This document shows positions 1 through 64,000 of a stretch of DNA of 64,000 nucleotides, in pieces. The stretch comes from a virus (lineage: Duplodnaviria > Caudoviricetes). The notes beneath the pieces are model-generated. The model saw nothing but the letters and a program-made list of their open reading frames with translations, made no database searches and was not told the DNA's origin. The position numbers and the translations under genes were made by a program. Location of the stretch: IMG/VR virus record IMGVR_UViG_3300027986_000008, positions 1 to 64,000 of that record, one strand, 5' to 3'. Positions within the stretch are counted from its first letter, which is position 1. Each line of letters opens with the position of its first letter.

Positions 1-155
1 GCACCGCTCAGGTCGGCACCGCGCAGGACGGCATCGCGCAGGACGGCACCGCTCAGGACGGCACCGCTCAGGACGGCACCGCTCAGGTCGGCATCGCGCA
101 GGTCGGCATCGCGCAGGTCGGCACCGCTCAGGTCGGCATCGCGCAGGTCGGCACC
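1..155. repeat. 15-bp tandem repeat encoding pentapeptide units
   Basis: About 10 copies of gcaccgctcaggtcg / gcatcgcgcaggacg variants with no spacers. Confidence 0.95.
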
Positions 156-251
156 CCCTGCATAGGCCTCCAGCACCGCGGTGCCAATTGTATCCGCTGT
201 TTCGCTGTGTCGTAGGATTGCTCTCGTCCAGCGGTTGATGATGTCTATCAT
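1..251 (-). CDS. Pentapeptide-repeat protein, runs off the window edge
   Basis: ATG at 251 with GGAG upstream; translates MIDIINRWTRAILRHSETADTIGTAVLEAYAGG then ADLRD/ADLSG/AVLSG/AVLRD repeats. Absent from the ORF track because it is truncated. Confidence 0.9.
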   Translation of the reverse strand, partial: MIDIINRWTRAILRHSETADTIGTAVLEAYAGGADLRDADLSGADLRDADLRDADLSGAVLSGAVLSGAVLRDAVLRGADLSG

Positions 252-552
252 TTTGTTCTCTCCATTTGCTCCATCTCTTCCACCGTGCTGGCCGCGCCGC
301 CTAGTCGCAGGACGGAAGGGTCAACACCGGCCAGTAGCGTCCAAGTACCAGGGATTGACGCAGCGGCCGTCTTTGCCGCATCCGCACGACCCCGTTAAAA
401 CCGCTAATTTCACGCTCATGTCGTTGCCTCCGCTTTCGCCTTCGCATCTTCGTAAGGTGTTTGGGTCCAGAGTGCGGAAGCACCGCGGACACCGCAACGG
501 ACGGAGCGCTCCTCTGTCGCTCCGATCTCCTCTCCACAATCTAAGCAGTTCC

Positions 553-2070
553 TCATACTACTCCGATCTCCAAGTTCGCGCGGCTCCTCGCGGCTCCTTC
601 CTTCTCCGGCAGCTTATAGACTCCCGGATAGGAAGCACTGATGTAGTTTCCGTCGGCCTGCTGGCGGAGGCACTCGATGTCCTGCCTCGCAGACCTGCCA
701 ACGGGTACGATGTACGTGGCAGCCTTCTTGAGCGGGATGCGGAGGTTCCACGCGTTGTCAACGCAGTTCCGGATGTCGGCTCCGGCCCAGCCGTTGTCCT
801 CGGGGATCTCTGCCTCCTTGCTCTTCGCGTTGAGGCCGTACTTCTTGACGTAAAGCTTCCAGATCGACTCGCGCTCCTCCCTCGTCGGGAGGTCGAAGAA
901 GAAGAGGCCGCGGTTGAAGCGGCGTCGCATCGCGGCGGAGATCGTAGCCATCGAGTTGCACGTAGCGATGAACAATGGCCGTCCTTGAGCGACGGAGTCC
1001 ACGACCTTGAGAGCTTGCCGGATACGAGCGTTGCTCTCTCCGACGAGACTCCCTTTCATTGCACCGATGTCGAACTGAATCGTCGGCACTCCTGCTGCTG
1101 CTCCGGTTGCCTTAGCGATCAGGCTCTTTCCGCTTCCCGGAACTCCGAGGAGGATGACTCCCTTCGCATCGTGATCCTCCATCCAGGAGAGCAGCGTGCC
1201 TTCCATCTCGGTCGAGACTCCGGACGTATCCGTGCCGGTCCCGGCGAGACCCTTGTCGATCTCGTCACACCACACCACCCCGCGCGGGCGAAGTTCTCCG
1301 CCGATGAGAGCATTCATGAACTCCTTCGTATTCTCATAGCCGCGGACGTCGGAGAACGTCTCCGAGCCTCTCCAGACCTTCAGGCCGGGAGTCTGCTCGA
1401 CGAGTTCTCGCTTCCGTGTCCAGAGAGCCGGAAGGTCGAGGCCGGACTTCGTGAGGCTCATCGCGCAGGATTGCTCTGCCGGAAACGAAGAGAGGCCGGA
1501 GAGCGCATCGACGGCTCGATCCTCGACTTCCTTATCGGGAGCTTCGAGGCGAGCGTTCTTGTAGGTCTCGCGGATAATTCCGGCGAGTTGCTCCTGAGTC
1601 GGTAGAGGCTCGTCGATGACGAGGACGTCCTGCTGGATCTCCGTCGGAAGTTCGATCATCGGGCAGAGGAGGACGATCGTGCGGTGGGTGCGCTTGAACG
1701 AATCGCGGAGGTTCCAGAGAGCCTGAGAAACCCCGTTCTCCTGAATGACGCGGTGGAAGTTCATCATGAAGAGGATCGTCGCATTAGCCTGCGACTCCGG
1801 ATCACCGGGAAGCTCCTCGGCTCCCTGGAGAGTCGCGATCGGAGATACGGTCTGCTCCGGATCTCCGACCGAGGCGACGGCAACCTTCGCCTTATCGTTG
1901 AGAGACCGGAGGCCGCGAACGATGTCCCAGTTCGCCATGGGAGGAGCCGAGCCGTTATAGGACTCAGCGATGGAGGTGATGGTAACCGCCGGGTCAGCAG
2001 TGCGGATCGCGATGAGCGGCACGCTGCGTGACCTGGCGAGAAGGAACTGCTTAACGAGTGACGGTTGCAT
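553..2070 (-). CDS. AAA+ ATPase, Ycf46/SpoVK-like, with a degenerate N-terminal and an intact C-terminal AAA domain
   Basis: Walker A GVPGSGKS, SLVGES pore loop, FIATCN sensor, RRRF arginine finger, FFFDLP and GADI motifs; AGGAG upstream of ATG 2070. Confidence 0.85.
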   Translation of the reverse strand: MQPSLVKQFLLARSRSVPLIAIRTADPAVTITSIAESYNGSAPPMANWDIVRGLRSLNDKAKVAVASVGDPEQTVSPIATLQGAEELPGDPESQANATILFMMNFHRVIQENGVSQALWNLRDSFKRTHRTIVLLCPMIELPTEIQQDVLVIDEPLPTQEQLAGIIRETYKNARLEAPDKEVEDRAVDALSGLSSFPAEQSCAMSLTKSGLDLPALWTRKRELVEQTPGLKVWRGSETFSDVRGYENTKEFMNALIGGELRPRGVVWCDEIDKGLAGTGTDTSGVSTEMEGTLLSWMEDHDAKGVILLGVPGSGKSLIAKATGAAAGVPTIQFDIGAMKGSLVGESNARIRQALKVVDSVAQGRPLFIATCNSMATISAAMRRRFNRGLFFFDLPTREERESIWKLYVKKYGLNAKSKEAEIPEDNGWAGADIRNCVDNAWNLRIPLKKAATYIVPVGRSARQDIECLRQQADGNYISASYPGVYKLPEKEGAARSRANLEIGVV

Positions 2071-2452
2071 CCGTTTTCTTTCTCCTGTCTTTGGCGGCAA
2101 AGCCGCGGAGTTTTCTTACTACTGCCTTAAGTTCGACGTGCTCCTGGCGCTGCTCTAGGGAGGTGAATAGCTCCTTGCCGCAGCACTCGCACTTATTACT
2201 GCTCGTGTCGAGGTCGGCCATGTGCTCCTCGATGAGCCGTACCGCAAGTTCGAGGATGTGCCTCGTACCGAACGGTCCGACGGATCTGATCTGCTTGAGC
2301 CAGCATTCGGCCTCCGGTCCGTGAAAGCTTTGACAGACGTAACAGAACGGTACCGGATGAGGCACGTATCCAGCGGCGTGGCATACTTCGCATTTAGTGC
2401 GAAGCGCTCCGTTACCGCACGAAGGACACGGAGTATACGCGACTCGCGTCAC
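2051..2452 (-). CDS. Hypothetical Zn-finger protein
   Basis: GTG start coupled to the upstream gene; CPSC, CEVC, CYVC and CECC pairs. Confidence 0.6.
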   Translation of the reverse strand: MTRVAYTPCPSCGNGALRTKCEVCHAAGYVPHPVPFCYVCQSFHGPEAECWLKQIRSVGPFGTRHILELAVRLIEEHMADLDTSSNKCECCGKELFTSLEQRQEHVELKAVVRKLRGFAAKDRRKKTDATVTR

Positions 2453-2823
2453 GAGACCTCCTTGTTGTGAGATTTCATCGAGGCCCGAACCTCTTCGAGC
2501 GTGCAGCCGGATTCGGCGAGGATCGACAAACGAGTCGCCGTCTCCGCATCTGCCGGGTCCGGAGTAGCGATACATTCCGCGTCCGAGGCGAGCATCTTGT
2601 TGATGCAGGAACGGCACCACATCGCCCCTTCGAACGCTACGCCGTGAGCGGTGCAAAACGTTCCGCCGCAGTCGCACGAGAAGCGGGAGCACTCAGAGCA
2701 GAGATTCTCTCCGCACTCTCCGCACGGTACGGTCTGGATGTAGGCGTATCCTCCGCGCTCGTCTTGCTCTACCGATACGCGATGGATGGATCGGCAGGTT
2801 GGGCATTCTACCGGGACGGTCAT
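2449..2823 (-). CDS. Cys-rich Zn-finger protein
   Basis: Multiple CxxC pairs; ATGA overlap with neighbour. Confidence 0.65.
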   Translation of the reverse strand: MTVPVECPTCRSIHRVSVEQDERGGYAYIQTVPCGECGENLCSECSRFSCDCGGTFCTAHGVAFEGAMWCRSCINKMLASDAECIATPDPADAETATRLSILAESGCTLEEVRASMKSHNKEVS

Positions 2824-3485
2824 AGGCCGAAGACCTCCGCCGCGTCCTTCGAAAACTTCTCGACGTCCTGCGCTGCCTTCCGCTTCTTCTCCTCTTCTGC
2901 CGCAACCTCTTCGGCGAAGAGCACGCTGTTGAGGTTCTGGCCGACGGGGAGCCAGAGGAAGTTCTTGGACAGGACCCGCGGAATTATGACGTACGTCTTC
3001 CCCGGCTCACCGTTCTTCCGGAGAAGCCGGATGATCGACTGCCCTATGCTGGCACGAGCATAGTACGCGATGTTCTCCGGATGCTCCGTCTCTCGCGTGA
3101 CGATTTCGACCTTTCCCTTCGCGCCAGTTAAGCAGACCCGTTCTCCCGGCTTCGAGACGTACCGATCTCGATGCTTCCACTCGGCCATCCACTCGGCCAT
3201 CAGAGTGCCGACAGGCCACGGAGAGGTAGCCTTCTCCAGAGTGATCCGGTCCTGCTCGTCTCGGAGAGCCTTCTCGGCATCTCTCTGTGCGGCCTCGGCA
3301 TCCTTGAGCCGCTGTCCGAAGAGTTCGTTCAGAGTCTTGCTCATCTCGGCTTCGAGGACCGACTTCTTCTTGCTCATCTCGGCTTCGAGGACCGACTTCT
3401 TCGCGTAGCACTCGCTGTTGATCTTGTTGAGAGCAAGCATCGCTTGCTCGGCCTTGTGCCGCAGTTCGTTCAAGAGTTCACTCAT
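2820..3485 (-). CDS. Hypothetical protein with N-terminal coiled coil
   Basis: AAGGA SD before ATG 3485; contains a 33-bp tandem duplication. Confidence 0.7.
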   Translation of the reverse strand: MSELLNELRHKAEQAMLALNKINSECYAKKSVLEAEMSKKKSVLEAEMSKTLNELFGQRLKDAEAAQRDAEKALRDEQDRITLEKATSPWPVGTLMAEWMAEWKHRDRYVSKPGERVCLTGAKGKVEIVTRETEHPENIAYYARASIGQSIIRLLRKNGEPGKTYVIIPRVLSKNFLWLPVGQNLNSVLFAEEVAAEEEKKRKAAQDVEKFSKDAAEVFGL

Positions 3486-3486
3486 T

Positions 3487-3735
3487 TTAGTTCCTTTCGA
3501 CGACGCGATAGAATCCGTCGTCTCTCTGTCCTTCGATGTCCTTGAGTTGGGGCACGATCTCGTCGAGCCTCCGGAATCCACTCCAGTCGTAACCACCGTA
3601 GTGGCTGACGATGAGGAAGTTCGAGGAGCCGGGGTTGATCGGCTCCTGAACCTTCACGAATAGTCCGCGCGACTGCTGGTAGATCACGCGGTCGAGGGAA
3701 ATCTCGTAGTCTGATGTCATCGGACCTCCGTCCAT
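3487..3735 (-). CDS. Hypothetical protein
   Basis: Packed in the leftward operon; GGAGG before the internal ATG at 3720. Confidence 0.55.
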   Translation of the reverse strand: MDGGPMTSDYEISLDRVIYQQSRGLFVKVQEPINPGSSNFLIVSHYGGYDWSGFRRLDEIVPQLKDIEGQRDDGFYRVVERN

Positions 3736-3788
3736 GAGGCGGAGCGATTGCAGTGACGAGAGTCGGCCTGACTATAAACGTTAAGCAT

Positions 3789-4739
3789 TCAGCATCCGCA
3801 ATACCAGTCGCTTTCGATTACCCGGAAGTCAAATTTGGATTCTGGTGCCGGACCGAAACCGACGCTGCTGAGAATCGTTCCCGCCGGTACGCTGGCCAAG
3901 CTGGCCGTTTGCTGTTCACGAACGCACTCGGCATAGACCTCTGGGGACATCCTCATTTCCCGCATTTCATCGTCCAGTTCACCGAGGATCTTGGTCCGAC
4001 CACATTCCCAGCAGCGCTTCACCAACACCACGTGGTAGCCCTGCGCACGGCGCTCTTTGTGTGCCTGAATCTTGCGTGCCCGTTCCGTCTGTGCCGCTTG
4101 GCTGGTGCGGATCGCGGCGGCAAGGTCCTTGCATTCTTCCCGACCGTCAACCTTCAGCCGAAGGTCGCTAAGCAGACTTTGAAGCAGTGCATATTCTACG
4201 GCCTTCTCCTGTCCAGGGAGGGTAACTCCGCAAACTTGCAGGTGCGGGTAATCGCAGCCGACCTCGCTCACGTTAATAGCTGCCGTGCCATCCAGGATCG
4301 CGGAGAGGAGTTCGGCTTTGGCGTCGGCAATCAACTTACTGCACGCAGCCTGCTCCTCCGCCGACAACAGGAACCACGAATCGTAGGTGTTTTTGTGGAG
4401 CCGTCCCTGCTCCGTCAGGTTCGCGATCAGCGCATCGTTGCTGCCGTTTGTGTACTGGATGATGGTCGCGTTGCTGTAGCCAGCGCACACATACGCAGAG
4501 CCAAGACCGTTGACGGCAAACTTGACCGTCAACGCAGCGTTGCTACTGCTGATTCGAAGGTCCGTCAGTCGCATACCCTCCGGCGCAACCTCCTTCGGCT
4601 GTTCCGTCTTCGGCGTGGCAGCCGATTTGCTCTTACCGCAGGAAACTACCCATTTCCCGCCTTTCTTGACCAATTCGCCATGGTTGGCGCGGACCGAGCG
4701 TCCGCAATCAACGCAGTAGCCTGGATAACTGTTTGCCAT
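3789..4739 (-). CDS. Hypothetical protein with N- and C-terminal Cys motifs
   Basis: AAGGAG SD; CVDC, CWEC and terminal YCGC. Confidence 0.7.
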   Translation of the reverse strand: MANSYPGYCVDCGRSVRANHGELVKKGGKWVVSCGKSKSAATPKTEQPKEVAPEGMRLTDLRISSSNAALTVKFAVNGLGSAYVCAGYSNATIIQYTNGSNDALIANLTEQGRLHKNTYDSWFLLSAEEQAACSKLIADAKAELLSAILDGTAAINVSEVGCDYPHLQVCGVTLPGQEKAVEYALLQSLLSDLRLKVDGREECKDLAAAIRTSQAAQTERARKIQAHKERRAQGYHVVLVKRCWECGRTKILGELDDEMREMRMSPEVYAECVREQQTASLASVPAGTILSSVGFGPAPESKFDFRVIESDWYCGC

Positions 4740-4884
4740 TGTTTTCTCCTTCTCTTTCGTTCTCGTCAAAGTTGGAAAGGTCTACGTGCCACAGGCCGGG
4801 GAATGTGTTGACTCGATAAACTTCATTGTCCGAGTTTCATAGTTGGCTCCTAGCTGAGTTCCGAGATTCCCGCGTGAGACTCAT

Positions 4885-5118
4885 TTAGAATGCACCTCCG
4901 ATCCGGAGGACCACGACGGAGTCCGTCGCGGAGATGAGCCGAGCGGTCCGGAAGGCTTCCGGCCTCGCGGCGAACTTGCTGAGGACGTTCGCGGGTATCT
5001 TCTTCATCCGGCGAGTCGATACGTCCGGGAGAGGCTCTCCCTGCTCGCGGCGGAGCGTGACCATCGTCTTCGCCATGCGGCGAGCGTCTTCGCGATTGTA
5101 CAGAGCAGTGATCTTCAC
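4885..5118 (-). CDS. Small basic hypothetical protein
   Basis: AGGAG SD then GTG 5118. Confidence 0.55.
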   Translation of the reverse strand: MKITALYNREDARRMAKTMVTLRREQGEPLPDVSTRRMKKIPANVLSKFAARPEAFRTARLISATDSVVVLRIGGAF

Positions 5119-5119
5119 G

Positions 5120-5614
5120 TTAGTTCTCCTTTCCTTTCGAAACGACCTTCCAGCCATGGCAAACGGAGTCGGCGCAATCTTCTCCGCACGGAACGACCTC
5201 GAAGCCTTCGGCATCGAGGACCTTCTGACCTCCGTACTTCTCGATCCACTCGGCCTTCGAGAGCTTCCATCGGATCGGATTGCCGAGCCGGTCTCGAACC
5301 GTGTTGCAAATCTCTCGGTTCCAGTCGTCTGCCGTCCACGGCTCCGGAGCCGTCCAGAGTCCGCGGATGCCTCCGAAGCCGGAGACGAAGATGTTGTCGT
5401 TGTTGTAGCCGTTCTCCCGAGACGTGTCGCGGTAGATGTGCCAGACGTAATCGTTTCGGTCATCCTTGATTCCGATGGCGTCCGGATAGTTCGCCATCAC
5501 CAAAGGAACGACGGTGCCATGAGTGTGCTCGTATGCGAACACGATCTCGACCTTCAGGCCGGGAGCGAGGTCCTTCAAGAGGACGGAGGAGAGGTCGATC
5601 TTCTTCGTCTCCAT
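5120..5614 (-). CDS. Hypothetical protein
   Basis: AGGAGG SD; operon packing. Confidence 0.7.
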   Translation of the reverse strand: METKKIDLSSVLLKDLAPGLKVEIVFAYEHTHGTVVPLVMANYPDAIGIKDDRNDYVWHIYRDTSRENGYNNDNIFVSGFGGIRGLWTAPEPWTADDWNREICNTVRDRLGNPIRWKLSKAEWIEKYGGQKVLDAEGFEVVPCGEDCADSVCHGWKVVSKGKEN

Positions 5615-5616
5615 AG

Positions 5617-5784
5617 CTAGTTGACCTCCTTCTTCGCAGTCAGGATCTCGGCGATCGTCGCCGTGGCAGGCTTCCGGACCGGCGGAACGAGAGGACCGCG
5701 GCGGTCGTTGATGAGGTTCTTGGTGGACATGAGGATCAGCGCGAACTGCGCGTCCAGGATGCGGTTGTTCATCGATGCTTTCAT
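5617..5784 (-). CDS. 55-aa hypothetical protein
   Basis: GGAG SD; MKASMNNRILDAQF...KKEVN; below the ORF-track cutoff. Confidence 0.55.
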   Translation of the reverse strand: MKASMNNRILDAQFALILMSTKNLINDRRGPLVPPVRKPATATIAEILTAKKEVN

Positions 5785-5833
5785 GGTGATCTCCGTTTCT
5801 GTGGCCCCACTATGGAGGCTAGAGATTTAGCTT

Positions 5834-5896
5834 TCGCCTAACGCGGGAAGCAATCCCGCGTTTTCGTCCGGCAGCCATCCGGACTCGTCAGGGCGA
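5834..5896 (-). ncRNA. Type I hammerhead ribozyme
   Basis: UCGCC-CUGACGA-GUCCGG(auggcug)CCGGAC-GAA-AACGCGGGA(uugcu)UCCCGCGUU-A-GGCGA: complete catalytic core, three perfect stems, UUA cleavage triplet. Confidence 0.93.
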
Positions 5897-6856
5897 TTAA
5901 AGGTTCTTCGCTGCCTTGAAGCAGGCTGCGCGCGAATCGAGGATGCGAACGACGAGACCGTTCTCATCGTTGCGTATGACGATGCCGAACCACTCCGATT
6001 CGTTCCGCCGCCGTCCGCGCGAGTTCGTATCGAAGCCACCGCCCTGGATGCAATCTCCGCGCTTGAGATCCTCGACCTTGAACGTGTGCTCGCCGCGCGG
6101 CGAATCGAGGAACTCCGCGACTCCCTTCGGCTCGGTGAAGATTCCGACCCACCGGCGCGATTGACCGCCGCCCGACCAGAGATTGAAGCCGAGGAAGTTG
6201 CAGAAGCCGCCCTCCGGCTTCCAGAGGTATCCGCCGTACTCCTCGATCATCTTCGTGTGCTGTTCCTCCTTCGCTTTCGCGGCGGCTTCCTTTACGGCCT
6301 TCTCAGCCGATTCGCGAGCTGCGACCACCTTTAGCGTGCGCTGCCACTGCTCGTCAGTAGTAGTGAGAATGGTACCGTAGCGGTCGTAGAAATAATGGTA
6401 TGAAACGACCGGCATTCGGAGGTCCGTCTTTGCGAGCGGATCGAGTGCTTCGAGTTCGGCGAGGATCTCTTCGACGACCGGGAAGTCGCGAGCGGCCTTG
6501 GCTTCTTTTTCTTCCCGCTCTTTCTGTGCGCGCGCGGCCTCCTCCTGCTCTTCCTCCGCGATCTTCGCATCTACGCGTGACCGGAGGGTGGAGTAAGCGT
6601 CGATCACTTCCGCGACGTTCTGCGGAGGCGCATCAAGAGCGAGCGTCTCGTGAATAGCCCATCTGCCGTACTGCTTGGTTACGTCTAGCGCGAGCGAACC
6701 GTCGGGACCGATCGAGATCTTATCGAGGAGCACCGGGTTGTCGAGCGCCATCATCTCGGTAACGGTTTGGCTGGCGGGACGGCCAGCAAGGAGAGCGGCC
6801 TTCTGTCCGGCGGCGCTCAAGCGATAGGTCACGGTTACGTTCATCGTCGTAGTCAT
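5897..6856 (-). CDS. Hypothetical protein, first gene of the leftward operon
   Basis: 319-aa ORF with a central coiled coil. Confidence 0.75.
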   Translation of the reverse strand: MTTTMNVTVTYRLSAAGQKAALLAGRPASQTVTEMMALDNPVLLDKISIGPDGSLALDVTKQYGRWAIHETLALDAPPQNVAEVIDAYSTLRSRVDAKIAEEEQEEAARAQKEREEKEAKAARDFPVVEEILAELEALDPLAKTDLRMPVVSYHYFYDRYGTILTTTDEQWQRTLKVVAARESAEKAVKEAAAKAKEEQHTKMIEEYGGYLWKPEGGFCNFLGFNLWSGGGQSRRWVGIFTEPKGVAEFLDSPRGEHTFKVEDLKRGDCIQGGGFDTNSRGRRRNESEWFGIVIRNDENGLVVRILDSRAACFKAAKNL

Positions 6857-6874
6857 AGTCGTTATCTCTTTTCT

Positions 6875-7335
6875 TGCTCAATCAGTTGGATATCTAGTCG
6901 CGCCACGTAGAGGCTTGAGCATGCGACCGAGGGAACGTTTTACCGTTCCCCTTGCTTTTCCTTCGTCCGCGATCTTGTGTCGTGAGTTGAGGTCGCGTCC
7001 GTTCCTGCTTCCGCCGTCCTTCCCGTCGGACCGTGATCGAGCGTCATCGCGCTCGCGTCTCTGATCGGGTTTTCTTCCGGCTTCTTCGGCGCTTCCGGTT
7101 TCGGCTATTCCGGGGTGCTCGGATCTCTCCATCTCGTCCCGTTCTCGATTCCCCCGTGCGGCGGGAGTACTGTCGCATGGTGATCGGGTTCGGCCACGGC
7201 AGCCCGTTTCGCCTATTCCCTTGGCTATACTCGGCTCAGCGCCTCGAACTGCGAGGTTCGTTTCCCCGGCCTCTCGCCGGTGAACTCCGCTGCGCCTGAT
7301 TTTCAAGGACCTCGTGAGCCTCAAATCCCGCTCAC
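6875..7335 (-). ncRNA. Putative ~460-nt structured 5' leader with a hairpin and boxA-like site
   Basis: Lies between a promoter and the first gene; many hairpins; GUCCUUGAAAAU follows the first hairpin. Confidence 0.5.
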
Positions 7336-7341
7336 GTAAAT

Positions 7342-7370
7342 AGGATATACCATTCCTAAGCGGTTGTCTA
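7342..7370 (-). promoter_or_regulatory. Sigma70-type leftward promoter
   Basis: TAGACA-N17-TATCCT in an AT-rich divergent intergenic region. Confidence 0.6.
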
Positions 7371-7482
7371 TAGAAATCTAGACGTTTACCGTAAATATAT
7401 TTACCTTAAAATCAATACTTTAGAGACAGAGATCGAAGAAAAAGGCGGTTTTTTAGGACTAGTAGTATAGTAGAGACGGAAG

Positions 7483-7806
7483 ATGGGGAGAAAAACGAAG
7501 GAGAAGACTCCGGCTATGCACCAGGAGGAGATGGACTGCCCGAATTGCGGATATGCGATCCCGGCAGAGGTCCTTCCGGAACCTTTCGTGAGGACGGCCC
7601 GCGCGAAGATCAATAACCGGAAGGTGAAGGTTCATCGCGGGCGGAAGAAGATTCCGACGGCATGCCGGAAGTGCGGAACGAGATGTGACGGACGAAGAGA
7701 AGCGCTCTCTCACTGCAAGAAAAATCCGAAGGCGCAGGAGGCCGCGAGGAAGCGATGGGAAGATCGTCGGAAGAAGGAAGCCGTGCGGAGAAGGAGCGCA
7801 GCATGA
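7483..7806 (+). CDS. Basic Zn-finger protein, possible regulator
   Basis: CPNC and CRKC...HC motifs; first rightward ORF. Confidence 0.55.
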   Translation: MGRKTKEKTPAMHQEEMDCPNCGYAIPAEVLPEPFVRTARAKINNRKVKVHRGRKKIPTACRKCGTRCDGRREALSHCKKNPKAQEAARKRWEDRRKKEAVRRRSAA

Positions 7807-8321
7807 TTCCGTTCGAGTGCCGAGTCTATATAGCGATCAATCAGTCCGAAGACGTTATTAAGATCGGAGCGACGGAGCAGCCGTTTCTCGCGCATAAGCT
7901 ATGGGCGCTTAAGCACCACTGGGGATACACCGGTGGGCCGTTCCGGTTTCTCTCGGTTTATAAAGGTTCACGAGTAGAGGAGCGCCGTCTTCATAAGCTC
8001 TTCGTCAAGCACCTGATCTACGGTCGAGAATGGTTCCGTCCGGTCGAAGAGATCCGTGAATACGCGTCTTTGATTGGCCTCCGTGACGTAGACGAATCGA
8101 ACGTCGTCGATATGAAGACCGGCTCCCAGCTTCGTCAATGCGAATACTGGGATTACATGATCGAGCGCGGAGAGTTCCCGGCCCTGTGGCCTCCGACTAA
8201 AATCTCCGGACCGATGTGGATACGATTCGAATCGAATAATGTTAAGATTCCTCCTAAGTTCTGGACGCGAATAAAATTCAGCCGTACGGCGATTGAGTAC
8301 GGAGCGAGGCTCGCTGCGTGA
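7803..8321 (+). CDS. GIY-YIG / T5orf172-like protein
   Basis: VYIA...IKIG.T...ERRLHKLF...GREWF. Confidence 0.8.
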   Translation: MIPFECRVYIAINQSEDVIKIGATEQPFLAHKLWALKHHWGYTGGPFRFLSVYKGSRVEERRLHKLFVKHLIYGREWFRPVEEIREYASLIGLRDVDESNVVDMKTGSQLRQCEYWDYMIERGEFPALWPPTKISGPMWIRFESNNVKIPPKFWTRIKFSRTAIEYGARLAA

Positions 8322-8866
8322 AAATCTGCTTCACGGATATCGATGGCGTTCTAAACAACCGCTCCTGCTACTTTCCCGGAAATCAACATCCGAAGTACGG
8401 ACGGAATCCAGATCCGAAGTGCGTCGCGGCGCTGAATTGGCTGTGTGAGAAGACCGGAGCACAAATCGTCGTCTCCTCGACGTGGAGGATCGGTGGATTA
8501 GATCTCATGCGCGAGACGATCAACTCGCATTGGGGAGTAAATGGCCCGGTGATCGACGTGACGCCTCGACTGCTCGACTATCGCGGAGATATCACACTGT
8601 CCGTTCCGCGCGGTAGAGAAATCCAAGCGTGGCTCGATCGAAGAAAGCAGGACTACGCTCACTGCGGTGGACATTGGGGAGACGTCGATCGCTTCGTGAT
8701 CCTCGACGACGATTCGGATATGGAACACCTCCTTCCGCATCTCGTTAAGACGGACTTCGAACACGGCCTTACGATGGAAAAGGCAGCCGATGCTGCGAAG
8801 GTCCTCGATGGATTTAAGACGTGCGGAGGGAGAGGTCTCGTATGGCCGGAAAAGCGAGCAGTATGA
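8318..8866 (+). CDS. HAD-family phosphatase (Swiss-Army-knife RNA-repair type)
   Basis: DIDGVLN, IVVSSTWR, RGREI and FVILDD motifs. Confidence 0.85.
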   Translation: MKICFTDIDGVLNNRSCYFPGNQHPKYGRNPDPKCVAALNWLCEKTGAQIVVSSTWRIGGLDLMRETINSHWGVNGPVIDVTPRLLDYRGDITLSVPRGREIQAWLDRRKQDYAHCGGHWGDVDRFVILDDDSDMEHLLPHLVKTDFEHGLTMEKAADAAKVLDGFKTCGGRGLVWPEKRAV

Positions 8867-9237
8867 TTCGACGCTCCGTTGCTCCGAAGAGATCCTCGAA
8901 GATTCGGAAGAAGAGGAGAGGACCTCCGCGAAATGGCCGCGTGAAAGATCCAGACTTCATGGAGTTCGTGGCCGGAGACGGAGAGTGCATCGTTTTTGAG
9001 CACGGATGGATCTTAAGCTGCGGAGGAGGTCCGACTCTCCACCACGTCAAGGCCGGACCGGGAGCGCAGAAGGATGACCGTCGAGTCGTGAGGCTCTGCC
9101 AAGCGCACCATCTTCACGACTTCGGGCTACTCTCGATCGAGCGGCTCGGTAAGGCGGGCTTCGAGAGGAAGTGGGAGATCGACCTCGAAGCAGAGATCCG
9201 GAAGAATAACGAGCGATATGAGAACCGAAAAGTTTAA
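8863..9237 (+). CDS. HNH-like (Ref/DUF968-type) nuclease
   Basis: C...C...HHVK....DD..VVRLCQAHH. Confidence 0.65.
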   Translation: MIRRSVAPKRSSKIRKKRRGPPRNGRVKDPDFMEFVAGDGECIVFEHGWILSCGGGPTLHHVKAGPGAQKDDRRVVRLCQAHHLHDFGLLSIERLGKAGFERKWEIDLEAEIRKNNERYENRKV

Positions 9238-9436
9238 GCCGGGAGATCGGGTTCGCTATCGATGGGCGCACCGATCGATAGGAACGATTCTAAAGCCGAC
9301 GAGAAGCGGACGAGACTCTCTAAAATCCGGAGATTGGGTAATTCGTTTCGACGGACCTCCGGAGTGGAAATCATCGGCCTGGGAGGAGAACCTGGAAATC
9401 ATCGAATCAAACGTTACCACGAAGAGGCCATCGTGA
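9218..9436 (+). CDS. Small SH3/KOW-like protein
   Basis: FKPGDRVRY...GTI...EENLE pattern. Confidence 0.55.
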   Translation: MRTEKFKPGDRVRYRWAHRSIGTILKPTRSGRDSLKSGDWVIRFDGPPEWKSSAWEENLEIIESNVTTKRPS

Positions 9437-9597
9437 GATCGAAGTACAAAGAGCGAATAGCCGAGGCCCTCGAAGGCTTCAAGGAGCGCTGCGTACAGAG
9501 GGATGCCGCGAGGGATCTTCAAACGAAGCAGGGCCAACTCTATCGGCTTCGCCGTGACGCTCTGCGTTATCGGGATGGAGTTCACGTATTATCCTAA
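9433..9597 (+). CDS. Hypothetical protein
   Basis: GTGA overlap with the upstream gene and GAGG SD. Confidence 0.4.
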   Translation: MRSKYKERIAEALEGFKERCVQRDAARDLQTKQGQLYRLRRDALRYRDGVHVLS

Positions 9598-9683
9598 CGG
9601 GCAACTCGCTCGCGAGGAGCCTTCGAAGGCTTTCCAGACGTTGGTTGGGGAGCAGGAGAGTATATTCGGATGATTACCCGACT

Positions 9684-10250
9684 ATGAGCGATTCCGTGAA
9701 GCTTCGCGTTGTTCCGTGCTCGCTTCGAAAAGCGAATGACTTCGTAGAAGTGTTCCATCGCCACAATCTGAGAACGTCTCGCGATGGAGGGAAGTTCGCC
9801 GTAGCTGTAGCGTCCGGCGTCGATGTGGTCGGAGTAGCGATAGTAGGCAATCCGCTTTCTGCCACATTGATGGACGGATTAACTGCGGAAGTCCTCCGAG
9901 CGTGCGTACTGCCGGACGCTCCGCGTAACTGCAACTCGTTGCTTTACGGAGCCTGCCGCCGCGTCTGGTTCGCGATGGGCGGTCGGAAGATTATTACGTA
10001 CACGCTAACCGAGGAGTCCGGCGCGAGCGTTCGCGGAGCCGGTTGGACGCTCGCCGCTGTCGTCAAAGGACACGATACGGCTACGTGGGGTAAGCAGGAT
10101 CATCTCCGGCGTCGCGAGCAAGCGATTCTCGGCCAATCGAAGCGAAGGTGGGAGGCGATCAATTCGACGGCCGTCGAAACTCCGGTATCATGGCCAGAGA
10201 AAGTAGCGGAGATCCAGGAAGGTACGATGTTCTCCGGAGTCGAATTCTGA
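9684..10250 (+). CDS. XF1762-like GNAT-fold protein
   Basis: ANDFV..HRH, VGVAIVG.P, EVLR, NSLLYGAC.R, ITYTL.EESGAS motifs. Confidence 0.75.
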   Translation: MSDSVKLRVVPCSLRKANDFVEVFHRHNLRTSRDGGKFAVAVASGVDVVGVAIVGNPLSATLMDGLTAEVLRACVLPDAPRNCNSLLYGACRRVWFAMGGRKIITYTLTEESGASVRGAGWTLAAVVKGHDTATWGKQDHLRRREQAILGQSKRRWEAINSTAVETPVSWPEKVAEIQEGTMFSGVEF

Positions 10251-10450
10251 TGTCGGTTACGATCGAGCACTCGCTTCGCCGCATGGCCGAGAACTCAGTA
10301 TATGACGATATCGTCTCCGCCGAGAAGGACGCGGCGAATCACGCGCTCTCTTACGTTAGGTTCTATGAGAAGCCGTGCCACCTGACGGTAAATTTGGGCT
10401 TCGGATCTCCGGACCTTCCGGAGGACGAATGGGCCGAATGGAGGATGTAG
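10250..10450 (+). CDS. Hypothetical protein
   Basis: TGATG coupling and GGAG SD. Confidence 0.5.
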   Translation: MSVTIEHSLRRMAENSVYDDIVSAEKDAANHALSYVRFYEKPCHLTVNLGFGSPDLPEDEWAEWRM

Positions 10451-10900
10451 ATGAAGTGCATATCGTTGTGGCAGCCGTGGGCGACTCTCTGGCTCCTCTC
10501 CGATCCGGATGAGAAGGTCTTCGAGACGAGAGGATGGTATACTCCTCACCGCGGTCCTTTGCTCGTACACGCGGCGAAGAAGAGAGACGGAGAGGTCAAG
10601 GAAGCTCTCGCCTCCGGACCGATGGTGACGGCTCTCCTTCAGCACGGCTTTCGCGCCGACGATCAGAAAGGACTCCATCTCTCCTTCGGAGCGATCATCG
10701 GAAGAGTCGATCTGATCGGCTGCTGCAAGATGAGCCGGATGCCTCCTCCGTCTACGAAAGAGGCAATGTTCGGATGCTGGGAGCCGGAGCGATACGCGTG
10801 GGAGAGGGGATCTTATCCGAGGCTATTCTCGAAGCCGATCCCGTACCGCGGAATGCAGACGATCTTCGAGGTGCCGGAGTACTCGGCGGGTTGGGATTAA
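10451..10900 (+). CDS. ASCH domain protein
   Basis: ISLWQPWA, K.FETR.W, RGPLLVHAA, GAIIG.V, PIPYRG motifs. Confidence 0.9.
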   Translation: MKCISLWQPWATLWLLSDPDEKVFETRGWYTPHRGPLLVHAAKKRDGEVKEALASGPMVTALLQHGFRADDQKGLHLSFGAIIGRVDLIGCCKMSRMPPPSTKEAMFGCWEPERYAWERGSYPRLFSKPIPYRGMQTIFEVPEYSAGWD

Positions 10901-10957
10901 AAAAGGGGAATTATATAGATGACTACCGAAAATCTTTTCCCGACCCTCATTTTTCGC

Positions 10958-10986
10958 TTGACAAGCGTGAGGGAGTCAAGTACACT
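10958..10986 (+). promoter_or_regulatory. Outer IS promoter overlapped by an inverted repeat
   Basis: TTGACA-N17-TACACT; CTTGAC...GTCAAG palindrome. Confidence 0.75.
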
Positions 10987-11031
10987 GAAAGAGTAGCAAA
11001 CATCAAGATCCCCTTTGAGAAGGAGAAGCCA

Positions 11032-11256
11032 ATGAAACACAACGGAAGCTGCGATAAAACCTGCGGGCACATGCTCGACATGACGACCGTCCCGTACACC
11101 CAGGCCGTCCAACGCCTTTTGGACCGCGACCCTCGCGTCGTTGAATACCGCGAGATTGACAGCGAATGGCTGGAAGTCGTCTATGCTTGCCACCGTCCCG
11201 TGGCTGCGATCTACCGCGCTAGCGCCGCCCAACTCGGCATCCAGGAGCTTGCGTAA
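11032..11256 (+). CDS. Outer IS cargo gene 1, hypothetical
   Basis: AAGGAG SD, ATG 11032. Confidence 0.7.
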   Translation: MKHNGSCDKTCGHMLDMTTVPYTQAVQRLLDRDPRVVEYREIDSEWLEVVYACHRPVAAIYRASAAQLGIQELA

Positions 11257-11481
11257 ATGACACGCGTACAGTACAGCGTATTCGATTCGCGCGAAGCGGC
11301 CATTGCCGCCGGATGGGCAGACGCCGAATTTGGCGACTGGCAGGAAAGTCTGAATGGGAAAATCCGCAAGGGATGGATAGCCCTGGACTTTCTCACCGTC
11401 GAGCAAGCAAGAGAGGATCACAGAGATTGCAGATCAAGCCGCCCCACGGTCGCCAGCCGCTACTCTGAACGTAAACAGTGA
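11257..11481 (+). CDS. Outer IS cargo gene 2, hypothetical
   Basis: TAAATG junction and AGGAG SD. Confidence 0.6.
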   Translation: MTRVQYSVFDSREAAIAAGWADAEFGDWQESLNGKIRKGWIALDFLTVEQAREDHRDCRSSRPTVASRYSERKQ

Positions 11482-11488
11482 GTCGAAA

Positions 11489-11773
11489 ATGGCTTGGCTG
11501 GAAGTCGTGCTGCCGGGTCACGGTAGTGATTGGGATGCACGTGAAGAGGATCTCCGCATGGAAGTCGAAGAATACCTCGGCACGGAGTACGATGCCGTGC
11601 TGAGGGAGGCGATCCAGGACGCGGATGGAAGGTTTTGGACGAACATCGAAATTCGGATTAGTGAGCCATCTGATCCGCCCGTCGAGCAAGAAATCTGCTG
11701 CATGAGCACATGGGAGCGTGGTTGCCGCTGCGATCAGTGCACGGCCAATCATGACGAAGAGGGGGGTCTCTAG
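11489..11773 (+). CDS. Outer IS cargo gene 3, acidic with Cys/His tail
   Basis: Operon packing. Confidence 0.6.
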   Translation: MAWLEVVLPGHGSDWDAREEDLRMEVEEYLGTEYDAVLREAIQDADGRFWTNIEIRISEPSDPPVEQEICCMSTWERGCRCDQCTANHDEEGGL

Positions 11774-11950
11774 GTGCAAACCATCCACATCACCATCGAA
11801 AGGGGAATTATATAGATGACTTCCATCGCTAGCCCCGCGCCTTTGCTTTCTTTCGCTTGCGTGCGCGAGCCTTCCCCTTTGCCGATTTCCCTTTCGGGTG
11901 GTAGGCCAACACGAGGTCTACCACCTTGTCCAGAATCTTGGGTGCGTCGC

Positions 11951-12868
11951 TCATCGGATGAGCCTCTTGTAGGTGAGCCGCTTTCCGGCACTGGCCACCA
12001 CGAAGCTGTCCAAGCGCTCCATCGTGTGTCGCGCGACGTTCCCCTCGTTGAGGCGAAACGTAAATTCATCGACGTAGCGGAACAGGTGCTTTTTGCTGGC
12101 GTGATGGTAGACGCCATGCAGCCCGCGTTTCAGGACGGCCCAGACACTCTCGATGGAGTTAGTGGAGACCGGACCACGGGCAAACTCTCCGGCGCTGTGG
12201 TTGACCCGCTCGTGACGATAGAACAGGCCGTCCAGGTCGTTGTACGCGCCGTACTCATCGGTGTAGATCGTAGAGCCAATTTCCACCGCGCCGTGGATCT
12301 CGTTTTGGATAGTGTTGATGCCGGTCGCGTCAACCACCATGGCGACGGTACGGCCTCCGCGTTCCCGCATTCCCAGCACGGCGGTTTTGCCGACCGACCC
12401 ACGGCCCGCGTTCAGCTTTTTGCAGGCGTGCTTGTTGCCTTCTTTTCCGCCGATGAAAGTCTCGTCAATCTCGACAATCCCGCGAAGCGTTTCCAGCTTA
12501 CCTCCGCAAGCTTCGCGGAGACGGCCCAGAACGAACCACGCGGACTTTTGCGTGATGCCGATCTCTTTAGCGAGTTGCATCGAGGAAATCCCCTTCCGCG
12601 CCGTCACGAGCAAGTACATAGAGTACAGCCACTTGTGCAGCGGAACGTGGGATCGCTCGAAGATGGTGTTCGTGCGGACGGTGAATATTTCGTTGCACGG
12701 GTTGCACCGGTAGTAGCCTCCGGCGCGGGCGGGAACGCAATCGCCAGCCGCGCAGAAGGGACACTTGACACCAGTCGGCCAGAGCCGCGCTTCGAGGTAA
12801 AGTCTCGCGGATTCGGCATCTGGGAACAACTCGAACAGTTGGAACGTGCTGATGGTGGAGCGAGACAT
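11951..12868 (-). CDS. tnp: IS1595-family DDE transposase
   Basis: Zn ribbon CPFC/CNPC, VEIDETFIGG, IYTDE, TNSIESVW, YVDEFTFR motifs. Confidence 0.95.
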   Translation of the reverse strand: MSRSTISTFQLFELFPDAESARLYLEARLWPTGVKCPFCAAGDCVPARAGGYYRCNPCNEIFTVRTNTIFERSHVPLHKWLYSMYLLVTARKGISSMQLAKEIGITQKSAWFVLGRLREACGGKLETLRGIVEIDETFIGGKEGNKHACKKLNAGRGSVGKTAVLGMRERGGRTVAMVVDATGINTIQNEIHGAVEIGSTIYTDEYGAYNDLDGLFYRHERVNHSAGEFARGPVSTNSIESVWAVLKRGLHGVYHHASKKHLFRYVDEFTFRLNEGNVARHTMERLDSFVVASAGKRLTYKRLIR

Positions 12869-13090
12869 CTATTCGACCTCCGAACGCAGGCGAAGATAGG
12901 GGTCGGAAGCGATGATTTCATCGGAGTCCGTGACGACCACTATGTCGGAATCGGAGAGCGTTCCGTCACAGTCAGCCTCAGGGCACGGAGCATTCAAGTA
13001 GCCCTCGTGAATCGGTTGGCTAGCTCCACACTTCGGGCACACGGCCACACCTTGCGGACAGCCAATCTGCTCTGCTCTTTCGCGTGTCAT
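12869..13090 (-). CDS. Inner IS cargo, Zn-binding hypothetical protein
   Basis: AGGAG SD; CPKC and CPEADC. Confidence 0.65.
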   Translation of the reverse strand: MTRERAEQIGCPQGVAVCPKCGASQPIHEGYLNAPCPEADCDGTLSDSDIVVVTDSDEIIASDPYLRLRSEVE

Positions 13091-13114
13091 GGCTTAGAAG
13101 CTCCTTTTTGCATA

Positions 13115-13366
13115 TTATTCAATCTCCAAGAACGCCGATGCGCGAACGTCGGGGTTCTCCACCGTCTGAATTTCATCTTTCCACACCAAGTCTCCAAAGA
13201 GCGCTTCAGCCTCGCGCTTTGCGCCGACTACGCTCTGACAATTCCGGGTGCTCATGAGCAATGCTGGCGCACCCGGTTGAGCACGAACCTTGACGCGAAA
13301 CCTTGCACCCTCGCGGGAGGAGCGGGATTCCCGCTCCCTTTCGATGGTGATAAAAATGGTCTGCAT
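13115..13366 (-). CDS. Inner IS cargo, paralogue of the split outer gene
   Basis: MQTIFITIERERESRSSREGARFRVKV...; internal palindrome. Confidence 0.85.
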   Translation of the reverse strand: MQTIFITIERERESRSSREGARFRVKVRAQPGAPALLMSTRNCQSVVGAKREAEALFGDLVWKDEIQTVENPDVRASAFLEIE

Positions 13367-13876
13367 TTACTTCGCCACCCGTGGAAGATAGCGGAACCAA
13401 TACCCGTCATCATCCTGCGCGATCCAAGTCACGTCGCCAGTGTCGAACGTGGCAAGAGCGGACTGCGCCATTTCCAGCGTGTCTTCCACATCTTTCCGCT
13501 GGTGGTCAAAGAGTTGATTCCAGGTTTCTGGCGACTCCATGACGCCTTCCATTTCTTCGATGATTTCTTGGAGTTCGAATCGCGTGGCGGGAGAGAACGG
13601 ATTGGAGCATCCGGCGATGAAGGCCATCAACACGCCTTCCTCTACTTCGCCGCCTACTTCCGCAATCCAGGCGCGGAGCTCCAGAGCCTCTTCGTCGCTG
13701 AGGCGATTACGGGTTTCCAGCGACATCGTGACGCGCGTCGTACCGTCCGGCTGGGGTTCGTAGTCGTCGCGCCATTCTCCGATGCACCCAAATTCCTGCA
13801 CGGCGCTGATGAGCGACTTCGGATCGTCGTCTTCCAAGTCGTATTGCGCTTCGGTGATAGACAGTTCAATGTTCAT
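13367..13876 (-). CDS. Inner IS cargo, acidic hypothetical protein
   Basis: AAGGAG SD before ATG 13876; leader resembles that of outer cargo gene 1 (CCCTTTGAGAAGGAGAA). Confidence 0.7.
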   Translation of the reverse strand: MNIELSITEAQYDLEDDDPKSLISAVQEFGCIGEWRDDYEPQPDGTTRVTMSLETRNRLSDEEALELRAWIAEVGGEVEEGVLMAFIAGCSNPFSPATRFELQEIIEEMEGVMESPETWNQLFDHQRKDVEDTLEMAQSALATFDTGDVTWIAQDDDGYWFRYLPRVAK

Positions 13877-13921
13877 GGTGTTTCTCCTTCTCAAAGGGGA
13901 CAAGATGTTTGCTACTCCTCA

Positions 13922-13950
13922 ATAGTAGCGGAGTTTTCCATGGAAGTCAA
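13922..13950 (-). promoter_or_regulatory. Inner IS promoter with -35 inside the terminal IR
   Basis: TTGACT-N17-TACTAT. Confidence 0.7.
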
Positions 13951-14179
13951 GTATATAATTCCCATCGAAAGGGAGCGGGATTCCCGCTCCTCTCGCGACG
14001 GCGCACGCTTCCGGGTGAAGGTCCACGCGCAACCGGGTAGCCCAGCACTCCTCATGAGCACGCGGAATTGTCAGAGCGTCGTCGGCGCGAAGCGCGAAGC
14101 CGAGGCCATCTTTGGCGACCTCGATTGGCGCGACGAAATGGGCGAGATTCGATCCTCTGCGTTTCTGGAGATGGAATAA

Positions 14180-15205
14180 ATGAGTCGATCCACTATCAGC
14201 ACCTTCGAGCTTTTCGACCTCTTCCCCGACGAAGAATCCGCCCGCGTCTATCTCGAAGGGCGACTCTGGCCGAATGGCACGGTCTGCCCGACGTGCCAAG
14301 CGCAGGATCGCATCACTCCCCGCGCCAAGGGGTACTATCGCTGCAACGCCTGCCAGCTTGATTTCACCGTCCGCACTGGGACGATTTTCGAGCGTTCGCA
14401 TGTCCCGCTGCACAAGTGGGTCTATGCCATGTATTTGCTCGTCACGGCCCGCAAAGGCATCTCCAGTTTGCAACTGGCAAAAGAGATCGGGGTCACTCAG
14501 AAAACCGCGTGGTTCGTCCTGGGACGCTTGCGCGAGGCATGTGGTGGCGAGATCGAGAAGTTGCAGGGCACAATCGAAATCGACGAAACCTTCGTCGGCG
14601 GCAAAGAGCGGAACAAGCACGAATCGAAAAAGCTCAAGGCTGGACGAGGGTCTGTCGGTAAGACCGCAGTCTTGGGTATGCGAGAGCGTGGGGGACGGAC
14701 CATAGCCATGGTCGTACCGTCCACGGACCTGGGCACCGTCCAGAACGAAATCCATGGTGCAGTCGAAGTCGGTAGCCAACTCTACACCGATGAGTTCGGA
14801 GCGTACACCGACCTCGATGGATTGTTCTTTCGTCACGAGACGGTCAACCACAGCGCCAAAGAGTTTGTCCGAGGCGCGGCTCATACGAACGGTATTGAGA
14901 GCGTCTGGGCCGTCCTGAAGCGCGGGCTGCATGGCGTCTACCATCACGCCAGCCCGAAGCACCTGCACCGTTACGTCGATGAATTCACCTGGAGGCTGAA
15001 TGACGGGAATGTGAAGCGTCACAGCCTGCGAAGGCTGGATAGCTTCGTGGACGCGACGAAAGGCAAGCATCTCACATACAAGACGGCTCTGCCGATGAAA
15101 CCCGTTCCACCGATCCTCGATAAGATGGCCGATTTGGTGCTGAATTATCGACCAAAAGACAAAGCCAAAACGCCGCGAAAGCGGAAGAAGGCGAAGCGCT
15201 CGTAA
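14180..15205 (+). CDS. tnp: IS1595-family DDE transposase with basic C-terminal extension
   Basis: Same motifs as 11951-12868. Confidence 0.95.
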   Translation: MSRSTISTFELFDLFPDEESARVYLEGRLWPNGTVCPTCQAQDRITPRAKGYYRCNACQLDFTVRTGTIFERSHVPLHKWVYAMYLLVTARKGISSLQLAKEIGVTQKTAWFVLGRLREACGGEIEKLQGTIEIDETFVGGKERNKHESKKLKAGRGSVGKTAVLGMRERGGRTIAMVVPSTDLGTVQNEIHGAVEVGSQLYTDEFGAYTDLDGLFFRHETVNHSAKEFVRGAAHTNGIESVWAVLKRGLHGVYHHASPKHLHRYVDEFTWRLNDGNVKRHSLRRLDSFVDATKGKHLTYKTALPMKPVPPILDKMADLVLNYRPKDKAKTPRKRKKAKRS

Positions 15206-15264
15206 GTGACTGGAAATTATGAGAGTAGGTAGTCATCTATATAATTCCCTAAAAAAGGATCTAA

Positions 15265-16485
15265 ATGGATGAGCGAATTAACGGATTTTCTCTTTGTGCC
15301 GGAGTCGGAGGACTCGATCTCGGAGTCGAGATTGCTTTCCCACGATACCGATGTATCGCAGCCGTCGAAAACAATCCGGAGGCCGCAAAGCGATTCCGTC
15401 TCCGCTTTCCAGAGGCGAAGGTCTTCCGAGATGTCGTGGGATTCGATGGACGACGAATCAACGGTATTGTGGATTGCGTTACTGCGGGCTGGCCGTGCCA
15501 ACCGCATAGCATTGCCGGAAAGCGGCTTGGAACCGCAGACGAGCGATGGATCTGGGGAGATATCGCTAGAATCCTCGGAGAAAGCGGAGCGCCTCTCTTC
15601 TTTGGTGAGAACGTATCGGGACTCCTGCGAGACGCCGACGGCGGTACTGAGGAAGGAGCCGACGGAGAAGTGGACGACGACTCAGACGGATCTATGGGGG
15701 GAATGGGAACCGTTTTGCGGGATTTGGCCGCGATGGGGTTTATCACTGTATGGGGAAGTCTACGAGCTTCCCAAGTGGGAGCCTCGCACGGAAGACCGAG
15801 AGTTTTCGTGTTGGCCTACAAGCCGACGGGAGGATTCCGAATCGACTGGTGCTCATCGAGGATATGCGGATACGCTAACGAGCGCAACGGAAGCGTGGAG
15901 TACGCCGAGAAGTCAATCGGCTCAATCCACCGGGCCGAGCAGAATAAAGAATCGCGAGGATATACAGACTCAAGCGGAGAAGTGGAAATCGGATCTTACG
16001 AAGGCAGATTATTTTTGGGGAACTCCGACCTCGCGAGACTGGAAGGACGGAGCATGCGAGAACTCGGAGGTTCCGGTGAATCGTCTGCTAGGCCGGGAAG
16101 TAGTGAAATGGAAGACTCCTCACGGTCTCTCGTTCCGACCGGAAGCGGGAGATCCAGGTGGAGGAGGGGAATTCGCAGAGCAGGCGACGAATTGGGGATC
16201 TTCGCGCCCGGCCCAAACTCTCCCGATTGGCCTGCAATTCTCGATCATAATTACCTGCTTCGCCCCTCTCTTTCTATATTTGAGCAATGCCTTACCGAGT
16301 CCCTACAACAAACTGGAGTCGATGTTCAAGAGGCGGTTGAATCCGAACTTCGTAGACTGGATGATGGGCTGGCTCGTCGATTGGTCGAGCGAAGGCCGCG
16401 TCTTTCGTGCGGCGGAAATGGAGTCGTACCTCTTCAAGCAGCGGCATGCTTTACTATCCTTGCTCGGAGAATCGGACTAATCTAA
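15265..16485 (+). CDS. C5 DNA cytosine methyltransferase (alpha-like chain)
   Basis: Motif I LCAGVGG, IV GWPCQ, VI ENV, VIII H.RPRVF, X GNGVVP. Confidence 0.9.
   Translation: MDERINGFSLCAGVGGLDLGVEIAFPRYRCIAAVENNPEAAKRFRLRFPEAKVFRDVVGFDGRRINGIVDCVTAGWPCQPHSIAGKRLGTADERWIWGDIARILGESGAPLFFGENVSGLLRDADGGTEEGADGEVDDDSDGSMGGMGTVLRDLAAMGFITVWGSLRASQVGASHGRPRVFVLAYKPTGGFRIDWCSSRICGYANERNGSVEYAEKSIGSIHRAEQNKESRGYTDSSGEVEIGSYEGRLFLGNSDLARLEGRSMRELGGSGESSARPGSSEMEDSSRSLVPTGSGRSRWRRGIRRAGDELGIFAPGPNSPDWPAILDHNYLLRPSLSIFEQCLTESLQQTGVDVQEAVESELRRLDDGLARRLVERRPRLSCGGNGVVPLQAAACFTILARRIGLI
15269..16480 (+). CDS. Fully overlapping +1-frame ORF, putative MTase beta chain
   Basis: 403 open codons; repeated W.TP motifs and motif-IX-like RLNPNFVDWMMGW. 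Confidence 0.65.
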   Translation: MSELTDFLFVPESEDSISESRLLSHDTDVSQPSKTIRRPQSDSVSAFQRRRSSEMSWDSMDDESTVLWIALLRAGRANRIALPESGLEPQTSDGSGEISLESSEKAERLSSLVRTYRDSCETPTAVLRKEPTEKWTTTQTDLWGEWEPFCGIWPRWGLSLYGEVYELPKWEPRTEDREFSCWPTSRREDSESTGAHRGYADTLTSATEAWSTPRSQSAQSTGPSRIKNREDIQTQAEKWKSDLTKADYFWGTPTSRDWKDGACENSEVPVNRLLGREVVKWKTPHGLSFRPEAGDPGGGGEFAEQATNWGSSRPAQTLPIGLQFSIIITCFAPLFLYLSNALPSPYNKLESMFKRRLNPNFVDWMMGWLVDWSSEGRVFRAAEMESYLFKQRHALLSLLGESD

Positions 16486-16486
16486 C

Positions 16487-16831
16487 GTGGCTCGACACGG
16501 CAGAGCCGTCGTTCCGTTCGGAAAGAAGTACAAGGGAGTTCAGGTCCGCTTCCTTCCGGATCATTACCTGACGTGGCTCGCCGGTTGGCTGGCTGAGGAG
16601 CCGGAGAAGGCGAAAAGGTTTGATTTCCTCCTCGAGTCGATCCAGAGTGAGCTGCGGCATCGAGGCTTAATGGAAGTAGAAGTCGAAGTGAAGCAGGAGC
16701 CGTTCGTCTGCGAGTGCATCTACTGCGACCTGGAGGCCGGAGAGTGCCCCTGCTCGTGCCACGCAGATAAGGAGAAGCGACAGGTTCGAAGCCGAGCGAT
16801 CGACCTCGAAGAGCTTGGGGGAGAATTATGA
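16487..16831 (+). CDS. DUF3820/ExoX C-terminal-like protein
   Basis: PFGKKYKG....LPDHYLTWL. Confidence 0.6.
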   Translation: MARHGRAVVPFGKKYKGVQVRFLPDHYLTWLAGWLAEEPEKAKRFDFLLESIQSELRHRGLMEVEVEVKQEPFVCECIYCDLEAGECPCSCHADKEKRQVRSRAIDLEELGGEL

Positions 16832-16841
16832 CGGCATACGA

Positions 16842-17555
16842 ATGGGTGGTTCCTCGTTGGACGAAATTCCGGCAGGAAGGGCCGAGAAGAAGGAACGAAA
16901 GTACGAGAACGGCTTCGAGAGAGCCTACCGTATGGCTGTTCAGTCACAAGATTTCGAATTAGCCTTGGGAATGCGAAAGAAACTCAACGGAAAGAAAATC
17001 GTGTATGCAAGCTCTAGAAGAAAAGGAATAGTGATGGATCACTCCGACGTCTTCCTGGTTCTCTCTGAGATGATTCGGAAGTCCGCCGAGGTAGAGTATC
17101 CGTCCGTTCCGACGTTAAAGCTCCGTTGCTTGATCGTATCGTTCGCTCTCTTCGATTGCTCTCGAAAGCTCGGAATAACCGGAGCAAAGCTCATCGGAGG
17201 ATGGTATCGCTTTGAGCCTCCACCGACCGGCAGGCCGGTTTTCGGGGACCAATCCTGGATTCAAGTTGCGAAGATGTATCGAGATGAAAAGGACCGTCAC
17301 GCCTGGGTTGAGTACGACGAAAAGATTTGGGATTTAACGAGAACCCAGTACGGAAACTTTCCCGATGTCTCTATCGCGACGGTCCCGAACCCTCACTATA
17401 TCGCAGATTGCATATCGATGGACGGAGAACTCGTTCGTCATCTTCTTCAGTCATGCGGAAACGACGGTCCCGGAGAAGCCTTCCGAATATCCAGCCGAGT
17501 TATAGCTGAATTTGGTGCGCTAGGCGGGATTCGAACCCGCAACCAAGGAGCTTAG
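16842..17555 (+). CDS. Hypothetical protein with transglutaminase/papain-like motif; start uncertain (alternative 17034)
   Basis: C..VS.AL...HAWVEYDEKIWDLT; 3' end overlaps the antisense tRNA. Confidence 0.5.
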   Translation: MGGSSLDEIPAGRAEKKERKYENGFERAYRMAVQSQDFELALGMRKKLNGKKIVYASSRRKGIVMDHSDVFLVLSEMIRKSAEVEYPSVPTLKLRCLIVSFALFDCSRKLGITGAKLIGGWYRFEPPPTGRPVFGDQSWIQVAKMYRDEKDRHAWVEYDEKIWDLTRTQYGNFPDVSIATVPNPHYIADCISMDGELVRHLLQSCGNDGPGEAFRISSRVIAEFGALGGIRTRNQGA

Positions 17556-17590
17556 ATTTCCCTGCTCTGACCAGTTCGAGCTACTAGCGC
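17513..17590 (-). tRNA. tRNA with CUA anticodon (amber-reading)
   Basis: GCGCTAG/CTAGCGC-A-CCA acceptor; GCTC/GAGC D arm; anticodon loop ATCTAAG; GCGGG-TTCGAAT-CCCGC T arm. Confidence 0.9.
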
Positions 17591-18089
17591 TAATCACGAT
17601 AGAAATTGGTTCCGCGGGAAGGGTTCGAACCTCCGACCTCTCCGAGGCTTTAAGGGCTTCGGATCGCTCTGCCGACTGAGCTACCGCGGATCGATTGAAC
17701 TCGACCGGCCTCCAGAGCCGGTAATTCTTCAGCGCCTGCTTCCTCTCTCGATCGAGAGGCTCCGTGATCAATGACGTGAAGCCGAGACCTCCGTCCGGCT
17801 CGATCCACGCGAAGTACTCGATACCGGCATCGACGAGCTTCTGCTTCGCCTTCGAGAGAGACCGCTCGTCCGGAACTCCGACCACGACGAGGTTCGGAAC
17901 TCCGTCGATCTCGCTCCAGGAAGCGAGCGTGAGAGATGCATGGTTGGATTGAACGATCTGATTCGCCAGAGTCATGTCCTGACGCACGAAGAGGAAAACG
18001 TAACGGTCGGATGGATTATCGTGGAGGTCTTGATCGATCTATCCAGAGAGACCGACCCGCTGAACTTCTTCCGTAGCTAAAATTGCCAA
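17520..18089 (-). CDS. Pth2-like peptidyl-tRNA hydrolase with in-frame TAG at codon 17 (18039-18041); frame continues through both tRNAs
   Basis: YVFLFVRQDM...QIVQSNHA, LVVVGVPDE..L, WIEPD, TSL..EP match the Pth2/PTRHD1 pattern. The only upstream start-type codons (TTG 18089, ATT) precede the TAG. Confidence 0.75.
17607..17690 (-). tRNA. Atypical tRNA with extended anticodon arm and UUA at the loop centre (ochre-reading)
   Basis: TCCGCGG/CCGCGGA-A-CCA acceptor; normal D and T arms; arm TCCGA-A-GC-[CCTTAAA]-GC-C-TCGGA. Confidence 0.8.
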
Positions 18090-18211
18090 TTTAGAATTAC
18101 TATTGTCTTAGGTCGTACCGTCGAGACCTGTCTCACTTTACCAACCGACGGGCTGGCGCGGAGCCTCTCGGCTCCTCCGCAGCTTCCCGGAACTCAGGAA
18201 GATCACCAAAC

Positions 18212-18580
18212 GTGTCTCTCATATCGATAGAACTCGCCATACGCCTCTTCTCCCTCACAGATCCGTCCGCCAAGATCAAGGTGATAGACGAATCCGGCAA
18301 GTACCAGGGAGAAACGACGGCCACCGTCGCCTTCGCTCTCGTCCAGGGAGGAGGGGTGCTCGTGGGAGGAACGAAGTATAAGGTAAAGTACGTTCGCTAC
18401 GCGGTCGCTCACAGCTATCCGTCGCGAGCTGAGCCGGTCTGCCCGATCAAGTCTCCGCGCCAGATCTGGGACGAGACGATGGAGAGCTGGCACCAGAAGA
18501 GGGGCATACTCTCTCCTTCACCGTCCTGGCTGGGAAGCATGGGATACGAATTGAAATTCGGCATGGGCGAGAGGTCATGA
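18212..18580 (+). CDS. Hypothetical protein
   Basis: AGGA SD, GTG start. Confidence 0.55.
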   Translation: MSLISIELAIRLFSLTDPSAKIKVIDESGKYQGETTATVAFALVQGGGVLVGGTKYKVKYVRYAVAHSYPSRAEPVCPIKSPRQIWDETMESWHQKRGILSPSPSWLGSMGYELKFGMGERS

Positions 18581-18984
18581 CCAGCCACAGAGGCAAAGTT
18601 CTCATGGTCATTCACGATCTCCTGAGTCGAAGCGGTCCGATGACTGCCAAGGAGATCGTGATCGCCACCGGCCAGAACATGAGGACCGTCCAGCAGATGA
18701 TCCAATACCTCGTGAAAGCAAGGAAGGTCGAGCGCGTCGGAAGCCGGAAGATCTCCCCTTTCGTGGACGGATACGGCAACTGCGCGCGTTCGATCGCAGT
18801 GTACGGGATTAGCGAGTACCAGCCTATTCAGCACCAGCCTATTCCTCAGGATGGCCGGAGCAAGCTGACTACGGCAGGCTCGACCGAGCGGCTGAGGAGT
18901 TTCATAGATCGGAGAAAGCGAGCGTGGGCGGAGGATACGGTCCGAAGAGGAGCTTGCTTTCCGATGAGTGAGGTAGAGCCGTGA
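18577..18984 (+). CDS. Winged-HTH DNA-binding protein
   Basis: GPMTAKEIVIATGQNMRTVQQMIQYLVKARKVER. Confidence 0.7.
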   Translation: MTSHRGKVLMVIHDLLSRSGPMTAKEIVIATGQNMRTVQQMIQYLVKARKVERVGSRKISPFVDGYGNCARSIAVYGISEYQPIQHQPIPQDGRSKLTTAGSTERLRSFIDRRKRAWAEDTVRRGACFPMSEVEP

Positions 18985-19211
18985 CCGGATCGACGAGGGG
19001 AGCCGTCCACGAGGCCGAGACGCGGATCTGGATGGCGAATAACTACGGTACTCTGATCCGTCCAGCCAACGCGGGCTTCAGCGAAGTCCTTCGTCAGGCC
19101 GGGACGTTCGCCGAGACCGCGCTCAGGCACACCGACGACCCGCTAGGGTTCTTGGCGAGGCTCGCAGAGTTCCGTTCTAAACTTCGGAGGATCGACCTAA
19201 ATGAACGCTGA
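18981..19211 (+). CDS. Hypothetical protein
   Basis: GTGA coupling and GAGG SD. Confidence 0.5.
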   Translation: MTGSTRGAVHEAETRIWMANNYGTLIRPANAGFSEVLRQAGTFAETALRHTDDPLGFLARLAEFRSKLRRIDLNER

Positions 19212-19419
19212 ACAAATCACGTATATGGTTAATCGGTTTTTGCAATGGAAACTACCAAAGGATTTCAACCCCGACTGCGGCATTCACTTCGATGCAAATG
19301 CTGCCACGAAACTGAATCCCAATAATCACACATACGAACCAGTCGGTACGAATCTTCTCTCGGCAGATCAGGCAACGGAAATGGTCCGCTTTATGATCGA
19401 CGGATTGAGTGACCTATGA
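19201..19419 (+). CDS. Phage-type hypothetical protein
   Basis: GGAGG SD; MVNRFLQWKLP.DF.PD.GI...P.GTNL. Confidence 0.7.
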   Translation: MNAEQITYMVNRFLQWKLPKDFNPDCGIHFDANAATKLNPNNHTYEPVGTNLLSADQATEMVRFMIDGLSDL

Positions 19420-19667
19420 AGAGGATCTTGGCTAAGGCGACGAACTGGGAATACCGGTGGATTTGACGTCAATGCCGGAGTCCTTAGAGTTTTCGTCTCC
19501 GGCGAAGACGAAGGCCATGCCCCGCGCCCCCAGCCAGACGATCAGAAATCGTGATGACTCCGTTCTGCCAAGTGTGCGGACCGATTAGAAAGAACCGGGT
19601 ATCCCGGCCGAAGACGAGCATCCACATCAGAACCGAACATACGATCCGAACTTCCGGCATACGCCTT

Positions 19668-19925
19668 TTACGCAGCCTCCGGCCACCAGAGCACTTTGTC
19701 CCTCTCCGGCCCTTCCCCTCCGACGAGCAGGCTTACCCCGAGAGCCTTCGCCACCTGCCTCAGCTGCGATCCCGTCAGGTCCTCCAACCTCAGCACCGTC
19801 GCATCCTCCGCAAGCTCACGAGCCAGCAGGATCACCGCTCCTACATCCGTCCCCATCCTCTCGGCCTCCGCGCGAATCCGATCCGCGAGCGTGAAGCCGC
19901 GATCTGCATTCTGCTCCGTCTTCAT
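19668..19925 (-). CDS. Small HTH-like regulator with its own promoter
   Basis: AAGGAGG SD; TTCACA-N16-TATTAT upstream; LTGSQLRQVAKALGVS. Confidence 0.6.
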   Translation of the reverse strand: MKTEQNADRGFTLADRIRAEAERMGTDVGAVILLARELAEDATVLRLEDLTGSQLRQVAKALGVSLLVGGEGPERDKVLWWPEAA

Positions 19926-20112
19926 GTCGTGGGTCCTCCTTCCTCTGCTTTTAATAATACTAGAAACTTAGGATTTGTGAACCGCGAGTTTTCGCGTTAC
20001 TGATGAAGTAAATGAGTGATCGTAATTTTATAAAAGTACTCTTTCTATCCATTTCCCGACCTTATGGTGGTTGTCACCCCATGGTGATGATCATTGTTTC
20101 CTCTCTCTCCTG

Positions 20113-20856
20113 ATGCAATGCACGGCTCATAATCGTCAAGGCAAGCAATGCGGCAGAGCCGCGATCAAGGGATCGAACATCTGCTACAAGCACGGCGGCA
20201 ACGCTCCGCAGGTGATAGCGGCAGCACGTCGACGCCTCCTCGCGATGGTCGATCCGGCCTTGGCGATCATGGAGCAATCGATCCACCTCGCGACGAAGGA
20301 CAGGCTGAAGCGAATCAAGTCGTTGGAAAAGCGAATCGAAGACCTCCAGCACGTGAGAGACGAGCGAGCGAAAGCCTGGGAGAAGGCGCAGACCGATTGG
20401 GAATACTCTCAGATGGCGTCGCTGCACGGGGGCGGTAACGACGACGGCAACGGAGAAGCCTTCGCAGAGCCTCCCATGAAGCCTCCTCCCGGCTACTCCC
20501 GCGGCGACATAGTGATGAGAGAGAAGGCCGTCGGAACGAAGATCGTCTACGAGTTCTTCCTCGATCGCTCCGTCCTCGAAGAGCTTCGTGAGCATGAAAA
20601 GCAGCTCCGCGTCGAACTGACCGACTCGGCTCCGATGATGAACGTCGTGAAGGACGTCCTGGCCCGCGTCGGCCTCGGCCCGGTGGAGAATGCAGAAGCT
20701 CCGGAGGACAGGCTCAACGAGCTGCTCGAACTCGCCAAGAACGGGCCGTACCGAGAGCCGGAGCCTGCTGGAGAGGGCGGCGGCGGCTCGGCAGGGATAG
20801 GAATAGGGGAGCCTCCTGACGGAGTCTCAGAAGAAGAAGAGAGCCAAGGCTCGTGA
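20113..20856 (+). CDS. terS: Terminase small subunit-like protein (HGG motif)
   Basis: CTA....GKQC......GSNICYKHGG; upstream of terL. Confidence 0.65.
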   Translation: MQCTAHNRQGKQCGRAAIKGSNICYKHGGNAPQVIAAARRRLLAMVDPALAIMEQSIHLATKDRLKRIKSLEKRIEDLQHVRDERAKAWEKAQTDWEYSQMASLHGGGNDDGNGEAFAEPPMKPPPGYSRGDIVMREKAVGTKIVYEFFLDRSVLEELREHEKQLRVELTDSAPMMNVVKDVLARVGLGPVENAEAPEDRLNELLELAKNGPYREPEPAGEGGGGSAGIGIGEPPDGVSEEEESQGS

Positions 20857-21137
20857 CGATCATAGATAGAAACGGAGAGCGGAAGGTCTGCGACCGGTGC
20901 CGCCGATCGAAGTCGGTGAAATTCCGGATCGGCTCCGTCTGCGAGGCTTGCCGGGAGATGGACCGGAAGGCTCGTAATCAAGCTCGCTCGTTCTTGAGAG
21001 AGGCAAAGGTCCTCTCGATGGAGTATCGCCCAACGGCCCGCTTCCGAAGGTACTCCGGCCATCATTACTGGTGCGATTCTTGCAGGCTCGGACATGCCAC
21101 TCAGCAGTGTCCGGTCGCTCGCTTAAAAGCTGTCTAG
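20853..21137 (+). CDS. Cys-rich hypothetical protein
   Basis: Three CxxC pairs. Confidence 0.5.
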   Translation: MTIIDRNGERKVCDRCRRSKSVKFRIGSVCEACREMDRKARNQARSFLREAKVLSMEYRPTARFRRYSGHHYWCDSCRLGHATQQCPVARLKAV

Positions 21138-21152
21138 AGAGGTATATATAAC

Positions 21153-21572
21153 GTGTACCAAAAAATGGTACGGAAACCGTACCAGAAATTGGTACGGTCC
21201 GGCGAAAACGTCGGAACGTACGCTCGATTACCGGAATCCGTTCTCCGTGATAAACGGCTCTCAGCTTCTTCTCGATGCGTCTACGCTGAACTTGCGCTCG
21301 GAGTCTGGCAGTGTACCACGATCTCTCTCGGCCAGCGGCTCATAGGGAAGCGTCTTGGCTTGAGCAAAACTACGGTGAACGCTGCGATATCCGAATTGGC
21401 AGAGCACGGGCACATAGAGGTGAAGAGCCTCGGAGGTCAGAGATTCACGTATCACCTAACGTCGAACGTCTTCGGCCAGAAGCAGAGAGACGGAGAGTAT
21501 GAAGTTGCGACCGGACCGTCCGGAGGGAAGCGGATCGTCTCTATGCCGAAGGGCGGAAAACGATCAGCATGA
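21153..21572 (+). CDS. wHTH protein resembling the N-terminus of phage replication initiators
   Basis: LPESVLRDKRLS....VY...Q..IGKRLGLSKTTVNAAISELAEHGHI. Confidence 0.75.
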   Translation: MYQKMVRKPYQKLVRSGENVGTYARLPESVLRDKRLSASSRCVYAELALGVWQCTTISLGQRLIGKRLGLSKTTVNAAISELAEHGHIEVKSLGGQRFTYHLTSNVFGQKQRDGEYEVATGPSGGKRIVSMPKGGKRSA

Positions 21573-21793
21573 GAACCGTTTTGGGTCCACCAATCCACGT
21601 CCCCAAACGACGTTTATAAAAATATTACTTTACGCTTTTAGGCACCGGTACTAAAGTAAGAATCAGTAGGAGCATGTTGTTCCATTGAGCTAACGGAGCG
21701 GTTCGAGGTGAGGATGGCGAATCTTATGTGAGGTGTCATCCGGGCTGAGGATCGCTCCTCATTCTTTACGGTACTCGTCCTGAGAATTATCTT

Positions 21794-22127
21794 ATGCTGA
21801 CGACGGTAATGTTGGTTGCGATTCCGGCAGGTCCTGAGGCAAAAGCTTCCCCGGCTACACTCCGGGAGATTTCCGAGAGACTCTGCGCTGATCAGTGCGA
21901 GCCTCAGGAGTACAGATGCTTCGACTGCCACCTATCCTGGGAGGCCGGACCAAAGCTCTGACTATCGAACGGTGAGTTGCTCGAACTGCTACTCGGATCA
22001 CGTCATCATCACGAAGATCTGGCTCGGCTTCGAGGACTGGGGACCTCAGAACGGAGGAGCCGAGGAGCAGAAGGCTCGATGGGAAGCCGCAGTCAAGGCC
22101 GGAGAAGAATCGAGCGTACCTCTATGA
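21794..22127 (+). pseudogene. Zn-ribbon gene split by a +1 frame change near TGA 21959
   Basis: EYRCFDC in one frame and CSNCYS in the +1 frame. Confidence 0.45.
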
Positions 22128-22391
22128 GCGGAGAAGCAGTGCCCACTGACGAGGAGTTGATCTGTAGTTTCATGGAAGACTGGTTTACAACCGTGGAGTT
22201 AGAGCCGCTCGTGGCCGTGCTCGCCAAACTGGACGCCGCAGCTATGGAGGGGAAGCCGTGAGCCTTCTGCATGCGTTCCTTCTTGGATTCGGGATCGTAG
22301 TGTGCGCTTGGGTTATGCTTGTTCTGATTCTGTTCGTCGTGCTCTGCGGAATATCTTTCTTTGATCCTCCGCAGAGATCTCACTTCGGCCA

Positions 22392-23675
22392 ATGATAGCC
22401 TCATCTCCTCCGGCTTCCTCTCGTCCTCCGAAGCTCCGGCCTTTCGGACGGAAGGCCCACGAGTTTGCCTTCCGGCTTCCGATCGAGGATGCGTGGCTGA
22501 ACATCCTCTGCGGAGAGGTCCGCTCCTCGAAGACCTGGAGCACCTTTCCGAAGATCGTGATGCTCTGCAAGTACGAAGTCGAGGGTGATCGCGTCCTCTT
22601 CGGCAAGACGAAGGAATCGATCTATCACAACATCCTGACGGACCTCTTCGATATCGTAGGGACGAGAGGCTACACGTACAACCGGCAGAGCGGAGAACTT
22701 GACCTCCTCGGCTCGAAGTGGAGAGTGATCGGAGCGAACGACGAGAGGTCTGAGCAGATGATTCGCGGCTCGACGGTCGGGGTGGCGGTGGGAGACGAAT
22801 TGACGCTCATCCCCAAATCCTTCCTCATGATGCTCCTCGGCCGCATGTCGCCGGAGGGATCGAGGCTCTACGGCACGACGAACCCGGACGTTCCCACCCA
22901 TTATCTGAAAGAGGAGATCATCGACAACAAAAGGTTCACGCACGGCCTCCGCGGAGCTGACCTGAACTACATAACGTTCACGATGGACGACAACCCGAAC
23001 CTCGACCCGGCCTTCAAGGACAAGATCAAGCGGAGCTACACGGGCGTGTTCTACAAGCGGTTCGTCCTCGGCCTTTGGGTGATGGGGACCGGCTCGATAT
23101 ACGCCGACGTGCTGACGGATGACGCGTGGTACGACGACGCGTCGAGGCCGATTAACCTCTACTCGCGGCACGGCCACGTCGATCACTTTCTGGCGCTCGA
23201 CTACGGAACGGCGAACGCGCTCGCGTGCGGAGACTACTACGACGACGGCTTAACGATCTGGTGCGACGATGAGTTCTACTACGACAGCCGCATCGAAGGG
23301 AAGCAGCTTACGGACGGTCAGTATGCGGACCGGATCGTCGAGTGGCTGGCGCGAAAGGGATTTCACCAGAGGAACTGGCCGGGAGTGATCATCGATCCAT
23401 CGGCCGCGAGCTTCCGCGCGGAGCTTATCTCCCGCGGCTTCTACGTGGGCGACGCGGTGAACGACGTGAGCGACGGCATCCGGAGAACGTCTACGATGCT
23501 CGCGAACAAGAAGCTCCGGATCAACAAGCAGAGATGCGTGAACGGTGTGAAGTTCATGCAGAGCTACTGCTGGGAGGAAGGCAAGGAGAAGCCGAAGAAG
23601 GAGGGCGACCACTGGCCGGACCAGTGCCGGTACGCGATCGCCTCGAAGGTTCCGGATTGGAGGTTAGCAGCATGA
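22392..23675 (+). CDS. terL: Terminase large subunit, PBSX family
   Basis: GEVRSSKT Walker A variant, VGDE Walker B, TTNPD, DNP.L, LDYG, IDPSA and DH..D..RY motifs. Confidence 0.95.
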   Translation: MIASSPPASSRPPKLRPFGRKAHEFAFRLPIEDAWLNILCGEVRSSKTWSTFPKIVMLCKYEVEGDRVLFGKTKESIYHNILTDLFDIVGTRGYTYNRQSGELDLLGSKWRVIGANDERSEQMIRGSTVGVAVGDELTLIPKSFLMMLLGRMSPEGSRLYGTTNPDVPTHYLKEEIIDNKRFTHGLRGADLNYITFTMDDNPNLDPAFKDKIKRSYTGVFYKRFVLGLWVMGTGSIYADVLTDDAWYDDASRPINLYSRHGHVDHFLALDYGTANALACGDYYDDGLTIWCDDEFYYDSRIEGKQLTDGQYADRIVEWLARKGFHQRNWPGVIIDPSAASFRAELISRGFYVGDAVNDVSDGIRRTSTMLANKKLRINKQRCVNGVKFMQSYCWEEGKEKPKKEGDHWPDQCRYAIASKVPDWRLAA

Positions 23676-23941
23676 AGGTCCGCTACCACAAGGTCAGTTC
23701 GGCGCGGAAGGCATATGCTTCTCCGGAGGCTTCGAGAGGCGAGACATACTCCGGCTCGAAGAGAGCGCAGAGTATGGAGCGCGCTGCGATCCTCGGGGCC
23801 TGCGACCGATTCCAGGAGCAGCAGGACTGGATCAACGCTCAAGGGCGGACCGTTCAGCACGTTAAGGACGGCAAGGCAATGACGGAGCACGGAGCGAAGC
23901 TACTCGGAGTTCCGTGGAAGAGCCAGGAGGATCTATTCTGA
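23672..23941 (+). CDS. Hypothetical protein
   Basis: ATGA coupling and GGAGG SD. Confidence 0.55.
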   Translation: MKVRYHKVSSARKAYASPEASRGETYSGSKRAQSMERAAILGACDRFQEQQDWINAQGRTVQHVKDGKAMTEHGAKLLGVPWKSQEDLF

Positions 23942-24285
23942 CAACCGAACCAAAGACGTTAAAAGAACTCGTAGAACTCGCGCTGCAATTGAAGCCAGGA
24001 TGGCGTGAAGCTATCGTAGAGCTAGAGGATTTCTGTAGTGAGCCGGTTCGCCTTAAGAACATGGTAGCTGCTGCCGACCAGCTGGATGACTGGGCCAAGC
24101 AGGCGCAAAGACTGCTTGCCGTACATCTACCGGTAGCGGACGGAGGTAGAAGTTTAGACGTATGGCGACGGCTGGTCGAAGATGCCGAAGCGGAATTAGC
24201 CCAGGCTGTCGAACGCGTGCAAAAACTGAAGGCCGCAATACAGATATTTCGGCAGAACGCAGAGAGTATAGAATTAAAGCCATGA
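23914..24285 (+). CDS. Coiled-coil hypothetical protein; start uncertain
   Basis: Fills the operon gap; helical. Confidence 0.5.
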   Translation: MEEPGGSILTTEPKTLKELVELALQLKPGWREAIVELEDFCSEPVRLKNMVAAADQLDDWAKQAQRLLAVHLPVADGGRSLDVWRRLVEDAEAELAQAVERVQKLKAAIQIFRQNAESIELKP

Positions 24286-24446
24286 CGATACTTATCCCGC
24301 TGCTCTTCGCGCTTGCGGGAGCGCTCATCTACGGTCTCTCTTCTAATCCGAAGGTGGTCGAACTCGGTCGGATCATGTTCTGGTGCGGCCTGCTCGTGAC
24401 GCTCTTCCGCGTAGACTCGGCTTCGATCTCGCTCCTCGGAAAATAA
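24282..24446 (+). CDS. Small two-TM protein, holin candidate
   Basis: MTILIPLLFALAGALIYGL...IMFWCGLLVTLF; close to the endolysin. Confidence 0.55.
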   Translation: MTILIPLLFALAGALIYGLSSNPKVVELGRIMFWCGLLVTLFRVDSASISLLGK

Positions 24447-24452
24447 AAACCG

Positions 24453-24698
24453 ATGGCCCCGAGGCTTCATTGGAAGAGGATCGAAGGCGAGTGGTGGCTC
24501 GCCAATGAGATGAATCAGAAGATCACGAAGGTCTCGTATGACGACGATGCGGCGCAGTACGTGGACTCCTCCGGCCGGAAGCTCGGGAAGACTTTCGACG
24601 GCGCGCGAGAGGCCGCGGAGACGGCTCACATAGCTCCTGAGACCGGCAATGCTCGTGAGGCCGTCGAGAAGATCCGGAAGAGCAAAGAAAAAAACTGA
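24453..24698 (+). CDS. Hypothetical protein
   Basis: 81-aa ORF. Confidence 0.55.
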   Translation: MAPRLHWKRIEGEWWLANEMNQKITKVSYDDDAAQYVDSSGRKLGKTFDGAREAAETAHIAPETGNAREAVEKIRKSKEKN

Positions 24699-24853
24699 AA
24701 CAAAAAACGTACGTTTTGTATTATATTGAAGCTACGGACGGGTAGCTTCATTACGGTCCGGCTGGCGGATCACGTCCTCGAACCCGGTTCGAGCAACGGT
24801 CTCCGTCTCTTCTCTTCAGTTAGGCTCCTTTCCGGGGCTTCTCTCTTCATAAC

Positions 24854-25348
24854 ATGAGCGACGTAGAGCTTGAGATTCCTCTCCTCCTCGCGAACGAGTC
24901 GGATGAGGTAATTCCGGATGACAACGGTCGCGGGCCTTCGAAGTACGGCGTAACGCTTGAGACCTACCGATTTATAAGCAAAGATCCGGCCATCCCTCCG
25001 GAGGCCATCTGGGACTTGACGCTTGATGAGGCGAAGAACTTCTATCGCCTCTGGTGGAAGCTCTACCACATCGGCTTGATCGAGGACCAGGCTCTCGCGG
25101 GAAAGTTGATGGACTTCGGATTTAACGCCGGACCGGGCCTGGCTACGAAGATCCTCCAGAGGATCGTCGGAGTGAAGGATGATGGGATCTTAGGGCCGGA
25201 AACCGCGGCTTCCGTAAACGGTCGAGATCCGGCGGCTCTACTGGCTTCATTTAAGCAGGACATCGTCACTCACTACGAGGCTTTGGCCAGCTCGAATCCT
25301 TTACTTCGAAAGTACCTCGAAGGCTGGAAGAAGAGGGCGCTGGCGTGA
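24854..25348 (+). CDS. Endolysin, GH108 with peptidoglycan-binding C-terminus
   Basis: E....D..G.SKYGVT, D.GFNAG, LQR.VGV.DDG.LGP.T, GW..R. Confidence 0.9.
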   Translation: MSDVELEIPLLLANESDEVIPDDNGRGPSKYGVTLETYRFISKDPAIPPEAIWDLTLDEAKNFYRLWWKLYHIGLIEDQALAGKLMDFGFNAGPGLATKILQRIVGVKDDGILGPETAASVNGRDPAALLASFKQDIVTHYEALASSNPLLRKYLEGWKKRALA

Positions 25349-25518
25349 TCCCATATTCCTCTATAGCTAAAGCCTCTCCGGAAGCTTGCAGGCGATATGC
25401 CGATATGAAACCTCAAGCGTGCAATAGAGGACCTCCGGCTCGCATCAACCTGGCTTCCGGCAATCACCATATTCTCTGCCATGGCCATCGTATTCCTCGT
25501 GGTCTCCTTACTCTTCCG

Positions 25519-26331
25519 ATGATCTTTCCGTCGTGGCATAGGTTGGTCGAGCAGTATCGGAAGCGAATGAATCGCCTGCTCTCTCCGCAGTTGTTCGACC
25601 TCATAAACCATCCGGAACTAGTCCAGTCCGCGAAGTTCCAGAAGGCCGCGTACGACGTGGCGCGCATGATGGCGGCAGAGGTTGCGGCCGTCAATGAGAA
25701 GTCCTGGAGAGCGGCTGCGATGAAGTCGAGCCGCGCGCGGAAAATCTTCGAGGCTCTCCGTGAAGAGATCGAAAGCCAGCATTTCGGCCACCATCTCTCG
25801 GCGATAGCCAAGCAAAACGCCGAGCTGATCTCCTCCGTCCCATTGGAGATCGGACAGAAGATAACGGCGCGGGCTGCTGAACTGAGGCTCCGCGGCGCTC
25901 GGTCCTCCGAGGTCGATAAATATATCCGGAAGCTCGCTCCCAAGCTCGTAGACAGCCGGATCAGGCTGATAGCGCGCAATGAGGTGAGCAAGTCCGAGAC
26001 GGATCTGACGAGGGAGCGCTCGGAGCACATCGGCATCGACTGGTATCAATGGGCCTCCTCTCGCGACTCTCGCGTCCGGGCCTCTCACAAGAACATGGAC
26101 CGAGTGCTAGTGGCCTGGGGCGATGCTCCAGATCCGGAGACGCTCGCCGGAGAGAAGTCGAGCGCCGGTCACTATCATGCCGGGCAGACGTACAATTGAA
26201 GGTGCGTTGCCCTGCCGGTGGCAGCGCTCGATGAGGTGAAGTGGCCAGCACGCGTCTACTCCGGTGGATCGATCAAGACGATGACGCGAGCGGCGTTCGT
26301 CAAGAAGTATGGCGAGAAGATAGCGGCATGA
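25519..26331 (+). CDS. Minor head protein (MuF / SPP1 gp7) with in-frame TGA at 26197-26199
   Basis: LIARNE, YQW.SS.D.RVR.SH, HAGQTYN*RC.ALP; the frame continues 43 codons past the TGA. Confidence 0.85.
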
Positions 26332-26503
26332 TGATCTGCACCAATTCCCCCCGTCTCCTCCGAGCGGGTGGAACTCCAGCCAGCGCAGCCGAGGTGGCAA
26401 ATCTCGGGGGAGGTGGTCGTCGAGGTTGCGCGCGGCTGGATCGTTTTGAACTGGTAAGGCCGCTGGCGGCATAAACTTTAAAACGAAGGACGGGGATATC
26501 TGG

Positions 26504-26788
26504 GTGCAAGGGGTCGCAGAGGTTCTTCCGTTTCTCAACACCGGAGTCGGTGGAGCTGTTGCAGTCGTCATAATTCTCCTCTGGAGAGCAGAGCGAAAGG
26601 ATTCTCGGGAACGAGAGCAGAAGACGCGCGAGCAGGCTGACAAGATGTATGGAGAACTCGCCCTGAACTTTCGGAAGATCGTAGAGGAGAACACGGAGGC
26701 CATAGCTCTCCTCCGGAGCACATTAGAGCGCGGAGTGACCGATTGTCCGTATACTTACGACGCTCGCCATCGCAGCAGCGGTGGCTAA
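26504..26788 (+). CDS. Single-TM coiled-coil protein (BhlA-like holin candidate)
   Basis: GVGGAVAVVIILLW followed by ERKDSRERE. Confidence 0.55.
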   Translation: MQGVAEVLPFLNTGVGGAVAVVIILLWRAERKDSREREQKTREQADKMYGELALNFRKIVEENTEAIALLRSTLERGVTDCPYTYDARHRSSGG

Positions 26789-26920
26789 ATGACTTCCAAG
26801 CCTAGATTGCACGTACTGGTCAGCCGGAGGCGAGGAATTCCGGTAAACCGTCACAAGAGACGCTAGTTGCGACCTGAAGAGTTTCCTGAAAAATGTCCGT
26901 GGGAACTAGGCTAAATTCTA

Positions 26921-27085
26921 ATGACTCTCTCCGAGCAGATCACGTGCGACTTCATCTGTAACGGCCAGTCCGTCCGAGCGCGCATAGGAATGAATCCGAC
27001 GTTCTCTCGCAGCTGGACGCAGTTCTTCCTATGGGTGGCCGATCTCGGAAGGAGAGAGGGATTGTTCCTCCGAGAAGTGAGATGA
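26921..27085 (+). CDS. 54-aa hypothetical protein
   Basis: MTLSEQITCDFICNG...; below the ORF-track cutoff. Confidence 0.35.
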   Translation: MTLSEQITCDFICNGQSVRARIGMNPTFSRSWTQFFLWVADLGRREGLFLREVR

Positions 27086-27104
27086 TGGCTATATCCAAGG
27101 ACGC

Positions 27105-27362
27105 GTGAGCATGAACGTTCCTCTCGCCTCTCTCAATCCGGTTATCTATCCCAACGGGATGATCGTCTTCGATTGTCCGAACTGCGCGGGAGACGACTTT
27201 CATAAGATCCGCGTGCCGGTAACGAAGGCGACGGCGAACCGGCACGGCTGCTGGTGGAAGATGTCCGGATCGTACGAAAACATCACGCTCGCTCCGAGCA
27301 TCGACGCCGGTTGCTGGCACGGGTACGTGACGAACGGCATGGTAACGCAGGTGAACGGATGA
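27105..27362 (+). CDS. DUF6527-like Zn-binding protein
   Basis: F.CP.C...W..SG...ITLAPSI...CWHGYVTNG. Confidence 0.7.
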   Translation: MSMNVPLASLNPVIYPNGMIVFDCPNCAGDDFHKIRVPVTKATANRHGCWWKMSGSYENITLAPSIDAGCWHGYVTNGMVTQVNG

Positions 27363-29947
27363 GCGCATTCCCGGTCATCTATCCCAGCGGCCTCGGCTGC
27401 CGCGTTAAACGGAAGACTCACGGCACCTGGGCGTCCCAGGGCGACGCCGACGCGTTGAAGGCGGGTCTAGTCCATCCAGGATTATCGGGAAGAATCTCGG
27501 CCACAGACTTCTTCGTCAACGCGGCCGCGCGCATTGGCTGGGGAACTCCCAGCGTGCCCGAGGGAGCGGACTATAAACTCGTCCGCCTCTCGAATAACTA
27601 CTGGTTGATGATCACCCTGTATCGCAACCACTGGATCACGAGGCGGATCATCGACGGTCCGGCCACGGACATGGTGCGAGCGTGGCCGAAGATCGTATCG
27701 GAGATGGACCCAGGCGACATCTCTAAGGTCGATCGACTGATTCAGCATACGCAGACGCGCCGCAACATACTCACGACGTTGAAGTGGGCGCGACTCTTCG
27801 GAGGAGCCGGTGCGCTTATCGTGATCGATGGCCACGAGGGAATGCTGGATAAGCCGCTCGACCTCGATACGGTAGAACTCGGAAGCTATCGAGGGTTGAT
27901 TCCTTTCGACCGGTGGACTGGCATAGTTCCGAGCGCCGAGATTTCGACGGACGTCACGAAACCGAGGGAGTTTAACCTTCCGGTGAGATATGACGTGACT
28001 CCGATCGGCGGTGGATCGCGGTTCACGGTCCACGCGAGCCGCATCCTCCGGTTCTGCGGACCCGAGGTGCCGTCGCCGGAATACCAGGCTCAGCAGTACT
28101 GGGGAATCTCCGTCATCGAGCCAGCATACGAAGAGATGAGGAAGCGCGACAACATGTCGTGGAACATCCTCGCCATGACGTTCCGCGCCTCGATCATCGC
28201 GATGAAGGATAAGAACCTCGCCCAAATGCTCTCCGGTGTCTCGATGAATCAGAACGCTCTCGTCCAATTCCAGGCGCGGATGCAGGCTATGAACGAGCTG
28301 CTGAGCAACCAGAGCATGCTGATCGTTCCGGAAGAGGGCGGCATGGATCACATCAGCTACTCCCTGACCGGATTCGCCGACGTCTACCAACAGTTCCAAC
28401 TCGACATCGCCGGTGCTACTGGAATGACGGTGACGCGGCTATTCGGCCGCACGATCACCGGCCTCGGGCAGACGAACGACGCGGATGAGCGCCTCTACGA
28501 AGAGCGGATCGCGATGGATCAGGAGGAGCAACTCCGACCGCAGATCGAGAAGCTCTATTCCGTGATCATGATGAGCGAGGTCGGAAAAGTCCCCGATGAC
28601 CTCCAGTTGAAGTTCCCTAGCGTCCGAGTCCTCTCCGAGGAGGAGAAGTCGAAGATCGCGACGGACTTCACGGCTAACGTCACCGGCATGGTGAATGCCG
28701 GAATCATGAATAAGCCTCAGGCTCTGAAGGAGATTCGTCAGCAGAGCGACCTGACCGGTTTCGGCTCGAACATCACCGATGAGGACGTCGAGCAGGCCGA
28801 GAGAGATGAGGAGTTGGGGCTGGCCGAGCCTCTCGGCGAGGAGGTCCGCAAGGAAGAGGTCCGCATGGGGGCCGACCCGGATGCGGATGAAGCCGAGAAG
28901 CACGATGCTGAGTCGATCGCGAATCTCGGTAAGGCCGGAGCAAAGGACTCGAAGGTCATCGACCACATCTCGTTTCATGGCGTTCCGATATCGATCGAGC
29001 ACAAGGCCGGGACTCGCCGCACGATCAGGAATGATCGCGGTGAGGTCGTATATGACCGCCTGCTTTCTCACGATTACGGCTTCATCGACAACACGACCGG
29101 TAGGGACGGAGACGAGGTAGACGTCATCCTCGCGAATCCTCCGGCCGCAAGCACCCGCAGCATATTCATCGCGAGCATGATCGACCTCGGTCCGGACGTT
29201 GAGAAGCGCAGCGACGAGGATAAGATCCTGATCGGTTTCCGCAATCTCGACGAGGCCCGCCGCGCATTCCTTTCGATGTATCCTCCGGAGTTCCTCGGCG
29301 GAATCGGACGGATGACGACGGACGAGCTGAAGGCTATCGTCGAAGATCCGAAATCGAGCGATCCGAAAGATCCTTTTGCATTTGCCTTCGATTCTGGTTT
29401 AACGGATGACGAACGCCGATTACAAAGACTGACGGATCGATTTGAGGAATCCGAGCATCCGCGCGAACGATCTGGGCAGGAAGCAGGACAGTTCACCAGC
29501 AAAGGCAGTGGAGGAGGCGAAGGTTCTTCGAAATCCGGTCACCAAAGCGAACGTGTTCAGCGCGCTATCCAGAGCCAAGTCCGCACCGGCCAACATGAGC
29601 AAGCTATCGCGGATCGAAGCGAAAAGGTTCTCAGCAAGCATATCGGCATCCCGCGCACGCGTGACAATTCCGCGTTCGACCTCCGCAACGATGAATATGG
29701 CATCGAAGTGAAGACTCTCGTGAATGGAAAGAACGAGAAGATCACGATGTCGAAAGCCGCGCTTGGACGTAAGCTAGCGGAGCAGCGAGCGGACGGAATC
29801 AAAGCATTTACCGTCGTTGTAGATAGGCGTTCTGGTGGCTTGACTGGAAACGCAACGTACTATGTGAAGGAAGGACTTGGTTCCTTCCGCGTATCCAGTA
29901 TGAAGAAGATGTCTATCTCTGATCTTAGGGAATTGGTATCGCGATGA
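27359..29947 (+). CDS. Portal protein (DUF1073 type) fused to a PPase-like domain and a C-terminal PD-(D/E)XK nuclease
   Basis: LYR..W..RRIID.PA.DM, WARLFGG, WG.S, RLFG..GL portal motifs; DYGFI..T.GRDGDEVDV and DEDK; HPR..GQF; AFDL...IEVKT. Confidence 0.88.
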   Translation: MSAFPVIYPSGLGCRVKRKTHGTWASQGDADALKAGLVHPGLSGRISATDFFVNAAARIGWGTPSVPEGADYKLVRLSNNYWLMITLYRNHWITRRIIDGPATDMVRAWPKIVSEMDPGDISKVDRLIQHTQTRRNILTTLKWARLFGGAGALIVIDGHEGMLDKPLDLDTVELGSYRGLIPFDRWTGIVPSAEISTDVTKPREFNLPVRYDVTPIGGGSRFTVHASRILRFCGPEVPSPEYQAQQYWGISVIEPAYEEMRKRDNMSWNILAMTFRASIIAMKDKNLAQMLSGVSMNQNALVQFQARMQAMNELLSNQSMLIVPEEGGMDHISYSLTGFADVYQQFQLDIAGATGMTVTRLFGRTITGLGQTNDADERLYEERIAMDQEEQLRPQIEKLYSVIMMSEVGKVPDDLQLKFPSVRVLSEEEKSKIATDFTANVTGMVNAGIMNKPQALKEIRQQSDLTGFGSNITDEDVEQAERDEELGLAEPLGEEVRKEEVRMGADPDADEAEKHDAESIANLGKAGAKDSKVIDHISFHGVPISIEHKAGTRRTIRNDRGEVVYDRLLSHDYGFIDNTTGRDGDEVDVILANPPAASTRSIFIASMIDLGPDVEKRSDEDKILIGFRNLDEARRAFLSMYPPEFLGGIGRMTTDELKAIVEDPKSSDPKDPFAFAFDSGLTDDERRLQRLTDRFEESEHPRERSGQEAGQFTSKGSGGGEGSSKSGHQSERVQRAIQSQVRTGQHEQAIADRSEKVLSKHIGIPRTRDNSAFDLRNDEYGIEVKTLVNGKNEKITMSKAALGRKLAEQRADGIKAFTVVVDRRSGGLTGNATYYVKEGLGSFRVSSMKKMSISDLRELVSR

Positions 29948-30231
29948 GCGTGGAACTGGCGAACGAGAAATATCTCGACGGCGATGAGGACGGATTGCTC
30001 GGACAGTTTGCGAGCAACCAAGGTTATACGTCTCTGATTAGCGCGGCACGGGGATACGAAACCCTTTCGCGGTTCTTCGCGGATGGTGCAACCGAAGATG
30101 TCGATCAGGTACGCGAGGAGTTAGAAGACCTCGCGGCTAGCGGACCTTCGGACGTTCGCTCGACCGCGAAGGCGCTACTCGACTTAACCGATGGTCAGGA
30201 CTGTCTGATTATCACAAACGGCGGATCATAG
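29944..30231 (+). CDS. Small acidic protein, putative immunity protein
   Basis: ATGA-coupled to the nuclease-tipped portal; rich in D and E. Confidence 0.55.
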   Translation: MSVELANEKYLDGDEDGLLGQFASNQGYTSLISAARGYETLSRFFADGATEDVDQVREELEDLAASGPSDVRSTAKALLDLTDGQDCLIITNGGS

Positions 30232-30251
30232 TCCGCGTCTGGAGAATCCCC

Positions 30252-31634
30252 ATGAAAAGATTTCTCACTGTCTTTCTATTCGTTGCGACCTCTATCGCAG
30301 TTGCTCAACCTGCGCCCTATCAGAACTGGGGCGGAGTCAATCAGTTTACCGGATGGCTCGACGCGACGATGGCCGGTCACTCGATGCCGTTTCGTACCGG
30401 AACCGGTTCGCCGGTATCGCGCGATGCGTGCATCCGAACGGGAGAGCCGTACTTCCAGACGGACGCCGCTGCGGGCCAGAATGTTTTCTTTTGCACCGCT
30501 GCCGGAACTCCGGGAACGTGGTTTCAGACGAACGTGCTCTTCGCTGGCGCGACCGGCGCTCTGAATCCGAAGACCGCGACGTATCAGGTGACCGCCAGCG
30601 ACTTCGCGAATCTATCCGTCATCCCCGTAGCATCCGGAACGTTTACCATCACTCTCGTGGCGAGCACCGCTCAACCGGCGGCAGGGCAGTACATCACGAT
30701 CTCGAACTACGGAACCGGTACGGTGACCGTCGCACGCAGCGGGCAGAACATCAACGGTGCTACCACGTCCCTCAGCCTTCCTCCGGCTACATCGGGGCAG
30801 AAGCCGATCTCCGTCCAGGTCTGGTCTGACGGCACGAACTACTTCGCCTCTGGAATCGCTGGTGTACCGGCTTCCCTTCCGGCTACCACGAGCGTGAACA
30901 GCACAACGATCCCAGCGTCCGCAACTCTCGCGACCGGTCCGGGGACTTCGACTGCGCATGATCTCACGGCCTTCGCAGACACGGGGGGAGCGACTACGGA
31001 AGACAGCGGCATCCTCACAGCGAATGTGGTAACTGCAGCCTCTGCCGCCGGAGCGGCGAAGCAGGTATGCACGGCGAGCGGGGCGTCGAAGTCGTGCAGC
31101 TATATCGATTTTCCGGAATCTAAGTTTTTCGGATCGGCGACGTGCAATAACGCGACCGCTACGGGATTATGGTCTACTCCCGCTTCTGGCGTGACGGCGG
31201 CATGCAGGGGCGGCACGAACAATAAGATCGGCGTGCTTCAGTTCGCCGCGTCAGGGGCAGCGCAACTCGCGATACATCTTCCGCTCGATTGGGATACCGC
31301 CACTAATCCCTACCTCAGCATCGACTTCACGCAAGGAGCGAGCACCACTACTGGACAGACGATCATCATGCAAGCGCAGGTCGCGTGCGGCGTCACCGAT
31401 GACACGGCGTTCAACACGGCTCAGGCGTTCGCTACCGCGACGAGTACGGCTACGGCGCACACGGAGTTCACGAAGACCGTGCAACTGAACAGCACGAGTA
31501 TGACGAACTGCGTAGCTGGATCATGGATGAACTTGCAGATCGTACGAAGCGGCAGTGACACGGCGACCACCGCCCCGAATGTGTACGGCGTGACGGTGAC
31601 GATTCCGCGATTGCTCACGGTTCAGGCAAATTAA
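30252..31634 (+). CDS. Signal-peptide-bearing Thr/Ala/Gly-rich fibre-like protein
   Basis: MKRFLTVFLFVATSIAVA-Q; shares domains with the 38958 and 59088 proteins. Confidence 0.75.
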   Translation: MKRFLTVFLFVATSIAVAQPAPYQNWGGVNQFTGWLDATMAGHSMPFRTGTGSPVSRDACIRTGEPYFQTDAAAGQNVFFCTAAGTPGTWFQTNVLFAGATGALNPKTATYQVTASDFANLSVIPVASGTFTITLVASTAQPAAGQYITISNYGTGTVTVARSGQNINGATTSLSLPPATSGQKPISVQVWSDGTNYFASGIAGVPASLPATTSVNSTTIPASATLATGPGTSTAHDLTAFADTGGATTEDSGILTANVVTAASAAGAAKQVCTASGASKSCSYIDFPESKFFGSATCNNATATGLWSTPASGVTAACRGGTNNKIGVLQFAASGAAQLAIHLPLDWDTATNPYLSIDFTQGASTTTGQTIIMQAQVACGVTDDTAFNTAQAFATATSTATAHTEFTKTVQLNSTSMTNCVAGSWMNLQIVRSGSDTATTAPNVYGVTVTIPRLLTVQAN

Positions 31635-31647
31635 ACTACGACGCAGA

Positions 31648-32055
31648 ATGATTCCGGTCCAGCAGAACCGAACGGGAATGTCCGGCACGTGCTTCTCTGC
31701 GTGCCTTGCCTCGATCCTCGAAGTTGGGTTAACGGCCATTCCGGAGTTCGGAGGAGATGACGTTTGGCTTCAGAACGTGACGGCCTTCCTCAGCGACTAT
31801 GGCCTGTATTACGTTCAGGTTCCGCCGGACGATCCGATTCTCGGCATCGTCTTCCGTCACGGCTTGACGTGGCATACGGTAGAGGGGATCAGCAACCGCG
31901 GAGGCCCGCACGCAGTGGTCGGTTGCAACGGCGACATAGTCCACGACCCTCACCCCGGCGGTAACGGCCTGAAGAAAGTCGAGTGCTTCGGATTGATCTG
32001 TAATAGGATGACGTCTTCCTTCCCTCGACAAAACGGGACGGGGATGTACTTATGA
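31648..32055 (+). CDS. C39-like cysteine peptidase
   Basis: Q......C..ACLAS, HAVV, HDP triad pattern. Confidence 0.7.
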   Translation: MIPVQQNRTGMSGTCFSACLASILEVGLTAIPEFGGDDVWLQNVTAFLSDYGLYYVQVPPDDPILGIVFRHGLTWHTVEGISNRGGPHAVVGCNGDIVHDPHPGGNGLKKVECFGLICNRMTSSFPRQNGTGMYL

Positions 32056-32414
32056 AGTTGACGGATCTCGACGCCACGTTCGTGAGATACGGCGAGAGCC
32101 TGCATGAGGTCGACACGACTAGCGGAAAGCGTACGATCATGCTGGAGCGAGAGATCCACGTAGTAACCCTCGGAGAGGCTCAGGGAATCCGATTCCAGTG
32201 CCCTCGGTGCTTCTCGACGTCCGGCCACTACGTCGGAGTATCGTTCGAAGGTCGAGGAGTTCCGGATCACCTGGGGTCTCAGGGAAGAAATGGTAAGCCA
32301 TCTCGATGGACGGTGTCCGGTACCGGGATCGAGGATCTATCGCTCTCTCCTTCGATCGACATCAGCGAGTCGTGCGGATGGCATGGTTTCGTCACGAATG
32401 GAGTAGCCTCCTAA
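32052..32414 (+). CDS. DUF6527-like Zn-binding protein (second paralogue)
   Basis: FQCPRC...WTVSG...LSLSPSI....CGWHGFVTNG. Confidence 0.7.
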   Translation: MKLTDLDATFVRYGESLHEVDTTSGKRTIMLEREIHVVTLGEAQGIRFQCPRCFSTSGHYVGVSFEGRGVPDHLGSQGRNGKPSRWTVSGTGIEDLSLSPSIDISESCGWHGFVTNGVAS

Positions 32415-32458
32415 TGCGAGGGCGGCAGCGCAAACTGAAGTACGGAGGATTTTGATCT

Positions 32459-32779
32459 ATGGCACTTTCTGGATTCGCTGTATCTGGAGCGGTGACGGTG
32501 GCGGTTCCTCCTCCGGTGGCGACCGGATTGGGAGAGCAGCCCGCAACGTTGGCTCCGATCCAACTCTCGACGATCGGCTCTGGTGCGACTCTCCTGGTGA
32601 CGAATATGGGCAGCAGCCCAGTGTTCGTGGCACTCGGTAGCTCCTCGGTCGCCGCAACACCACAGTCCGTGGTCGTTCCGTTAAACTCATCGCTGCCTCT
32701 GACAATCGGATCGAATACCTACGTGGCGTTGCTGGGAGCGCACGCGGGAAGCCAAGTTAACCTCGCGATCGGAACATAA
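32459..32779 (+). CDS. Small beta-rich virion protein
   Basis: GGAGG SD; LVTN.G..PVFV pattern. Confidence 0.6.
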   Translation: MALSGFAVSGAVTVAVPPPVATGLGEQPATLAPIQLSTIGSGATLLVTNMGSSPVFVALGSSSVAATPQSVVVPLNSSLPLTIGSNTYVALLGAHAGSQVNLAIGT

Positions 32780-32782
32780 TCC

Positions 32783-32983
32783 ATGCCTTTGACCGAGAAG
32801 GGCCGGGAGATCATGAGTTCGATGAAGAAGGAGTATGGAGAGAAGGAAGGCCAGCGCGTATTCTACGCGAGTACGAACTCCGGTCGCATCACCGGAGTCC
32901 ACGATGACGCCTCTGCCGATGCCTTCCGTAGTCGAATGCACCAAGCTCTCGACAGATTCCTCGATCTCGTCAAGGCTCGCTGA
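32783..32983 (+). CDS. Small head-associated protein
   Basis: MPLT.KG..IM..M..EYG...G..VFYAS.N.G.I.G motif. Confidence 0.65.
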   Translation: MPLTEKGREIMSSMKKEYGEKEGQRVFYASTNSGRITGVHDDASADAFRSRMHQALDRFLDLVKAR

Positions 32984-32989
32984 ACTCTG

Positions 32990-34543
32990 ATGGACTACTA
33001 CGTCGAAGAGATCCTCTCTGACAACATCGGACGGACGCCGGAAGGCTATCTGATCTGCCGCGACGTCGTTCTCGGCAGAACGGGCTTCCAGACGTACTCC
33101 GTCGGAGAGTTGCTCGATGCTGGCATCGAGCGCAACGAGCTTGAAGGACTTGGCATAGGCATGTCTGATCCGCGTTCGCCGGTCGACGTGTACCGCAGCG
33201 CAGATGAGGTCTTCTCTCCCGAGACGCTGGCATCAGCTCAGGGGAAGAGCGTGACTAACGATCATCCTCCCGGCGATCAGTACGTCAAGCCGGAGAACGT
33301 GGCGACGCTCGAATTCGGGCACGTCCAGGATGTCCGCCGCGGCGACGTTCCGTTAGAGACCGGAGATTGGCCGATGATCGGAGACCTGATCATCAAGCGC
33401 GAGCCTCTGATCTCTATGGTCGAGTCCGGACGGAAGCGCGGGACTTCTTGCGGATATAGTTACGAGCTTGACCGTGTCGGCGACAAGCTCGTACAACGAA
33501 GCATCATAATCAATCACGTAGCAGTTGTGCAGAAGGGCCGAGCAGGAGCAGAGGCCCGGATCAATGACTCAGCGCCTCCTGAATCGCATGAGGTGTTGGG
33601 AGACAAGGCCGGAACTAGCTCCACCGGCGAGAAAAAGGAGAAAGCCAAGATGGCAAAACCCAAAAACGTGTCGTGGGTCAATTATCTCCTCGGGCGCGGC
33701 CTGAAAGCGATCGCAGCGGACGCCGAGCCGGAGGAACTCGCCGAAGCGATGGACGCCATGAAGAAGGCGGACGACGACTTCCCCGAGAACCTGAAGAAGG
33801 AGAAAGAGGACCGCGAAGCGGAAGACCGGAAAAAGGCAGACGATGCGAAGCGCGCGGAAGATGCCAAGAGAGCGGAAGACGCAAAGAAGGCCGAGGATGC
33901 CAAGAGGGCAGACGACGCCAAGAAAGCGGACGACGCAAAACGAGCCGAGGATGCGCGAAGAGCCGAAGACGCGAAGCACGGATTTGACCGCGCGAAGCTC
34001 CACGACTCTCTCGACAAGATGATCGACCGGATGGTCCAGAAATCCAGGGACGATCACCAACTCGAAGAGGTTCCCGTGGAAGGCGAGGATGCAGATCTCG
34101 CGATGCTGCGCGAACTCCTCGACGAGTACTTCGGGGAAGAGCAGCAGGAGCCGGAGCATGCCGACGACGCACGTCCGCGAGCCGCCGACTCTCGCCGTGG
34201 CGGAGACGGCTTCGTACGGCCGGTTCCGGAGACTGGAGACCTGGTCGAGATGCCGCGACGCGGCACCGATCGGATGGCTCTCCTGAACGAGCTTCGCCCG
34301 CTCGTCGTGAAGTCGAAGGACTCGGCCATAAAGAAGGCGTTCAACGCCATCTTGAGAGCTGAGACGCGCGGCTCCGGCCGAGGAGACGGAACGTATGGAG
34401 GTTTCGCCTCCGCGGCACGGACGCTGGCTCATGACACCGGCTATGATCCGGAGTCTCGCACCGACAGACGCTCCGAAGGAGTAGACAAGCTCCAGGAAGC
34501 ATATGACCGGGAGCATTCCGGAAAGAAAGAGGGAGGTAAGTAA
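32990..34543 (+). CDS. Prohead protease/scaffold (DUF2213 type)
   Basis: TPEGYL, RTG.Q.Y, EVF, T.DHP, SCGY, NHVAVV..GRAG; charged C-terminal scaffold. Confidence 0.9.
   Translation: MDYYVEEILSDNIGRTPEGYLICRDVVLGRTGFQTYSVGELLDAGIERNELEGLGIGMSDPRSPVDVYRSADEVFSPETLASAQGKSVTNDHPPGDQYVKPENVATLEFGHVQDVRRGDVPLETGDWPMIGDLIIKREPLISMVESGRKRGTSCGYSYELDRVGDKLVQRSIIINHVAVVQKGRAGAEARINDSAPPESHEVLGDKAGTSSTGEKKEKAKMAKPKNVSWVNYLLGRGLKAIAADAEPEELAEAMDAMKKADDDFPENLKKEKEDREAEDRKKADDAKRAEDAKRAEDAKKAEDAKRADDAKKADDAKRAEDARRAEDAKHGFDRAKLHDSLDKMIDRMVQKSRDDHQLEEVPVEGEDADLAMLRELLDEYFGEEQQEPEHADDARPRAADSRRGGDGFVRPVPETGDLVEMPRRGTDRMALLNELRPLVVKSKDSAIKKAFNAILRAETRGSGRGDGTYGGFASAARTLAHDTGYDPESRTDRRSEGVDKLQEAYDREHSGKKEGGK
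33830..33976 (+). repeat. Degenerate 18-bp tandem repeat (KKADDA/KRAEDA, about 8 copies)
   Basis: Visible in the translation of the scaffold region. Confidence 0.85.
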
Positions 34544-34548
34544 CCACC

Positions 34549-35559
34549 ATGCCAGCACCAGTGAGTTTCGGCCAAGCCCTGCCCGTCCTCGGGCTGAACA
34601 ACGGCTTTCCGGGAACGTTTTCCCGGCTCCACCCAACGATCGCGTCTCGGCAAGTACTCTCGACGACGCCTAACAACCTTCTATTCGGCGCTCCGTGCGT
34701 CATCATCGCGGACTCGCAAGGAGGAACCGTCCAGTCCGTGGCAGACTTCATCGCCGCGGCTGCCGGTAATTCCGGCAGCGTATACGGACAGTTCGGCGGC
34801 ATCGCGGTGCGCGAGGTTAAGACGGTCCTCACGTACCAGAACGGCCTAACTCCAGGAACGCAGCAGACCGGCTTTTTCGCTCCCGGCGAGATGGCCGATA
34901 TCCTGGAGGCCGGGTCGGTCTGCGTCCCGATCGTTGAAGGCACTCCGGTCAGTCAGGCTCCGGTCTACGTTCGCGTGTTCGCGAATACCTCGACCGGAAC
35001 ATTCACTGCCAACACCGCAGTCGGCAGTAACGTGCTCTTATCGGTGTCATCCTTCACCGGAGTCCAACTCGGCCAGGGATTGAGCGGCACTGGCATTCCG
35101 TCCGGTACGATCGTCGGAGCCGTCAACACTACGGCGAGCACCATCACGATGGTCTTCCCCGGTGGCCTTCCCGCTCTCGCAACCGCGGCCGGAACCGGCA
35201 CTACTGTAACCTTCTCGAACACCGTCACAGCCGTCGGAGACCTGGAGGCGGAAGATGACGTTGCCGCCACCACGACCATGACGGCGGTGGCTGCGTCCGC
35301 AAACATTACGGTGGCCTCGGCAACCGGAATTAACGTCGGCCAGATCGCAGTCGGAGGATCGATTCCTCCGGGGACCGGAGTTACCGTCGTGAGCGGTACG
35401 ACTATCACTCTCTCGGTGGCTGTGCCGACGGTTGCTGCGCCCGGTACTGCCGTCACGTTCCATAACACCCTGGCTTTGCCGCTGACGGTGTTCCGGACCG
35501 GCAACCTCGACGCCAACTTCGTGGCGGAGATCACGCTGAAGGCTCGCGTAGCGGCCTAA
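34549..35559 (+). CDS. Capsid decoration/cement protein with inserted beta domains
   Basis: Between protease and MCP; G.PG, G.AVR and VYVR motifs. Confidence 0.75.
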   Translation: MPAPVSFGQALPVLGLNNGFPGTFSRLHPTIASRQVLSTTPNNLLFGAPCVIIADSQGGTVQSVADFIAAAAGNSGSVYGQFGGIAVREVKTVLTYQNGLTPGTQQTGFFAPGEMADILEAGSVCVPIVEGTPVSQAPVYVRVFANTSTGTFTANTAVGSNVLLSVSSFTGVQLGQGLSGTGIPSGTIVGAVNTTASTITMVFPGGLPALATAAGTGTTVTFSNTVTAVGDLEAEDDVAATTTMTAVAASANITVASATGINVGQIAVGGSIPPGTGVTVVSGTTITLSVAVPTVAAPGTAVTFHNTLALPLTVFRTGNLDANFVAEITLKARVAA

Positions 35560-35589
35560 GTCAATAAAGGAAAGGAAGATCAGACAATC

Positions 35590-36696
35590 ATGTTTCGCCA
35601 ACCACGCTTTGCTTCCAATACCGATCGCGACATCGCCGCTCTCGCTGCCGTACTCGGGCACCGCGACTTGAACGGACGCCGCGGCGCTCGGGCTGCCGAC
35701 GCGCTCCGCATCCGCGCCTTTGACGCCGGAGGAGCCACCGGCCTCGCTTGGCTTGAATCTCAGTTGGAGCTGATCGATCCGAATCTGGTCGAGCCGCTCC
35801 AGCAGTATTACCATCCCAAGGCTATCACAGTGAAGACCGGCGGTGGCTTCGTCGAGTTCATCTCGGCGTTCGCCTCGAACTATGCCTCCACCGGCAACCA
35901 GTTCTACGGCCTCCAGGGCACCGCGAACACGGACATCCCGGAGATCCAAGCCGACGTGCAGAAGGGCGTCTGGAAGACCTTCAACTGGGCCTCGGCGATG
36001 ACTCTCCGGTATCTGGACCTCCAGAGACTCGAAGCATCCTCGCGGCTCGGCCAGCCCGCCCCGTTCTCTCTTCAGGACCTTCTGAAGAAAGCCTGCACCG
36101 CGAATTGGAACAAGGCGCTCGACTACGTGACGTTCAAGGGATTTCTCGGCCAGCCGGGAATCGTCAACAACCCGAACGTCGCGGAGTTCGTCGCCCCGCT
36201 CGGTGCCGGAGGCTCCGCTCTGTGGTCGAAGAAGACGCCTCAGGAGATCCTGAATGACGTCAACCTCGCGCTCAACACGGTAGCGAGCAACGTCTCCTAC
36301 GCGATCGACGGCGGAATGCCGAACCGGATGCTCATCCCGTTCACGCACCACGCCTACATCACCAATCCATTCACCCTCTCCGGAGTCGGTAACGGATTCA
36401 CCTCGATCAAGGACTACGTCGAGAAGAATTGCGTCGCCGCCGGAGCGACCGACTTCCGCATCGACCGCATCCCGAATCCGTGGATCTCCGGCCAGGGGGC
36501 CAGCGGGACGGACCGCGGAGTCGTCTATCGCGATGACGAGGAGGACCTCTACCTCCAGATCACGCAGCCGATGACTCAGGGCATGAGCGTGCCGACGACC
36601 CGCAACGGTGGATCGTACGAGACCATCTACTACGGGTGCGTCTCTCAGGTCATATGGAAGCGCACGATCACGGCAACCTACATCGACGGCATCTAA
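35590..36696 (+). CDS. Major capsid protein (DUF2184 type)
   Basis: LESQLELIDP.L.EPL, G..N.P.V, W..KTP.EIL.D.N, terminal YIDGI. Confidence 0.92.
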   Translation: MFRQPRFASNTDRDIAALAAVLGHRDLNGRRGARAADALRIRAFDAGGATGLAWLESQLELIDPNLVEPLQQYYHPKAITVKTGGGFVEFISAFASNYASTGNQFYGLQGTANTDIPEIQADVQKGVWKTFNWASAMTLRYLDLQRLEASSRLGQPAPFSLQDLLKKACTANWNKALDYVTFKGFLGQPGIVNNPNVAEFVAPLGAGGSALWSKKTPQEILNDVNLALNTVASNVSYAIDGGMPNRMLIPFTHHAYITNPFTLSGVGNGFTSIKDYVEKNCVAAGATDFRIDRIPNPWISGQGASGTDRGVVYRDDEEDLYLQITQPMTQGMSVPTTRNGGSYETIYYGCVSQVIWKRTITATYIDGI

Positions 36697-36720
36697 TGGC
36701 CGTCGCGTTGGGAAACTGGG

Positions 36721-36757
36721 GCGCGGAATTATCTGGTAGACGATTCCGCGCCTCTAT
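36721..36757 (+). terminator. Hairpin after the MCP gene
   Basis: GCGCGGAAT...ATTCCGCGC stem with a weak U tract. Confidence 0.5.
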
Positions 36758-36788
36758 CCTACGGTAAAGAATAAAAGGACTCTCGAAA

Positions 36789-37121
36789 ATGGAAAACCAA
36801 AAGCAAATCAAGATCATCCTATTCCGCAGCAAGACGTTCATTCCGGTCGACGCGTCCGGCCTCGCGATTCCCGGCGCTCAAGCAATCACGGTCGGAACCT
36901 CCGATGATCGAAAGCCGGTAGCTGTTCCGGAGTGGGTCAAGGGAACGCCGACGTTCGCACTCGGAGTTCAGGACGGCAGCATCATCGAGGTTATCAGCCC
37001 GGTGCCGGTCGCTCCGGCGGCAAAGCAGGAAGATGCCGCGCCGGAAGTTCCTCCATCCGATGAACCCGAACCCGAGCCGGAGCTGGCAGCAGCTGGCGCA
37101 AAGAAGTCGAAGAAGGCATAA
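36789..37121 (+). CDS. Head-associated hypothetical protein
   Basis: AAGGA SD; follows the MCP. Confidence 0.7.
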   Translation: MENQKQIKIILFRSKTFIPVDASGLAIPGAQAITVGTSDDRKPVAVPEWVKGTPTFALGVQDGSIIEVISPVPVAPAAKQEDAAPEVPPSDEPEPEPELAAAGAKKSKKA

Positions 37122-37135
37122 GGGAGTAACGAGAA

Positions 37136-37885
37136 TTGTTCCCGAACATCCAGCTCTGGCTGGATCAGACATGGGGATTCGGTCCGGAGATCGTAGCTAG
37201 GATATCGGCTGCGTCAAACGTCGTCGTCGGATCGAACCCCGCGTATACCGCCGCAGACTTCTTCACGTTTTATCCGAAGTATGCGCGGACTCCCCAGGTC
37301 TACAGCGGAGCTACGACCGTGAACGGATCTCCGACCGTTCTCCTCCCCACTTCTCCCGGCTTTCCCACCATCGTCGCTCCTGGGCAATGGATAACCGGAG
37401 ACGGCATCCCGTACTCTCCGAACTCTATGCCGGTCGGAGGAACGTTCGTGAAGTTAGTAGATAGCACCGGCCAGATCACGCTGACGCAGAATGCGACTGT
37501 AAGCTCTACCAGTGCGCAAGTCCAGATCTATTCGATTCCTCTCCTTCCTATGGCGGTAGTCAACGCGTACGTTGCGCTCGCGTCATCTCATTTAGTGCAG
37601 GCGAGATGGCAGGACACGTGGACGATCGCCATGGGGTATTTCATCGCTCACTTCGCCACTCTTTGGTTGAAGTCGGATGGCGTTCGGTCGAGCGTACCCG
37701 GAGTAGCGGCGTCCTCCGGATTAGCCCGCGGAATCGTCGTGGCGAAATCGGCAGGTCCGGCGAGCATGAACTTCGAGCGGACTCCTGGACTCGACGAGTG
37801 GGCCGCGTGGAACGAGACCGATTACGGGAAACAGCTGGCGACTCTCGCGAAGTGCTTCGGAGCCGGTCCGATGTTCCTATGGTGA
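37136..37885 (+). CDS. Head-tail adaptor (DUF4054 type) with inserted domain
   Basis: F...YP, AHF.TL, S.G..S, W..T.YG.Q. Confidence 0.8.
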   Translation: MFPNIQLWLDQTWGFGPEIVARISAASNVVVGSNPAYTAADFFTFYPKYARTPQVYSGATTVNGSPTVLLPTSPGFPTIVAPGQWITGDGIPYSPNSMPVGGTFVKLVDSTGQITLTQNATVSSTSAQVQIYSIPLLPMAVVNAYVALASSHLVQARWQDTWTIAMGYFIAHFATLWLKSDGVRSSVPGVAASSGLARGIVVAKSAGPASMNFERTPGLDEWAAWNETDYGKQLATLAKCFGAGPMFLW

Positions 37886-37889
37886 CGAG

Positions 37890-38363
37890 ATGCCTGCGAC
37901 CGTAAAGAAGTTCGGACCGGGGATCGCAGCGATCATGAAGGACCTGGCACGGGTGAAAAAGTCGGAGGTCTTCATTGGGATTCCGGCGGACAAGACTCAG
38001 CGAAAGTCTGATGATATAAATAACGCCAGCCTCCTCTTCATCCATACGCATGGCTCTCCGATCAATAATATTCCAGAGAGGCCGGTTCTCGAACCAGCAG
38101 TTGCCGCGAACAAGGCGGTGATCGCTCAGCCTCTCGGCTCGGCAGCTCAAGCGGTGTTCGCCGGGGACGCAAACAAAGCCGCGAGGAATCTGGATCGAGC
38201 CGGAGTGGTGGCCTCTAACGCAGCTAAGCGATGGTTCACAGATCCGAGAAACGGATGGGAGCCGAATGCTCCGTCTACCGTCGCTCAAAAGGGCAGCAGC
38301 CGACCTCTCATAGACACCGGAGAGCTGCGTCGTTCGATCACGTGGGTCAGGACGCAGAAATAG
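37890..38363 (+). CDS. Neck / tail completion protein
   Basis: IP.RP.L, PNAPST...KGS..PLIDTG.LR.SI. Confidence 0.85.
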   Translation: MPATVKKFGPGIAAIMKDLARVKKSEVFIGIPADKTQRKSDDINNASLLFIHTHGSPINNIPERPVLEPAVAANKAVIAQPLGSAAQAVFAGDANKAARNLDRAGVVASNAAKRWFTDPRNGWEPNAPSTVAQKGSSRPLIDTGELRRSITWVRTQK

Positions 38364-38398
38364 CTAAGGAAAGGATGGCGCGGTAGAATTCCCAGAGC

Positions 38399-38435
38399 GA
38401 CTTCGGCTCTTACCTGATCAGTAGGAGCCGAAGTC
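38399..38435 (+). terminator. Strong intergenic hairpin
   Basis: GACTTCGGCTC...GAGCCGAAGTC. Confidence 0.45.
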
Positions 38436-38455
38436 ATAACTCCCGCTCTCCTCCG

Positions 38456-38968
38456 ATGCCTAGTTGGTCTCTGTCTGATCTCGCTCTCGATCCGGATCTC
38501 GGCGAGGCACTAACGATAGTCCGCTCAACCGGCTCCTTCGCGGCCGGAGGCTTTCAGAGCAGCACGGTATCTCTCGATTGGTGGGGGATACTGGCCGTCG
38601 CGGAAGATGAGATTCTCCGCCAGTTCTCTGAGGGAGATCGGATCACCGGGGACCTAATTCTTTTCTCAGCAGATCCTCTCTATGAGACCTCTGAGCAGAG
38701 ATCCGGATTAAGCGACCAAGTTGCGTGGAACCAGGGTCTCTATCGCATCGTCAAGGTCGGACCGTGGAAGGATTGGGGATTTTATGCCGCAGTGCTGACG
38801 AGGATCGGAGATTACACCCCTCCTCTTCCGACGTTCGACGAGCAGCCAGGCACGTTCGACTTCCAGCAAGGAACGTTCGACGAGGCCGGAATGCCGTCGT
38901 ATGACGAGCATGCTGGCTACCATGATCAGGCGGAGGGAACTTTCGATGAGGCTCAAGATGAAAATTAA
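38456..38968 (+). CDS. Head closure protein with C-terminal TFDExxG repeats
   Basis: L....EGDR..G, D...W....YRI....W...GF. Confidence 0.75.
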   Translation: MPSWSLSDLALDPDLGEALTIVRSTGSFAAGGFQSSTVSLDWWGILAVAEDEILRQFSEGDRITGDLILFSADPLYETSEQRSGLSDQVAWNQGLYRIVKVGPWKDWGFYAAVLTRIGDYTPPLPTFDEQPGTFDFQQGTFDEAGMPSYDEHAGYHDQAEGTFDEAQDEN

Positions 38969-41900
38969 GATCGCCCTAATTTCATTAGCGTCTGCTATAG
39001 CAGCAACCGCTCAGATCCAAGTCATTCCCGACACGACGTTTCCGACCGTCCGGTCCCTCCTCAACTCGAACTTCGGATACATCAGCAATCAGTTAGGGCT
39101 GAAGCAGGGCCTGATCTCCGGCGCTCCGTCCGTCTGGCCGAATATCTACTATCAGACGGTAAAGGTCAACGGGAGCATCCAACCTCAGCAGCCGACGATC
39201 AACTTCGTTCCAGGAACGAACATCGCCTTCAGTTGCACGAACAATATCGGACTGAGCCAGAGTGACTGCACGATCAGTTCCACGGCCGGAGGAAACGTCA
39301 CCAGCATCGGCATCGCGGTTCCGGGATGGCTCTCCGTGTCCGGATCTCCGGTTACTAGTGCGGGGACGATCACGATCTCCGAGGCTTCGGCCCAATCTCC
39401 GCATCAGGTTATCGGTACGTGCGGAGCGAATACGTCCTTCGGACCGTGCGCGCTTGCGATCTCCGATCTTCCGGCCGGACTCCTCCAGTCGGGAAATAAT
39501 CTCTCCGAACTTTCGAGCGCGTCTGCCGCGAGGACGAATCTCGGTCTGACGTCTACGGCCACCGCCTCTCTCGTCACTACGGTAGGAAACCCTGGAAGCA
39601 ACCTGAACGTTCCGACCGAGGCCGCTGTGAGAGCAGCCGTCGGTGCGGCGGGATTCGTAACGAGCGTCGGATTGGCTGCTCCGACGTGGTTGACGGTGTC
39701 CGGCTCTCCGGTCACGGCCTCCGGCACTCTAACCTTTGCTGCCGCGTCCGGACAGACATCTCACCAAGTAATCGGCACGTGCGGATCAGCGACGTCCTTC
39801 GCGCCCTGCTCTCTCGTTCTCGCGGACCTTCCAGCCATCACTACGGCGAACGTCTCCGAGAGCGGTAACCTCTACTTCACGAATGCGCGAGCCATCGCAG
39901 CCTTTTCCGCTACTGCTCCGATCCTCCTCAACTCCGGAGTGATCTCCTGCCAGACTGCCTCCGGTCTTCAGGCCGGTTGCCTCACGTCTACGGATTGGTC
40001 AACCTTTAACTCTAAGCAGACGGCTATCTCCGGCGCTCCGGGAACGTGGCCGACGACGTTCGCTCCTCCGGCTCCGACTCCGTCTACCTTGGGAGGATTG
40101 TTCTCTGCGACCGCGGCCTCCCATCGGTGGGTAACGAACATCGACAATACCGGAACGCAGCAACTCTCTCAGCCGTCTTGCGCAGACCTCAGCAACTCCT
40201 CTGCGAGTTGCTCGACCGATGCGACGAATGCCGATAACATCGCCAGCGGCACCATCGGAGCCGCTCGGCTCCCTCAATTCACCGGAGGAGATGCCACGAC
40301 GGCCGGAGTAGGATCTACTGCTCTTAGCGTAATTAAGGTGAACGGAGCCGCGGTTCCGGCCTCCGCTGCAGCTCTTGCGTCGAACGTGTCGAGCCAATTA
40401 GTCGCGGCCGCTACGACAGGCTCCGGCAGCACGGTCGTTCTCTCGACGTCTCCGACTATAACCAATCTAAAAGCGACGGCTATCCAGGATGCGAACGGCA
40501 ATCCTTTCTTCACGTCCAGTGCGACCGCTTCGGCTGTAGATTCCGTAACGGTAACGAACGCAGCGACAGCGAATCCGGCAACGGTAAGCGTCGGCAGCAG
40601 CGGAAGCGACGGGAACATAAACCTGAATCTAACCTCGAAGGGAACCGGAGTCATTCAACTGAACGGCTCTCCGGTGGTCGCGTCTGCAACTACGGATGCC
40701 ACGAATGCGAGCAACATAAGCAGTGGTACTCTTCCGAACGCGAGGCTCTCAGCGGTTCCGAATTCTGCTCTGGCCAACTCATCTACTACGCTCAACGGTC
40801 AGACTGTGGCTCTCGGAGCGACCGGAAACGTGAATGCCGGGGCAGCAGCTCACTCGGTATCGATCAACCAAGGTGCCGGATCTGCCATCTCTGGCGTGGC
40901 TATCGGAACAGCCGGACGAGTCCTTATAGACCAAGGAGTCGGAGCTGATCCTGCCTTCGACGCGGTATCGGGAGACGGAGCACTAAACGGCTCCGGCTCT
41001 TTGACGGTGACGAAGACTAACGGAGTCGCCTTCGCGACCTCGGCGACTACCGACGCGACGAACGCGACGAACATAACGAGCGGTACTCTGCCGACCGCTC
41101 GACTGGTATCGGTCCCTAACACCTCTCTCGCTAATTCGGCCACGACGGTGAATGGGCAGACTTGCACGTTAGGGTCATCCTGCACGGTGACTCTCTCCGC
41201 GGTGAACCCTCAATCGGCTACGTACCAAGTTCTTGCCGCGGACTTCTCGAACTACAAGACGATCGTCGTCTCATCCGGGACGTTCACCATCACCTTAGTG
41301 GCATCCGGATCGCAACCTCCGGCGGGTCAATACGTCACCATCATTAACTACGGTTCTGGTCTGGTGACGATCGCGAGGAGCGGCCAGAATATCAACGGCG
41401 GGACTTCCTCTCTGACTCTTAATGCGGCCTCGGCAACGTCGCCGACGTCGTCGTACGTCATATCGGACGGCACGAACTATTTTGCTTCTATGAACTCCGC
41501 GGCATCTAGCCGCACGACGAACCTCTACTACGCGCCTGGTGCGAAGACGGTGAACGGCGTCGGAGCCTCCGTCTTTCAATGCAACACGAGCTGCCCCACG
41601 CCGACAGCAATTACGGGAGGAACCGATGTAACGGCATCCCTCCACTTCGCTGGAGCAGGAAGCGTATTCGACGAGTTCGTGATTCCCACGAACTACGCAA
41701 ACCAAACGATCACGATCGAAGTGATGGCTCGAAGCGCCGATAACGGAGCGCATAGTGGAACGGTCACGTTCACGAGTAGCCAGATCGGAGCGAACGGAGA
41801 CGTATCTAATCCGACGCTCGCGAATTCGACGGCGATCACCTTTACTCCTTCAGGGACGGCCAGCGGCTTAGTGATCGCAACGGGAACGTTTACGCCGAGT

Positions 41901-42002
41901 TGGACGGCGGGCAATCGCGCCTTTTGGAAAGCAGCAGTCGCCCTCGGCACTCTCACGTCTGATCTTGAAATCGTATCGGTTCGTTTCTATGCGACGTTTT
42001 AG
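38958..42002 (+). CDS. Large signal-peptide-bearing fibre-like protein
   Basis: MKIKIALISLASAIAATA-Q; repeats VTS.G...P.WL.VSGSPVT and TDATNA.NI.SGT; many Cys pairs. Confidence 0.8.
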   Translation: MKIKIALISLASAIAATAQIQVIPDTTFPTVRSLLNSNFGYISNQLGLKQGLISGAPSVWPNIYYQTVKVNGSIQPQQPTINFVPGTNIAFSCTNNIGLSQSDCTISSTAGGNVTSIGIAVPGWLSVSGSPVTSAGTITISEASAQSPHQVIGTCGANTSFGPCALAISDLPAGLLQSGNNLSELSSASAARTNLGLTSTATASLVTTVGNPGSNLNVPTEAAVRAAVGAAGFVTSVGLAAPTWLTVSGSPVTASGTLTFAAASGQTSHQVIGTCGSATSFAPCSLVLADLPAITTANVSESGNLYFTNARAIAAFSATAPILLNSGVISCQTASGLQAGCLTSTDWSTFNSKQTAISGAPGTWPTTFAPPAPTPSTLGGLFSATAASHRWVTNIDNTGTQQLSQPSCADLSNSSASCSTDATNADNIASGTIGAARLPQFTGGDATTAGVGSTALSVIKVNGAAVPASAAALASNVSSQLVAAATTGSGSTVVLSTSPTITNLKATAIQDANGNPFFTSSATASAVDSVTVTNAATANPATVSVGSSGSDGNINLNLTSKGTGVIQLNGSPVVASATTDATNASNISSGTLPNARLSAVPNSALANSSTTLNGQTVALGATGNVNAGAAAHSVSINQGAGSAISGVAIGTAGRVLIDQGVGADPAFDAVSGDGALNGSGSLTVTKTNGVAFATSATTDATNATNITSGTLPTARLVSVPNTSLANSATTVNGQTCTLGSSCTVTLSAVNPQSATYQVLAADFSNYKTIVVSSGTFTITLVASGSQPPAGQYVTIINYGSGLVTIARSGQNINGGTSSLTLNAASATSPTSSYVISDGTNYFASMNSAASSRTTNLYYAPGAKTVNGVGASVFQCNTSCPTPTAITGGTDVTASLHFAGAGSVFDEFVIPTNYANQTITIEVMARSADNGAHSGTVTFTSSQIGANGDVSNPTLANSTAITFTPSGTASGLVIATGTFTPSWTAGNRAFWKAAVALGTLTSDLEIVSVRFYATF

Positions 42003-44781
42003 CCTGTGGTTCTTCATCGCCTGCGCGTGCTCCCTCGCGGCTGGCAACACCTGCACGCTGAAGGACGGCGGCGGTGGGTCCTGCACCGGGTCCAATCCAA
42101 CAGTCTGCTCGTTGGCCTCTATCGCCGCAGATAGCACGCACAGTTACTGGACGGGGACCGGGTGCACGGCGAATGGCTACACGCCATCCAGCGATTATCT
42201 GGTAGTGCCCGAACCTTTCGTGCTCAAGTTCGATCAGGCAGCAGGGAGCACGGCTGGTAACTCGACCGCGCCCATTTATCCGTATGTCGTTTCGCTGAAC
42301 GTCACGAACGGCGGGACGCTTTGCGGCAGCGCAACGGCGGCCATGACAATCGGCAGCGCGTCTGCCATCGCGAATGGCTCCATCACGTCGTTTCCGCACA
42401 TCACATTGGTCATCTCCGGCGGCGTAGTGCAGTCGGCTTACATGGAGGCGAGCGGCGGCGCGGGACGGCCTCGATTCGCGCCCGGCAGCGCGGCCCCGAC
42501 CGTCACAGTCAGCGGCTGCACTGGCACGACGGCGGTAATCTCTCCCAACTTGGTGACCGGCAGCGGGACGGCAGCGATCGAGATCTCCGGTGCGGCAGGC
42601 GGCACGGCGTACGGCGGAATCCAGGTGACCACCAGTTTGACAATCAAAGGAGACGTCAGCATCGGCAACACTTCGGGCGGGGCGAGTACGAGCACGCCGA
42701 TTGTGCAGAAGCGCGGCTCGACGATCACGTTCGACTCCTCGGCCAGCGCGGACGGATTCTCTGGGCACTACATTTACGGCCTCGTGCCGATCTCCGGGTA
42801 TAACGGATTCGGCGGCGGGAAGTGGAAGTACGACAGCAGCGATTGCACCTCTGCTCAGCAATGCACCCTGACGGCGAACGCGGCGGGAGCAAATACATAC
42901 TTCGATTATTCGAGAGTCGCGGATTGGGTAGTCAACGCCACGTATACCAATTTCTCATACGTCGGGAGCTACCTGGATTTCTTGCTCAACGACGGTCGCG
43001 AAGACTGGACGGTGACGCACTCGACGTTCAGCCACCACGGATTGACGCTCATCGGTGTTGCAGCGACCAACAACATCGTACATCAGTACAACAGTTATTC
43101 GAGTCCGGCATCCTTCGGAGATCTGGCCGTCAATGATTCCTCGATCGCGTATGTGAGCGGTACGCGCAACGTTTCGTATAACGTCTTTAACTTATGCGTC
43201 AACGCGACCCAAGCGAACTCTGGGAATCTAACGCCGTCTCTCGCAGGCTGTAATTCCACTGGTCAGGTATCGCCTGCTAATTTCACTTGGACCGGGAACT
43301 ACTTCCCAACCGTGCCTACGGGACTCGGGACGAATTCTACCGCCACAAATAACTTCTTCATCTTTCCGCTTAGTTGGGGATCTGTGTCTGGAGCCGGAGC
43401 GCGCAGCGCGAACTACTTCTGGTATCCGGCCATCGCGTTTAATCCTCACCTGACGGCTCTCGGCAACGGGCAAAACAGCACTGGAGATATCTTCGATATT
43501 ACAGAGGACGGAACCGGAGGAGGGGACGCCTCTCCGGTCCTTGGTCCGCAGTCGGGATCAGGAACGAATAATCTTTACAACGAAATCATTCTTCCGTCTA
43601 AGCAGGGTCACGGTAATGGGTGGGCCTCGTTGATCTATGACGGATCGTATCCGAGCGGCAACACACTAAACATGAATCATGCCACGTTCTGGGGGCGGAG
43701 CTATACCGCTGGAAACGGCCAGAATTCGGTGCTCGCGAACGGTCACAACTCGAACTGCGGCGGAGTCGGCACGGTAGGTTCATTCAAAGCGAACCTCGTC
43801 TACGGTCTAGGAGGATCGAATACGACTTTTAAGTTCGCGACGATCCTTCCGGCAGCTACGGCTTGTTTGGACCTCTGCACGGCTTCGACGTGCGACTACA
43901 ATGCGGCCTACAACTTCACGCTGACGGCGACGTGCGTATCGTGCAACCCAGCCGGAGGAGGGAGAGGATACCTCAGCAACACGACGAGCGGAGTCCTTCC
44001 AGGACCTCACGATCTCGATGTCGTTTTGAATCCCGGTTCTGCGGTAGGCGTCAATCCGAGTTTCGCAGACAGCAATCGTAATGCTTATCTATGGGATACG
44101 AAATACCTCGGCCACGCTCTGAATGCGGCATGGGTGACGAGCACTTCCTATACTGCCGGAAGCTCTGCCGTGTCGGATTCTCACGCCGGAGTCTACGGCA
44201 ATGCGGGAATCAATTACAGTTGCATCCTCAGCCATACGTCCAACGCGCAGACGGAGCCGGAAGCCGCGCCACTGGAGACGAGCGATATCGGCTCTGGGTT
44301 GACGAGCATCGTGGTATCCGGGGGGATCGCAACCGTCACGACTGCGGCAGCTCATCAGCTCGCCGTTGGATCAGAGGCGGTCATCGTCGTATCGTCTGCT
44401 CCGGCCGCTTTCGGAGCTTCTGTTCTGAGCGTACCGTCAAGTACCACGTTCACGGCTAACGTAAGTTGTTGCCTTGCGGATGCGACCTATACGACCGCGA
44501 GCAAGCTTTACCTCTGGCAAGCATTTTGGGAGCCTGCGTCGCTGGTCTCTCTTCGAAGTGCCATCGCGGCCGGGACTCTATATACAGACGTCTCTCTCGG
44601 GGACTCTTCTACTCACCTCGCCGTTGATGCTTTAGTGAAGTGGGTCTCGGCGGGATTAGCTCCTCAGAATCCGGCGTTTTACTACACATTTCCAGGGGAT
44701 ACGAATTCCGTCACGAACGTTGGAGCAGTTCAGATGCTCGATCGCACGAAAGTCGGCGGGATCGCTCCGATGATCCAGTAA
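41989..44781 (+). CDS. Large signal-peptide-bearing beta-helix-like protein with a carbohydrate-binding-like module
   Basis: Hydrophobic N-terminus; Asn/Gly-rich repeats; AW....SY..G..V...Y.C...HTS....P. Confidence 0.7.
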   Translation: MRRFSLWFFIACACSLAAGNTCTLKDGGGGSCTGSNPTVCSLASIAADSTHSYWTGTGCTANGYTPSSDYLVVPEPFVLKFDQAAGSTAGNSTAPIYPYVVSLNVTNGGTLCGSATAAMTIGSASAIANGSITSFPHITLVISGGVVQSAYMEASGGAGRPRFAPGSAAPTVTVSGCTGTTAVISPNLVTGSGTAAIEISGAAGGTAYGGIQVTTSLTIKGDVSIGNTSGGASTSTPIVQKRGSTITFDSSASADGFSGHYIYGLVPISGYNGFGGGKWKYDSSDCTSAQQCTLTANAAGANTYFDYSRVADWVVNATYTNFSYVGSYLDFLLNDGREDWTVTHSTFSHHGLTLIGVAATNNIVHQYNSYSSPASFGDLAVNDSSIAYVSGTRNVSYNVFNLCVNATQANSGNLTPSLAGCNSTGQVSPANFTWTGNYFPTVPTGLGTNSTATNNFFIFPLSWGSVSGAGARSANYFWYPAIAFNPHLTALGNGQNSTGDIFDITEDGTGGGDASPVLGPQSGSGTNNLYNEIILPSKQGHGNGWASLIYDGSYPSGNTLNMNHATFWGRSYTAGNGQNSVLANGHNSNCGGVGTVGSFKANLVYGLGGSNTTFKFATILPAATACLDLCTASTCDYNAAYNFTLTATCVSCNPAGGGRGYLSNTTSGVLPGPHDLDVVLNPGSAVGVNPSFADSNRNAYLWDTKYLGHALNAAWVTSTSYTAGSSAVSDSHAGVYGNAGINYSCILSHTSNAQTEPEAAPLETSDIGSGLTSIVVSGGIATVTTAAAHQLAVGSEAVIVVSSAPAAFGASVLSVPSSTTFTANVSCCLADATYTTASKLYLWQAFWEPASLVSLRSAIAAGTLYTDVSLGDSSTHLAVDALVKWVSAGLAPQNPAFYYTFPGDTNSVTNVGAVQMLDRTKVGGIAPMIQ

Positions 44782-44794
44782 ACGACTTCCTCAA

Positions 44795-45724
44795 ATGTCT
44801 AGCGTCACGTGGCCGAACGGCCAAACATTCGCCTCTTCGGCGCTATCTCCGGACGGATTCAACGTCTTGATGCAGCCGCTCGTCGCTTCGATCCTTGGAA
44901 TCGACCCGGTAGCAAATCCGAACGCGGCGTATAAGACCGTCCGCGTGGCCTGGCAGACGCAGGGTCAGCCGGAGTGGGCCGTAGACGAGGACGTCTGCGT
45001 CGTGCGTTCGACTCTGAAAGATACCGGCTTCTCTCGCACTCACGACAACATCCGCGGACAGAACGACTCGACCTCTCTTGCTGATGTTTCTTCATTCACT
45101 CAAGTATGGAACTTTCGCTGCGTGCTTTACGGGCCGAACTCGGCAGATAAGGCGCGCTTGATCCTGTCAGCGATACGAGAGGATTGGGCAGCTCAGTGGA
45201 TCGTATCTCCAATTACGGATTGCTCTGTAGTCGCTCCCGGCATCAATTATCAGGTGGGAGACGTCGTCGGAGTCGTTCAGCCCGGAGCCTTCGGAGGTTC
45301 TCTTAAGGTGACCTCTTTAGGTCTCAACGGAGCCGTTGCCGGACTCGCGTTGGTTCCGGCCCAGCAAGGATATGGCTATCAAACGACGGGAACTATCGCG
45401 GCGATCTTCGACGAGACTCTCGGAACGTTCGATGAGCACTCAGGAAACTTCGATGAAGCTACCCAAGCTCTCTCAACGACTGGCGGCTCCGGAACCGGTC
45501 TGACGGTGAACATAGTGGCAAGCAACGTGTTTTTGGTTCCCGGTCCGCGCAGGCCGACGTACTCCGGAGAACCTTTCAAGAGTTTGTGGTTTAAGCGGGC
45601 TGACATCGAGATCGAGTTCAACGAACTCGTGATCGAATCGCTCATCAATCCGTCGGCAGCAGGATTAGACATCGTTCTCCTCAAGGATACCGGACTCTCG
45701 ACGACGCTCGTCCTGAGGCCGTAA
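44795..45724 (+). CDS. Tail terminator / neck protein with inserted domain
   Basis: VR..WQ..GQP, YGP.S...A, W..RAD; precedes the sheath. Confidence 0.7.
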   Translation: MSSVTWPNGQTFASSALSPDGFNVLMQPLVASILGIDPVANPNAAYKTVRVAWQTQGQPEWAVDEDVCVVRSTLKDTGFSRTHDNIRGQNDSTSLADVSSFTQVWNFRCVLYGPNSADKARLILSAIREDWAAQWIVSPITDCSVVAPGINYQVGDVVGVVQPGAFGGSLKVTSLGLNGAVAGLALVPAQQGYGYQTTGTIAAIFDETLGTFDEHSGNFDEATQALSTTGGSGTGLTVNIVASNVFLVPGPRRPTYSGEPFKSLWFKRADIEIEFNELVIESLINPSAAGLDIVLLKDTGLSTTLVLRP

Positions 45725-45743
45725 AGAAAGGAAGCACCATCAA

Positions 45744-47171
45744 ATGTCGTTACCTCTTCCACTCTCTAACATATTGAGCGTCGCCACGTTCGTATCGCCT
45801 GCTGCGGCTCCCACGCCGAGCTTTAACCAGGCCTTGATCGTCGGAGACAGCACCGTTATTCCATCGGTCGGAGCGAACTCGCGGACGAGGCTCTATCAAT
45901 CGCTCTCTGCGATCGCATCCGACGGATTCTCCACGTCGAGCGCGGAGTATCTCGCCGCTGAGCAGTACTTCGGCCAGACTCCGCAGCCGCTCAACCTGTG
46001 GCTCGGACGTAGGGATCAGACGGCGATCAATACTGCGATCATTCACACCGGCGCAGCCGGGACCGGATACGCAGTCGGGGACGTCGTGACGGTGGTTCAG
46101 GGAGGAGCTTCCGGAGGCCAACTCCAAATCACCACCGTCAGCTCCGGAGTCGTCACCGGATTCCAGATCATATCGACGGCGCGCGGCACCGGCTATTCCG
46201 TGGCATCGGCGTTGAGCACGACCGGAGGGACCGGGACCGGTCTGGAGGTCGACATCACCGTCATCGGAGAGACGCCTCTGATGGCGGTTCAGGCGTGCCG
46301 CCTCACGAATCCTCAGTGGTACTGCTGCGAGTTCGTCGGCACCGCGGTTGATTCGGACCACATCTCTATAGCCGGTGCGATCGAGGCATTTACTCCCGCA
46401 TCCACCTATTTCATTACGAGCGGAGAGACTGCGGTCCTCAATGCGGCCGCCAACAACCTCTTCGCTTCTCTTCAAGCCCTCAAGTACCGGCGCACCTTCT
46501 CCGTGTATTCGACCACGCAGGGCGGCAACTTCCCGAACAATGCGTACTCAGCTGCCGCGGTCATGGGGGTCGCGATGGGGAGGAATACCGGCGCTCCCGG
46601 CTCGTACTTCGATATCATGTTCAAGCCGATTGCCGGAGTGGCTCCCGAGCCTCTGACCGAATCTCAGGTCAACGCGATCTGCGGAACGATCGACCGGACG
46701 AGCGTCGGACTCTGCGGAAACCTGATCACCCTTTACCAGGGGAACTATACATGGACGCAGCTGGCGGTGATGGCGAGCGGAGACTTCTTCGACGAGGTGC
46801 TGAACCTCGACATGCTCGCCGCAGACATCCAGAACAGCGGCGTCGCTCTCTTGACGTCTGTTCCGGCTCTCCCGATCACAGAGGGCGGGATGACCTCGAT
46901 GAAGGCCACGGTCGCCGGAGCCTGCGACCGCGCCCAGCTTCGCGGATTCATCGCTCCGTCCGGAGTCTGGCTCGGAGTCACGATCGGAGCCGGAAACGGA
47001 GCCATCGTTAACGGACAGGCACTCCCCCACGGTTACGAGATGTACTCTCAGCCGGTGAGCCAGATGTCTCAGACTCAACGGGCGTCGAGGGTGCTACCTC
47101 AATTGACGGTGGTCCTCGTCGAAGCCCAGTCCGGCCACATGCTGAGCGTGACGGTCCAGGTGCAGAAGTAA
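45744..47171 (+). CDS. Tail sheath protein (DUF3383 type)
   Basis: R.Y.S.......F...S.EY.AA..YF.Q.P.P, FK...GV, G.FFDE. Confidence 0.9.
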   Translation: MSLPLPLSNILSVATFVSPAAAPTPSFNQALIVGDSTVIPSVGANSRTRLYQSLSAIASDGFSTSSAEYLAAEQYFGQTPQPLNLWLGRRDQTAINTAIIHTGAAGTGYAVGDVVTVVQGGASGGQLQITTVSSGVVTGFQIISTARGTGYSVASALSTTGGTGTGLEVDITVIGETPLMAVQACRLTNPQWYCCEFVGTAVDSDHISIAGAIEAFTPASTYFITSGETAVLNAAANNLFASLQALKYRRTFSVYSTTQGGNFPNNAYSAAAVMGVAMGRNTGAPGSYFDIMFKPIAGVAPEPLTESQVNAICGTIDRTSVGLCGNLITLYQGNYTWTQLAVMASGDFFDEVLNLDMLAADIQNSGVALLTSVPALPITEGGMTSMKATVAGACDRAQLRGFIAPSGVWLGVTIGAGNGAIVNGQALPHGYEMYSQPVSQMSQTQRASRVLPQLTVVLVEAQSGHMLSVTVQVQK

Positions 47172-47206
47172 ACGCTAAAATCCATTCGCGAAGGAGACTG
47201 ATTTAA

Positions 47207-47668
47207 ATGTCCACAAACATCTTAGGAACTTACAGCGCGAAGGACATGACCTTCACGTTCACGCATCCTCTCATCGGAATCATCGAGGGAGGAGGCATCC
47301 AGGAGAAGGGTATCGACGAGATCGTGGTCCGCTTGCTGACCGACAGGACCACGATGAAGATCGCCGCAGACGGCGGAGTCGTTCCGAGCGCGGTACCCGG
47401 AAATAATGGAGAAGTTGACCTCAAGTTCTTCCAGACGTCTACCCTCCAGAGCGACTTCATCGCCTGGTTCAACGCGATGATCGCAGCGGCCGATGCCGGA
47501 GACGTCTCGACGTGGGCTGCGGGAACTCTCCTCATTAAGAACACCGTCGATGGTTCCGGCCACTACTGCCGTGGAGTAGCTCCGAAGAAGCCTGCGGACA
47601 AGAGCTATCAGGCCGAGGCACAAGCCTTGACCTGGACTATGGCGTGCGCCGATATCACGAATTTATAA
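47207..47668 (+). CDS. Tail tube protein (DUF3277 type)
   Basis: TYS.KD, ADG, QTS and W...C motifs; follows the sheath. Confidence 0.85.
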   Translation: MSTNILGTYSAKDMTFTFTHPLIGIIEGGGIQEKGIDEIVVRLLTDRTTMKIAADGGVVPSAVPGNNGEVDLKFFQTSTLQSDFIAWFNAMIAAADAGDVSTWAAGTLLIKNTVDGSGHYCRGVAPKKPADKSYQAEAQALTWTMACADITNL

Positions 47669-47721
47669 AAAGCATTCCCACGTCCGAAATAAAAAGGAGC
47701 GGACGCTAAACACTCACCACA

Positions 47722-48114
47722 ATGTCAGAGAAATCGAAAGACGTCACGATCGGCGAGCGGAGATTTCGGATAGACCTAGTTCCTGCCGACGTCGGCAATT
47801 GGATCGTGCTCCAGATCGGCAGCGGAAAGATCATCCAGGAGGACGTATTCGCGAAGATCCAGAGCCATCTCCTGAGCCGTTGCTCGATCTATCATGATGA
47901 CGAGACGCCGGTCCGGATCTATCAAGACGGTAAATGGACTGACCCCAAGCTCGGTCTCCAGTATGACCTCATCACCGTCAACGACCTGATGACAGAGGCC
48001 ATGGCTTTTAACTTCGACCCTTTTTTCGCCGAGATGCAGCGCCGCAATCCGGCAGCCTTCAAAGGCGGCGAAGCAGCCTCGGCTACACTCCAGTTAACTT
48101 CCCAGACCACCTGA
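47722..48114 (+). CDS. Tail assembly chaperone
   Basis: Between tube and tape measure; ends near NFDPFF. Confidence 0.8.
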   Translation: MSEKSKDVTIGERRFRIDLVPADVGNWIVLQIGSGKIIQEDVFAKIQSHLLSRCSIYHDDETPVRIYQDGKWTDPKLGLQYDLITVNDLMTEAMAFNFDPFFAEMQRRNPAAFKGGEAASATLQLTSQTT

Positions 48115-48269
48115 GTCCATACCTCTGGAGGCCGGTCGTGGCTGGCCTCTGGAGGCAAAGCGAACTCAGCCTCTACTCCATCCACGATCTCTATGATGTA
48201 AACCTCGTCATAGACGTGCTCGAAGAGAACCGCTGGCGCGCAGCGGATGCCGCAAGGCAGAAGAAATAA
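48018..48269 (+). CDS. -1 frameshift extension of the tail chaperone (G-T type)
   Basis: Slippery C CCT TTT TTC at 48018-48027; the -1 frame gives YLWRPVVAGLW...SIHDLYDVN...EN. Confidence 0.8.
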   Translation, partial: PFFRRDAAPQSGSLQRRRSSLGYTPVNFPDHLSPYLWRPVVAGLWRQSELSLYSIHDLYDVNLVIDVLEENRWRAADAARQKK

Positions 48270-48272
48270 TAA

Positions 48273-50396
48273 GTGAAGAACGTAATCCAGGAATATCTCG
48301 TCAAGATCGGCTTCGATTCAGACGACCCGTCTCTGCGAAAGATGACGGGTACGCTCGAACACGTCGACAAGTCCGTCACCTCTCACACCGGAGGCATGAC
48401 GAAGAGAATCCTGGAGTTCCAAGGTACGATCGTCGGAGCATTCACCTCCGTCTCCGCGGCGATCATCGGTACGGTCGATAAGGTCGCCATGGCCGATCAA
48501 TCATACCGGCTCCTCGGCCTCCGGATGTTGATGACGACGGACAGCGCGCGCAAGATGGACATGATCACCAAGGCTCTCAGAGCAGACCTTGCGGAGATCG
48601 TGTGGGACCCGGAGCTTCATGCGCGAGCAGTTCAGATGGCTCAAGATATCGATCGGTGGAAGGAGTCTCTCGGAGGAGACTTTGAGGAGAAGATGCGCGG
48701 ACTCCGCGATATCCGATTCGAGATCTCCCGGCTTTCTATAGCTGCCAAGTTCCTCTCGATGAGCTTCGTATCTCACCTTGCCGAGAGACTAGGTATCGGA
48801 GACCTGGGAGCGAAGCTCCGTCAGTTCGTCGACGGATTAGATCCGGAGAAGATCAGCAAGTTTGCCGATATGCTCGCCTCTTATGCCGTTCCGGCACTGA
48901 AGGCGACGTGGACCATGATCACGCAGATGGTCGAGGTGCTGAAGTCTGCCGGATTGATGTTCACGAATTTCGTTGGCCTCCTCTCCGGAGACCGATCGAT
49001 TCAAGGAGCCGAGTTCAGCTTCGAGCACTTGGCTGGGGCTATCGCTCACGTCGGCTCGTGGATGTCTCGGCTGTTCGGATGGATCGCTCACGCAGAGGAG
49101 ATGCTAGCTCACTTCGCTTCCGCGCTATCTCTGACCTTATCCGGAAAATTCGGAGAAGCCGCCACAGAATTCAAGGCCGGTCTAAAGGACTTGACCGGTG
49201 GAAGCGGCTTACTCACCGGGATGGTGGGAGGAGCGGGAATCGGAGGATTGATCGGAACTCTTCACGGAGGAGCGGCCGGAGCAGCGGCTGGAGCCTTCTT
49301 GGGGCCTCCTGGAGCGATCGTAGGGGGACTCATAGGAGCAGGGACCGAGGCGACGGTTGGAACTGTTGCCGGGAGTGCTATCGGAGCCGGAATCGGAGCA
49401 GCTCTCGGAAAATTAAGGAAATGGTCCGGCATCGGCTCTACCGAGCAGCAACCCTCCCCAAGCCAGTCTTCAGTGGCTCCGGCCATCAAGCCTGCTCCGA
49501 CCGTTCCGACTCCGGTAATATCCGGACCGCCGCAGCTGGAATCTCCGACCTTTCGCATCCTCGTTGCTCCTCCGGAGCAGCCGACAGCCGTTAAAAGTAC
49601 TCCGGTTGAGCCGGAGAGGACGTATACGGCTGCGGAAGCCGTGCGGACCTCCGGAACTACGGACGGTCTGGTCGATCGAATATCGGCTGCTATAACGCGG
49701 TACGAAGCCGGTACGAAGCCGAATCCGATCAGTATCAGGAACAACAATCCTGGGAATCTGCGGCCTTGGTGGAAAGGCTCCGGTCCGTTCCCCGTCGACG
49801 AGCACGGCTTCATCAAGTTTCCGGATTGGGATACCGGCATGCGCTACCTGCGAAAGCAGGTCGAACTCAACGCATCACGAGGACTGACTCTGCGTGAGTT
49901 TTTCGGAGGAAAACGAGGCGTCTATTCGGGATATGCTCCGGCCGCTGACCGGAACAAGCCGGAGACGTACGCAGCTACGGTCGGAGATTGGGTCGGCATA
50001 GACGTTAATACTCCGCTTAACCGTCTGATGAACTCATACTCTTCGGGCCTCGAAGCCTCACGTGCTCCGGCTCAAAAGATCTCTCAGTCTCCGATCGCCG
50101 CATCCTCTTTCGTCGCTCCAGACGATCGCCGAAATATTCAAGGTCCTAGCCCGATTCCGGCCCTGGATAGAGATTGGAGGTCCGTCATGGAAGACTTCCA
50201 GAGGCCGATCCCCTCATCATCTAATTCGAACGTTTCGAATAACCGTCAGGAGGTCCACGTGGACGTCGGCGGAATCCACATAATGAATCCTGGCGCAAAT
50301 CCGGCTGAGATCAGCCGCGCCGTCGAGGATGGAGTGAAGCGTGCCTTAGACGGCCAGCTTTTGTCGGACATGACGCAGCTCTCTCCTCAGTTCTAG
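48273..50396 (+). CDS. Tape measure protein with lysozyme-like domain
   Basis: I.EYLV.IGF N-terminus; helical and Gly-rich regions; RNNNPGNL...YAP..D.N. Confidence 0.88.
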   Translation: MKNVIQEYLVKIGFDSDDPSLRKMTGTLEHVDKSVTSHTGGMTKRILEFQGTIVGAFTSVSAAIIGTVDKVAMADQSYRLLGLRMLMTTDSARKMDMITKALRADLAEIVWDPELHARAVQMAQDIDRWKESLGGDFEEKMRGLRDIRFEISRLSIAAKFLSMSFVSHLAERLGIGDLGAKLRQFVDGLDPEKISKFADMLASYAVPALKATWTMITQMVEVLKSAGLMFTNFVGLLSGDRSIQGAEFSFEHLAGAIAHVGSWMSRLFGWIAHAEEMLAHFASALSLTLSGKFGEAATEFKAGLKDLTGGSGLLTGMVGGAGIGGLIGTLHGGAAGAAAGAFLGPPGAIVGGLIGAGTEATVGTVAGSAIGAGIGAALGKLRKWSGIGSTEQQPSPSQSSVAPAIKPAPTVPTPVISGPPQLESPTFRILVAPPEQPTAVKSTPVEPERTYTAAEAVRTSGTTDGLVDRISAAITRYEAGTKPNPISIRNNNPGNLRPWWKGSGPFPVDEHGFIKFPDWDTGMRYLRKQVELNASRGLTLREFFGGKRGVYSGYAPAADRNKPETYAATVGDWVGIDVNTPLNRLMNSYSSGLEASRAPAQKISQSPIAASSFVAPDDRRNIQGPSPIPALDRDWRSVMEDFQRPIPSSSNSNVSNNRQEVHVDVGGIHIMNPGANPAEISRAVEDGVKRALDGQLLSDMTQLSPQF

Positions 50397-50408
50397 GACA
50401 AAATCCCG

Positions 50409-51206
50409 ATGGGAACTCCTTCCGTAACGGCTCTCTCGGCATTCAGCCAAATCTATTACGCAAGCGGCTCTGGGTTTGCGAACTCTATTCTCGGAGCGTT
50501 CGCATATCGTCCTCCGCAATGGGTTAAGTCTCAACCGGCTCTAGTTATGACGGTAGCCGATCAGACCTCCGGAACCATAACGGCCTACGTCTTCGACGGC
50601 ACTGAGAGAGCGGAGCATGAGCAGAGAGCCGTCATCACCCAGAATCCGATTCAGACCGGCGCGTCTCTCTCAGACCACATGTACACCCTTCCTCCGGTCG
50701 TCACCGCCAACATCCTGATGAGCGACTGTATGCAGTCCTTCATCGCTGGACAGTTCGCTTCCGGTCCGTCAAGGAGCGTATCGGCATACCAAACTCTCGT
50801 CGATCTTCAGCAGAATCGGAAGCCGGTCTCGATCTCCACGCGGTTGAAGCAATACGACAATATGATGATCTCTTCGATCATCACGGAAGAGACGAAGGAT
50901 ACCCTCTATGGACTGAGGGCGACGGTCACTTTCCAGAAAATCCTCACGGCCTCAATCGAGATCGTATCCTCGACGGTAAACTTCAACGTCAACCCTCTCA
51001 CTTCCGAATTTCCGCAGCAGACCGGAGCCACGATCGGAGGTCAAGCGCAATCGACTCAGGTTCCGACTGGGATCTTCAACCAGAACAACGTATCGGGTTT
51101 GCTCGCGACAACGTTGGCATCCGTTCCGAAGGTTCCGGGAGCCGGAGTATGGACGAGCACCGGTAGCGGAGTTCTCACGCAAATGGTGTCTGGATTGGGA
51201 CACTAA
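50409..51206 (+). CDS. Dit-like / tube initiator protein
   Basis: E.H....IT.NPI.TG...SDH, AYQ.L..LQ, Y.NM.I. Confidence 0.75.
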   Translation: MGTPSVTALSAFSQIYYASGSGFANSILGAFAYRPPQWVKSQPALVMTVADQTSGTITAYVFDGTERAEHEQRAVITQNPIQTGASLSDHMYTLPPVVTANILMSDCMQSFIAGQFASGPSRSVSAYQTLVDLQQNRKPVSISTRLKQYDNMMISSIITEETKDTLYGLRATVTFQKILTASIEIVSSTVNFNVNPLTSEFPQQTGATIGGQAQSTQVPTGIFNQNNVSGLLATTLASVPKVPGAGVWTSTGSGVLTQMVSGLGH

Positions 51207-51541
51207 TGTCGGCTCAACTCGTCCCGCTCACCATCGCTCCAAACCAGAGTTTTCCGGTGAGCCTCAGCGTCAACGGAAACGTAATCATCCTGAATCTCAA
51301 GTTGAGATATAACAGCCAGGGTCAGTTCTGGACCCTCGACATCGCGGACAGGCTGAACAATGCTCTCATCTCCTCGGTGCCTCTAATCACTGGAGTGTGG
51401 CCCTCCGGTAATATCCTCGGTCCGTTCGAGTACATGCAGATCGGCTCGGCATTCATCATAAACGCGAACGGAGCGCTCACCGATTGGCCGGACGACTCTA
51501 ACCTCGGGAGCGGATTCGTCCTGCTCTGGGATGACAATTAA
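51206..51541 (+). CDS. Small baseplate protein
   Basis: PNQ.F...L, W..DI, PL.TG. Confidence 0.75.
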   Translation: MSAQLVPLTIAPNQSFPVSLSVNGNVIILNLKLRYNSQGQFWTLDIADRLNNALISSVPLITGVWPSGNILGPFEYMQIGSAFIINANGALTDWPDDSNLGSGFVLLWDDN

Positions 51542-51544
51542 CCC

Positions 51545-52645
51545 ATGGCTTCTCCGGCTCAACCATCTCCGGCCCAGGCTGTTCCGTTCTTCGGCCGCGC
51601 TTGGTCGATCGGAATCGATACTGCTGACGGTAGCCATTACGTGGTTCGCAGCTCCGTCGGAAAGGGGGAAGACCCTCTCCGCGTCAGGTTCTCGGTGAAC
51701 ACCTTCATGCTTCTTGCGTACTGGACCGCCGATGTGACGATCTATAACATGAGGTCGGACGTTGCGCAGAGCATCATAAGCCAGGGATCTATCGATCTCC
51801 AAAACTTTTGGAAGTATAACCAGAACGTCCAATTGGGGGACTCTCTGACGTTGAGTGCTGGTTATAGCGGAGACTCCGGAACGACCTTCGATGCGGATGC
51901 CAATCTTCTCTTCTCCGGGCAGGTCATCCAGCCTGTGTGGACGAGGGAGAGGGTTGTCGATTTCTGCTTGACGCTTCGCTGCGTCACCGGTCTCCTTCAG
52001 GATGCCTTCAACTATGCCAGTTTCCCTCTCTCTAAGGGAGCGACTGCTTACGACACGGTAACGAAGCTCTGCAACCAGTGCAGCATTTCTCAAGAAAATA
52101 TCGATCCGGCCTCGAAGGCCGCTCTTACTCAGTCCAAGGCACCTCGCGGACAAGTCGTATTCGGTCGTCCATACGAGACCATCCGCCAGATCGCGAAGCA
52201 GAATAACCTCTCCGCATGGATAAGTCCGAACGGGCTGAACATTAGATCATTTGATCCGAAGAAGCCACCTCCAGATCCGGACTATGCGTATGGACCGGCA
52301 AATTTAAGCGGAGCCTATACGACGTCCGGAACCCAACAGGGAATCGTGAAGAATACACTGCTCGGAACTCCGGAGCAGACTCAGAATGGCGTGATCTTTC
52401 GAGTTGAGCTTGACTCCTCCGTCAAGATCGGAGACACGGTTCAGCTGGCTCCTGGAACTCTCATAAGCCCGTTTCCGGTTCAGATCGGAGCATTGCCTCC
52501 GGTGCCGAGCCGAAATGGAATTTACGTCGTAGCTGGCGTCAAGCATTCCGGTGATTCGAGGGGACGTGGAGATGATTGGGTGACGGAGATAACCGGAGTT
52601 ACGATGGACTTCTTCGCAGATTTCTTACAGGCGCACAATGGGTAG
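51545..52645 (+). CDS. Baseplate hub protein
   Basis: A.VTIYN, L.AGY, G.PEQT, Y.V....H.GDSRG..W. Confidence 0.85.
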   Translation: MASPAQPSPAQAVPFFGRAWSIGIDTADGSHYVVRSSVGKGEDPLRVRFSVNTFMLLAYWTADVTIYNMRSDVAQSIISQGSIDLQNFWKYNQNVQLGDSLTLSAGYSGDSGTTFDADANLLFSGQVIQPVWTRERVVDFCLTLRCVTGLLQDAFNYASFPLSKGATAYDTVTKLCNQCSISQENIDPASKAALTQSKAPRGQVVFGRPYETIRQIAKQNNLSAWISPNGLNIRSFDPKKPPPDPDYAYGPANLSGAYTTSGTQQGIVKNTLLGTPEQTQNGVIFRVELDSSVKIGDTVQLAPGTLISPFPVQIGALPPVPSRNGIYVVAGVKHSGDSRGRGDDWVTEITGVTMDFFADFLQAHNG

Positions 52646-53324
52646 CGGAAATTTTGGACTCGGACTAGATCAGAGGCTCTTGCCTTCGATCGCACGTTCT
52701 CAACGATTCTTAGATTCCCTCCTTCAAGCCATGAGGTGTGCGGTTCCGGCGATCGTCCAGTCTTTCTCGGCCGGACCTCCGGCGACGGTATCGGTAGTCA
52801 TCGCGACGAATGAATTGGTCACGAAGGCATTAGATGACGATCCGTTCTCGGTGCAGAGCGAGGCTCTTCAGATTCCGGTTCTTACGGACGTTCCCATTTT
52901 GATTCCCTCTGCTGGAGGCTTCAGCTTTACGGTTCCGATAACGCAGGGTGACGAGGTTCTGCTAGTATTCTCAGATACGGAGATCGACTCGTGGCTTCAA
53001 TCCGGAGGAATGAATAACCATCCGACGTCCCAGAGAAGGCATAATCTTTCAGACGCCGTCGCAATAGTCGGATTGAGATCTGCTCCGCGAGCGCTCTCCT
53101 CCTACTCAACCACTTCTGCACAGGTGAGGAGCGACGACGGCACGGTGGTAATCGACCTTAAGCCGGATCAGATCTCTGTAACAGCCCCCACGGTGCTTGT
53201 GACCGGGAGCACGACCGTTACGATCTCGGGAAACAACACTACCTCGATCGACGGTAAAGATTTTCTTCTCCACAAGCACAGCGGAGTTGCGGCCGGTTTA
53301 GCGACGACCGGGCCGGTGGTATAA
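52638..53324 (+). CDS. Baseplate spike (gp138/gpV-like)
   Basis: P.L.DVP, P...GDE.L.VF, R.H.LSD and HKH tip. Confidence 0.88.
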   Translation: MGSGNFGLGLDQRLLPSIARSQRFLDSLLQAMRCAVPAIVQSFSAGPPATVSVVIATNELVTKALDDDPFSVQSEALQIPVLTDVPILIPSAGGFSFTVPITQGDEVLLVFSDTEIDSWLQSGGMNNHPTSQRRHNLSDAVAIVGLRSAPRALSSYSTTSAQVRSDDGTVVIDLKPDQISVTAPTVLVTGSTTVTISGNNTTSIDGKDFLLHKHSGVAAGLATTGPVV

Positions 53325-53705
53325 ATGGCGACGATCATCGTGAGAGCGCTCGACAAAAACGGAGATCCACTCCGCGGTAACGGGCTTGCCAACTTCGTTT
53401 CAGATTCCGATGCTATAGCGCAGATCATCTCGACTCGGCTCCAGCTTCTCCAGGGCGAATGGTTTGAGAACACGGCCGACGGAACTCCGTTGTTTCAGCA
53501 ACTTCTCGGACACCCGATCACGTCGGAAGCCGTCGCTCTGATTCTCCGGACGCGCATCCTCGGTACGCCGTACGTAACCGAAATCTCGAACATCTCAGTT
53601 CAGTATGGGAGGGCGAGGAGAACATTCGCTTTCTCTGCTCTCGTTCAAACACAGTTCGGTCTCGTAAGCGTAACGAATCAGATTCCATCATTGACGAATT
53701 CGTGA
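53325..53705 (+). CDS. Baseplate wedge (gp25-like)
   Basis: R.LD..GD, TRL.L..GEWF, IL.T..V, T.FG. Confidence 0.85.
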   Translation: MATIIVRALDKNGDPLRGNGLANFVSDSDAIAQIISTRLQLLQGEWFENTADGTPLFQQLLGHPITSEAVALILRTRILGTPYVTEISNISVQYGRARRTFAFSALVQTQFGLVSVTNQIPSLTNS

Positions 53706-53712
53706 AAAGCTA

Positions 53713-55284
53713 ATGAGCTACGTTCCTCCCGCAATCGGCTCGTCCGGCCTGACGATTCCGCAATATACAGAAGTCCGCGACAACTTGGTCGCGTCATTTC
53801 TGTCCATATTCGGATCAGCCTCATACCTCGGTAATGACTCGCTCGACTACCAAGATATTGCCGTCAGGGCCAAGGCTATATCGGACGTCCTCCAGGCTCT
53901 TCAGGCCGTCTATCTCTCGTATAATCCGCAGACGGCGATCGGAACGAACCTCGATCTTATCGGCCGATTGATAGGAACTCCGCGAAAGGGGGCGTCGTTC
54001 TCAACCGTCGTTCTGACGCTCTCTGGGACTGCCGGTTCAGTGATCACGAACGGGATCGCGAAGGACATAAGCGGACAATTCTGGGACCTTCCATCATCGG
54101 TGGTGATCGGTGGAGGAGGGACGGCGACGGCAACCGCGACGGCTCAGAACATCGGAAACGTCACGGCCAACATCGGAGACGTTCAGATCATCGCGACTCC
54201 GACTCTCGGATGGACGAGCGTCACGAACGCGGTTCCGGCCGTGGTCGGATTGCCGGTTGAGCCGGACTCGACCTATCGAGCGCGCCTGCTGATCTCTCAG
54301 GCCGAGCCTTCGCTTACGCTTTTGGCTGGCTCCGTCGCTGGAGTAGCAGCCGTTCCTGGAGTAACGCGCTCCGTCGTATACGAGAATCCGCAAGGGTTCA
54401 CGGCAAGCTCCGGACTATGCAGTACCTCCGGAACGTCCGTAACCGGCTTGACCGGCTATCCAACCGATTCTTCCGACGATGCGCAGAGTATAACGATCAG
54501 CGGAGTATCGTACACGATATCTGCGGCCTCCGGATCATCTCTTACGCTCACGTCATCCGCTGGCACTCAGACATTAGTTCCGTACTCGATCGGATCGGCT
54601 GGAACACTCGGACCGGCTCACTCGATAACAGCCGTAGTCGAGGGAGGAGCATCCTCAGCGGTCGCTCAAGCGATCTACAATAATCGCGGAATCGGTTGCC
54701 TCACCAATGGGACGACGAGCGTGACCGTCACTGATCCTCTGAATCCGGCCATAACGATGGTGATCTCTTTCGACGTGGTGGCCTATCTACCGATATGGGT
54801 TCAGATCCTCGTCCATCCACTTCCCGGATTCACGAGCGCTACTCAAGCAGCCATTGCTCAGGACGTAGTGAACTATCTAAATTCGCTTAGTATTGGTGAG
54901 AATGTCGTCTTCAGTGAGGTATACGGCTCCTGCTTGAATGCTCGACCGAACCCTACCGTTCCTCTTTTTTCGATCCGCGGCTTCGGCGTCTCCGCGATGG
55001 TCGTGGAGACGACCGGCACACTCAACGGAACGACGGCTGTTACGCTCGCGAGCGGAACCTCTACGGCAAATGGTCAGATCGTCTCCGGCAACGGGATCGT
55101 TCCCGGAACGACGGTCGCATCCGGAGGAGGAACGACGTCAATCGTGTTGAGTGCGGCGGCAACGATAACGGCCTCCGGAGTTCCGCTTCAATTCTTCACT
55201 CCTCTCGGAGTCATAGACATATCAATGCCATTTAACTCGGCAGCGCAAGGAACTCTTCTCAACACGTTGGTGTCGACTACGTAA
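53713..55284 (+). CDS. Baseplate J-like protein
   Basis: P..A.G..LD, GW.SVTN, E.D...R.R, YEN, HSI..VVEGG. Confidence 0.9.
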   Translation: MSYVPPAIGSSGLTIPQYTEVRDNLVASFLSIFGSASYLGNDSLDYQDIAVRAKAISDVLQALQAVYLSYNPQTAIGTNLDLIGRLIGTPRKGASFSTVVLTLSGTAGSVITNGIAKDISGQFWDLPSSVVIGGGGTATATATAQNIGNVTANIGDVQIIATPTLGWTSVTNAVPAVVGLPVEPDSTYRARLLISQAEPSLTLLAGSVAGVAAVPGVTRSVVYENPQGFTASSGLCSTSGTSVTGLTGYPTDSSDDAQSITISGVSYTISAASGSSLTLTSSAGTQTLVPYSIGSAGTLGPAHSITAVVEGGASSAVAQAIYNNRGIGCLTNGTTSVTVTDPLNPAITMVISFDVVAYLPIWVQILVHPLPGFTSATQAAIAQDVVNYLNSLSIGENVVFSEVYGSCLNARPNPTVPLFSIRGFGVSAMVVETTGTLNGTTAVTLASGTSTANGQIVSGNGIVPGTTVASGGGTTSIVLSAAATITASGVPLQFFTPLGVIDISMPFNSAAQGTLLNTLVSTT

Positions 55285-55310
55285 ACGCTTAATCTGGAGA
55301 AACGATCATC

Positions 55311-55718
55311 ATGGGCAACACGCAACTTGCAGACGCGTCCGCGAATGCCGGAGTTAATGCTCTCGCAGCTCTCGCGAATAGCGGCTTTCTGAAGATCTAC
55401 ACCGGACCGCAACCGGCAAACGGAAACACGGCGATAACGACGCAGACGCTCCTCGCATCGCTCGCTTTATCCGCGACCGCATTCGGCTCTGCTGCGGCTG
55501 GAGTCGCGACGGCAAATGCGATTACGAATGCCGTAGCTGCGGCCACCGGAGCTGCCGCGTGGTTCCGAGTATTTAAGTCGGACGGCACGACGGCCTTATG
55601 GGACGGAAACGTCTCAACGTCGGGCGCGAACTTGAACCTCAACTCAACCTCTATCCAGTCCGGAGCTACGGTCTCGGTGACGTCGTTCACGTTCACGCTT
55701 CTCGAAGCCGGGAGTTAA
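55311..55718 (+). CDS. Virion structural protein
   Basis: L.IY.G..P, G.A.WFR, DG.V pattern. Confidence 0.7.
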   Translation: MGNTQLADASANAGVNALAALANSGFLKIYTGPQPANGNTAITTQTLLASLALSATAFGSAAAGVATANAITNAVAAATGAAAWFRVFKSDGTTALWDGNVSTSGANLNLNSTSIQSGATVSVTSFTFTLLEAGS

Positions 55719-55733
55719 TACCCTTAAGATCCC

Positions 55734-56726
55734 ATGTCATCTCAAACGTGGAGTGCGGCCGGAAGTTATACCTGGACCTGTCCGTCCGGCGTGACTCACG
55801 TTCAGGTAGAGTGTTGGGGTCCGGGAGGAAACGGAGGAAACTTTCAGTTAGTCGGAGGCGTCGGTCCGCTTGGTTTCGGTGGTGGAGGTGGTGGAGGTGG
55901 TGGATATGCAAAGGTCAATGCGGCTTCAGTGGTTCCCGGTACCGTTTACTCTGTGTTCGTTGCCGGAGCCGGTAGCGGCCAACAGACCTCGTTTGCCTCG
56001 ACCGTCTGCATAGGAGATTTCGGCCTCGTTGGACAAATCGGAACCGATAACAATCCGGACGGAGGTTTCGGAGGTTCCGGGGGAACGAACAATACCGGAG
56101 ACTCTACGATCAACGGAGCCTCTGGAACGAACGGAGGAGGCCGCGGACAATGGGGCACCGGTAATCAACAAGGAGGAAACGGAGGAGCTGGAGGCAATGG
56201 AGGTAATGGAGGAGCCGGAGGCGGAACTCTCGGAACGAATACCCCGCAACCCGGTGTATCTCCCGGTGGCGGAGGTGGCGGTGGCGATGCTGATTTCAGT
56301 ACCCTCGGAGCCTCCGGTTCAGACGGACAGATAACGCTTACATGGACCCAGGTATTCTCAGGTCCAGCCTCCTCGACCACAGCTTCGCAGACTTCTGGTT
56401 CTGGCCAAGAGATCTTCGCTGGAGCCGCGGACTCACGGACGTCTACTGCCGTTGTCGCGTCTGGCCAAGAGACGTTCTCCGGAACGGTTCATAGCGTTGC
56501 CTTAGTTCAGACTTCCGGCTCTGGAGGTATACCTGGGTTGGTGTTGGGAGCGGGAGGATCAACTATTTCTTGTTCATCCTCTGGAACCGGGACGTACACT
56601 TCGCTCGCGATATCAGGAACGGGAGCGAGCAGTATATCACCGTCCCAATCAGGAGTCGGGAGAAGTTCGAACCTTTCTCGGTGGATCGACCTCATAACAT
56701 CGGAGTATCAGATTGCCAGCTCCTAA
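55734..56726 (+). CDS. Glycine-rich tail protein ending in a DUF2612-like N-terminal segment
   Basis: WTCPSGVT.V.VECWG.GG.GG; ends WIDLITSEYQ. Confidence 0.75.
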   Translation: MSSQTWSAAGSYTWTCPSGVTHVQVECWGPGGNGGNFQLVGGVGPLGFGGGGGGGGGYAKVNAASVVPGTVYSVFVAGAGSGQQTSFASTVCIGDFGLVGQIGTDNNPDGGFGGSGGTNNTGDSTINGASGTNGGGRGQWGTGNQQGGNGGAGGNGGNGGAGGGTLGTNTPQPGVSPGGGGGGGDADFSTLGASGSDGQITLTWTQVFSGPASSTTASQTSGSGQEIFAGAADSRTSTAVVASGQETFSGTVHSVALVQTSGSGGIPGLVLGAGGSTISCSSSGTGTYTSLAISGTGASSISPSQSGVGRSSNLSRWIDLITSEYQIASS

Positions 56727-57231
56727 AAATATCGCGTGGCTCGCTGCGAACCTCCAGCCATTGGACGACATCCTAAATTGCCTGCTCCAATTTCCGGCTG
56801 CGTTCGACATCAATACAGCTATCGGAGTTCAACTCGACACGATAGGTGTGATCGTCGGACAGTCACGCACGGTGGGATTCCAGCCGAGCGGATCGGTCAG
56901 TCCGACTCTCGATGATCCTACGTACCGTCTACTTCTCCGAGCAAGGATTTATCAGAATCACTGGACCGGTAAGATGGACGCCCTCCTCAACATCTGGAGG
57001 AATCTATTCCCAGGAGGAACGCTCATCGTCAACGATCACCAGGACATGACGGTTGCGATCTTCGTTGCCGGATCATTCAGCTCGATCATTCAGGACCTAA
57101 TTCTGAATGGCTATATCATTCCTCGTCCTCAGGGAGTCCTCTACACGATAACGATGGCAACGCTTCCGATGCTCGGATTCGATCGCAACGATGCCTACGT
57201 TGCCGGTTGGGACACCGGAAAGTACATCTAG
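56713..57231 (+). CDS. DUF2612-type baseplate protein (N-terminus in the previous frame)
   Basis: FDI.TA.G.QLD.IG..VG..R, L.D..YR, N.W.G, D.QDM, PRPQGV. Confidence 0.85.
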   Translation: MPAPKNIAWLAANLQPLDDILNCLLQFPAAFDINTAIGVQLDTIGVIVGQSRTVGFQPSGSVSPTLDDPTYRLLLRARIYQNHWTGKMDALLNIWRNLFPGGTLIVNDHQDMTVAIFVAGSFSSIIQDLILNGYIIPRPQGVLYTITMATLPMLGFDRNDAYVAGWDTGKYI

Positions 57232-57232
57232 T

Positions 57233-58144
57233 ATGTCATCTAATTTTTTGCAGTGGAATCCGACGGCGGCGAATCAGGAGAGCGACTCGACGTACAACGC
57301 AGACGCGCTAAGAACCGGAGGGGCGACGACCGGAGCGATCCTGCCGTCTAATCTCGACAACAAGTTCCGCTTCCAGACCTCCACATTCGTCGCCGCTCTC
57401 GCTCAGGCTCTGGCGAACAAGGGCTATAACCTGTCCGACGCCGTCTTCTCGACACTCGTCACCGTCCTCTCAAACATAAAGACGTCGGCTGATTTTCCGG
57501 CCTCTCAGATTCTCGTTCCCTATGCCACGTCGATGGTGTTCGACGCAGCCCAGTCGTTTCAGTTCGTCGTAGCGCTTACCGGGAACGTGTCCGCCGCGTC
57601 TCTAATAAATATAGCCGTCGGGCAGCAGTTGCTCTTCATCTGGGAGCAGGATGGCGTCGGCTCCAGAACGTTTCCCACGATGACGGCATCTGGATATACC
57701 TGGGTCGGCCAGGGAGCTATCTGCCCGATCGCGAGCAGCGTCAGCCTCCAATTCTTTGACGTCGTCTCAGGAACCGGCCTCGAAGGTCCGCTGATCATTC
57801 CGATAACACCTATGATGTGGCTTTCCGGAGGCGGCATCATCACGCTCACCGATACGTCCGTCATATCGACGAGCGTTAGCGGAACGGTCGCGTCTGGGTT
57901 CCGAGAGATCACGGAGAAGGTAGATGCGAGCGGCGGTACCGTCACAAGGACGTTCTTTTCGGCGAATCCATCGCGCACTGGCGTGAAGATCAATATAAAG
58001 AAGATGGACTCATCGCAAAATGCCGTGGTGCCGACAGCGGCAGGCGGACAGTTCATCGACGGAGCGTTCGCAAACTTCCCGATCTCCGTCCAGTACAATT
58101 CTCTCACGTTCCAATGCGACGGTTCCGGCTGGATTCTGATTTGA
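57233..58144 (+). CDS. Tail fibre protein
   Basis: NF..W.....N......Y, S...NK...Q.S....A baseplate anchor; QD..G.RT. Confidence 0.75.
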   Translation: MSSNFLQWNPTAANQESDSTYNADALRTGGATTGAILPSNLDNKFRFQTSTFVAALAQALANKGYNLSDAVFSTLVTVLSNIKTSADFPASQILVPYATSMVFDAAQSFQFVVALTGNVSAASLINIAVGQQLLFIWEQDGVGSRTFPTMTASGYTWVGQGAICPIASSVSLQFFDVVSGTGLEGPLIIPITPMMWLSGGGIITLTDTSVISTSVSGTVASGFREITEKVDASGGTVTRTFFSANPSRTGVKINIKKMDSSQNAVVPTAAGGQFIDGAFANFPISVQYNSLTFQCDGSGWILI

Positions 58145-58154
58145 GGATAACGTC

Positions 58155-58892
58155 ATGAGCTTCATAACCGGCAAGACTCCGAAGCAACAAATTTTCGCCA
58201 CGAGTGGCACGTTCATTCCCTCGACGGCTCTCCTGATCAATTCTCAGGGTTGGATAGAGGTAACGGTCGTAGGAGGAGGAGGAGGAGGAGGAGGAGCGAG
58301 CGGCTCGTTTCCCGGAGGAGGAGGCGGCGGTGGACAGTACTCTCGCAAGAAGGTCCAGATAGCCGGAAATATCACCGTCACGATCGGTGCCGGAGGAGCC
58401 GGAGGAACTGGAGGGGGATCTACACCGACTGCAACTCAGGGAACTCAGGGCGGCACGAGTTCGTTCGGAGCCTTCGTCTCGTCCACCGGAGGTTTTCCGG
58501 GAAGCGCTGCCACCAATAGTCCGTCAGTCCTCAACGGTGCTGGCGGAAACTGCGGAGACGGAAGCGGCGGGCTGATCTGCCCCGGAGCTTCAGGAGGAGC
58601 GGTTTCCGGTGGTGGAGGAGGAGCCGGAGGAGCCGCCTCAACTCCCATCGGTAACGTCGGATCTGCGGGAGGTCCTGGAATAGCCGGAGTCGCTGGAGGA
58701 GGAGGCGGAGGAGCCGGAGCAGCCCCCGGTCCTGGAAGCTCGGGAGGCGGCGGCGGAGGTGCTAACAGCCTCTCGGGCGGAACCAACGCCAATCCTAATA
58801 GCGGTTCCGGCGGAGGAGGAGCCGGAGGGCCAGGGACCGCGAACGGAGGAAGCGGAGGAAGCGGCGTGGTTATCATCGATTGGTGGGAGTGA
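58155..58892 (+). CDS. Glycine-rich tail fibre protein
   Basis: F..SGTF, V.VVGGGGGGG, GGSGVVII.W. Confidence 0.8.
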   Translation: MSFITGKTPKQQIFATSGTFIPSTALLINSQGWIEVTVVGGGGGGGGASGSFPGGGGGGGQYSRKKVQIAGNITVTIGAGGAGGTGGGSTPTATQGTQGGTSSFGAFVSSTGGFPGSAATNSPSVLNGAGGNCGDGSGGLICPGASGGAVSGGGGGAGGAASTPIGNVGSAGGPGIAGVAGGGGGGAGAAPGPGSSGGGGGGANSLSGGTNANPNSGSGGGGAGGPGTANGGSGGSGVVIIDWWE

Positions 58893-58894
58893 CG

Positions 58895-59053
58895 ATGTAC
58901 GCCATAATTCAGAATGGAGAAGTCGAGAACGTTATCGTAGCTGCTAGCATAGTAGCCGGAGAATTATATCCGGGATCAGTCAGGATCGATGATTTGAATC
59001 CGATTCCTGGAATTGGATGGACGTATTCGGGCGGAACTTTCTCTCCGCCTTAA
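58895..59053 (+). CDS. Small tail-fibre assembly-like protein
   Basis: MYAIIQNGEVENVIVA...PGIGWTYSGGTFSPP; below the ORF-track cutoff. Confidence 0.75.
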   Translation: MYAIIQNGEVENVIVAASIVAGELYPGSVRIDDLNPIPGIGWTYSGGTFSPP

Positions 59054-59087
59054 GGGACCTTTCCCACCTTTGATTTAAAAAAGGAAC

Positions 59088-61940
59088 GTGAACATGAAAC
59101 GCTCTTTAGGGTTATGGGTTCTATTTGCGCTTTCGTTGCCTCTGTTCTCTCAGCCGATTCAGCAACAGGTATTCCAGGAGACAGACGCCCCGAAGCTCTC
59201 TCCTTCTCAGGGCTTCTCAATTTGCTGGTTCGACAACGCTGATCACCAATTCGAGTGCATAAATTGGGCAGGGACCGTCGTTAAGCTCGGTTCTGGGTAT
59301 TCTTACGTGGGAACCTTTGCGGAGCGTCCTACGAGTCCCGCAACCAACTCTACGGCGCTGTTTACGGACGCAACCGTCACTGGAGCTTGTCCTCCGACCG
59401 GCGGAGGGTCGAATTTCTCGATCTGTGCATGGAGCGGATCGGCTTGGGTTCAGGTGGCTTCCGGATCTTCGTCGGGATCAGCGAACGTAACGGCTACTTG
59501 CAACGGAACGACGACGTCATGTGCTGTTACGATCTCGTCTCTTAACTTGACGGTGTTTGATCCTGCTCTAGCTCAGTGCCATACCGGATCGGCCTTCGTT
59601 CCGCTTACAGGGTACTCTACTACTGGATCGTCTCCTATAACGAGCGTTGCGTTAACCTACAGCAGCACGGTGGGCCCGGTAATCTGCGCCGTCAACAGTA
59701 GCGGCGCGACAGGTCCTGCTGGTGCCGCTGGTGCCACTGGAGCGGCCGGACCGACAGGAGCAACGGGCGCTACCGGCGCGACTGGCCCAGCTGGTCCTAC
59801 CGGAGCAACGGGAGTCGCCGGTCCTACGGGCGCAACAGGCTCAGCGGGCACGGCTGGACCTACCGGCGCAACTGGCGCGACCGGACCTGCTGGAGCCACA
59901 GGACCAGCAGGACCAACCGGAGCGACGGGAGCTACCGGAGCAACTGGCGCGACTGGGCCTGCGGGGTCAAGCGCATTTAGTGCTCTGACGAGTTCTACGA
60001 ACACGACGGCCGCAATGGTTGTTGGCTCCGGAGCCTCACTGGCCACTTCCGGAACAGGATCAATCACGGCAAGCGCTGCCGTCACAAGTATTCCTCTGAC
60101 CACTCCTAAGATCACTACCGGTATCACGGACGCGAACGGGAATGTGTTCGTGGCGACATCTTCTACCGCGTCGGCGGTTGATTCAATCACCGTCACGAAT
60201 GCAGCGACGGCGAACCCGGCGACGGTGGCAGTGAGCGCAACGGGGTCGGATTCGAACATTAACCTAAACATTGTTTCCAAGGGAAGCGGTGTGGTGGAGT
60301 TGAATGGAACGGCAGTCGGAACTGCGTCCACACAAAATACCGGCACGAGCGGCGCGACGCTCCCATTTCTCAATGGCGCGAATACCTGGAGCGGTAGAAA
60401 CACTTATGGCGGCGGTAATCTATTCGCTGCCGGAGTGAACGCGCAGACTGGAACAACCTATACGATTGTGACTACGGACGAATTCAAGCTCGTCACGTAT
60501 AGCAATGCTCTGGCAATTGCCGTCACGCTTCCGGTTGCGACCACGGCTGGATTCGGAGCCGGGGCCTTATTCCCGCAGAAGAACATCGGAGTCGGTACCG
60601 TCACGATCACGCCGACTACCAGCACGATCAACGGGAACGCGACGTTGGTTTTGACAACTAACCAGGACGCGACGATCTACTCAGATGGGACGAACTATTT
60701 CGCGACGGTGGATACCGGAACCGGAAATACAGTGACGGGCGGAACCTGCACCAATCAATTAGCCTCGGCTATCGCGGCGGTGACGGGAGTGCCTACCTGC
60801 TCGACGGTCGTATCAACGATGACTGATTCGTCCATTGCCCATACCGGTGTGGACGTGAACACCTCCTATCAAGTGACGGCAACACATTTGGCGGCGGCGC
60901 TCCCGATTAACCAAGGCGGTACGGCTACGACTACAGGCGTGGCGGGTGCGATACCGAATTCTTCTACGACTTCGGCTGCGACCTGGACGGCAACACCAAC
61001 CCTCGGTGCTTCTGGCACTCTTGGCTCCGTCACGATGGGGAACGCAACGAGCGGACTACTGACTCTGGAGCCTGCAACCGGGGCGCTTGGGACCGTTACG
61101 GTATCTATTCCAGCCGCTACCGACACGCTGGTCAATCTCGCTGGTACTCAAACTCTCAGCAATAAGACTTTCGTGGCTCCGGCACTCGGGACTCCCGCAA
61201 GCGGCGTAGCAACCAACCTAACTGGGACCGCAAGTGGGTTGACGGCGGGAACCGCAACTAACGTCGCGGGAGGAGCAGCAGGCGAGATCCATTACCAGAC
61301 TGGATCAGGAACCACGGGATTCTCTGCGGCGGGGACGGCAAACCAGATCGCACTTTCTGGAGGAACGGGAGCACCAACGTTCATCGACTTTCCGGAGCGC
61401 TTCTATATACCGGCCGCAAACTGCAACAACACCACGGCAGGTGCAGGATGGTCCATCGGGTCGGGCGGTACAGTCACATGCCGCGCCGGAACCAACAATC
61501 TTGGCGGGTACATCACAATCACCGATACCTCTTCCACGTTCGCTCAATTTACCCTTACTCTTCCGGAGGATTGGGACACAGCCACGCGTCCCTATATTCG
61601 GTTCTTCTTTTCGTCCGCGACCGACACGACGAACGGGCACACAGTCATTCCGCAGATCAAGGTATCGTGTCCGACCGCGGCAGACGGAAGCGTCTCGGAC
61701 GATGCCACGTTCTCAGCGGCGCAGTCCTCCAGCACGGTGACTTTCGGAGCAAGTGCAGTTGCAAATGGGTTCTATAACGGATCTAACGTCCAGATTGGCT
61801 CGACGCAAATGACGGGCTGCATTGCGGGCGGTCTGATGATCGTTCAAGTTGGCCGTGCCACGGATACGGCGACCGGAAACATCAACTTCTACGGCGCTGC
61901 CGTGACATTACCACGGTTGCTGGCGGTACAGGCAAACTAA
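59088..61940 (+). CDS. Signal-peptide-bearing collagen-like fibre protein
   Basis: [20 protein letters not shown]; about 29 Gly-X-Y triplets; C-terminus homologous to the 30252 protein. Confidence 0.82.
59940..60165 (+). repeat. Direct repeat, copy 1
   Basis: About 226 bp with 6 synonymous differences from 63775-64000. Confidence 0.92.
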
Positions 61941-61942
61941 AG

Positions 61943-63490
61943 ATGAAGCTGAAACTTTTAGCCATTTTGCTCACCGGGACTTCGTTCGCGTCCGCCACTC
62001 CCAGCTGGAGTGCTTATCAAATGCTGCGGGAGTTGCTATCCCCGTTCTTTCCGCAGTGGGTGCCGACTATTCCAGCTACGTCATCCGCCGCAGCTGGCAC
62101 ATGGACTATCGTTCAAGGCCCAAAGTATTGCACTGTATCTAGCGGTGCAAATAGTTGCACTATCACTCTGGCAAGCGCCTTGGTCGCGGGAAATTTATAC
62201 GCCTTGGTTGGTTACGCCAACAACGGAGGATCAGGCGAATCTAAAATATCAAGTCTGTCACCATCGGTCGGAACACTTGTAACCGAGGTCGGCTGTACTG
62301 GATTCATCCCTGGTGGCGTAAACTTCATGCCGTTGTGCGCTTATGTGCTGCCGTCTGCATCTACAGGTATGGCTGGAACTTCTCTTACTGTCAACCTGGA
62401 TAATAACACGGGAGGAGTGGCCACCGAAATATCAATCTGGGAAGTCCACCCAAGCGCCAATGGAGCAAATGTGGCTCTCGACAATTCAGGCGCTATTGCT
62501 TATACGTCCTCTACTACGTCGCAAACCGGCCCATCATTCACGGTATCTGGCACCAACGACGTTTCATTTGTCGGCTGGGGTCCTGGGACCGCGTACGTCC
62601 ATATAAGCTCTGTTAGCGCTCCATATAACACCCTCGAACACTTTGAGTCGTCAAATAGCTACTGGGGATCATCGGCGTCTATATCCACGTCAACTCCTAC
62701 TTGGACTCCAGTCTCAAGCGTAAATGGGCTACCAGTATCATTTTCCTTCGGCTGGAATCCCACCGCTGGCAAAGAGGAACAGTTCAATGATTTTGAAGGG
62801 GGCACGAGCGGATCAACTGTTACTGCATCGGCAATAACCACATCAGCGCGTGGGTGGCAGGGTTGCACCTACACGCTAACGGGGACAATAACGTGGAACA
62901 CGTCGGCCAGTCTTCCTTTGCTAAACACTTCACCTAGGCTATATGGCAATGGCCTCACTTATGCTTCGGGAGCAGGGACGCTTGGCGTAGTGCAAACCGG
63001 GTCTGGCGCATCAACCGCTAACCACATAGATTGCAGCGTTACGTATAGCAACCTACAAAAAGTAAGTGATAGCGTTAACTTTCAGTCAAGCCTTGCCGTC
63101 AATGATTCAACGAGCGTAGATATCTTCTACATCAAAGGTTCGGCAGCAGCGGTAAATTTTATGTTCAAGGGAAATGGCGCTAACAGGTACGTACAACTTG
63201 AATGTAACGATACATCTACGGTCTCCAGTGGTACGGTAACGATTGCTCCAAACACCGAGTATACGCTAGAGATTCTCTTTGATTCCGCTGGCGGGACTCA
63301 CAGGGGTCGTGTCTATAGCGCATCTCAGTCTTTGGTCGGAAGTGAGATGACTTGTTCCGCATTATCCAGTAACCGTTTTGCGGGATGGTCAATTGGAAAC
63401 ACCGGAGCACAAGTCGTTACGAATGGCGCAACTAATTTGTTTGATAGTTTGCAGGTTGATCTTTCTGGAACGTGGCCGATAATCCAATGA
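61943..63490 (+). CDS. Signal-peptide-bearing beta-rich protein, possibly with a lectin-like C-terminus
   Basis: MKLKLLAILLTGTSFASA; visibly lower GC than its flanks. Confidence 0.7.
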   Translation: MKLKLLAILLTGTSFASATPSWSAYQMLRELLSPFFPQWVPTIPATSSAAAGTWTIVQGPKYCTVSSGANSCTITLASALVAGNLYALVGYANNGGSGESKISSLSPSVGTLVTEVGCTGFIPGGVNFMPLCAYVLPSASTGMAGTSLTVNLDNNTGGVATEISIWEVHPSANGANVALDNSGAIAYTSSTTSQTGPSFTVSGTNDVSFVGWGPGTAYVHISSVSAPYNTLEHFESSNSYWGSSASISTSTPTWTPVSSVNGLPVSFSFGWNPTAGKEEQFNDFEGGTSGSTVTASAITTSARGWQGCTYTLTGTITWNTSASLPLLNTSPRLYGNGLTYASGAGTLGVVQTGSGASTANHIDCSVTYSNLQKVSDSVNFQSSLAVNDSTSVDIFYIKGSAAAVNFMFKGNGANRYVQLECNDTSTVSSGTVTIAPNTEYTLEILFDSAGGTHRGRVYSASQSLVGSEMTCSALSSNRFAGWSIGNTGAQVVTNGATNLFDSLQVDLSGTWPIIQ

Positions 63491-63510
63491 GAGTGAGACG
63501 GACATAATTC

Positions 63511-64000
63511 ATGACCACGCGATATAGCCTCATCGCCGTGCTGTTGTGCGCTGGCGCTCTCCACGCGCAGCCTACGACGGTTGAGGTGAAGGATACTGTC
63601 TATCGCGCCGTGGATACGAACAGCGGAACCGGAACACATGCCGATTGGAATATCAACCTCGCAGGTAACGTAGGAGCAACCGGAGCGACAGGAGCGACAG
63701 GGCCTTCCGGACCCACAGGACCCGCCGGTCCTACTGGAGCAACGGGCGTTGCTGGACCAACCGGCGCAACCGGCGCAACTGGCGCGACCGGGCCTGCGGG
63801 GTCAAGCGCATTTAGTGCTCTGACGAGTTCCACGAACACGACGGCCGCAATGGTTGTTGGCTCCGGAGCCTCACTGGCCACCTCCGGAACAGGATCAATC
63901 ACGGCAAGCGCTGCCGTCACAAGTATTCCTCTGACCACTCCTAAGATCACTACCGGTATCACGGACGCGAACGGGAATGTCTTCGTGGCAACGTCTTCTA
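63511..64000 (+). CDS. Signal-peptide-bearing collagen-like protein, truncated by the window edge
   Basis: [20 protein letters not shown]...[13 protein letters not shown]; no stop before 64000. Confidence 0.8.
63775..64000 (+). repeat. Direct repeat, copy 2 (may extend beyond the window)
   Basis: Matches 59940-60165. Confidence 0.92.

What the first reader, a model, noticed from the sequence alone, without database searches (positions are those of the whole stretch)
17985..18089. Pth2 gene is gated by an in-frame amber codon that its own tRNA could read
Seen: TTG GCA ATT...TCT GGA TAG ATC GAT...TAC GTT TTC CTC TTC GTG CGT CAG GAC, translating MAILATEEVQRVGLSG*IDQDLHDNPSDRYVFLFVRQD. The first hydrophobic strand of the Pth2 pattern (YVFLFV) lies upstream of the first GTG/ATG after the TAG. 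A complete domain therefore needs readthrough of TAG 18039-18041. Known: prfB senses release-factor level through an internal stop. Inference: Pth2 is made only when UAG termination is weak or the CUA tRNA is active, forming a feedback sensor. Caveat: there is no clear SD before the TTG.
Basis: partly seen in the sequence, partly recalled or inferred. Interest (0 to 1): 0.85.

Follow-up and report, generated by a model that had tools for sequence, protein, structure and literature searches.

The report
Amber-gated phage Pth2-like gene
A soil phage that uses the normal genetic code keeps a UAG stop codon at the front of a small tRNA-hydrolase-like gene. The gene sits directly in front of the phage's own UAG-reading tRNA, and more than 80 distant phage loci (several cultured phages among them) share the layout, so the enzyme is probably made only while that tRNA overrides the stop.

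Summary
On the minus strand, TAG 18041-18039 lies in frame 12 codons before the first beta-strand of a Pth2-fold domain (18038-17706). The first canonical start after it (GTG 17987) falls inside that strand. An independent assembly (L002) is identical across the region.

The TAG is conserved across the family:
- In 87 distinct homologous loci, the first in-frame stop upstream of the domain is TAG in 84.
- It is usually codon 3 (ATG-NNN-TAG), behind either a Shine-Dalgarno site or a leaderless-type promoter.
- The next codon is usually not a start codon.
- A CUA tRNA lies within 2 kb in at least 43 of 84 loci, and further away in several others.
- The cultured phages ME3, CBB, RsoM2USA, Arash and XacN1 show the same signature. 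RaK2, which lacks the TAG, has no CUA tRNA.

This phage otherwise uses TAG as an ordinary stop (24 of about 142 genes).

A second conserved oddity is that the ORF has no stop before the tRNAs and stays open through them.

Best reading: suppressor-tRNA-dependent (amber-gated) synthesis. The feedback idea is untested. In this window the start codon is unresolved, because there is no ATG-NNN.

I found no published description. This scan has already noted the same cassette on other DNA many times.

The parts
18042..18089 (-). Leader: 16 in-frame codons upstream of the amber codon. TTG 18089-18087 is the only canonical in-frame start and has no SD. This differs from the family norm, ATG-NNN-TAG.
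   Evidence: No sigma-70-type promoter was found. The region has no nucleotide homology to the upstream regions of relatives.
18039..18041 (-). In-frame amber codon (TAG) followed by A (UAG-A context). It is codon 17 counted from the TTG.
   Evidence: TAG sits at the equivalent place in 84 of 87 loci. The base after it is A in 46, G in 35, C in 3 and T in 0.
17706..18038 (-). Pth2-fold domain, 111 codons. Beta-1 is at 18002-17982. Family-invariant residues are R19, D21, H33, P81, D82 and G86.
   Evidence: AF2 pLDDT 93.4. Foldseek top hits are all Pth2 or Bit1 structures with TM about 0.7. PHROG 34073 and 1866 match. Pfam PTH2 scores only 14.7 bits, below the 23-bit cutoff. There are 796 relatives at E<=1e-3.
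17985..17987 (-). First canonical start codon (GTG) after the TAG. It lies inside beta-1, so starting here would truncate the fold.
17691..17705 (-). Junction of five sense codons with no stop codon between the end of the domain and the first tRNA.
17607..17690 (-). 84-nt tRNA-like gene with encoded CCA, an extended anticodon stem of about 9 bp and loop CCUUAAA. ARAGORN calls the anticodon UUA. Position 33 is C, so its decoding role is uncertain.
   Evidence: Relatives with covarying long stems occur in L001, L022 and L031.
17513..17590 (-). tRNA with anticodon CUA (amber suppressor type). It has a canonical cloverleaf, U33, discriminator A73 and encoded CCA.
   Evidence: ARAGORN. Rfam tRNA 52.3 bits.
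17520..17522 (-). First in-frame stop of the ORF. It is again a TAG and lies inside the 3' acceptor strand of the CUA tRNA. The first non-amber stop is TGA 17453-17451.

Best explanation
The unit is a phage operon on the minus strand: leader, UAG, Pth2-fold gene, an odd tRNA, then tRNA(CUA).

**How it most likely works**
1. Ribosomes start upstream of the UAG. In most relatives this is at an ATG two codons before it. In this window the start is at an unresolved site, with TTG 18089 the only canonical candidate.
2. If RF1 wins at the UAG, only a tiny peptide is made.
3. If the phage's CUA tRNA decodes the UAG, translation continues into the Pth2-fold domain.

The enzyme is therefore produced in proportion to suppressor-tRNA activity. 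In short, it is amber-gated.

**Shown here**
- The anatomy.
- Family-wide conservation of the TAG and of its coding context.
- Co-occurrence with CUA tRNAs.
- The Pth2 fold.
- Normal use of TAG as a stop elsewhere in this phage.

**Inferred**
- Expression and charging of the tRNA.
- The residue inserted at the UAG.
- The enzyme's substrate (peptidyl-, N-acyl- or aminoacyl-tRNA).
- Any feedback role.
For: **The TAG is conserved and translated**
- TAG is the first in-frame stop before beta-1 in 84 of 87 distinct loci, and in 41 of 44 clusters at 70% identity. It is never TGA.
- TAG is codon 3 (ATG-NNN-TAG, N variable) in 60 of 84 loci.
- 30 loci have an SD before that ATG. 24 have TTGACA-type -35 and -10 boxes that place the transcript start at the ATG.
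- The codon after the TAG is mostly GTT, ATT, ATC or GTC, and also GGG, GAA, AAG, ACC or CTG. These are not start codons. 75 of 84 loci have no canonical start before beta-1.
- The stretch between the TAG and beta-1 varies mainly at third codon positions.
- The base after the TAG is A or G in 81 of 84 loci and never T. From my own knowledge of E. coli context effects, this is the context reported to favour suppression.

**Link to CUA tRNAs**
- A CUA tRNA lies in the flanks of 43 of 84 loci and is the first downstream gene in 22.
- I tested six contigs with no CUA tRNA in the fetched flanks. L010, L020 and L021 carry one elsewhere. L005 has one that ARAGORN missed.
- Cultured phages ME3, CBB, RsoM2USA and Arash have the gated gene plus a CUA tRNA. 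XacN1 ORF364 is preceded in frame by ATG AAG TAG.
- Ungated RaK2 has no CUA tRNA.

**This phage is not recoded**
- Its stop usage is TGA 70, TAA 48 and TAG 24.
- No other gene is interrupted by a TAG.

**Fold**
- The domain has the Pth2 fold.
Against: - Nothing here is experimental.
- In this window the family's ATG-NNN is missing, and neither an SD nor a promoter was found. Initiation upstream of the TAG is therefore assumed, not shown.
- Two contigs (L009, L013) showed no CUA tRNA among the tRNAs I could fetch.
- Six of 84 loci, and XacN1, have an ATG just after the TAG that could bypass the gate.
- A strong suppressor should be costly, because 24 of this phage's own genes end in TAG.
- The Pth2 catalytic-lysine loop is absent, so the activity may not be classical Pth.
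Confidence: 0.68

Rival explanations
1. The UAG ends a mini-ORF or leader (a lambda bar-like minigene in relatives), and the Pth2-like protein is made by re-initiation at the next codon or at a near-cognate start just after the stop. No suppressor tRNA would be needed.
For: - The codon after the TAG is ATG or GTG in 7 of 84 loci and ATT, ATC or ATA in 37 of 84. These are weak near-cognate starts.
- In the window it is ATC.
- AUG, one sense codon and a stop is the layout of the lambda bar minigenes, which are linked to Pth (PMC8012679).
Against: - 40 of 84 loci have GTT, GTC, GTA, GGG, GAA, GAT, AAG, ACC or CTG after the TAG. These are not plausible starts.
- The SD or the transcript start is positioned for the upstream ATG, not for the codon after the TAG.
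- This reading does not explain why the stop is always TAG, or why CUA tRNAs co-occur.
Confidence: 0.1
2. The TAG is an attenuator that does not depend on the phage tRNA. Rare near-cognate read-through by host tRNAs yields trace amounts of a possibly toxic enzyme, and the neighbouring CUA tRNA serves other targets.
For: An early stop would give very low expression. Some contigs showed no CUA tRNA (L009, L013).
Against: - The stop is exclusively TAG rather than any stop (84 TAG, 0 TGA).
- There is tight physical linkage to CUA tRNAs, which are otherwise rare.
- The ungated RaK2 and L159 lack CUA tRNAs.
Confidence: 0.1
3. In this particular phage the gene is a decaying remnant. It has lost the family's ATG-NNN start and its promoter, so it is no longer translated whatever the tRNA does.
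For: The window has TCT GGA where relatives have ATG ACN, has no SD and no promoter match, and its upstream region has no homology to relatives.
Against: - The 111-codon domain is intact and keeps all family-invariant residues.
- The frame stays open for 22 codons upstream of the TAG.
- About a fifth of relatives also use longer leaders, with the TAG at codons 4-16.
- An identical copy persists in a second sample.
Confidence: 0.1
4. The TAG is a sequencing or assembly error or a private nonsense mutation, or it is a sense codon because the phage is globally TAG-recoded (code 15) or uses pyrrolysine.
For: ARAGORN labels the CUA tRNA 'Pyl'. Recoded phages with suppressor tRNAs are known (10.1101/2021.08.26.457843).
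Against: - A second assembly is identical, and the TAG is conserved across 84 loci.
- 24 of about 142 genes end in TAG, and no other gene is interrupted.
- The tRNA has a normal D-loop and a 5-nt variable loop, unlike tRNA-Pyl (the comparison rests on my own knowledge).
- The 'Pyl' label only reflects the anticodon.
Confidence: 0.02

Closest known systems
Stop-codon-recoded phages with phage-encoded suppressor tRNAs (TAG read as Gln, code 15; Borges et al., 10.1101/2021.08.26.457843; PMC9523058)
   Same: A phage-encoded CUA tRNA allows translation of phage genes that carry in-frame TAG. Those authors proposed that recoding times gene expression.
   Different: - Here the genome is standard-code and TAG ends 24 genes.
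- Only one gene is gated.
- The TAG sits at one conserved position, usually codon 3.
- The gated gene is physically fused to the tRNA operon, and it encodes a tRNA-end enzyme rather than a structural or lysis protein.
prfB (RF2) autoregulation through an early in-frame UGA
   Same: A conserved early in-frame stop codon makes synthesis of a translation factor depend on how efficiently that stop is read.
   Different: prfB needs a +1 frameshift and senses its own product. Here the downstream frame is the 0 frame, the competitor is a tRNA, and whether the product feeds back on UAG decoding is unknown.
PTH2-type peptidyl-tRNA hydrolases in phage tRNA arrays (jumbo phages, PMC7824862; cluster C mycobacteriophages, PMC5966550)
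   Same: A Pth2-fold gene embedded among phage tRNA genes. Homologues occur in the same jumbo phages.
   Different: - Those papers do not report an in-frame amber codon.
- Database annotations truncate or omit the gene: ME3_195 and CBB_406 are truncated, and it is unannotated in RsoM2USA.
- This family lacks the GKGK lysine loop.
ArfA, made from a non-stop mRNA so that tmRNA controls its level (PMC8012679)
   Same: A translation-rescue-type protein whose ORF lacks a usable stop once the RNA is processed. Here RNase P cleavage at the tRNA 5' end would leave a non-stop message.
   Different: Cleavage and tagging are untested. In addition, the frame is kept open through the whole tRNA, which the ArfA logic does not require.
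Lambda bar minigenes (AUG AUA stop) that provoke peptidyl-tRNA drop-off (PMC8012679)
   Same: In most relatives the 5' end reads AUG, one sense codon, then a stop. Without suppression this is a two-codon minigene placed in front of a Pth-like gene.
   Different: The window itself has a 16-codon leader instead. In relatives the frame continues into a conserved protein.

Membership tests
PTH2 peptidyl-tRNA hydrolase (Pfam PF01981) | Sequence match above the Pfam gathering score | tested here: not met
   The window protein scores 14.7 bits against a 23-bit cutoff. 12 of 38 relatives match at E<=0.01, with a best E of 1e-5. The family profile hits one PDB Pth at E 0.006.
PTH2 peptidyl-tRNA hydrolase (Pfam PF01981) | Pth2 alpha/beta fold | tested here: met
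   AF2 pLDDT 93.4. The Foldseek top 11 hits are Pth2, Bit1 or Pth2-like structures (3erj, 2zv3, 1q7s, 1wn2, 1xty), with TM 0.65-0.75 and probability 1.0.
PTH2 peptidyl-tRNA hydrolase (Pfam PF01981) | Catalytic Lys in the G-K-G-K loop before the Q-x-x-H-A helix (S. solfataricus K18; from my own knowledge) | tested here: not met
   The profile alignment to a solved Pth puts its 'tgKK' against a gap plus variable residues and Gln in this family. The loop is deleted.
PTH2 peptidyl-tRNA hydrolase (Pfam PF01981) | Catalytic Asp in a D-x-G-x-T type motif | tested here: inconclusive
   P81, D82 and G86 are invariant and T88 is conserved among the closer relatives, which resembles the motif. No residue-level structural superposition was available.
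PTH2 peptidyl-tRNA hydrolase (Pfam PF01981) | Hydrolysis of peptidyl-tRNA | not testable with these tools
   This needs an enzyme assay.
Code-15 (TAG-recoded) phage | Many genes with in-frame TAG, and TAG rarely used as a terminator | tested here: not met
   24 of about 142 predicted genes end in TAG, and only this gene is interrupted.
Code-15 (TAG-recoded) phage | Phage-encoded CUA suppressor tRNA | tested here: met
   tRNA 17590-17513.
prfB-like programmed stop | Conserved early in-frame stop | tested here: met
   84 of 87 loci.
prfB-like programmed stop | Downstream ORF in the +1 frame (frameshift) | tested here: not met
   The domain is in the 0 frame.
ArfA-like non-stop regulation | No in-frame stop before an RNA processing site | tested here: met
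   There is no stop between the domain end and the tRNA 5' end in the window, or in any of the 21 loci with an abutting tRNA.
ArfA-like non-stop regulation | Cleavage in vivo and tmRNA tagging of the product | not testable with these tools

The most novel reading that the evidence does not exclude
The cassette may be a self-regulating suppressor-tRNA module with two coupled gates.

1. **Sensor.** The early UAG senses suppressor activity.
2. **Coupling to tRNA maturation.** The ORF has no stop and is kept open through the downstream tRNA(s). TAA or TGA occurs in the ORF frame in 0 of 21 loci, against 11 and 15 of 21 in the other two frames. Ribosomes that pass the UAG would therefore run into the pre-tRNA on the same transcript. 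They either unfold it and hinder its maturation, giving negative feedback on suppressor level, or they reach an RNase-P-made non-stop end. In the second case the enzyme escapes tmRNA tagging only when rescue is saturated, as with ArfA.

This would also name the long-sought target of CUA tRNAs in standard-code jumbo phages. The XacN1 authors reported they could find none (PMC5852040).
Probability: 0.2. Interest if true: 0.9.

Novelty: new variant of a known kind. Interest (0 to 1): 0.8.

Why it matters
- **What standard-code phages do with amber-suppressor tRNAs.** The XacN1 paper states that no target gene could be identified. A conserved TAG-gated gene next to the tRNA supplies a concrete and testable target.
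- **A natural genetic switch.** It would be a tRNA-operated switch outside the recoded gut phages.
- **Annotation.** Gene callers truncate or miss this gene.
- **Tractable systems.** The arrangement occurs in cultured phage-host pairs (Salmonella phage Arash, Pectobacterium CBB, Ralstonia RsoM2USA, Xanthomonas XacN1, Acinetobacter ME3), where it can be tested.
- **The ORF-tRNA fusion.** It hints at translation-coupled control of tRNA maturation, for which I know no precedent.

Tried and rejected
- **First locus search.** A single-protein scan of viral contigs found nothing. The broad alignment A2 was too divergent to seed a scan. The narrower A3 worked.
- **Promoter.** The promoter scan found no sigma-70 site in 17300-18400. 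By eye, the best candidate for a leaderless TTG start is weak: TCGACG, 17 nt, AGTAAT, then 6 nt.
- **Upstream homology.** blastn of the window's upstream 177 nt against all loci found no homology.
- **Pattern search for CUA tRNAs.** An IUPAC pattern search in phage records failed its own positive control and was discarded. I used Rfam tRNA searches plus ARAGORN instead.
- **Readings rejected.**
  - Read error: a second assembly is identical.
  - Global TAG recoding: refuted by stop usage.
  - Pyrrolysine: the label reflects the anticodon only.
  - Frameshift: the domain is in the 0 frame.
  - Start at GTG 17987: it deletes beta-1.
- **Not resolved.** The amino-acid identity of the CUA tRNAs. 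The 53 distinct sequences carry all four discriminator bases.

Full report
**Setting.** The window is the first 64 kb of a 102,276-bp single-contig phage genome. It carries a portal gene and a head protease gene. Coding is dense under the standard code. ARAGORN finds only two tRNA genes in the whole genome, and both lie next to the finding on the minus strand. One has anticodon CUA (17590-17513). The other is an odd 84-nt tRNA that ARAGORN calls UUA (17690-17607). Rfam's tRNA model scores them 52.3 and 46.9 bits.

**The observation.** Reading the minus strand, TTG 18089 is followed by 15 sense codons and then TAG 18041-18039. The frame then continues without a canonical start until GTG 17987.

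The post-TAG protein is only a weak Pfam PTH2 match (14.7 bits, cutoff 23). It belongs to a large family, with 796 representatives at E<=1e-3. Its AlphaFold2 model (pLDDT 93.4) matches solved Pth2 and Bit1 structures and nothing else convincingly (TM about 0.7).

The model puts beta-1 at residues 13-19, and the GTG encodes residue 18. A second assembly from another sample is identical over the region.

**Family-wide conservation.** I collected 19 IMG/VR loci, 80 metagenome loci, 3 MAG loci and one short ENA contig. I analysed 87 distinct gene sequences, counting the window.

- The first in-frame stop upstream of beta-1 is TAG in 84, TAA in 3 and TGA in none.
- At 70% protein identity these form 44 clusters, and 41 of them are all-TAG.
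- TAG is codon 3 (ATG-NNN-TAG) in 60 of 84. The middle codon varies and is mostly a Thr codon ending in any of the four bases.
- Thirty loci have a Shine-Dalgarno motif before that ATG. Twenty-four have a strong promoter, mostly a perfect TTGACA, a 16-18 nt spacer and a TAnnnT box ending 6-9 nt before the ATG. That geometry implies a leaderless mRNA starting at the ATG.
- Nineteen loci, like the window, have longer leaders.
- The codon after the TAG is GTT, ATT, ATC or GTC in 64 loci, and in others GGG, GAA, AAG, ACC or CTG. Only 7 loci have ATG or GTG there.
- 75 of 84 loci have no canonical start between the TAG and beta-1.
- The residues between the TAG and beta-1 vary mainly at third codon positions (entropy 17.6, 11.8 and 23.6), so this stretch is translated in this frame.
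- The base after the TAG is A in 46, G in 35, C in 3 and T in 0.

Together these results mean the UAG has to be decoded to make the protein. They also mean selection keeps it a UAG.

**Link to the CUA tRNA.**
- A CUA tRNA lies within the fetched flanks (at most 2 kb) in 43 of 84 gated loci. It is the very next gene in 22.
- I tested six contigs that lacked one in the flanks. Three carry one elsewhere (L010, L020, L021). One (L005) has a CUA tRNA with a long variable arm that ARAGORN missed. Two (L009, L013) showed none among the tRNAs I could fetch.
- Ungated members exist. L159/L160 have a normal ATG and stop and no tRNA within 2.5 kb. L104 and L162 are also ungated.
- One database protein that appeared to have Gln at the site had in fact been called with TAG=Q.

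**Cultured phages.** tblastn finds the family in 33 GenBank phage records, apparently all jumbo phages.

| Phage | Leader | CUA tRNA | Annotation |
|---|---|---|---|
| Acinetobacter ME3 | ATG ACT TAG | 450 nt upstream | truncated |
| Pectobacterium CBB | SD, ATG GCA CAA TAG | 3.7 kb away | truncated |
| Ralstonia RsoM2USA | SD, ATG TTG TAG | present | gene unannotated |
| Salmonella Arash | SD, ATG CTG TAG | about 1 kb downstream (annotated as tRNA-Phe) | gene split between two annotated CDSs (gp85c, gp84c), neither complete |
| Xanthomonas XacN1 (ORF364, HD-Pth2 fusion) | ATG AAG TAG, in frame | two, per the paper | annotated from a downstream ATG |
| Klebsiella RaK2 | ordinary ATG, no TAG | none among its 8-9 tRNAs | ORF216 |

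The XacN1 paper reports two CUA tRNAs and states that no target genes could be identified (PMC5852040).

**This phage is not recoded.** A rough gene call gives 142 genes with stops TGA 70, TAA 48 and TAG 24. Large structural genes are among those ending in TAG. Scans for coding signal on both sides of a stop, and for long frames opened by a TAG, found no other interrupted gene. The amber gate is therefore specific to this gene.

**A second conserved oddity.** After the conserved C-terminal motif (Y-R-L-W) the window ORF has five more sense codons and then runs straight into the first tRNA. It stays open through both tRNAs and ends at a TAG inside the acceptor stem of the CUA tRNA. The first TAA or TGA is at 17453-17451.

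In all 21 loci where a tRNA starts between -5 and +23 nt from the domain end, there is no stop before the tRNA. In some of them the tRNA's first bases encode the last residues of the domain. Through the tRNA, the ORF frame contains TAA or TGA in 0 of 21 loci (and TAG in 1). The other two frames contain them in 11 and 15 of 21. That asymmetry suggests ribosomes do traverse the tRNA sequence.

Two readings are possible, and both are inferred:
- An ArfA-like non-stop message created by RNase P (ArfA logic: PMC8012679).
- Ribosome invasion of the pre-tRNA, acting as feedback on tRNA maturation.

**What is specific to this window.** Relatives have ATG ACN before the TAG, and the window has TCT GGA. 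The only canonical in-frame start upstream is TTG 18089, which has no SD. No promoter was predicted and the upstream region has no homologue. The domain is nevertheless intact and keeps all invariant residues. I therefore read the gene as functional with an unresolved start, and I give about 10% to local decay.

**Function of the protein.** The Pth2 assignment is at fold level. The R-x-D and Q-x-x-H-A motifs and a P-D...G-x-T motif are conserved. The lysine-bearing G-K-G-K loop of canonical Pth2 is missing. PTH2 genes in phage tRNA arrays have been described (PMC7824862, PMC5966550), but without mention of an amber codon.

**Literature and earlier notes.** Searches on suppressor tRNA, Pth, phage and in-frame amber codons found no description of this arrangement. 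This scan's own notes already record the same cassette on many other genomes, and other first-reader notes cover the same unit in this window. I reached the pattern independently before reading them. They agree with my results but are not independent evidence.

**Verdict.** The feedback and mechanistic details remain open. I class it as a new variant of suppressor-tRNA-dependent phage gene expression, of high interest.

Noticed in passing
window 17607-17690 (-); L001:582-664; also L022 and L031: tRNA-like genes of 83-86 nt sit directly after the Pth2-like ORF in the closest relatives. They have an 8-10 bp anticodon stem that covaries between loci and 7-nt loops (CCUUAAA, CCAUAAA, CCUGAAA, CUUAUCC), mostly with C at position 33. 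Their anticodon and role are unclear, so the 'UUA ochre suppressor' call is uncertain.
   Followed up: partly
window 17451-17705 (-) and 21 related loci: The ORF has no stop before the tRNA(s) and its frame is free of TAA/TGA through the whole tRNA in 21 of 21 loci. The other two frames carry stops in 11 and 15 of 21. In some loci the tRNA 5' end encodes the last residues of the domain.
   Followed up: yes
window 16815-17555 (+): A 246-aa ORF of unknown function on the opposite strand overlaps the CUA tRNA gene by about 43 nt. Its TAG stop (17553-17555) is the complement of the CUA anticodon.
   Followed up: no
L097 and L101 (metagenome contigs): Two low-GC relatives have TAA instead of TAG at the equivalent site (an ATG, four sense codons, TAA, then ATT). 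No tRNA was seen in the flanks. They may be ochre-gated variants.
   Followed up: no
L005:2858-2966: A CUA tRNA with an insertion of about 35 nt in the variable region. ARAGORN missed it and Rfam found it, so counts of CUA tRNAs near the gene are underestimates.
   Followed up: partly
Many loci (e.g. L037, L041, L043, L044, L047, L057, L072, L158): Two different CUA tRNA genes occur per locus. The 53 distinct CUA tRNAs carry all four discriminator bases, which suggests more than one amino-acid identity.
   Followed up: partly
L040, L043, L049, L055, L083, just 3' of the CUA tRNA: A GC-rich hairpin-like stretch ending in a shared GCTTGA(G/A)TG motif follows the tRNA, and the ORF's in-frame TGA falls within it.
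   Followed up: no
window 11951-12868 (-) and 14180-15205 (+): Two IS1595-family transposase genes (Zn-ribbon plus DDE_Tnp_IS1595) lie inside the phage genome, as seen in the gene table of the identical contig L002.
   Followed up: no
GenBank OQ632216 (Salmonella phage Arash), locus L210:2810-2884: A tRNA annotated as tRNA-Phe has the anticodon loop CUCUAAA, so it is a CUA tRNA. The Pth2-like gene beside it is split between two annotated CDSs (gp85c and gp84c), neither of which covers the whole gene.
   Followed up: partly

What the first reader, a model, noticed from the sequence alone, without database searches (positions are those of the whole stretch)
26180..26331. UGA at the conserved Cys of MuF/gp7 followed by a SECIS-like hairpin: possible phage structural selenoprotein
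Seen: HAGQTYN-TGA-RCVALPV... with 43 more open codons. Known: MuF/gp7 domains end in an (N)CRC motif, Sec typically replaces Cys, and a bacterial SECIS lies immediately 3' of the UGA. In E. coli fdhF it is an 11-nt spacer then a stem with a GU-containing loop. Here the UGA is followed by about 12 nt, then CUGCC-GGU-GGCAG, with an alternative stem GCGUUGCC/GGCAGCGC. Inference: a URC motif decoded by host Sel machinery. With the UAG and UAA tRNAs, all three stop codons would then be recoded in this phage.
Basis: partly seen in the sequence, partly recalled or inferred. Interest (0 to 1): 0.75.

Follow-up and report, generated by a model that had tools for sequence, protein, structure and literature searches.

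The report
Probable selenocysteine codon in phage MuF
A complete 102-kb soil phage has a UGA "stop" exactly where its MuF head protein needs an invariant cysteine. Coding continues behind it, and a small RNA hairpin of the type its likely hosts use to insert selenocysteine follows, so the protein is probably a selenium-containing virion protein, a kind not described for phages in the papers I could search.

Summary
TGA 26197-26199 replaces the first Cys of the invariant N-C-R-C motif of a 270-aa MuF/gp7 protein (ATG 25519 to TGA 26329). The 43 codons behind it align with full-length relatives right to their C-terminal "AA".

For selenocysteine:
- A distant MuF clade carries TGA, never TAA or TAG, at one or both of these Cys codons: 4 distinct DNA sequences and about 22 truncated protein clusters. 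All four keep a hairpin that their Cys sisters have lost.
- The likely host phylum (Acidobacteriota) has SelA in 162 of 201 genomes, and its SelD is itself a selenoprotein.
- The hairpin here (12-nt spacer, CUGCC-GGU-GGCAG) fits that phylum's SelD SECIS pattern. 16 of 23 SelD sites pass my descriptor, against 1.2% of phage positions and 1 of 57 Cys-codon sites in relatives.

Against:
- No relative in the phage's own subfamily has TGA (0 of about 280).
- The stem is minimal, the host is unidentified and no raw reads were available.
- The phage otherwise uses the standard code, so "all three stops recoded" is overstated.

Selenocysteine about 0.68; a recent nonsense allele about 0.2. This scan has noted the same MuF-UGA pattern in at least 8 other genomes.

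The parts
25519..26331 (+). MuF/SPP1-gp7-type head morphogenesis gene: 270 codons when TGA 26197 is read through, with its final stop
   Evidence: PF04233 E 5e-13 across the TGA. phrog_324 head morphogenesis E 1e-43. End-to-end alignment with relatives of 267-271 aa. AlphaFold2 model pLDDT 92.5, with residues 230-264 folded as three strands and a helix.
26197..26199 (+). In-frame TGA at the first Cys of the invariant N-C-R-C motif; proposed Sec codon
   Evidence: Relatives carry TGC or TGT here: 76 of 80 IMG/VR loci, all 58 protein homologues and 140 of 148 representatives, inteins included. The same letters are in the Logan contig at depth 26.
26200..26211 (+). 12-nt spacer between the UGA and the hairpin
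   Evidence: In SelD and FDH Sec genes of Acidobacteriota the apical loop starts 17-20 nt after the UGA; here it starts 17 nt after.
26212..26224 (+). SECIS-like hairpin CUGCC-GGU-GGCAG: 5-bp stem, GGU triloop, -5.5 kcal/mol. It can extend to 26209-26227 across one C.C mismatch.
   Evidence: It passes descriptor D2, which 16 of 23 SelD Sec sites pass. D2 is met at 1.2% of genome positions (0.21% for a GGN triloop), 2 of 70 other gene-end TGAs, 1 of 57 and 2 of 113 Cys-codon controls, and 4.2% of synonymous resamplings.
26200..26328 (+). 43 conserved codons after the UGA (R-C-V-A-L-P...M-T-R-A-A-F...A-A), the C-terminal part of the MuF fold
   Evidence: The in-frame coding score is 0.24, higher than the upstream part at 0.18. 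It aligns with relatives to the terminal AA. The closest partial relative, P0034, has a nearly identical C-terminus.
26329..26334 (+). Tandem TGA TGA that ends the full-length protein
25349..25518 (+). Probably non-coding leader between the endolysin gene and the MuF start; the ORF caller's GTG 25345 start is unlikely
   Evidence: Coding score -0.09. No relative has an N-terminal extension.

Best explanation
The UGA at 26197 is a selenocysteine codon. Inferred mechanism: when a ribosome of a Sec-competent host (most likely an Acidobacteriota bacterium) reaches the UGA, host SelB carrying Sec-tRNA(Sec) is held by the small hairpin 12 nt downstream (26212-26224, GGU triloop). Sec is inserted and translation runs on for 43 codons. 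The result is a 270-aa MuF head-morphogenesis protein with a U-R-C motif in place of the family's invariant C-R-C. The phage supplies only the codon and the hairpin; it has no tRNA-Sec or SelB of its own.

Shown here: the TGA sits at the invariant Cys; the downstream frame is conserved; another MuF clade has TGA-only replacement of these Cys codons plus a hairpin specific to the TGA forms; Sec machinery is present in the candidate host phylum; the hairpin fits that phylum's SelD SECIS pattern.

Inferred: that this particular UGA is decoded, who the host is, and what the Sec does. A metal or redox site formed with C229 and H190 is a guess.
For: 1. Position. The TGA is the first Cys of N-C-R-C, invariant in 53 aligned homologues. 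Inteins insert at exactly this Cys in 13 of 148 representatives and about 10 loci, which marks it as a functional hot spot.
2. Downstream frame. It is intact, conserved and predicted as part of the fold.
3. Sequencing error is unlikely. The site has depth 26 and an independent assembler gives the same letters. CheckV estimates the genome as 100% complete.
4. Family-level Sec signature. An IMG/VR pattern scan found L089 and L095 with TGA at the same Cys. In that clade 20 protein clusters at 51-82% identity end exactly before the first Cys, and 2 end before the second. The DNA shows U-R-C (L215, L227), U-R-U (L217) and C-R-U (L219), always TGA. All four keep the hairpin UCCCUG-AGUU(A/G)-CAGGGA, which the Cys sisters L218, L220 and L230 lack. 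In three of the four the same gene ends in an ordinary TGA about 18 codons later (L227 ends in TAA), so TGA is not globally reassigned there.
5. Host capacity. The closest terminase (48%) and MuF relatives lie in Acidobacteriota MAG contigs. SelA is over cut-off in 162 of 201 genomes of that phylum and in 3 of 4 MAGs that hold related phage genes. SelD carries one in-frame TGA in nearly all of 51 of 61 genomes.
6. Hairpin. The SelD SECIS has an 11-14 nt spacer, a GC-rich stem of 5-10 bp and a GGN triloop. Descriptor D2 is passed by 16 of 23 SelD sites and by the window site. It is met at 1.2% of all genome positions (0.21% for a GGN triloop), 2 of 70 other gene-end TGAs, 1 of 57 distinct Cys-codon sites in the same subfamily, 2 of 113 TGC MuF sites and 4.2% of synonymous resamplings.
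Against: - No second sequence in this phage's own subfamily has TGA at this codon: 0 of 76 IMG/VR loci, 0 of 58 proteins, 0 of 148 representatives. By the field's own rule (PMC1976440) it is therefore a selenoprotein candidate, not a confirmed one.
- No relative closer than 68% identity was found, so conservation of the TGA in this lineage cannot be tested.
- The stem has the minimum length seen in the SelD set (5 bp, -5.5 kcal/mol; only 2 of 16 passing SelD hairpins are that short). I wrote the descriptor after seeing both the window and the training set, so its ratios are optimistic.
- Generic fold energy is not unusual, and no Rfam SECIS family matches even at E 10.
- The host is inferred only from relatives at about 50% identity in MAGs. 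The IS1595 transposase matches Alphaproteobacteria as well as Terriglobia.
- Some relatives have D-R-C, so this Cys is not strictly indispensable.
Confidence: 0.68

Rival explanations
1. A recent nonsense mutation (TGC or TGT to TGA) fixed in this population. The phage makes a 226-aa MuF that lacks C-R-C and the last 43 residues. It is either defective (persisting as a prophage or plasmid-like element) or tolerates the loss, and the hairpin is coincidence.
For: This is the only TGA in its subfamily. One transversion from a Cys codon gives TGA. The hairpin is minimal, and about 1-4% of comparable sites pass the same descriptor by chance. From my own knowledge, not checked here: in SPP1, gp7 is not absolutely essential.
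Against: The downstream 43 codons show no decay and have the highest coding score of the gene. The genome is otherwise intact, 88% coding and 100% complete by CheckV, at depth 26 with no variant contig. The hit lands on exactly the codon that another MuF clade demonstrably writes as TGA and is followed by a host-type SECIS hairpin. That joint coincidence is improbable.
Confidence: 0.2
2. Leaky or programmed UGA read-through without selenocysteine. A near-cognate tRNA (Trp or Cys), or a host UGA-reading tRNA, inserts a standard residue at low frequency. This gives a minor full-length MuF beside a truncated form, as in the Qbeta A1 read-through protein.
For: MuF is a low-copy virion protein, so a small read-through fraction could suffice (inference). 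The downstream frame is conserved. UGA followed by A is not a strong terminator in E. coli (my own knowledge, not checked here).
Against: The position is an invariant Cys, where Trp would be unlikely to work. In the other clade the TGAs sit only at the two Cys codons and are tied to a conserved hairpin, which points to Sec rather than generic leakiness. The phage's two tRNAs read UAG and UAA, not UGA.
Confidence: 0.07
3. A sequencing or assembly error; the real codon is TGC or TGT.
For: There is a single source sample. Only contigs could be laid on the stretch, not raw reads, and contigs drop rare variants.
Against: Word depth is about 26, and a second assembler gives identical letters over the whole 1856-base stretch with no alternative contig. 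The same phenomenon occurs in unrelated assemblies of other phages.
Confidence: 0.03

Closest known systems
Bacterial selenoprotein genes with an in-ORF SECIS read by SelB (prototype E. coli fdhF; bSECIS consensus of Zhang and Gladyshev, as cited in PMC12013277 and PMC1976440)
   Same: An in-frame UGA is paired with Cys in homologues. Coding continues after it. A hairpin with a G-rich apical loop sits a fixed short distance 3' of the UGA. Decoding depends on host SelA, SelB, SelC and SelD.
   Different: The gene belongs to a phage and encodes a head-morphogenesis (virion) protein, not a cellular oxidoreductase. The Sec sits in a U-R-C motif of unknown chemistry. The hairpin is at the small end of the known range.
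Sec-containing SelD and formate dehydrogenase genes of Acidobacteriota
   Same: The spacer is 11-14 nt, the stem is GC-rich and the loop is a GGN triloop (SelD) or a GUU or GGUCU loop (FDH). One SelD site (L409, AGUCC-GGU-GGACU, loop starting 17 nt after the UGA) has the same architecture as the window's CUGCC-GGU-GGCAG.
   Different: Most SelD stems are 7-10 bp; the window's is 5 bp, or 7 with a mismatch. These are host genes, and the phage-host link is inferred.
MuF clade of low-GC uncultured phages with U-R-C, U-R-U and C-R-U motifs (L089/L215, L217, L219, L227; P0060-P0108)
   Same: It is the same protein family with the same two Cys codons. Only TGA is used, the C-terminus is conserved after it, and a hairpin follows.
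   Different: It is only distantly related to the window's subfamily. Its hairpin has a different sequence, loop (AGUUA) and spacing (22-28 nt). There the TGA is conserved across many diverged sequences; here it is a singleton.
Phage Mu gpF / SPP1 gp7 head-morphogenesis proteins (Pfam PF04233)
   Same: The domain, the length, and the genomic setting between terminase and portal are the same.
   Different: Described members have Cys at both positions of C-R-C.
Stop-codon-recoded phages with suppressor tRNAs (TAG or TGA reassigned genome-wide; Borges et al. 2022, from my own knowledge)
   Same: The phage carries tRNAs with CUA and UUA anticodons.
   Different: There is no genome-wide reassignment: all three stops end genes and no domain crosses a stop. 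The UGA event is a single site that depends on its context.
Qbeta A1 read-through protein (UGA read by tRNA-Trp; from my own knowledge)
   Same: A phage structural protein is made by decoding a UGA.
   Different: That is generic leakiness at the end of the coat gene. It is not at a conserved Cys and has no SECIS.

Membership tests
Bacterial selenoprotein gene (Sec-UGA with in-ORF SECIS) | In-frame TGA aligned with Cys in homologues (a Sec/Cys pair) | tested here: met
   The TGA is at C227 of the invariant C-R-C. Relatives have TGC or TGT.
Bacterial selenoprotein gene (Sec-UGA with in-ORF SECIS) | Conserved, translatable sequence continues after the TGA | tested here: met
   43 codons align to the C-terminal AA of relatives, with coding score 0.24 and a folded model.
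Bacterial selenoprotein gene (Sec-UGA with in-ORF SECIS) | Stem-loop immediately 3' of the UGA with G in the apical loop at the right distance | tested here: met
   CUGCC-GGU-GGCAG, with the loop starting 17 nt after the UGA. It passes a descriptor met by 16 of 23 SelD Sec sites of Acidobacteriota and by 1-4% of controls. The stem is minimal, and no Rfam SECIS family matches.
Bacterial selenoprotein gene (Sec-UGA with in-ORF SECIS) | [quoted passage not shown] | tested here: inconclusive
   Not met within the window's own subfamily (0 of about 280). Met at family level in a distant MuF clade.
Bacterial selenoprotein gene (Sec-UGA with in-ORF SECIS) | Host encodes SelA, SelB, tRNA-Sec and SelD | tested here: inconclusive
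   The host is not identified. In the candidate phylum SelA is found in 162 of 201 genomes and SelD in 51 of 61, mostly as a selenoprotein. SelA is present in 3 of 4 MAGs with related phage genes. The phage itself has no tRNA-Sec or SelB.
Bacterial selenoprotein gene (Sec-UGA with in-ORF SECIS) | Selenium incorporated at the UGA position | not testable with these tools
   This needs 75Se labelling or mass spectrometry.
Phage_Mu_F / SPP1 gp7 head morphogenesis (PF04233) | Match to the family profile over the gathering score, including the C-terminal H...C-R-C region | tested here: met
   50.1 bits against a cut-off of 29.6, profile 13-111 of 112. phrog_324 E 1e-43.
Genome-wide stop-codon reassignment (codes 4, 25, 15 or similar) | Many genes interrupted by the reassigned stop, and low coding density under code 11 | tested here: not met
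   88% coding under code 11. Genes end in TGA (71), TAA (41) and TAG (20). No PHROG domain crosses the tested same-frame stops.

The most novel reading that the evidence does not exclude
MuF/gp7 is a phage selenoprotein family. Several unrelated phage lineages, this soil phage among them, hijack the host's SelB/SECIS system to put selenocysteine into a conserved C-R-C site of a minor head protein that is packaged in the virion. Virion assembly or infectivity would then depend on the host's selenium status and Sec machinery.
Probability: 0.6. Interest if true: 0.8.

Novelty: new variant of a known kind. Interest (0 to 1): 0.72.

Why it matters
Selenocysteine decoding is well known in cells and in a few eukaryotic viruses. 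I found no paper describing a bacteriophage selenoprotein, and a 2026 review of the prokaryotic selenoproteome does not contain the words phage or virus.

If this is real, it has several consequences:
- A virion protein depends on a host trace-element pathway.
- Gene callers systematically truncate these MuF genes. The database holds about 22 such truncated clusters in one clade alone.
- A Sec codon becomes a host-range marker, because only Sec-competent hosts can build full-length MuF.
- The unknown chemistry of the invariant C-R-C site of MuF becomes testable, because Sec-for-Cys swaps usually mark redox or metal-binding catalytic residues.

Tried and rejected
- Only one run (a soil metagenome that may be the source) holds the stretch, and only as contigs. 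A raw-read pile-up was therefore not possible.
- No Rfam SECIS or other family matches 26100-26400 at E up to 10. The only row is a chance-level Peptidase-S11 match.
- A generic MFE z-score and a loose bSECIS-like rule do not separate this site from background. I replaced them with a descriptor derived from Sec genes of the candidate host phylum.
- A covariance model from the SelD/FDH SECIS set was not built. MAFFT could not put FDH and SelD in one register, and the SelD loops fall in two spacing classes.
- Foldseek and VIA searches with the whole model returned only helical-bundle look-alikes of the N-terminal half. They say nothing about the C-terminal C-R-C domain. No solved MuF structure was found by sequence.
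- Genome-wide recoding was rejected.
- A link between the phage's CUA and UUA tRNAs and this UGA was rejected, because those anticodons do not read UGA.
- Host search by single-protein scan of genome contigs found nothing for MuF, and alignment A1 was too diverse to search with. The IS1595 transposase gave mixed Terriglobia and Alphaproteobacteria matches at no more than 75% identity.
- No look-alike of this gene exists among the scan's earlier windows.

Full report
**Setting.** The window is the first 64 kb of a single 102,276-bp virus record. CheckV estimates it as 100% complete, GC is 57%, and it comes from a soil metagenome. The genes around the finding are a large terminase (22392-23675), a GH108 endolysin (24854-25348), the MuF gene, and a portal fused to a pyrophosphatase-like domain (27254-29947). 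The genome has only two tRNA genes, with anticodons CUA and UUA. It has no tRNA-Sec and no SelB.

**The observation.** Pfam PF04233 matches straight across the TGA. The real start is ATG 25519. Relatives begin there, and 25345-25518 has a negative coding score. Read through, the gene gives 270 residues, which align end to end with 267-271-aa relatives at 50-59% identity, up to the shared C-terminal "AA". In 53 aligned sequences only eight columns are invariant, and three of them are C227-R228-C229. The TGA is C227. An AlphaFold2 model (pLDDT 92.5) folds residues 230-264, which lie after the TGA, as three strands and a helix. A second assembler reproduces the stretch exactly at depth about 26 with no variant contig. 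Only contigs were available, not raw reads.

**The phage is not recoded.** Under the standard code I obtain about 132 genes and 88% coding density. Gene ends are TGA (71), TAA (41) and TAG (20). Neighbouring ORFs that share a frame across TAA, TAG or TGA (32779, 32981, 35557, 50394, 51539) are separate genes, because no PHROG domain crosses the stops. The MuF TGA therefore needs a local explanation.

**The window's own subfamily.** No relative has TGA here. Of 80 IMG/VR loci, 76 have TGC (57) or TGT (19), three have Asp, and one is cut off. All 58 protein homologues continue with Cys. Of 148 representatives from a search of 1.84 billion proteins, 127 have C-x-C, 13 carry an intein inserted exactly at this Cys, a few have D-R-C, and none is truncated. 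No relative closer than 68% identity was found. Conservation of the TGA within this lineage therefore cannot be tested.

**The turn.** I scanned IMG/VR for DNA encoding H-x-G-x3-N-TGA-R-C-x3-P and got eight hits. Two were true MuF genes with TGA at the same Cys (L089 and L095). They share 4.4 kb at 100% identity but come from two samples, with GC 36-40%.

- A protein search with that gene showed 20 clusters, at 51-82% identity to the query, that all end at ...DGHPGxxx(N/Q), just before the first Cys. Two more end at ...N-C-R, just before the second Cys. Sister sequences continue N-C-R-C-x-A-I-P-V-I-P-E-L-Q....
- The available DNA shows four distinct sequences: U-R-C (L215, L227), U-R-U (L217) and C-R-U (L219). 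The stop is always TGA, never TAA or TAG, and only at these two codons.
- Three of the four genes end in an ordinary TGA about 18 codons further on, and the fourth in TAA.
- All four keep a hairpin UCCCUG-AGUU(A/G)-CAGGGA 22-28 nt after the UGA. The Cys-bearing sisters L218, L220 and L230 have lost it through Q-G to R-G, Q-Q or Q-L changes.

This is the standard comparative signature of selenocysteine, and it shows that this site of MuF accepts Sec. Notes of this scan report the same pattern in at least eight other genomes. I did not check those notes, and none concerns a look-alike of this gene.

**Could this phage's host decode Sec?** The nearest terminase relative (48%) lies in a 472-kb contig of an Acidobacteriota MAG. 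MuF relatives lie in Acidobacteriota and Limnocylindrales MAG contigs.

- SelA is present over its curated cut-off in 3 of the 4 MAGs that hold related phage genes, and in 162 of 201 sampled genomes of that phylum.
- SelD is present in 51 of 61 genomes and carries one in-frame TGA in nearly all of them, so the phylum routinely decodes Sec.
- Three unpublished genomes (G029, G054, G155) are among these tallies. Two of the 23 SelD sites (L398, L414) come from them. Leaving them out does not change the picture.

**The hairpin.** As generic structure it is unremarkable, and Rfam has no match. The Sec sites of the candidate host phylum, however, have a recognisable form. SelD has an 11-14 nt spacer, a GC-rich stem of 5-10 bp and a GGN triloop. 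Two FDH genes have an 11-nt spacer, a 7-8 bp stem and a GUU or GGUCU loop. The window has a 12-nt spacer, CUGCC-GGU-GGCAG, with the loop starting 17 nt after the UGA. That is the same architecture as SelD site L409.

My descriptor requires a loop of 3-5 nt that begins G then G or U, a stem of at least 5 bp, and a loop start 16-21 nt after the UGA. It is passed by the following:

| Set | Pass |
|---|---|
| SelD Sec sites of Acidobacteriota | 16 of 23 |
| The window site | yes |
| All positions of the phage genome | 1.2% (0.21% for GGN triloops) |
| Other gene-ending TGAs of the phage | 2 of 70 |
| Distinct Cys-codon sites of the window's subfamily | 1 of 57 |
| TGC-bearing MuF sites in IMG/VR | 2 of 113 |
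| Synonymous resamplings of the same peptide | 4.2% |

I wrote the descriptor after seeing the data, and the window's stem is the shortest it allows. I therefore take the support as a factor of roughly 15-40, not more.

**Weighing.** This exact codon is demonstrably written as a Sec codon elsewhere in the family. A random nonsense hit on this one codon is rare. The downstream frame is pristine, the genome is complete and reasonably abundant, the likely host phylum decodes Sec, and the hairpin fits that phylum's SECIS. I therefore put selenocysteine at about 0.68. A recent nonsense allele (about 0.2) remains possible: the case is a singleton, the hairpin is minimal, and the genome carries IS elements. 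Non-Sec read-through (0.07) and error (0.03) are minor. By the field's published criterion (PMC1976440) this particular gene is a selenoprotein candidate. The family-level case is stronger.

**Literature.** Searches for phage selenoproteins returned nothing relevant. A 2026 review of the prokaryotic selenoproteome never mentions phages or viruses. One paper reports predicted tRNA-Sec genes in huge phages without naming any selenoprotein (PMC10747093). PMC12013277 notes that SECIS-like structures become more frequent with GC content, which is why I relied on controls matched for genome and gene.

Noticed in passing
L056, L059, L067-L071, L075, L077, L078 (IMG/VR relatives); P0180, P0182, P0184, P0192 and others: An intein-like insertion (C-F-[TP]-G-[DE]... 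of about 310 aa) begins exactly between the conserved N and the first Cys of N-C-R-C, which is the codon written TGA in the window. 13 of 148 representatives of the subfamily carry it.
   Followed up: partly
L217/L224 and L219/L228 (uncultured low-GC phages): These MuF genes have TGA at both Cys codons (U-R-U) or only at the second (C-R-U). One hairpin apparently serves two UGAs that lie 6 nt apart.
   Followed up: partly
L045-L047; P0296, P0323: Some MuF relatives have Asp instead of the first Cys (N-D-R-C). This hints that the residue is a metal ligand rather than an obligatory nucleophile.
   Followed up: no
window 17607-17690 (-): The tRNA-like gene with anticodon UUA has C at position 33, a mismatched anticodon stem and a weak D arm. 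The neighbouring CUA tRNA (17513-17590) is regular. Both encode CCA.
   Followed up: no
G000 1-93 and 102184-102276: The first nucleotides of the record recur at its end, inside a 15-nt-periodic repeat (GCACCGCTCAGGTCG-like units); the repeat runs about 93 nt by position, of which exact matches of 30 and 50 nt were checked. This is either an assembly overlap of a circular or terminally redundant genome, or a repeat array. IMG/VR classes the record as linear.
   Followed up: no
L396-L422 (Acidobacteriota genomes): SelD is itself a selenoprotein (C-A-G-U-A-S-K) in nearly all sampled Acidobacteriota. Its SECIS is a GC-rich stem capped by a GGN triloop, in two spacing classes with the loop starting 17 or 20 nt after the UGA.
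   Followed up: partly
window 27254-29947 (+): The portal protein (PF06381) is fused at its C-terminus to an inorganic-pyrophosphatase-like domain (PF18823).
   Followed up: no
window 32459-34543, 34549-36696, 48273-51206, 51206-52645 (+): Several neighbouring late genes share one reading frame and are separated only by a TAA, TAG or TGA and a few codons. PHROG domains do not cross the stops, so they look like separate genes.
   Followed up: partly
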